Assembly: GCA_016839365.1 (NCBI GenBank) | Contig: JAEOUH010000016.1 | Location: 1 to 20,524, forward strand | Length of the DNA: 20,524 nucleotides | From: Candidatus Hermodarchaeota archaeon | GTDB taxonomy: Archaea; Asgardarchaeota; Hermodarchaeia; Hermodarchaeales; Hermodarchaeaceae | Direction of reading: 5' to 3' | Part shown: in pieces, positions 1 through 20,524 of the stretch | Layout: every line of letters starts with the position of its first letter | Position numbering within the stretch: position 1 is the first letter of the stretch | Made by a program: the position numbers and the translations under genes | The notes under the pieces: model-generated | What the model was told of the DNA's origin: nothing | What the model saw: only the letters and a program-made list of their open reading frames with translations | Database searches by the model: none

Positions 1-1
1 C

Positions 2-736
2 CCTGAATTTGCCTCGACGGATTTCAGTTCTGTACGCTTCTGGCTTAGCGGTGGAGCCCCTTGTCCAGTCTCAATCATGGAGTCTTTCTGGCATCGTGGG
101 CAAGAATTTGCTATGGGCTATGGACTCACCGAGGTGGGTCCGAATAACTTCTACATGCCACCAGGAGTATCAAAACAAAAACCAACAACTGTTGGGCTGC
201 CTTTCTTTCATAATGAGATTCGTATCGTAGATGAGAATCTTGAAGATCTTAGCCGGGGTGAAATTGGCGAACTTCTTCTCCGAGGACCGCATGCGTTCAG
301 TGGTTACTGGAATAATCCTCAAGCGACCCAGGAGACTATCGAACCCGACGGATGGGTGCACACCGGTGACCTCGCTCGACAGGACGACGAGGGCTTTGTG
401 TTCATCACCGGACGGAATAAGGAATTGATTATCAGTGGTGGCGAAAATATCTTCCCGGTGGAAATTGAACGTGTGTTGGACGCCCATGAGCTGGTGGATG
501 CTGTGGCAGTTGTCGGGATGCCGGATGAAAAATGGGGTGAAGTTCCCGTCGCCTTTGTTGTCATAACAGAGGGTAGAGACATTTCTGAAGCGACGCTGAA
601 AGAATATATGCGGTCGAAACTAGCTCGATACAAAGTCCCCAAGAGAGTCATTTTCCTTGAAGAATTACCATTAACAAGTACTGGAAAAATCAATCGACGC
701 GAGCTGGAGAAGCAGGCTATGGACTTTACAAACTAG
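2..736 (+). CDS. Long-chain fatty-acid--CoA ligase / AMP-dependent synthetase, C-terminal part (5'-truncated by window edge)
   Basis: Frame is open from position 2 (PEFASTDFSSVRFWLSGGAPCP...). ANL-superfamily motifs GYGLTE, GELLLRG, HTGDLA, GRNKELIISGGENIFPVEIE and LPLTSTGK are present. Confidence 0.93.
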   Translation, partial: PEFASTDFSSVRFWLSGGAPCPVSIMESFWHRGQEFAMGYGLTEVGPNNFYMPPGVSKQKPTTVGLPFFHNEIRIVDENLEDLSRGEIGELLLRGPHAFSGYWNNPQATQETIEPDGWVHTGDLARQDDEGFVFITGRNKELIISGGENIFPVEIERVLDAHELVDAVAVVGMPDEKWGEVPVAFVVITEGRDISEATLKEYMRSKLARYKVPKRVIFLEELPLTSTGKINRRELEKQAMDFTN

Positions 737-992
737 CCCTATAAAGCCAGGAAATTCAGGGTTACGGAACTTTTTCTAAAACGCAAGTAGTGCTATCATC
801 ATTAATGGAACGCACTTTCTAGTCATTTTCGACAAGGATTTTGATGGCTGCAGCAAGCGTGTGGACATCATGAGATCATATAAAGATGGAGCGTGCTTTT
901 CTGGAGGTAATGTCCACTCTGTCATTAACTATTCCTTTAGCTTTTTAGCGCACCTTGTCAGGCATGAGCACAACCTACAATACTGGATTAGG

Positions 993-1478
993 TTATGTTT
1001 TCTTGTCTTCTGGTGGTGGCCAAATCCCTGAAATCTTTCGTAGGAGGACGATTTGCCCAATATGATAACTGTTATGCTGGAATTCAATAATAATCCCTCG
1101 TCCAAGTGGTGTGTTTCCAAATCCCTTAAGGAGTTTATTCAAGTCTGCCTTTTCAGCAATTCTTTTGAGCTGAGCAACATGGTTCTCAAAGCTTGCCACG
1201 AGGTCCTTCCAGCCCTTTTCGGTGAGGTTGGCGTCATCAGATGGCCAGTCAGTGCCTTGAATTGCTTTCCAATCAATTTCTTTGTCTTCAATCACTTGCA
1301 TGGTGATATCGTGCCAAAAGACAATGTGGTAGAGATGGTCCCAAATGGATTTGTCATTTTCGACTGGCCGTTTTTGAGCGTCTTCAGCTGTGGTGCCGCG
1401 AAGAGCCTTGAGGACATCGTAATGGGCATGTTTTCCGTAGAGGGCATCGCCAAAGGCGGTTCTAATCCAATCAGTCAT
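993..1478 (-). CDS. DinB/YfiT-like four-helix protein (putative metal-dependent thiol S-transferase superfamily)
   Basis: SIWDHLYHIVFW and FQHNSYHIGQIVLLRK supply the DinB His triad. Length is 161 aa. Confidence 0.85.
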   Translation of the reverse strand: MTDWIRTAFGDALYGKHAHYDVLKALRGTTAEDAQKRPVENDKSIWDHLYHIVFWHDITMQVIEDKEIDWKAIQGTDWPSDDANLTEKGWKDLVASFENHVAQLKRIAEKADLNKLLKGFGNTPLGRGIIIEFQHNSYHIGQIVLLRKISGIWPPPEDKKT

Positions 1479-1519
1479 TGTTTTGAACCTCAGTTACTTT
1501 GAATTAGTAATACGGTAGG

Positions 1520-1531
1520 TTATAAAAAAAG
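1520..1531. promoter_or_regulatory. Putative TATA element between divergent DinB and GH5 genes
   Basis: TTATAAAAAAAG lies in the 105-bp divergent intergenic region and reads as a TATA box on both strands. Confidence 0.5.
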
Positions 1532-1583
1532 TAGACTTATTCCGGCAATCGGTTAGAAGCGTACACATATGGGGTTGATCTGA

Positions 1584-3497
1584 ATGCTTACCATCGAAAA
1601 TGAGTGGTTTCGAGATGAACTCGGTCGTAAGGTTTTGCTCCGAGGAGTGAATTTAGGTGGCAGCTCCAAGGTGCCTTTCACACCCAACGGGGCCACCCAT
1701 CTCAACACGGATTTCACCGATTATTCGATGTCGTTTGTTGGCCGTCCGTTTCCACTTAAAGAGGCGCAAACGCATTTCGCTCGTATCCGGCATTGGGGCT
1801 TCAATGCTCTTCGGTTCATTGTAACGTGGGAAGCCGTTGAACACTCTGGCCCCAAACGCTATGATAAGGAGTATTTGGATTACGTTGAAGAGGTCTTGAA
1901 AATCGCCGCAGAACATCAACTCTATACTTTCATTGACCCACACCAGGATTTGTGGAGTCGAGCCGCAGGCGGTGACGGGGCTCCAATATGGACCTTTGAA
2001 AAGGTTGGTCTTGATGTTACGAAATTTGACGCGTCCGCCGCAGCGTTCGTGATGCAAAATCGTTATGATCCCAATGATCCAGATGCCTACCCACCAATGT
2101 CTTGGCTCCAAAACTACGGGCGTCTTGCATCCTGTACCATGTTCACGCTTTTTTTTGGTGGCAATGTCTTCGCTCCCCTTTGCAGGGTTGAAGGTGTCCC
2201 AATTCAAGAATATCTCCAAAACCACTATATCTCTGCCCTCAAGAAGGTGGCAAACCGTGTTCGTGACAATCCTTATGTGATTGGCTTCGAGGTCATGAAT
2301 GAACCAAGCCCGGGCTGGATTGGAAAAGGACTGGAAGGTGCAGGCTTTGCAATCTCCCGTGAACTCTTCTACGGCATCAAACCCTTCGATGCTATGGCTT
2401 TGGGTTCAGGATTCCCCCGCGAAATTCCTTATAGTCTCATCAAGCGTTTCGCTGTACGGGAGGTTCGCCGAGAGGTTCTCAACCCAAATGGGATATCCTG
2501 CTGGCTAGATGGTCACGAGCCCATCTGGCGGCAACATGGGGTCTGGGATGTTGACCAAAACGGAAAGCCTGTGATTATACAAGGAGACTTTTTCCAAGTT
2601 CACAAGGGTGCGCCTGTAGATTTTCTGGAAAAGTTTCTATCCCCATTTGTCCACCATTTCACCGATGAGATCCGAAGCATCTGTCCTGAGACGTTAATAG
2701 GGATTGAGCCTCCTCCAGAAGCTGGCATGCGCGGAGAAGCCTTCCTCAAGAACCCACCAGAGAACAGTCTGAACGGATCCCATTGGTATGATGAGATCAT
2801 GGTGGGAATGAAACGCTTTCGCGGTTGGTTAAGCTACGATACGACTCGTAACAAACTCATCCTTGGAACAGGTAATGTGCAAAAGATGTTCAACCAGCAA
2901 CTTGCCAAAATTCAAGCTCGATCTCGTGAGGTTCGTGGAGGGATTCCGACAATCATTGGGGAGTTTGGCCTCAGCTTTGATCTTAACAACCAAGAGGCCT
3001 TTCGGCTTTGGAAGTCCCAACCAAAGAAGGCTTGGCGAAATCACGTCAAAGCGCTGTCGATGTATTATAGCGCCATGGATGCTAACCTGCTCCATTCGAT
3101 GTTGTGGAATTACACTGCTGATAATGAGAACACCTGGGGGGATCAGTGGAATCAGGAAGATTTCTCCATTTTTAGTACCTCCCAGCAAACCGATCCAACA
3201 GATATTGATAGTGGTGGGCGGGCAATTCCAGGATTCTGTCGTCCTCATTTCGTGGCTGTCGCTGGTACACCCTTGGCAATGTCTTTCTCGTTGAAACGGA
3301 AGACCTTCCAGTTTGAGTTCTACGCAAATCCCAATATCGATGCACCCACCATCCTCTATATTCCTAAGGTGCATTATCCTGAAGGCTATCGAGTGGATCC
3401 ACCCAATTTATTGATAGAAGAAACTGATAATCCACAACTGGTTGCGCTCCGTGTTCGGGATGCGGGTGTCTGTTCAATCAAAGTGTTGCCTGCCTAG
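1584..3497 (+). CDS. Glycoside hydrolase family 5, endoglycoceramidase-related (EGCrP / steryl-beta-glucosidase / glucosylceramidase-like, GH5_12-type), cytoplasmic
   Basis: Motifs LRGVNLGGSSK, FVGRPFPL, TWEAVEH, DPHQDLWSR..GGDGAP, acid/base NEP, HWYD, nucleophile IGEFG, WNYTADN..WGDQWN.EDFS and a C-terminal RP...AG.P beta domain. No signal peptide is evident. Confidence 0.88.
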   Translation: MLTIENEWFRDELGRKVLLRGVNLGGSSKVPFTPNGATHLNTDFTDYSMSFVGRPFPLKEAQTHFARIRHWGFNALRFIVTWEAVEHSGPKRYDKEYLDYVEEVLKIAAEHQLYTFIDPHQDLWSRAAGGDGAPIWTFEKVGLDVTKFDASAAAFVMQNRYDPNDPDAYPPMSWLQNYGRLASCTMFTLFFGGNVFAPLCRVEGVPIQEYLQNHYISALKKVANRVRDNPYVIGFEVMNEPSPGWIGKGLEGAGFAISRELFYGIKPFDAMALGSGFPREIPYSLIKRFAVREVRREVLNPNGISCWLDGHEPIWRQHGVWDVDQNGKPVIIQGDFFQVHKGAPVDFLEKFLSPFVHHFTDEIRSICPETLIGIEPPPEAGMRGEAFLKNPPENSLNGSHWYDEIMVGMKRFRGWLSYDTTRNKLILGTGNVQKMFNQQLAKIQARSREVRGGIPTIIGEFGLSFDLNNQEAFRLWKSQPKKAWRNHVKALSMYYSAMDANLLHSMLWNYTADNENTWGDQWNQEDFSIFSTSQQTDPTDIDSGGRAIPGFCRPHFVAVAGTPLAMSFSLKRKTFQFEFYANPNIDAPTILYIPKVHYPEGYRVDPPNLLIEETDNPQLVALRVRDAGVCSIKVLPA

Positions 3498-3642
3498 GGT
3501 TTGAAGTCTTTTCCAACACTGTATGCCTTCGCGATGGGCTCTGGTGTTCTTTGCCTTAAAGGAATCGTTTCATCAGAATCCGAAGACGCATAAAACATAA
3601 GAGGAACATCCGTGCTCCATGCACGACTAGGTGAATTTTTTG

Positions 3643-3801
3643 ATGTCAGAAGACAAATGCCAGAATTGCGATTTTACTAATGATTTCAAGGGGTGTGCCT
3701 TGAAACACTTGACCACCGCTCGGAAACTTATTGCAGAGGGGAATCTTGAAGGCGCCGAACATCAGCTCAGCTGCTTGGAACGCCATCTGAAACAGATGTA
3801 A
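3643..3801 (+). CDS. Small 52-aa Cys/His-rich protein, putative metal-binding (not in ORF track)
   Basis: ATG at 3643 to TAA at 3801 encodes MSEDKCQNCDFTNDFKGCALKHLTTARKLIAEGNLEGAEHQLSCLERHLKQM. An AGGTGA SD site sits at 3629-3634. The ORF fills the gap and converges 12 bp from the next gene's stop. Confidence 0.75.
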   Translation: MSEDKCQNCDFTNDFKGCALKHLTTARKLIAEGNLEGAEHQLSCLERHLKQM

Positions 3802-3813
3802 GGGCGTTATTCA

Positions 3814-4836
3814 CTAGCCCCATTTGATCGATGTCGCAGACCATGTATATCCAATCCCTGCAGCGGCTAAAACTACCAAATCACCGGCTTTGATTTTTCC
3901 GGCTTTCAATCCCTCTTCGATGGAGATAATTGCATCGTTTTGACCCATGTGACCCCACTCTTCAAAGTAGGTTGTCTGGTCCATCGTCAAACCAAGTTCT
4001 TGGAGCACATAGGTGAAAGCGGAGCGCTTCATATGGAGGAGGGCTAGATAATCGATATCCGTGATGGAATAGCCACTTCGTTCCGTGGCTTCTTTGACGA
4101 CATGAATGAAGTTCTGCATGGACAGTTTATCTAACCGTTCTTTCATTCTGGGTGGGTCCGGGACATCGAGGTAGTGTAGCCCTTGCTCAATGGCTTCACA
4201 AGTAATTGGTATCTCCGTTCCTCCGGCTGGACAATACACATCATCAGCAAACGCACCGTCGGTGATGATGACGGTTTCTAATACCTGATTATGGGGGTAA
4301 TCACGTTGGAGAAGGGCTGCTACGCCACTTGCTGCCAAGCTAAACATGAATCGGCTCCGTTCGTTTTTGTAATTAATTAAATCGCAGTTTTGGTAGCCAC
4401 TTGTCAGGAGTACAGTGCGAACATCGGGTTCAGCAGCCATGAGGGCTTTGGCAAGCCGGATGCCACCCATGAGCGTTGCACACCGGGCGCTTAGATCCAA
4501 GGCCCAGGCATTTGTTGCCCCAATCTCATAGGCGAGTTTGACTCCAGCGACTTGCATCGGTCGTTCAATGAATGTCTCACCGGTCCATAGCACCACATCA
4601 ATATCCTTTGCAGAAATCTCCTTACTCTTCTGCAGCGCTGTGTTGGCTGCCTGGATTCCCATAGTGACTGGTCCATCTTCTGGGCCACCAACCGTTTTAC
4701 AAGTAAGTCCAAACTTCGTTTTGAGGATGTCTTCGGGTATTCCGGTCTGTTCGGAGATATAGGCGGCAGTATGTCGATGCTTGGGGAGGTAGACTCCGGT
4801 ACTCAAAAGACCCATGGTTACTGCTGATTTTGACAT
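3814..4836 (-). CDS. 3-oxoacyl-ACP synthase III (FabH)-like condensing enzyme, Cys-His-His variant
   Basis: Thiolase-fold KAS III layout: GVYLP at the N-terminus, catalytic Cys in DLSARCAT, LLHMK, WGHMGQND and GDLVVLAAAGIGYTW. ATG 4836 is preferred to TTG 4854. Confidence 0.88.
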   Translation of the reverse strand: MSKSAVTMGLLSTGVYLPKHRHTAAYISEQTGIPEDILKTKFGLTCKTVGGPEDGPVTMGIQAANTALQKSKEISAKDIDVVLWTGETFIERPMQVAGVKLAYEIGATNAWALDLSARCATLMGGIRLAKALMAAEPDVRTVLLTSGYQNCDLINYKNERSRFMFSLAASGVAALLQRDYPHNQVLETVIITDGAFADDVYCPAGGTEIPITCEAIEQGLHYLDVPDPPRMKERLDKLSMQNFIHVVKEATERSGYSITDIDYLALLHMKRSAFTYVLQELGLTMDQTTYFEEWGHMGQNDAIISIEEGLKAGKIKAGDLVVLAAAGIGYTWSATSIKWG

Positions 4837-4908
4837 TAGTGGACACCCTTGCAACAGGTGGATAAAGAGTAGTGAATGTTAGGGTCGAGTTATGACTTAA
4901 AAACCTGA

Positions 4909-6303
4909 TTAGGTTTCTACTAACCTGTCTTTCCTTGATTGGTTTTCGAACCGTTGTCGCGTATCATTTTCAGTTGTCGTGATGTCTTTCCGAACGCTGC
5001 GTATGATGGGCAGAGTCGCTGCTGCACCTACGAAGAAGAAAAGGCAGCAAATGGCAAAAGCCTGTGAATAGAATCCAGCAAACCATCCTACAGCAAAGAT
5101 GGGAACAATCAGAGTTCCGAAGGCAACACCGACCACATGGGCGAGCATATTGATTGAGAGGGCAGTACTCCTGATCTCTGGAGAGTTCACATCACCAGCG
5201 CTGACATAAATCAGGGGACTGATTCCTGCATCAAAGAAGGTGCCCATAAACACGAGGAGGAAAAAGACAAAGGTCGCCGGATTGAAGAAGAGGTCCCAAA
5301 TCGTAGATGTAGGTGCAACTGTGAAAGGATAAAGGCTTGCGATGATTAAGATGGGTCCTGCGGCAAGGCAGCAGAGAAGGATGAGATATACTCGGCCACG
5401 CCGGTCCTTCCGGTAGAAATAATCACCTAACCTGCCAAAGATGGCTGTTCCGATGATTTGGCTTGCCAGAGCAAGGGTCATGAAAATCGTGGCAACAAAG
5501 ATACTCAGGCTGTGATCGACATTTAGCCAGCGGACAGCCCAGGCTCCAAATGCGGCTGTAGGGATAATGGCGATGATTCCAACGACAATGAGCCAGATAT
5601 TGGAGCGTTTCTGCCACATGCGGTTCAAGTCTTTCACATTAAGTTTGTAGGTATAAACAGTACCTGTGGATTGTAAATCAATGAGACATTCTTCATGCTG
5701 TGCCACGGGAGGTTCACGTGTAAGAAACAGGAGTAATCCTGTGGCGAATCCAACAACAGTGATTAAAAGAAATGGAGTTTGCCAGCCGAAGGCTTCGACT
5801 AACAGACCTGCAACGATGAAGCCAAGACCGTAACCTGCCCCGGCAGCGGTAGCCAGTAGTCCGATTGTTGTGGAGCGATAATGGGCTGGCACACAATCGA
5901 TGGTCATGGAGAGCGAAAGGGGACCGGCGGCACCAACACCAATTGCAGCGAGGCTGTAGAAGAGCAGGAGTTGCCAATAGGTAATGAAGGGGAGAAGAAT
6001 GGGGATGAACCACAACACCCAGAAGAATGTACTGATGATTAGGAGTTTTCGTCGTGTGGACCGATCTGCCATGTACGCCCAAGGGATAGCCGCAAACCCC
6101 GAGATCAACAGGAAGATGGTGACAATGAGGGCAATCCATGCATCTGAAGGAACACCCAAACTCACAACCAAGATCCCGGTCATGGGGGGTAAAAGGGCGC
6201 TGGCTGCGGCGACGGTTATCCCTAGAAGGAATAGAATACCATAGGTTGCCCGATCACGACCCGCCCAGGGTTTTGCTGCTGGTGGTTCTGCACTAGCTTC
6301 CAT
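4909..6303 (-). CDS. Major facilitator superfamily transporter
   Basis: About 12 hydrophobic segments. Motif A variants YMADRSTRRK and FGRLGDYFYRK, plus FGWQTPF. Confidence 0.9.
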   Translation of the reverse strand: MEASAEPPAAKPWAGRDRATYGILFLLGITVAAASALLPPMTGILVVSLGVPSDAWIALIVTIFLLISGFAAIPWAYMADRSTRRKLLIISTFFWVLWFIPILLPFITYWQLLLFYSLAAIGVGAAGPLSLSMTIDCVPAHYRSTTIGLLATAAGAGYGLGFIVAGLLVEAFGWQTPFLLITVVGFATGLLLFLTREPPVAQHEECLIDLQSTGTVYTYKLNVKDLNRMWQKRSNIWLIVVGIIAIIPTAAFGAWAVRWLNVDHSLSIFVATIFMTLALASQIIGTAIFGRLGDYFYRKDRRGRVYLILLCCLAAGPILIIASLYPFTVAPTSTIWDLFFNPATFVFFLLVFMGTFFDAGISPLIYVSAGDVNSPEIRSTALSINMLAHVVGVAFGTLIVPIFAVGWFAGFYSQAFAICCLFFFVGAAATLPIIRSVRKDITTTENDTRQRFENQSRKDRLVET

Positions 6304-6480
6304 GGTATACCCTCACACAGTAGGGCTACCCAATCATTCTGCGATTTAATCTCTTTCCATCATTTAGGAAAACCTTCAAAGGTGTTAATCCATGGAGTCC
6401 TAATTGATGTGAAAAAAACTTAAAGGGCAGACTGAATAGCCCGCACCTATATCTAGACTGATTATTCGGGGATATGAGCG

Positions 6481-7683
6481 GTGAACCAACAAAATACGAC
6501 TTTGGTAATCACTGGTGCAGCTCATGGTCTGGTTCACCTGCTAATGCTTGCACTCCCCTACATTACTACCAAGCTTCTTCTTGTGACTCCGATTCTCCCT
6601 GGTTCTGAGTGGTTGGTCGTTTTGTTACTCAATACGCCAGCCTATTTCGTTTTTGGGTTTGGAGCAATTCCTGCAGGTTTTCTGTGTGACCGGATAGGTC
6701 CCCGGAAGGTGATTGCCTTGGGTTTAATGCTCTCTGTGTTTTCAGGAATTGCACTTTTCTTTCTTTGGCCATTGGGTATCGGCGTGATCGCATTTCTCTT
6801 TATGACCTATGCCTTTGGAGCAGGACTATACCACCCTGCGGGAACGACATGGGTTTCTAATACTTTCGATAAAAACCGAGGGAAGGCGTTGGGTCGCCAT
6901 GGTATTGGAGGAAGTATTGGGCAAATGATGGCACCGCTCATTTCAGCATTAATTCTAAGCACGATTTTCTGGCCGGTCATATTTCTCTTTTTAGCTGCAA
7001 TCGGAATCGTAATCGCCTTTGTGACCCTTCGTGTTCGGGTTCAAGTCTATGATGTGAAAATCCCACCGAATTCAAAATTGAAGCAAGGTAAAGGATTCTT
7101 TAGTGTTGTTACTCCTGCTGTAATGCTTGTTGTTTCCGTTATTCTTGTAGCTAGAGGAATGCTATACCGTGGAACGGTAACTGCCCTCCCGGTCTATATT
7201 ACATTGGAACTTGGTGCCCTACTTGTAATTGCAGGTTTCATCGGCACCCTCGTATATGTTGGCGGAATCTTTGGCCAAGAAATTGGTGGGCGGCTCTCAG
7301 ACCGATATGGCTGGCGACGAATCCTCACGGGAATGACGCTTTTATCTGGCGGTGCATTACTCCTCTTAGCCATCCCGTATGTTCCGATTATTTGGGGTGA
7401 CCTTTTGCTAATTGCTGCGGTTATGTTATTTGGTTTTTCATTTTTCGCCGCTCAAGCTGCCACAAATACCATGGTTGCGAATCTGTCAAATCCTGAAAGT
7501 CGTGGTCAGGTCTTTGGGTGGAGTTTCTTTACCCGCTTTGGCCTCGGTGCATTCGGGATTCCCATTGTAACGTTTAGCTTCTTCATCTTCGGGACTTGGG
7601 TTGCTGGATTCTTCCTCTTGGCTCTCCTCAGTGTGCTGGCTGCATTTCTTGTCATTTTTGTACATCAACGGCAACAGACTTAG
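6481..7683 (+). CDS. Major facilitator superfamily transporter
   Basis: About 12 TM segments. Motifs GFLCDRIGPRK, GGRLSDRYGWRR, GLYHP and RGKALG. Confidence 0.9.
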   Translation: MNQQNTTLVITGAAHGLVHLLMLALPYITTKLLLVTPILPGSEWLVVLLLNTPAYFVFGFGAIPAGFLCDRIGPRKVIALGLMLSVFSGIALFFLWPLGIGVIAFLFMTYAFGAGLYHPAGTTWVSNTFDKNRGKALGRHGIGGSIGQMMAPLISALILSTIFWPVIFLFLAAIGIVIAFVTLRVRVQVYDVKIPPNSKLKQGKGFFSVVTPAVMLVVSVILVARGMLYRGTVTALPVYITLELGALLVIAGFIGTLVYVGGIFGQEIGGRLSDRYGWRRILTGMTLLSGGALLLLAIPYVPIIWGDLLLIAAVMLFGFSFFAAQAATNTMVANLSNPESRGQVFGWSFFTRFGLGAFGIPIVTFSFFIFGTWVAGFFLLALLSVLAAFLVIFVHQRQQT

Positions 7684-7740
7684 TAAATCAAGAATCTACT
7701 GGTTTCAGAAATTATTTAGCCTTAGATTCTCTTAGCCTTC

Positions 7741-8565
7741 ATGGGAGTCAATATGACCCAAGCTGTGAAAGGTAACGGGCGACCTATTATTGCCCGTGAT
7801 TTAGTTCGAAACTTTGGACGGACTGTTGCCGTTGATCATCTGTCCTTTGAAGTGCGAGCAGGTGAAATCTATGGACTTCTTGGTCCAAATGGGGCTGGAA
7901 AAACAACCACCGTAAAAATGGTCAGTGGGCTACTCCCCCCGACTCAAGGTGAAGTTGAAGTGTTTGGCTTCGATCCATTGAATCAGCCCATCGAAGTCAA
8001 GAGCCGAATTGGTCTGGTCCCCGAAGACCATATTCTCTATGAATCACTCACTCCCCGTGAATTCTTCGATTTCATTGCCTCTATTCGACAACTTGATCAA
8101 TGGGAAACGAAACAACGCATAACTTCGCTAGTCGATGCTTTTGAATTCCGAGACCATTACGATAAGCCGATTGCTGCATTAAGTCATGGAAACCGACAGA
8201 AAGCCAGCATCCTTTCTGCGATTATCCACGATCCTCCGCTATTAGTTCTCGATGAGCCTTTCAGTGGTTTAGACGCTCGAACCGTTCGAGTGTTTAAAGA
8301 CATTCTGAACATCCACCTAGAAAATGGTGGGGGAATTTTATTCAGTAGCCATATTCTCGAGGTAGCCGAAAGTCTTTGTGATCGGATCGGGATCATCGAT
8401 GATGGGAAAATGGTTGCCGAGGGAACGGTCGATGAACTTCGAGAAATGGTGAAAGCCCACGGATCACTTGAAGAGATTTTCCTCCGAGCGGTTCAACAAG
8501 ACACAGAAGTCGCAGAAACCGTTCAAGCGCTTCGTAAAGCCCTTGCAAAGGAAAACAAACGTTAA
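7741..8565 (+). CDS. ABC transporter ATP-binding subunit (ABC-2/exporter type)
   Basis: Walker A GPNGAGKT, signature LSHGNRQK, Walker B LVLDEP and H-loop SSH. The start could be 7753. Confidence 0.95.
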   Translation: MGVNMTQAVKGNGRPIIARDLVRNFGRTVAVDHLSFEVRAGEIYGLLGPNGAGKTTTVKMVSGLLPPTQGEVEVFGFDPLNQPIEVKSRIGLVPEDHILYESLTPREFFDFIASIRQLDQWETKQRITSLVDAFEFRDHYDKPIAALSHGNRQKASILSAIIHDPPLLVLDEPFSGLDARTVRVFKDILNIHLENGGGILFSSHILEVAESLCDRIGIIDDGKMVAEGTVDELREMVKAHGSLEEIFLRAVQQDTEVAETVQALRKALAKENKR

Positions 8566-8587
8566 ATCCCGGAGTGGTTTACAAACT

Positions 8588-10306
8588 TTGTCTGATACTG
8601 CTGGAGCCTCTCGAAAACTCAGCTGGCGTGAAGCATGGGGCATCGCAGGAAGGATTGCCCTTGAAGTGCAGTTCCGGTCTGCCTTGGCAATGAATGCTGG
8701 GTCAATGACTCAGACCATCGAAAAACAAATCGATCGAGCAAGAAGCAATGCGCGTTTTAACAAATTCACTGTCAGCTTCTTTATAGGCATGCTGGCTGTA
8801 ATCTTCGGCGTTATCGTTTGGTTAACTCTCAGTGGAACCTACGGGGCTCCGCCCGAATTTCAGTGGATCAGTGTGGCTTTCACTGTGTCTATCTTCAGTT
8901 TAATGGGCTTCTCGTTCTTAATCTTCTGGGGAATCATGGTGTCGACATCTTTTATTTCAACAAATGCAGCCAGTATTGGTCATTACCTCCCTGTTTCTCG
9001 TGCAGATACTGGAACGCTTGCGTTGCTTGGGTATATCCGATTATTCGACTCCCAAATGGTTTCACTAGTTGTATTCTTTCCTCTAGCCTATGGGGTGGTA
9101 ATTTACCTCATTTTTGGTTCCGCTGTCCCTGCTGTTCTCGGAGCGCTTGCATGTCTCATTACCTTTCTCATAACCGTTGGTCTGGCAATAGCAGTCATGC
9201 TTATTCTTGCCTTGTATTTTTACACTCGTATCCAAACATCTGGTGGCTCTCGTCTTAATAACATCATTCGCATACTCTTCATCATCTTATGGGTGGCTGC
9301 CATAATGGGGTTCTCTCTTTCTTTCCAACTACTCAACATCATCATCCCCCTCCTTGCGAGTCTTTCAATCCAATTGGCACCGATTTGGAACATCCTCTTT
9401 TTCGGGTATCCCTTCTCCATGGGTACCTTTGTCGTTCTAGCTTCAGGAATTCCTGGTACCCCTCCCTTATGGATAGACCTCCTCGTAGTACTTCTGTATG
9501 GAGGGCTTGCAATACTAGGAGTACGGTGGGCACGAAATTTCCTTCAAGGTGTAGGGACCGGAAATATTGCAGTATCAAGTACAGGTGTGGTTCGCCCAGT
9601 TTCGCTTAAGGTGAGTCGAGTGGGGGTTGCTCTTCTCCGAAAGGATATTCGAATTGCTACTCGAACCCCAGGACAAGCGATTATGTTCTTTCTTCCCTTC
9701 CTAACAATGATCCCAGTGTTGCTTCAGTTCACATTCAACCTGAGTGTTGTGCATGTCTCCGATGTCATCATTTTTATCGTCATTCCCACTGTTATGCTGA
9801 GCTTTTATTCAATTTTCTTTTTAAGCGTAGAAGCACGCGGAATGGCCTATACCATGACTCTTCCCCTACCCACTAAACGCATTCTCCTGGCTAAAGCCCA
9901 TCTAATTACTCTCATGTCAATCGTCATTCCCGTCCTCGTACTGGCCTTTGCACTGATCAAACCCTTTACTAATCCAGTGTCCTTCCTGATTGCCTTCTCC
10001 ATGGTCCCAACAGTCTATGTTTCCGCCTATATCTCTCTTGTATTCTTCACACGATTTGTAGGTGGCGGTCGACTGATCGGCTTTGAAATTGGACAACATA
10101 TTACTCAGATGATATTGGTCGGATTGCTTGGTGCGGTTTTTGCCTTCATCCCCATTGCGTTCTTTGGGTTGTTTTGGTTTATGACCGCACTAGCTGGTTT
10201 TGTAGTTGAACTCGCTCATTTCGTCGGTCTTGCAGGCTTGTGGATTGGGATTCTGTTTAATTACCTCTTGGGCAAGTTATTTGCACGATTCTTCCTAATC
10301 AGCTGA
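8588..10306 (+). CDS. ABC exporter permease (large, multi-TM, two hydrophobic halves)
   Basis: Lies directly downstream of the ATPase and has many TM segments. ABC-2-like motifs LLRKDIR and E.RG...TLPL..KRILLAK are present. Start re-called to TTG 8588 behind GGAGTGG (8571-8577), because the track start at 8468 overlaps the ATPase by about 100 bp. Confidence 0.82.
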   Translation: MSDTAGASRKLSWREAWGIAGRIALEVQFRSALAMNAGSMTQTIEKQIDRARSNARFNKFTVSFFIGMLAVIFGVIVWLTLSGTYGAPPEFQWISVAFTVSIFSLMGFSFLIFWGIMVSTSFISTNAASIGHYLPVSRADTGTLALLGYIRLFDSQMVSLVVFFPLAYGVVIYLIFGSAVPAVLGALACLITFLITVGLAIAVMLILALYFYTRIQTSGGSRLNNIIRILFIILWVAAIMGFSLSFQLLNIIIPLLASLSIQLAPIWNILFFGYPFSMGTFVVLASGIPGTPPLWIDLLVVLLYGGLAILGVRWARNFLQGVGTGNIAVSSTGVVRPVSLKVSRVGVALLRKDIRIATRTPGQAIMFFLPFLTMIPVLLQFTFNLSVVHVSDVIIFIVIPTVMLSFYSIFFLSVEARGMAYTMTLPLPTKRILLAKAHLITLMSIVIPVLVLAFALIKPFTNPVSFLIAFSMVPTVYVSAYISLVFFTRFVGGGRLIGFEIGQHITQMILVGLLGAVFAFIPIAFFGLFWFMTALAGFVVELAHFVGLAGLWIGILFNYLLGKLFARFFLIS

Positions 10307-10403
10307 TTGGTAAGCTTTAGAATTGGTTGCGGTTAGACTATATGCCCTTCTCATCTATACTGTAGTTTGCTCTCGATCAACAGAGAACAAGGGCTGCTAG
10401 TTG

Positions 10404-11012
10404 TCATCGGAGCTTCTCCAACACTATGAAAAGTCGGTCCATGGTCTTGTACAATGTTTTTAGCCCACGTTTATCCGCTTTTGCACCAGCAGCTCGTTTA
10501 TCCTTCGACCAAATGGTGGCCCCAAGGTTTGCCCCAAAAGCACCCCCGCCAGTCGAGAAAATATAATTGATGATATAGAAATCGTGAATCGTTCGTAAGG
10601 TTGGTTCTTGTCCTCCAACACGGTCACCACCCACAGCAATCCCAGTACCGATTTTCCCTTCGAAAACGTTGGGGTTCCGTGCAAGTATTGCGCGAGTACG
10701 GTCTAAGAGGGTCTTCAGTTGACCACTGATGTTGCCCTGGTACACTGGTGATCCGAGGATGTAGGCATCAGCCCACTCCATAAGCCCAAAGACTTCCTCC
10801 ATGTCATCTTTGAATACACAACCTTCCTTAGTTTGAATGCAATGGTCACAGTGAATACAAAATTTCAGCTCCTTTCCCATCACGGAGAAATACTTGGTTT
10901 CAACCGGGTGGTTCTCCCTAAGGTACTTGAGGGCTTCTTGCACGACATAGTCGGTGGCGGCTTTGCGTGGGCTCCCCGATATCCCAAGCACTCGGTATTT
11001 CTTAGTATTCAT
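10404..11012 (-). CDS. Iron-sulfur flavoprotein (Isf) / NADPH-dependent FMN reductase-like flavodoxin family
   Basis: GISGSPRK, the compact cluster motif CIHCDHC-x6-C, GSPVYQG, LKTLLDR and GGQE. Start is ATG 11012 (GTG 11021 is possible). Confidence 0.9.
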   Translation of the reverse strand: MNTKKYRVLGISGSPRKAATDYVVQEALKYLRENHPVETKYFSVMGKELKFCIHCDHCIQTKEGCVFKDDMEEVFGLMEWADAYILGSPVYQGNISGQLKTLLDRTRAILARNPNVFEGKIGTGIAVGGDRVGGQEPTLRTIHDFYIINYIFSTGGGAFGANLGATIWSKDKRAAGAKADKRGLKTLYKTMDRLFIVLEKLR

Positions 11013-11153
11013 TGACTTCACACTTTTATGGGTGCCGTCCCGTTTTATCTACCCTTTTGATTATCAAAAAGAGCTCGGTGTTCTGCCTAGAAAAAGAAAT
11101 AATGCAATTAAGTTGTTAACTCTATGAATATGGCAAGTATGGAGTGATCAACT

Positions 11154-11702
11154 ATGCCTCTGAAATTCGCATGGGCAATTACTGGCGCAGGGGATTACAT
11201 GACTGAATCTGTGCAAGTCATGAAAGAAATCGTTGAAGAATATAATTCGGAAATCCTCATTTTTCTCTCAAAGGCGGGGGTGCAGGTTATCAAGTGGTAC
11301 AAGTTGATGAAGGATTTGGACGCGATTTCTTCCACAATCCGAACAGAAATTGATGCTAATACACCTTTCCTCGCTGGTCCTCTCCAAAAGGGAACACACA
11401 AGTTCATTGTTATCACGCCAGCAACGGCAAATACTGTGGCCAAACTCGCCTACGGTATCGCCGACACTCTCATTACTAACGCTGTTGCCCAAGCCATGAA
11501 AACCGCCGTACCTATCTACATCTATCCTGTGGATCAGAAACCAGGTCCCGTTACCACAGTCTTGCCTAGCGGAGATAAGATGGAGTTAATGACCCGTGAC
11601 GTCGATTTAGAAAATGTCGAAAAGCTCCGTGCAATGAAGGGAATAATTGTCCTCGGCCATCCGTCCGAAATCAAAGAACATCTCAAAGAATATCTTGATT
11701 GA
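11154..11702 (+). CDS. afpA: Archaeoflavoprotein AfpA (HFCD-fold FMN-binding flavoprotein)
   Basis: AWAITGAG, LSKAG, NTPFLAGPLQKG, PATANTVAKLAYGIADTLITNA, PVDQ, T.LP.G and DLENVEKL. SD GGAGTGA lies upstream. Confidence 0.88.
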   Translation: MPLKFAWAITGAGDYMTESVQVMKEIVEEYNSEILIFLSKAGVQVIKWYKLMKDLDAISSTIRTEIDANTPFLAGPLQKGTHKFIVITPATANTVAKLAYGIADTLITNAVAQAMKTAVPIYIYPVDQKPGPVTTVLPSGDKMELMTRDVDLENVEKLRAMKGIIVLGHPSEIKEHLKEYLD

Positions 11703-11706
11703 ACTT

Positions 11707-12162
11707 TTACTCTTCCCATTCCACTAATCCCGCTTCTTTCAAGAGCATTTGAGTATCCTCATGAATTTCATCACGAATTTCTATCAGTTCTTCTCTCGAG
11801 AACCAGTTGCCCTCTCCCACATCAGAGGCAGGTTTGAACTTTCCTTCCTTGACCCTAGCAACTGCATCAAGATATAGAATATGCTCTTGGATGGTTTCAT
11901 CAGCACTCCGAATGATTCGTTCCATTGGACGAACCCAAGTAACTATCTCAATCTCCAATCCGGTTTCTTCGCGGACTTCTCTTCGCACACCATCTTCGAG
12001 GGACTCACCAAATTCGAGGCGACCACCAGGGCAGATGTACTTGTCAATCCAAAATCCGCCTTTTTGCGGGATGTGTTTCACAAGCAGTACTCGGAGTTCT
12101 TCATCAAGGATAACAGCGCCAACACAGGGTACAAATTGATTCACCATCTTATCAACATCCAT
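11707..12162 (-). CDS. Nudix hydrolase
   Basis: Complete Nudix box GGRLEFGESLEDGVRREVREETGL. Confidence 0.93.
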   Translation of the reverse strand: MDVDKMVNQFVPCVGAVILDEELRVLLVKHIPQKGGFWIDKYICPGGRLEFGESLEDGVRREVREETGLEIEIVTWVRPMERIIRSADETIQEHILYLDAVARVKEGKFKPASDVGEGNWFSREELIEIRDEIHEDTQMLLKEAGLVEWEE

Positions 12163-12273
12163 GAGTATTCAGAGCATTCCCTGAGAAGAGAAACCCTTAA
12201 ATCCATTCAAGGCGGAACGCCCCTTAACAGCTATATACTTCATGACTATAAAGTAATCTCGGGGTCGTCTACT

Positions 12274-13341
12274 ATGGGAAAAATCAAGATTGCCCTTGCC
12301 GGTATCGGTAATTGTGCGTGCAGCCTAGTTCAGGCTCTCCATCATTATGGTCACCCCAGCAAGGCTGCAGAAAGTGCTGGACTAGCCCACCCCATGATCG
12401 GCAACTATGCAGTGAGTGATATTGAAGTCGTCGCCGCCTTCGATGTAGTCCAAGAGAAAGTCGAGAAAGACCTCAGTGACGCTATTTTTGTCCAACCAAA
12501 CAATGCACCCAAGTTTACCGATCTTCCCACTTCAAAGATTATTGTGCAACGTGGTCCCACCTTGGATGGGCTCACATCAAACCTCGAAGAACTCGTCACT
12601 GAAAGTAATACCAAACCCGTTGATATTGCCCACGCCCTCAATGAAAGCAAAGCACGAATCCTGGTTGGGCTTTTACCCAGTGGTGCTAGTGAGGCTGTGT
12701 ATCACTACGCCAGTGCAGCGATGGACTCTGGGTGTGCCTATATCAACACTTCTCCTGTGATGTTGGCTAGCGACCGGAATTGGGCTCAACGATTTAATGA
12801 TACTCAATTGCCTGTAGTCGGTGATGACCTTATGAGTCAGATTGGTGCGACAGCGTTGCATCGAGCGTTGCTTGATTTCTTAGTGAAACGTGGGGTCAGG
12901 ATCCAGGAAAGCTATGCACTCGATGTCGGCGGAGGTACTGAATCCCTTGAATCACTAACACGTGCCCGTGATCAGAAACGGTCATTGAAAACCAATATCG
13001 TCTCAAAGGAAGTTCCCTATCAAGTGCCTATAACTGCTGGCTCAACTGATTATGTGTATTTCTTGGGTAACCGTCGTGAGAGCTACTTCTATCTCCGTGG
13101 TCAGTATATTGGAGATGCTGATTTCAAAATCGATCTCCGCCTTGTCAGTGAAGATGCTCCGAATAGCACCTCCATTTTGCTCGATGTTATACGTGGAGTC
13201 CAGATCGGAATAGACCGAGGGTTCACTGGACCCATCGATGCTGTGTGTTCCTATGGCTTCAAGGCTCCTCCACGACCCTATCCTCTTTCCTTGAGTGAAA
13301 CTATCTTTGAACATTTCATTCGAAGCACTCGCCCGGTCTAG
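12274..13341 (+). CDS. Myo-inositol-1-phosphate synthase (Ino1) homologue, active-site divergent
   Basis: IALAGIGNCACSLVQ, VAAFDV, RGPTLDG, GDD.SQ.GAT.HR, DAPNS and DRG..GP match the actinobacterial/archaeal Ino1 type. The likely start is ATG 12274, since the 11881 extension overlaps the Nudix gene in antisense. Confidence 0.85.
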   Translation: MGKIKIALAGIGNCACSLVQALHHYGHPSKAAESAGLAHPMIGNYAVSDIEVVAAFDVVQEKVEKDLSDAIFVQPNNAPKFTDLPTSKIIVQRGPTLDGLTSNLEELVTESNTKPVDIAHALNESKARILVGLLPSGASEAVYHYASAAMDSGCAYINTSPVMLASDRNWAQRFNDTQLPVVGDDLMSQIGATALHRALLDFLVKRGVRIQESYALDVGGGTESLESLTRARDQKRSLKTNIVSKEVPYQVPITAGSTDYVYFLGNRRESYFYLRGQYIGDADFKIDLRLVSEDAPNSTSILLDVIRGVQIGIDRGFTGPIDAVCSYGFKAPPRPYPLSLSETIFEHFIRSTRPV

Positions 13342-13418
13342 CTGGTAATCCCATCTAGTGCTCTTTTATATGTCATGGCGTGCCACGCATACTCCAAGAT
13401 TGTTGGAGTGTGCATGTA

Positions 13419-14303
13419 TTGCGAATTGGTATTGCCCTGAGCCGCGAGCGACCAAATTGGCCCGTTCGTCGCCTGATTCGGGCATTAGAGGCTAAAGGTT
13501 GTGAGGGCGTTACCTTCTGTCTGAAGAACCTCTCACTGCATATGGATTCGGAGCAGATGCAGTTTCTCTTGCCACGCCGTCGCCCGTTAGATGTGAATGG
13601 AATTATCCTCCGGAGCATTGGGGCTGGGTCAACTGATCAAATCACTAGTCGGATCTCGATGCTGGAAGCTCTTGAACTAGCTGGGGTTCGAGTCTTCAAT
13701 CGGGCTTATAGTCATCGACGTGCAAAAGATAAACTTGCCACCTTGGTATGGCTGGCACATCACGGGATTCCCATTCCTCCAACAACGCTAACCGAGCGAC
13801 TGGCTGTGGCTGTAGCTGCAACGAAACGGTATCACGACATTGTTTCAAAACCTCTGCGGGGTTCTCAGGGCCAAGGCATTTTCAGATTACAGGACCCTGA
13901 TCTGGCGTTTCGTCTTTTCAAAATACTCCAAACAGCGAATCAAACCCTCTTGATTCAGCGGTTCATCGAAACTCCAGCTCGTGATATCCGTGCATTTGTT
14001 GTTGGTGAGCGTGTAATTGGGGCGATGTACCGGTATGCGAAGCCGGGTGAATGGAAGACGAATATTTCAAGAGGAGCTAAACCGAAAGAATGCCCAGTAT
14101 CTGCTGAGCTCGAGAAGCTAGCCTTAGGTGCCAGCAAGGCCTTGGAAATGGACTTCGCCGGGATTGATATTCTGGAGGCAGACAATAAACTTGTGGTAAG
14201 TGAGGTAAATGCTGCACCGAACTGGAGTGGATTACAAAAAGCCACAGGCGTCGATGCATCTGAAGAAATTATCACCTATATTTTGAAAGAACTGAAAAAA
14301 TAG
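13419..14303 (+). CDS. RimK-family ATP-grasp alpha-L-glutamate ligase (MptN/CofF-like)
   Basis: DKL, KPLRGSQGQG, IQRFI, DIRAFVVG, WKTNISRG, GIDIL and EVNAAP. Start re-called to TTG 13419 (MRIGI...) behind GGAGTG (13405-13410), with TATA-like TTTTATAT at 13364-13371. Confidence 0.9.
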   Translation: MRIGIALSRERPNWPVRRLIRALEAKGCEGVTFCLKNLSLHMDSEQMQFLLPRRRPLDVNGIILRSIGAGSTDQITSRISMLEALELAGVRVFNRAYSHRRAKDKLATLVWLAHHGIPIPPTTLTERLAVAVAATKRYHDIVSKPLRGSQGQGIFRLQDPDLAFRLFKILQTANQTLLIQRFIETPARDIRAFVVGERVIGAMYRYAKPGEWKTNISRGAKPKECPVSAELEKLALGASKALEMDFAGIDILEADNKLVVSEVNAAPNWSGLQKATGVDASEEIITYILKELKK

Positions 14304-14318
14304 GGAAAAAGAAGAAAG

Positions 14319-14352
14319 TGGGATGGCAATGATAAGTTCTCTGCGCATCCCA
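14319..14352. terminator. Hairpin next to a purine/pyrimidine tract just past the RimK stop
   Basis: TGGGATG (14319-25) pairs with CATCCCA (14346-52), with an inner GCA/TGC. On the minus strand the hairpin is followed by CTTTCTTCTTTTT. Confidence 0.4.
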
Positions 14353-14800
14353 GAGTATTTAGCAATTCTATGGTCTTAACATGGTAAGATCGGGCCATCG
14401 GATCTCGGGTCCATATCGTTCCGCACCTTTGTTTGTTCAATGTAAGGGAGGCTGTGTCCACTGGCGCGGGGAATTTGATTAGTTTAAAAGCGTTACGTCA
14501 AATACTTCCATCGCTAGAATGGCTCGGGGGTTTGCCCTGCCTCACTGTAAAGCGATTAAACCAAGTCTCCGGCACTTGTAGACGAAAATCCTGGCTCTCT
14601 CTGCAGGGGCGTGAAAATTATTTGATTCGATTTTTGACCCAGTAAAAAAACTACCGAACTCAACGCTGACAATCCGAATGCCTTCACTTCATTCTATCAT
14701 GTGTGCATAACAATTACAGGAAGGCTTCTCTTTTGGCGTTCCAGGGCATTTTCAACTGGTATGAGTTGCCATCCACTTGCCTTACCTGTCACCATATCGC

Positions 14801-14808
14801 TTAAAAAT
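14801..14808 (+). promoter_or_regulatory. Putative TATA box for the uORF-GH3 transcript
   Basis: TTAAAAAT lies about 25 nt upstream of ATG 14833, which fits archaeal leaderless spacing. Confidence 0.45.
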
Positions 14809-14832
14809 ACCTGAATTCACGCGGCAAGCCTG

Positions 14833-15000
14833 ATGGAGCGAGAACTCACGAAAACCAAGGTTCTGCTAACATTCTCAATTCTGGATTTGTCAGCAGCTCT
14901 GGGCGAGTGTGGCATACCCAGAATTTTGGAAACGGTAACCAGACTTGCTGTTCTGCTCTCATCACCCCAGACTCAAACAGAAAGGAGAGAAAGATTATGA
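14833..15000 (+). CDS. 55-aa upstream ORF with ATGA overlap onto the GH3 start (not in ORF track)
   Basis: Encodes MERELTKTKVLLTFSILDLSAALGECGIPRILETVTRLAVLLSSPQTQTERRERL*. Stop TGA 14998-15000 overlaps ATG 14997-14999. Confidence 0.45.
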   Translation: MERELTKTKVLLTFSILDLSAALGECGIPRILETVTRLAVLLSSPQTQTERRERL

Positions 15001-16571
15001 TTTGGTCGCTCGCATCAAAAATCCTTGAACGTATGAAACTCACACCATTTCTTAAGACAATTGAAGATCCTGTGGCAACGCAAGAACAACGACTTCACGA
15101 GCTACTCCGTTATGCGGAAGGAACAGCCTATGGCAAGCGTCACCAATTCAGCGACATCCGCAGTTATGAAGATTTTGTGAACAACATCCCAATCAACCAA
15201 TATGCCGATCTCCAACCATATATTCAGCAGGAACTAGACGGAATCAATAACACGCTGTATCCTGAACCCATCCAGGTGGTCTTGTCAACGAGTGGGAGTA
15301 CAGGCAAACCGAAGCTTATCCCCCAGACAGCGACTTGCTTGAAATCACTCAAACGTCTTCGGATCATGTCCTTTGCGGCCGCAGCAAGAATCCGACCATT
15401 CCTGCATGGGAAAATCCTCGTCATGGTTGCTCCTGCAGTGTACACCAAAATTGGTGATTGGGAGGTCGGTTACGGAACTGGGCAAGCGATGAAGGGCGGA
15501 AGCCGACTTATCAAAAGTAAAGTCATACCAACGACCGACGTCTTTGACATCACCGATTGGGAACTCAAATTCCATGAAACGATTCGCCAAGGTCTAAGCA
15601 CTCCCAAAGTCACCGCATGTGGTGGAATAACCTCCTTCATACTCGCACTCCTTCGCCGCATCAAATATGAGTCCTATGATTGGCTAAAGACCGATCCTAC
15701 CCTGTCCCCAGAAACACAGCGGCGACTCCAAGCGGCTCTCATCGATGAAGGTACTTTAGACATCAGAGGGCTATGGCCAGACCTTTCAGTGATTTTTCAT
15801 GGCGGGGTTGTTCGCGATTTATACGAACCGATGATCCATGATCTTGCAGGTGATGTTCATATCCATGAAGTTTACGCTGGGACAGAGGCCTGTTACGGAA
15901 TTCAACTATTTGAAGACCATGTGGGTGTTGTCCCGATGATGGATGACATTGTGTTCGAGTTTGCTAGTATGCAGAAAGACCCACTAGCCCCAGATACTGA
16001 GACAATTCCCCTAGGCGAAGTGAAGAAAGACACCCCCTATCGTATCATCGTTACGACCCCCAGCACCTTATGGCGGTATGACTTACAGGATGTGGTGATG
16101 TTTACCTCTCTAAATCCACTCACCCTCCGGTGCCTCGGCAAAAGTACAAACATTCTGAATTTGAGCGGTGAAAAGGTATCTGAACAACATATTAGCGCTG
16201 CTCTTAAAATCACAAGTGAGGAGCAAGATGCGTTAGTCCGCGATTTCGTTGTCGCTCCTTTAGTGAGTCCAACTAGTAGTTGTTATCATCTCTTCGTCGA
16301 ATTCAATCGTGCCCCCCAGGATCTAGGAGGGTTCACGAGGGGCTTCGATTCAGCACTCAAAGAGATGAATCACCTCTACTGGGAAGTTCGCACCGCAAAG
16401 ACTATCGGTCCTGCGGTCATTCACTCGGTTCCTACAGGACGCTTCGATGATTACGAATTCAACAGACTACAATCCCAACAATGTGCAATTGGGCAAACGA
16501 AAATGCCACGAATTACAACCATTGACCAAGCACAAGAACATCTCATTGTCGCAACTGCGACTGCTCCCTAA
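14997..16571 (+). CDS. GH3 (auxin-responsive promoter) family acyl acid-amido synthetase-like protein
   Basis: P..TQE..L..LL....T.YG, the P-loop STSGSTGKPKLIP, YAGTEACYG, WRYDLQDVV, NLSGEKV and GQTKMPR. Start is ATG 14997 behind AAGGAG (14982-87). Confidence 0.88.
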   Translation: MIWSLASKILERMKLTPFLKTIEDPVATQEQRLHELLRYAEGTAYGKRHQFSDIRSYEDFVNNIPINQYADLQPYIQQELDGINNTLYPEPIQVVLSTSGSTGKPKLIPQTATCLKSLKRLRIMSFAAAARIRPFLHGKILVMVAPAVYTKIGDWEVGYGTGQAMKGGSRLIKSKVIPTTDVFDITDWELKFHETIRQGLSTPKVTACGGITSFILALLRRIKYESYDWLKTDPTLSPETQRRLQAALIDEGTLDIRGLWPDLSVIFHGGVVRDLYEPMIHDLAGDVHIHEVYAGTEACYGIQLFEDHVGVVPMMDDIVFEFASMQKDPLAPDTETIPLGEVKKDTPYRIIVTTPSTLWRYDLQDVVMFTSLNPLTLRCLGKSTNILNLSGEKVSEQHISAALKITSEEQDALVRDFVVAPLVSPTSSCYHLFVEFNRAPQDLGGFTRGFDSALKEMNHLYWEVRTAKTIGPAVIHSVPTGRFDDYEFNRLQSQQCAIGQTKMPRITTIDQAQEHLIVATATAP

Positions 16572-16652
16572 CAAGTGATAGAACCAGCAATCTATTCTTT
16601 TACTCAATGGGGAGTCAGATAGATTCCTCTGGTTCACTTTTATTAGAGACCC

Positions 16653-17327
16653 TTACGCTGGCGGGCTTTGGGTTGGTGGTGGTAATTTTGTCCTCTCAGA
16701 TTTGATGTTCAGACCAGCCCAAAGGATGATCAGGCCTAGTATTTCGATAACTTCTGAAACCCAGACTAATGTGATAGGGAGAAATACCTTGAGAATTTGT
16801 CCAAGAATCGTCACCGTTCCACCGATGCTGATTATCAATCCATGAACCTCGGTTAGCCTTCTCATCATCCATGCAGCGAAGAATGAGACTGTAAACCCAA
16901 CGTACACTACTAACATAAAGGGAATAAGCAGTAGCCGTAGGAGCAGTTCTGTAGGGGTCAAGGCAACTATAAGGAGCACTAAGATTATGTAAATGATCGG
17001 AATCATATCTCTGAGTCGTCGACGCTCACTCACCCAAATGAGTAAGGTTGGATATAAGAAGAAAGCTAAACTCATCGCCGTAAAAGCAGCTCGGATTTTG
17101 TATGTAAACAAGTCAAAGGGGGGAAGGAGACCTGAATGAATTAGCACATCGACGGATTCTGCTCCTGCCAGGATGAAAAACCCTATTGCGAAAAGAAAAG
17201 GGATATCCGTATAGAAACGGCGTTCAGCACGAAACCATCGAAAGAGGAGAAGAAATCCCAACGCGAAGAGAATGATAACTTTCGCGAGTTCTAATAGCCA
17301 TAATGGATCCGGAGAGGGAAATTGCAT
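16653..17327 (-). CDS. Hypothetical integral membrane protein, about 7 TM helices
   Basis: Seven hydrophobic stretches with short loops and a Pro-rich C-tail. ATG 17327 follows a GGTGA SD, and the track's GTG 17339 lies inside that SD. Confidence 0.8.
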   Translation of the reverse strand: MQFPSPDPLWLLELAKVIILFALGFLLLFRWFRAERRFYTDIPFLFAIGFFILAGAESVDVLIHSGLLPPFDLFTYKIRAAFTAMSLAFFLYPTLLIWVSERRRLRDMIPIIYIILVLLIVALTPTELLLRLLLIPFMLVVYVGFTVSFFAAWMMRRLTEVHGLIISIGGTVTILGQILKVFLPITLVWVSEVIEILGLIILWAGLNIKSERTKLPPPTQSPPA

Positions 17328-17716
17328 GAGAGAATTCACCAGAGAGGTTGTGTGGCATCAGTAATTCGTTTTAGCTTTTAAGCATTTAAACTCCCATTAT
17401 TCCTAGCTAGCCTTCGAATTCTGTCTTAATTTCTGGGCGTGATGGAGTAGACAGGTGTTTATCAGGCATTATCGGGTCAGGCTTGTTTGATGGTTTTTTC
17501 GTCTCTTGATCCTCGTGATAAAAGGACAACGACTTTGCCGGGAAATCGGCGCCCAGTCCGCCCTTGTCATTGAATGCGACGGATGGCACTGGGAACGCTA
17601 TCATAGAATACCACAAGATTACACTCTAACACGTCCAGCCCCTCTTCTCCAACGTTGGTGGCGATCAATACCAGATTTGGTTTCTTTATATACCGTATGC
17701 CATGGTCGGATTGGGG

Positions 17717-18667
17717 CTAGCTCTCTTCCCGCTGGAAGATTTCTGCCTTTTCCAACAACTCGAAAACAAAGGCGTTAGTTTCTGATTGGTCTCGTAAATA
17801 GGATTTGTGCAGACCAGTGAAATGGTGGCGAATGTTATCGAATTGGGAAACAAATGTCGGATTAGGGGAAAGGTTACCCACTAAAAGATCGAGTTCGGTT
17901 AACCGATTCCGAGCATGATTAGTGAGGTTCTGAAGACCAGTAAAGGTGAGATAGTCTGTCTGACCCAAGGTGAGAATTGCTCGAGAGGCATCCATGAGGA
18001 GAAAGGAAAGCGACCAGCGGGCCTCGATGGCTTCCGGATAGGCTGGAAGTGGCAACTCGTAGAGTAGGCTAGTATGCTGATAGGCAACTCCAGTCGTGAA
18101 TCCACGTTCGATTAGCAGTTGGTCTCCCAAATACGCGCGAAGACGGAAAATGGTTTCCAGGACCAAGGAGAAGATTGTCGACTCATTATCTTCGGGTTCA
18201 TTTGGGATATGCGGGTTCAATACCATTATGGGGTCTAACCTGATGGGCTGGCACTCCAGATACTGGGGGAGGAGCATCTCGGGGGTGGTCACAGGCATGT
18301 AATAGGGAAATTCGTCTTGAGCATGGGCATAGAATTGGGCAAAACCCAGTGGCAAGAGATAGTCAGAGTCGTGTCGGCTGGGTGGTTGCAATGGATCAGC
18401 CACTAACACGCAGGTGTCGCGGTTCGACCACAGTGGCATCCAAGCCATGTGGGGCCAAAGAGGGTCTTCTTCATCATCGAAGGTCATTGAGACAACACGT
18501 AGCCGCATATCTGTGCAAAATGCATCTTGGATATGCTCAATTGCGGAGCGATATTGTAAAGTTACTTCCCTGTAACCAGTGGTCATGAGCATTTGGTCAA
18601 GGGCCTCATCTCGAAGGCCATAACCTTCGCTGAGCCCTTCAAGTGGTAAGAGGATGCTTGGTTCCAT
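17717..18667 (-). CDS. Hypothetical soluble protein (316 aa)
   Basis: Long ORF with an upstream TATA-like TTTAAAAA on the minus strand near 18695-18703. No family confidently recognised. Confidence 0.8.
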   Translation of the reverse strand: MEPSILLPLEGLSEGYGLRDEALDQMLMTTGYREVTLQYRSAIEHIQDAFCTDMRLRVVSMTFDDEEDPLWPHMAWMPLWSNRDTCVLVADPLQPPSRHDSDYLLPLGFAQFYAHAQDEFPYYMPVTTPEMLLPQYLECQPIRLDPIMVLNPHIPNEPEDNESTIFSLVLETIFRLRAYLGDQLLIERGFTTGVAYQHTSLLYELPLPAYPEAIEARWSLSFLLMDASRAILTLGQTDYLTFTGLQNLTNHARNRLTELDLLVGNLSPNPTFVSQFDNIRHHFTGLHKSYLRDQSETNAFVFELLEKAEIFQREES

Positions 18668-18750
18668 GGTAATCAGAAGCAGGCGGAATTTGGTTTTTTT
18701 AAAAGCCTTGCGGACACTGGTGAATAACTAATTCAGGGGCTGAAAACGGG

Positions 18751-20034
18751 CTACAGCCATTCCTTCAGGATAATAGCAGTTTCCATGTCGATGACGCCGT
18801 TGATTTCTTCGATTTCATGAAGGGTCTTTACACGGGTGCTGGTGAGGGTTCGAATCTCAATGCGAATAAGATAGTCCCAGCGACCGGACACCGCAGAGAC
18901 ACAACGTACACCATGGATTCGGCGTAATTGGGCCATGATGTCTCCAGTTCCAGGTCGTATCTTCACGAACACGAATCCACGAAATGTGGCAGTTGATAAG
19001 GCGACAATGCCGGCGATGACAAAGATGGTTCCGGTGAGTTTCAGCATCCAAGACAAGAAATCAGTGGCCGGAGGATTAAACACACCAGGGAAGAGAAAAG
19101 CCCCCATCATCGTCAGTGGAATCCCAATAACTATCGAGATAGAGCCAACACTTTGGACCACCGACATTTTACCTCGACCAAGTGCCTGAAGGTATGCAAC
19201 CAATGAAAAGAAGGTTAGCATAACCGGAAATAACAACCAGCCCCAAACCAAGGGGAATTGAATGACAAGGAAGCCAATTACCTCTGGAGTGATGAATGGA
19301 ATCATGAATAACGTCATGGTAAGATTAAGGAAGAGCAGCATCCACAACCGTAGGTTTAACGAGTCTGTCGTCGTTTTAGGCCGTATCTCCGTTCGTTTTG
19401 TTCGGCTTTGAAAGAAGACACTAATTGCTACACCTCCAGCCCAGATGGTGATGACAAACAATAAGAGTGTGGGATCGAAGAACCCTACCGGTGTGATGCC
19501 CACCAGGAGAACCCCAAAGGTTATGGCAAGGATGGAAAGGGCTTCGATTGAACTTGGCCAATCACGAATTAAGATTAGGTCGCCAATCATCAGAAAAATT
19601 AGGGAGAACCGTGAGAAGGGGATAACTGCGGAGATGTCACTGCTATGACCTGCTACATAGTAGTAGGCGAAAGTAGAAATTCCAGCAAATACTCCTGCGA
19701 GGATGAGATCAAAGAATATTTTTCGAGAAGGTAACGTGATATGGAAAAAGGAGCTGTCGACCTTTGTTCCAAGGCTTTGACGACGAGTTCGATTGGTGGG
19801 AATGCTTAGAACGAAGAGTAAAATAACAGTGAATAGGAGTGCGAACCATTGCTCCGCCAGAGCGAAGGCTACCGATGAGAAGATATTAGTGAGAAAGGGA
19901 TGAAAGAACACTCGGTAAATGAAGACATCGGAGAATACAGAGAAAGCGAACAAGACTCCCGAAATTAGAGCCAGGAAATAGAAGACGGTCTTACTTCGTT
20001 GGGAGCCAACTCGTCGCTCCATAGCCGCCCGCAC
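18751..20034 (-). CDS. EamA/DMT-superfamily transporter fused to a C-terminal Lrp/AsnC ligand-binding (RAM) domain
   Basis: About 10 TM segments in two repeats with DMT-like motifs (YYYV...DISAVIP..R...LIRD.P; YLQALGRGKMSVV). The last ~75 aa, GFVFVKI...GV..VSAVSGRWDYLIRIE...I.GV...ETAIIL, form a RAM fold. SD AGGAGTGG lies upstream of GTG 20034. Confidence 0.85.
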   Translation of the reverse strand: MRAAMERRVGSQRSKTVFYFLALISGVLFAFSVFSDVFIYRVFFHPFLTNIFSSVAFALAEQWFALLFTVILLFVLSIPTNRTRRQSLGTKVDSSFFHITLPSRKIFFDLILAGVFAGISTFAYYYVAGHSSDISAVIPFSRFSLIFLMIGDLILIRDWPSSIEALSILAITFGVLLVGITPVGFFDPTLLLFVITIWAGGVAISVFFQSRTKRTEIRPKTTTDSLNLRLWMLLFLNLTMTLFMIPFITPEVIGFLVIQFPLVWGWLLFPVMLTFFSLVAYLQALGRGKMSVVQSVGSISIVIGIPLTMMGAFLFPGVFNPPATDFLSWMLKLTGTIFVIAGIVALSTATFRGFVFVKIRPGTGDIMAQLRRIHGVRCVSAVSGRWDYLIRIEIRTLTSTRVKTLHEIEEINGVIDMETAIILKEWL

Positions 20035-20063
20035 TATTACCCACTCCTTTCTTCCCTAGCATC

Positions 20064-20303
20064 TTAGAATTCTTTTTCGACGATGGACGTTGTAATATTT
20101 TCTAAACCCTGGATTTTTCCGATTTGATTCACAGTGAGTTCATAAAGGGCCTCCAGGTTTGGTAGATCGAAGCGAGCGATGATATCGTAATCACCTGTGG
20201 TAACAGCAATACTGGTAGCCGTCTCAAGCTCGCGTAGGGCTTTAACCACTTTATCGATATGTCCCATGAACACCTTACACATGACAAATGCGGAAACTGT
20301 CAT
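20064..20303 (-). CDS. Stand-alone Lrp/AsnC ligand-binding (RAM) domain protein, no HTH
   Basis: 79 aa: AFVMCKV...VVKALRE...TTGDYDIIARF...IGKIQG...TTSIV. SD GGTGA lies upstream. Confidence 0.92.
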   Translation of the reverse strand: MTVSAFVMCKVFMGHIDKVVKALRELETATSIAVTTGDYDIIARFDLPNLEALYELTVNQIGKIQGLENITTSIVEKEF

Positions 20304-20426
20304 CTATTTCACCATCAGTTTTTCTTGTTACTGCCTTCACCTATCTTGCTGTGATTAAAGCCTTTCTTCTTCATTGCTCACCGCAAGCTACTAAAAACCC
20401 CAATATCCGCGTGAATCAGAACCACG

Positions 20427-20524
20427 ATGACGATTCAAATCGCCGAGTTATTGATTGATCGTAGCTTTACATTAGAATTACTCGAACGGACCTTTGTACA
20501 AGGTTGCCCAAGATTGGCTTCCTC
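20427..20524 (+). CDS. Possible 5' end of a divergent gene (truncated by window edge)
   Basis: ATG 20427 is open to the end of the window (MTIQIAELLIDRSFTLELLERTFVQGCPRLAS...), with GTGA upstream. It is too short to identify. Confidence 0.4.
   Translation, partial: MTIQIAELLIDRSFTLELLERTFVQGCPRLAS

Follow-up and report, generated by a model that had tools for sequence, protein, structure and literature searches.

The window, that is the whole 20,524-nt stretch of DNA analysed here (Candidatus Hermodarchaeota archaeon, contig JAEOUH010000016.1), carries on its minus strand a module of two genes, about 500 aa in total, whose features are listed in Table 1. The first gene codes for a stand-alone RAM domain protein (hereafter free RAM) and lies upstream of, and in the same orientation as, the second, which codes for a membrane protein with another RAM domain attached to its C-terminus (hereafter fusion protein). 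Both ORFs were found where the initial annotation had placed them, which had described a 79-aa HTH-less RAM protein encoded 29 bp upstream of a co-oriented transporter gene. The length of the fusion protein depends on the start codon chosen, as its database homologues begin at the ATG at position 20022, which gives a protein of 423 aa. A purine-rich stretch, GGAAAGGAG, was read directly within the spacer between the genes, and judging by their arrangement the two genes are probably co-transcribed. The TTTAAT sequence in front of the free RAM gene may tentatively be regarded as a candidate archaeal TATA box. The 316-aa product of the gene downstream of the pair was assigned to no Pfam or NCBIfam family and gave no convincing fold match (Foldseek E-values of at least 0.5; best VIA Z score 5.8).

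Table 1 Features of the two-gene module in the window (TM, transmembrane; residue numbers refer to the encoded proteins)
Feature	Coordinates	Strand	Details
Fusion gene (transporter + RAM)	18751..20034	-	427 aa from GTG start
Membrane domain	18994..20034	-	residues 1-347; ten predicted TM helices, divergent DMT-superfamily fold (AF2 model)
Tethered RAM domain	18760..18984	-	residues 351-425; begins about 3 residues after TM10
Tethered RAM, GxxD loop	18874..18885	-	G384-R-W-D387; loop retained
Tethered RAM, T-x-T position	18778..18786	-	M417-E418-T419; T-x-T eroded, hydrophobic residue replaces first Thr
Intergenic spacer	20035..20063	-	29 bp with GTG start, 41 bp with ATG start
Free RAM gene	20064..20303	-	79 aa; without HTH, without TM segment
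Free RAM, GxxD loop	20184..20195	-	G37-D-Y-D40; equivalent to Grp G99..D102
Free RAM, T-x-T position	20088..20096	-	I70-T71-T72; T-x-T strand position (Grp T132/T134)
Candidate archaeal TATA box	20354..20359	-	TTTAAT, found by eye; 51-56 nt upstream of free RAM ATG

Both proteins exceed the gathering cut-off of 25 bits for the Pfam family PF01037 (AsnC_trans_reg), the free RAM with 48.1 bits over residues 14-75 and the fusion protein with 32.9 bits over residues 357-425, and the same family was matched in all 19 homologues of the fusion protein. No HTH family was found in either protein among the Pfam and NCBIfam models, and the NCBIfam regulator models cover the C-terminal RAM part only, with 16-24 bits against cut-offs of 180-250, so neither protein is a transcription factor of the Lrp/AsnC (FFRP) family. 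In the AF2 model the tethered domain is predicted to adopt the beta-alpha-beta-beta-alpha-beta fold over residues 351-422 with pLDDT values mostly of 80-89, and it superimposes on TTHA0845, FL11, Grp, STS042 and DM1 with Z scores of 12-13.6 and an rmsd of 1.4-1.9 A over 73-80 residues; the proposal that the C-terminal 75 aa of the transporter form a RAM domain is borne out by this model. The junction between TM10 and the first beta-strand contains no indels among 19 aligned homologues.

The assignment of the free RAM is sequence-based, the fold comparison covering the fused copy. Its closest solved relative by sequence is FL11/PH1519, with which it has TTGDYD in common; STS042, TTHA0845 and DM1 can be aligned with it over the full length, and its size and content (79 aa, RAM only) fit the stand-alone RAM proteins, or demi-FFRPs, of about 75-90 aa. 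The two RAM domains of the module had been described as alike on the strength of the motif pairs TTGDYDII/VSGRWDYL and TSIVEKEF/TAIILKEWL. These motifs are indeed present in the translations and both domains belong to PF01037, but BLASTP produced no alignment between them and their identity, counted by hand on the MAFFT rows, is about 24%, so the likeness holds at the family or profile level only.

The AF2 model of the fusion protein (m4410a8d82bbf) has ten helices spanning residues 11 to 347; its mean pLDDT is 68.5, which means middling confidence in the membrane part. About 20 lysine and arginine residues fall into the predicted inside loops and one outside, as counted by hand on the model helices, and both termini of the protein, hence also the tethered RAM, are predicted to be cytoplasmic. 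The EamA family (PF00892; gathering score 28.2 bits) was not matched by the fusion protein from the window even at E-values up to 1. It was detected at E-values up to 0.1 in six of 19 close homologues and rose above the cut-off in distant members, namely P0082 with 38 bits and a fusion of the second type described below with 39.8 bits; the EamA HMM covers the first half of the membrane domain in P0082 (residues 6-144) and the second half in P0073 (residues 167-311).

Structural comparison of the membrane model with VIA-align placed LicB (7paf) first with a Z score of 14.8 (266/278 residues), followed by SLC35B1 (13.5), PfCRT (12.7), Vrg4 (12.5), TPT (11.2) and YddG (5i20; 11.0). The best matches are all DMT carriers, with Z scores of 11-14.8 and 250-290 residues aligned, although for helical bundles scores of 11-15 carry the tool's own caveat and those below about 13 are possibly unspecific. 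Foldseek listed CST, LicB and SLC35B1 as the best matches of the same model. No internal 5+5 repeat was detected when the N-terminal half was compared with the C-terminal half by hhalign (68-sequence profiles; probability 0.5%). The fusion protein is thus assigned to the DMT superfamily because its relatives match EamA, the AF2 model has ten helices and the structural matches include LicB, SLC35B1, TPT and YddG; the assignment is made by transitive homology and predicted fold, not by an HMM match of its own sequence. A transporter of about ten TM segments with a C-terminal RAM domain, as the initial annotation had it, is borne out by the PF01037 score and by the ten-helix DMT-fold model. The EamA label holds for distant relatives and for the fold, not for a PF00892 match in the window protein itself, and the more specific description as an EamA amino-acid exporter goes too far, since this protein fails the EamA HMM.

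Conservation of both the fusion and the gene pair had been proposed as a check, and both turned out to be conserved far beyond one lineage. At loci of the kind found in the window (type 1) a free RAM gene is adjacent to and co-oriented with the fusion gene in 86 of 86 cases, representing 68 distinct pairs, with spacers from -44 to 42 bp. The MAGs that carry these loci bear Hermod, Thor or Heimdall names or belong to further Asgard families; Thor has the two genes in reverse order, and what flanks them varies among the groups. With a length cut of 90 aa, which excludes the shorter free RAM, the fusion is the sole cluster of ORFs of at least 90 aa common to the Hermod, Thor and Heimdall loci, barring a shadow ORF that lies antisense within the fusion gene itself, and no neighbour gene common to these loci was found. 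Two enzyme genes were seen near the pair, in Hermod and Thor one for a RimK-family ligase, in Heimdall one for an AstE/AspA-type deacylase, and each is a hint to the substrate at best.

A second, distant EamA-RAM subfamily (type 2) is present in another Asgard family, in 76 of 135 genomes. Its members lack the invariant membrane residues of type 1 and have a free RAM gene of their own in 11 of 11 assessable loci. One locus with the same pair was also found in Woesearchaeota, where the fusion protein has 24% identity and the genes overlap by 4 bp at the fusion start. Type 1 or type 2 occurs in 216 of the 400 Asgard genomes sampled. In the genome from which the window comes, about 11 RAM matches were counted over 2.2 Mb, and a RAM gene would be expected beside a given gene by chance in about 1% of cases; it was observed in 98 of 98 assessable loci.

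The free RAM belongs, by its profile scores, to a distinct and slowly evolving partner family. The profile of this family (A3) gave 99.7-123 bits solely on genes adjoining a type-1 fusion, in 35 of 35 genomes, and the next-best RAM genes reached at most 72.5 bits. In the tree S1, F1, S2 and F2 each form a clade, their internal topologies are parallel, and the pairwise identities of free and fused copies correlate with r = 0.88-0.92, a correlation that co-inheritance by itself would produce. Divergence is slower in the free copy, with 42% identity among distant pairs versus 33% for the fused copy.

Single proteins joining the two partners (DMT-RAM-RAM or RAM-DMT-RAM, the Rosetta-stone forms) were absent among 42 close and 66 representative homologue clusters. 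Fusion forms of 463-485 aa in one Asgard family were considered as two-RAM proteins and rejected, the extra length being a basic insertion in the TM2-TM3 loop at the one locus checked. A 419-aa frame with a weak RAM match on contig C46 of the same genome was likewise discarded as a second transporter fusion; it is zinc-ribbon-rich and ends in a complete C-terminal Lrp HTH and RAM. Relatives of about 340 aa without the RAM domain (P0080, P0084, P0091 and others) have no Pfam family; no orthologue of P0091 was found in 151 Asgard genomes, where its only matches are weak ones to the fusion proteins.

In RAM proteins the ligand sites lie between dimers, and there are archaeal members that do not bind amino acids (PMC2995911). 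In the structure of Grp with glutamine the GxxD loop of one dimer (G99 and D102) contacts the amino group of the ligand and the T-x-T strand of the adjacent dimer (T132/T134) its carboxylate (PMC2504300). The T-x-T position of the free RAM was mapped by HMMER alignments to FL11 and STS042, and the site mapping as a whole rests on sequence alignment to Grp, FL11 and DM1. In the free RAM the glycine and the aspartate of the GxxD loop (G37 and D40) are invariant in all 68 type-1 orthologues; T72 is likewise found in 68/68, and position 70 is a threonine in 51 of them (75%) and V or I in 16. The type-2 free copies keep T-x-T fully, with both threonines at 100%. The fused copies have retained the loop as well, G384 in 68/68 and D387 in 64/68 type-1 sequences and both G and D in 11/11 of type 2. 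At the T-x-T strand of the type-1 fusions position 417 is occupied by V, M or I without a single T (n = 68), T419 being kept in 64 of 68 (94%), and the type-2 fusions have I, V or L at either position; the fused copy also has a shortened L3 loop.

The alignments thus point to an asymmetric erosion of the ligand site, in which GxxD is kept in both copies and T-x-T is eroded in the fused copies of both subfamilies. This asymmetry suggests a split ligand site, and with such a site the sensor may need both copies. Co-assembly of the free and the tethered domain is supported at the sequence level because the two halves of the site are lost in a complementary manner. The argument from an intact T-x-T is weaker for the pair in the window than for the family as a whole, since the window free copy reads I-T-T, with isoleucine in place of the first threonine.

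The interpretation that we favour, and which seems to us on balance the probable one, is that of a conserved two-gene module consisting of a DMT carrier with a tethered RAM domain and a dedicated free RAM, in which the RAM assembly would make transport responsive to a metabolite. The free and the tethered RAM would assemble below the transporter in the way RAM dimers do in Lrp/AsnC regulators, and the ligand bound where the two meet would be a small metabolite of the cytoplasm, most probably an amino acid or one of its close derivatives. Such a site would be divided between the copies, with both copies offering GxxD for the amino group and the free copy alone an intact T-x-T for the carboxylate. 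Association or rearrangement of the RAM domains driven by the ligand would be transmitted through the 3-residue tether to TM10, where the signal would bias the alternation of the carrier between its inward and outward states and so turn transport on or off post-translationally. The physical association of the two copies, the class of the ligand and the coupling to transport are what we infer here. There is a precedent for the first of these, as in vitro DM1, which is a RAM protein of the stand-alone kind, associates with full-length FL11 into hetero-octamers (PMC2995911).

The same precedent is also compatible with a transceptor or signal relay, in which the membrane protein would sense or carry a solute and its tethered RAM would capture or release the free RAM, which once set free would join Lrp/AsnC regulators and alter transcription, so that the free RAM would be a messenger rather than a gate. 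Hetero-octamers combining a stand-alone RAM with a full-length regulator have been demonstrated in vitro (PMC2995911), there are several genes for full-length Lrp-type proteins and for further stand-alone RAMs in the genome, and the slower evolution of the free copy is what would be expected of a protein with more than one binding partner. However, the free-RAM family is sharply set apart from other RAMs (at least 99.7 versus at most 72.5 bits) and is found only beside the fusion, no Lrp-type regulator gene was seen to be conserved near the pair, and the near-absent linker after TM10 resembles mechanical coupling more than a docking site, which makes the relay unlikely in our opinion. On the alternative raised in the initial annotation, that the transporter may recruit Lrp-family regulators to the membrane, these findings are neutral.

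It is also conceivable that the free RAM has a structural or assembly role without sensing any ligand, capping the tethered beta-sheet so that the carrier stays monomeric, is stabilised or dimerises; the GxxD residues would then be conserved for the sake of folding or of contacts at the interface. In favour of such a role, RAM domains occur as obligate dimers and one that is tethered singly has to find a second sheet, the ligand site of the fused copy is eroded and its L3 loop shortened, and several RAM proteins of archaea are believed not to be amino-acid binders (PMC2995911). We nevertheless consider this role quite improbable, since D40/D387 and T72, whose counterparts in Grp touch the backbone of the ligand, are 94-100% conserved in distant lineages and in both subfamilies, and such conservation is hard to explain through folding alone. 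That the two are independent genes sharing an operon or promoter, with the tethered RAM homo-oligomerising between carriers and the free RAM acting elsewhere, would suit the commonness of stand-alone RAM genes in these genomes but is very hard to reconcile with adjacency at 98/98 assessable loci despite the swap in gene order, differing flanks, two deep subfamilies and the DPANN occurrence, with a partner-specific RAM family existing only beside the fusion, and with the complementary erosion of the site halves.

The metabolite-gated carrier described above can be given a more specific form, namely that of an ancient archaeal split metabolite site, composed of a tethered GxxD and a free T-x-T, in which sensing would need the heteromer and would directly gate the DMT carrier. 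We put this forward tentatively, as a possibility that is somewhat less likely than not; the paired design was found in two deeply diverged Asgard DMT subfamilies and at one DPANN locus.

RAM domains have been characterised mainly in transcription factors and as orphan "demi" proteins, and to our knowledge no DMT carrier (EamA/YddG exporters, SLC35, TPT, LicB) has been characterised as being under direct allosteric control of a cytoplasmic ligand-binding domain. In the literature no RAM-transporter fusion and no paper on such a module was found; the type-2 EamA-RAM subfamily with its free RAM, the Woesearchaeota pair and the asymmetry between the fused and free sites are new here. What stand-alone RAM proteins do in the cell has been called unclear (PMC2995911). 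If the proposed gating is true, the module would give one family of them a concrete role, and RAM-based metabolite sensing would act post-translationally on a transporter. Eukaryotes are believed to descend from Asgard archaea, and the prevalence of the module among the sampled Asgard genomes adds to its significance. Being compact, it is directly testable, and the split-site prediction points to specific residues.

Compared with known systems, the module has the PF01037 domain and its fold in common with the RAM assemblies of Lrp/AsnC proteins and with RAM reference proteins, namely FL11 and DM1 of P. horikoshii and Grp (ST1022) and STS042 of S. tokodaii, whose GxxD and T-x-T site lies between dimers. 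In the FL11-DM1 hetero-octamer a free RAM co-assembles with a RAM-bearing partner, an arrangement that the module may share. The module differs from the Lrp/AsnC proteins in having no HTH, in that the RAM-bearing partner is a membrane carrier and not a DNA-binding protein, and in the partial or complete loss of T-x-T from the tethered RAM. In a flat membrane, a homo-octamer disc built from tethered copies would probably be prevented by the shortness of the tether.

With the 10-TM carriers of the DMT superfamily, such as the YddG/EamA-type amino-acid exporters, LicB, the plastid TPT, SLC35 and Vrg4, the module shares ten predicted TM helices with both termini inside, and it departs from them in that the window protein is not recognised by the EamA HMM; the hhalign comparison of its halves brought out no 5+5 repeat. 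Among characterised DMT carriers we know of none that has a ligand-binding domain in the cytoplasm or a soluble partner dedicated to it. Functional analogues are found among other transporters and channels, including the C2/ACT-like trans-inhibition domain of MetNI, GlnK (PII) with AmtB, the RCK/KTN rings of K+ channels and the CBS domains of OpuA and MgtE. Their logic is the one proposed for the module, in that a ferredoxin-like or similar sensor at the cytoplasmic face reports the level of a metabolite directly to the transport cycle, and the RCK systems likewise combine tethered and free copies of one domain. The free copy of the module is a separate, diverged gene and not the product of an internal start. 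The MetNI, AmtB, RCK and CBS systems use neither RAM as the domain family nor DMT as the class of carrier, and the resemblance of the module to them would be one of function and not of membership.

The first gene of the pair codes for a protein consisting of a RAM domain only (the Lrp/AsnC ligand-binding domain, PF01037), hereafter the free copy, and the second for a ten-TM protein ending in a tethered RAM domain, hereafter the fusion. Database homologues of the fusion start at the ATG at position 20022, which gives a protein of 423 aa, and the purine-rich spacer between the ORFs is 29 bp or 41 bp when counted to the GTG or the ATG, respectively. PF01037 was detected by Pfam search in the free copy (48.1 bits, residues 14-75) and in the fusion (32.9 bits, residues 357-425) against a cut-off of 25 bits, and no HTH was found in either protein in the Pfam and NCBIfam scan, the NCBIfam regulator models aligning with the RAM part alone at scores far under their cut-offs. 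The initial annotation was right in assigning a RAM domain to each protein and no HTH to the small one, and the motifs it quoted are present in the translations. Its description of the two domains as alike holds insofar as both belong to PF01037, but the resemblance is distant, with no BLASTP alignment between them and an identity of ~24% counted on MAFFT rows.

Coordinates of the gene pair, its neighbours and related loci
Feature	Location	Strand	Remark
Free RAM ORF, 79 aa	window 20064..20303	minus	window sequence
Fusion ORF, 427 aa	window 18751..20034	minus	window sequence; GTG start
316-aa ORF	window 17717-18667	minus	83 bp downstream of fusion, same strand
228-aa multi-pass membrane protein	window 16653-17339	minus	after the 316-aa gene
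GH3-family protein	window 14907-16571	plus	flanks RimK-family gene
RimK-family alpha-L-glutamate ligase	window 13380-14303	plus	
Ino1-like protein	window 11881-13341	plus	flanks RimK-family gene
RimK-family ligase	L039 13431-14339		
Type-2 fusion (436 aa) and downstream free RAM	L098 2277-3860	minus	also L101-L112
81-aa RAM gene and 378-aa EamA-RAM gene	L087 3759-5137	plus	RAM gene overlaps start of EamA-RAM gene by 4 bp; one Woesearchaeota (DPANN) metagenome contig
Fusion with long basic insertion	L113 1590-3002	plus	genome G196; free RAM gene upstream
Membrane part (profile 1-309) and RAM part (314-415)	L020/L050, C21 10724-12011		genome G006, window's genus; overlapping frames
407-aa long Lrp form	L100 2340-3563	minus	own genome, C46

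No EamA match was obtained with Pfam for the window fusion, even at E <= 1, and weak EamA matches are present in 6 of 19 close homologues. P0082, a distant member of the fusion family, scores 38 bits against the EamA cut-off of 28.2 bits, and in other distant members one half, the first or the second, matches EamA. The AF2 model of the fusion, built with 19 homologues (mean pLDDT 68.5, pTM 0.62), contains ten long helices within residues 11-347 and, ~3 residues past helix ten, a domain of beta-alpha-beta-beta-alpha-beta topology at 351-422 (pLDDT mostly 80-89). The top membrane matches in Foldseek were the CMP-sialic acid transporter, LicB, Vrg4, SLC35B1 and TPT, and the VIA-align Z scores were 14.8 for LicB (266/278 residues), 13.5 for SLC35B1, 12.7 for PfCRT, 11.2 for TPT and 11.0 for YddG. 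Because of the EamA matches in its relatives, the modelled helices and these DMT matches, the fusion is considered a divergent DMT-fold carrier; a 5+5 internal repeat could not be demonstrated in the membrane part. The DMT fold thus stands, but the earlier label of an EamA amino-acid exporter exceeds the evidence for a protein with no EamA match of its own. The C-terminus models as a RAM domain, as had been claimed, with Z of 12-13.6 and rmsd of 1.4-1.9 A to TTHA0845, FL11, Grp, STS042 and DM1 in VIA-align. With the modelled helices, the sequence contains ~20 Lys/Arg in the N-terminus and even-numbered loops versus one in the odd-numbered loops; both termini are cytoplasmic, and hence the tethered RAM as well. 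There are also ~340-aa proteins resembling the membrane part alone with 24-29% identity (P0080, P0084, P0091-P0093, P0096, P0097, P0100, P0103, P0106), in which neither a RAM domain nor any Pfam family was found; no orthologue of P0091 was detected in the 151 Asgard genomes searched.

The close-homologue search returned 42 clusters, with lengths of 350-434 aa, PF01037 in nearly all of them and the depositor names Thorarchaeota, Promethearchaeota or Hermodarchaeota, and since only 66 clusters in all emerged when 1.84 billion representatives were searched exhaustively, the fusion family is small. The fusion family of the window, referred to as type 1, was found at E <= 1e-30 in 140 of 400 Asgard genomes, almost always as a single copy, and in 17 of 18 further genomes from the family to which the window's organism belongs. 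It was detected in none of the 135 genomes of f9, the largest Asgard family, where absence means not found in those searched because MAG-derived genomes are incomplete. All 86 type-1 loci examined (35 from the genome searches and 51 named GTDB-representative loci, which partly overlap and amount to 68 distinct pairs) have a small RAM ORF next to the fusion, in the same orientation and with a spacer of -44 to 42 bp; this conservation of the gene pair favours the initial interpretation. The small gene lies upstream of the fusion in loci named Hermod or Heimdall and in the remaining families examined, and downstream of it in all Thor loci.

A search of 61 Asgard genomes with a profile built from 18 free copies (A3) gave 35 matches of 99.7-123 bits, every one adjoining a fusion, with the next best at 72.5 bits; the many other stand-alone RAM genes in these genomes had lower scores. 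Both 72.5-bit matches are in f9, beside a 436-437-aa protein in which EamA (39.8 bits) passes the cut-off and a C-terminal RAM scores 25.1 bits. This second subfamily, type 2, does not have D36, E164 and D224, the invariant membrane residues of type 1; its fusion occurs in 76 of the 135 f9 genomes and is followed, after 5-33 bp, by a free RAM gene of 81 aa at each of the 11 loci that could be assessed. Either type is present in 216 of the 400 sampled Asgard genomes. Outside Asgard, distant fusion proteins were found in Nanohaloarchaea (P0077) and Woesearchaeota, as assigned by the depositors. Counts over related genomes do not represent independent samples; what counts as independent is the swap in gene order, the difference in flanking genes, the existence of two subfamilies and the DPANN occurrence.

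In one Asgard family (f27) the fusion is 463-485 aa long, and at one locus, L113, the extra length is accounted for by the insertion in the cytoplasmic TM2-TM3 loop. The split fusion in G006 is either an assembly frameshift or a real split form. The 407-aa protein of the window's own genome, with a Cys-rich zinc-ribbon-like N-terminal half and a complete Lrp/AsnC regulator (HTH and RAM), represents an unusually long form of Lrp. Beside the type-2 pair of L098, the opposite strand codes for a CBS-domain protein.

In the RAM-domain tree the free type-1, fused type-1, free type-2 and fused type-2 domains form one clade each (SH-aLRT 93, 95, 96 and 99); the type-1 free and fused clades have parallel internal topologies, the deep branching order of the tree not being resolved. 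The free copy, the fused RAM and the membrane part diverge in step, their pairwise identities being correlated with r = 0.88-0.92, and the free copy is the most conserved part (42% versus 33% identity among distant pairs). These correlations show co-inheritance as a unit and by themselves are no proof of contact. It is unlikely that the free RAM relays a signal by shuttling between the carrier and Lrp regulators, as the partner family is confined to fusion loci in the genomes searched and no regulator gene is linked to the pair.

In the Grp-glutamine structure, D102 and the backbone of the G99..D102 loop of one dimer hold the ligand amino group, and T132 and T134 of the neighbouring dimer, threonines described as conserved in all known family members, hold its carboxylate (PMC2504300). 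The corresponding positions were mapped via HMMER alignments to FL11, STS042 and DM1 and counted in all pairs.

Ligand-site residues in free and fused RAM domains
Copy	n	G of GxxD	D of GxxD	First Thr	Second Thr
Free, type 1	68	100%	100%	75% (Ile in window)	100%
Free, type 2	11	100%	100%	100%	100%
Fused, type 1	68	100%	94%	never (V, M or I)	94%
Fused, type 2	11	100%	100%	never (I, V or L)	never (I or L)

The L3 loop of the fused type-1 copy is also one residue shorter. That both subfamilies, though deeply diverged, have the same asymmetry fits a composite site, and fused-fused interfaces would be without complete sites because an intact carboxylate-binding strand is available from the free copy alone. 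A purely structural cap, in which the free RAM has no sensing role, is slightly less probable still than the relay, considering that the ligand-contacting Asp and Thr are near-invariant. Independent functions of the two proteins are very improbable given their universal adjacency despite rearrangements. We infer from the alignments, with the site asymmetry as the main argument, that the free and fused proteins work as a heteromer. The literature search found no paper on a RAM-transporter fusion, and the only NCBI names of these proteins are "Lrp/AsnC ligand binding domain-containing protein" and "DMT-like permease"; the type-2 subfamily, the DPANN locus, the gap in partner-profile scores and the quantified site asymmetry are new in the present analysis.

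Among flanking ORFs of at least 90 aa, the three named groups have no cluster in common other than the fusion itself and the antisense shadow ORF that it contains. The Hermod neighbours are the 316-aa protein, the 228-aa membrane protein, GH3 and the RimK-family ligase; the Thor loci have the RimK-family ligase (~2.3 kb from the fusion) and DUF7121 upstream and an ABC/ABC-2 pair downstream, and in 11 of 12 Heimdall loci an AstE/AspA-type deacylase lies 3' of the fusion. Of 17 Hermod-type loci, 16 have the 316-aa gene at the same place after the fusion, and it was seen in no other group. Its product has no Pfam or NCBIfam family, the folds matched by its AF2 model (pLDDT 73.7) are not convincing (Foldseek E >= 0.5; best VIA Z 5.8), and several His/Asp/Glu residues are invariant (H73, H99, H115, D84 and E171). 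The 228-aa protein, also without family, is kept in 15 Hermod-type loci. In 11 Hermod loci and 16 Thor loci, the RimK-family ligase (209 bits with TIGR00768, cut-off 143) lies a few kb or less from the pair, though not always in the same arrangement. The Ino1-like protein scores 302 bits with the mycothiol Ino1 model against a cut-off of 638 bits, and the best NCBIfam match of the GH3-family protein is the lyso-ornithine lipid synthetase OlsH, far under the cut-off. The ligase and deacylase neighbours, not conserved in all groups, may point to glutamyl or N-acyl amino-acid metabolism. By sequence, the closest solved relative of the free copy is FL11, which responds to Lys/Arg/Gln; this kinship and the nearby ligase and deacylase genes are weak hints to the substrate.

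RAM domains are obligate dimers with higher assembly, in which ligands between dimers shift assembly or conformation, and DM1, a stand-alone RAM protein, builds hetero-octamers with full-length FL11 in vitro (PMC2995911). The tether to TM10 of the fusion has ~3 residues and no indels in 19 homologues, and the tethered RAM is probably unable to build a full ring with its own copies in a flat membrane. Held under the membrane by this short linker, it would obtain partner subunits from the free protein, a cytoplasmic amino acid or related metabolite would occupy the composite site, and the change would be relayed to TM10, biasing the alternating-access cycle of the carrier. The outcome could be either activation of an exporter, acting as an overflow valve, or inhibition of an importer, the latter version resembling the trans-inhibition of the importer MetNI.
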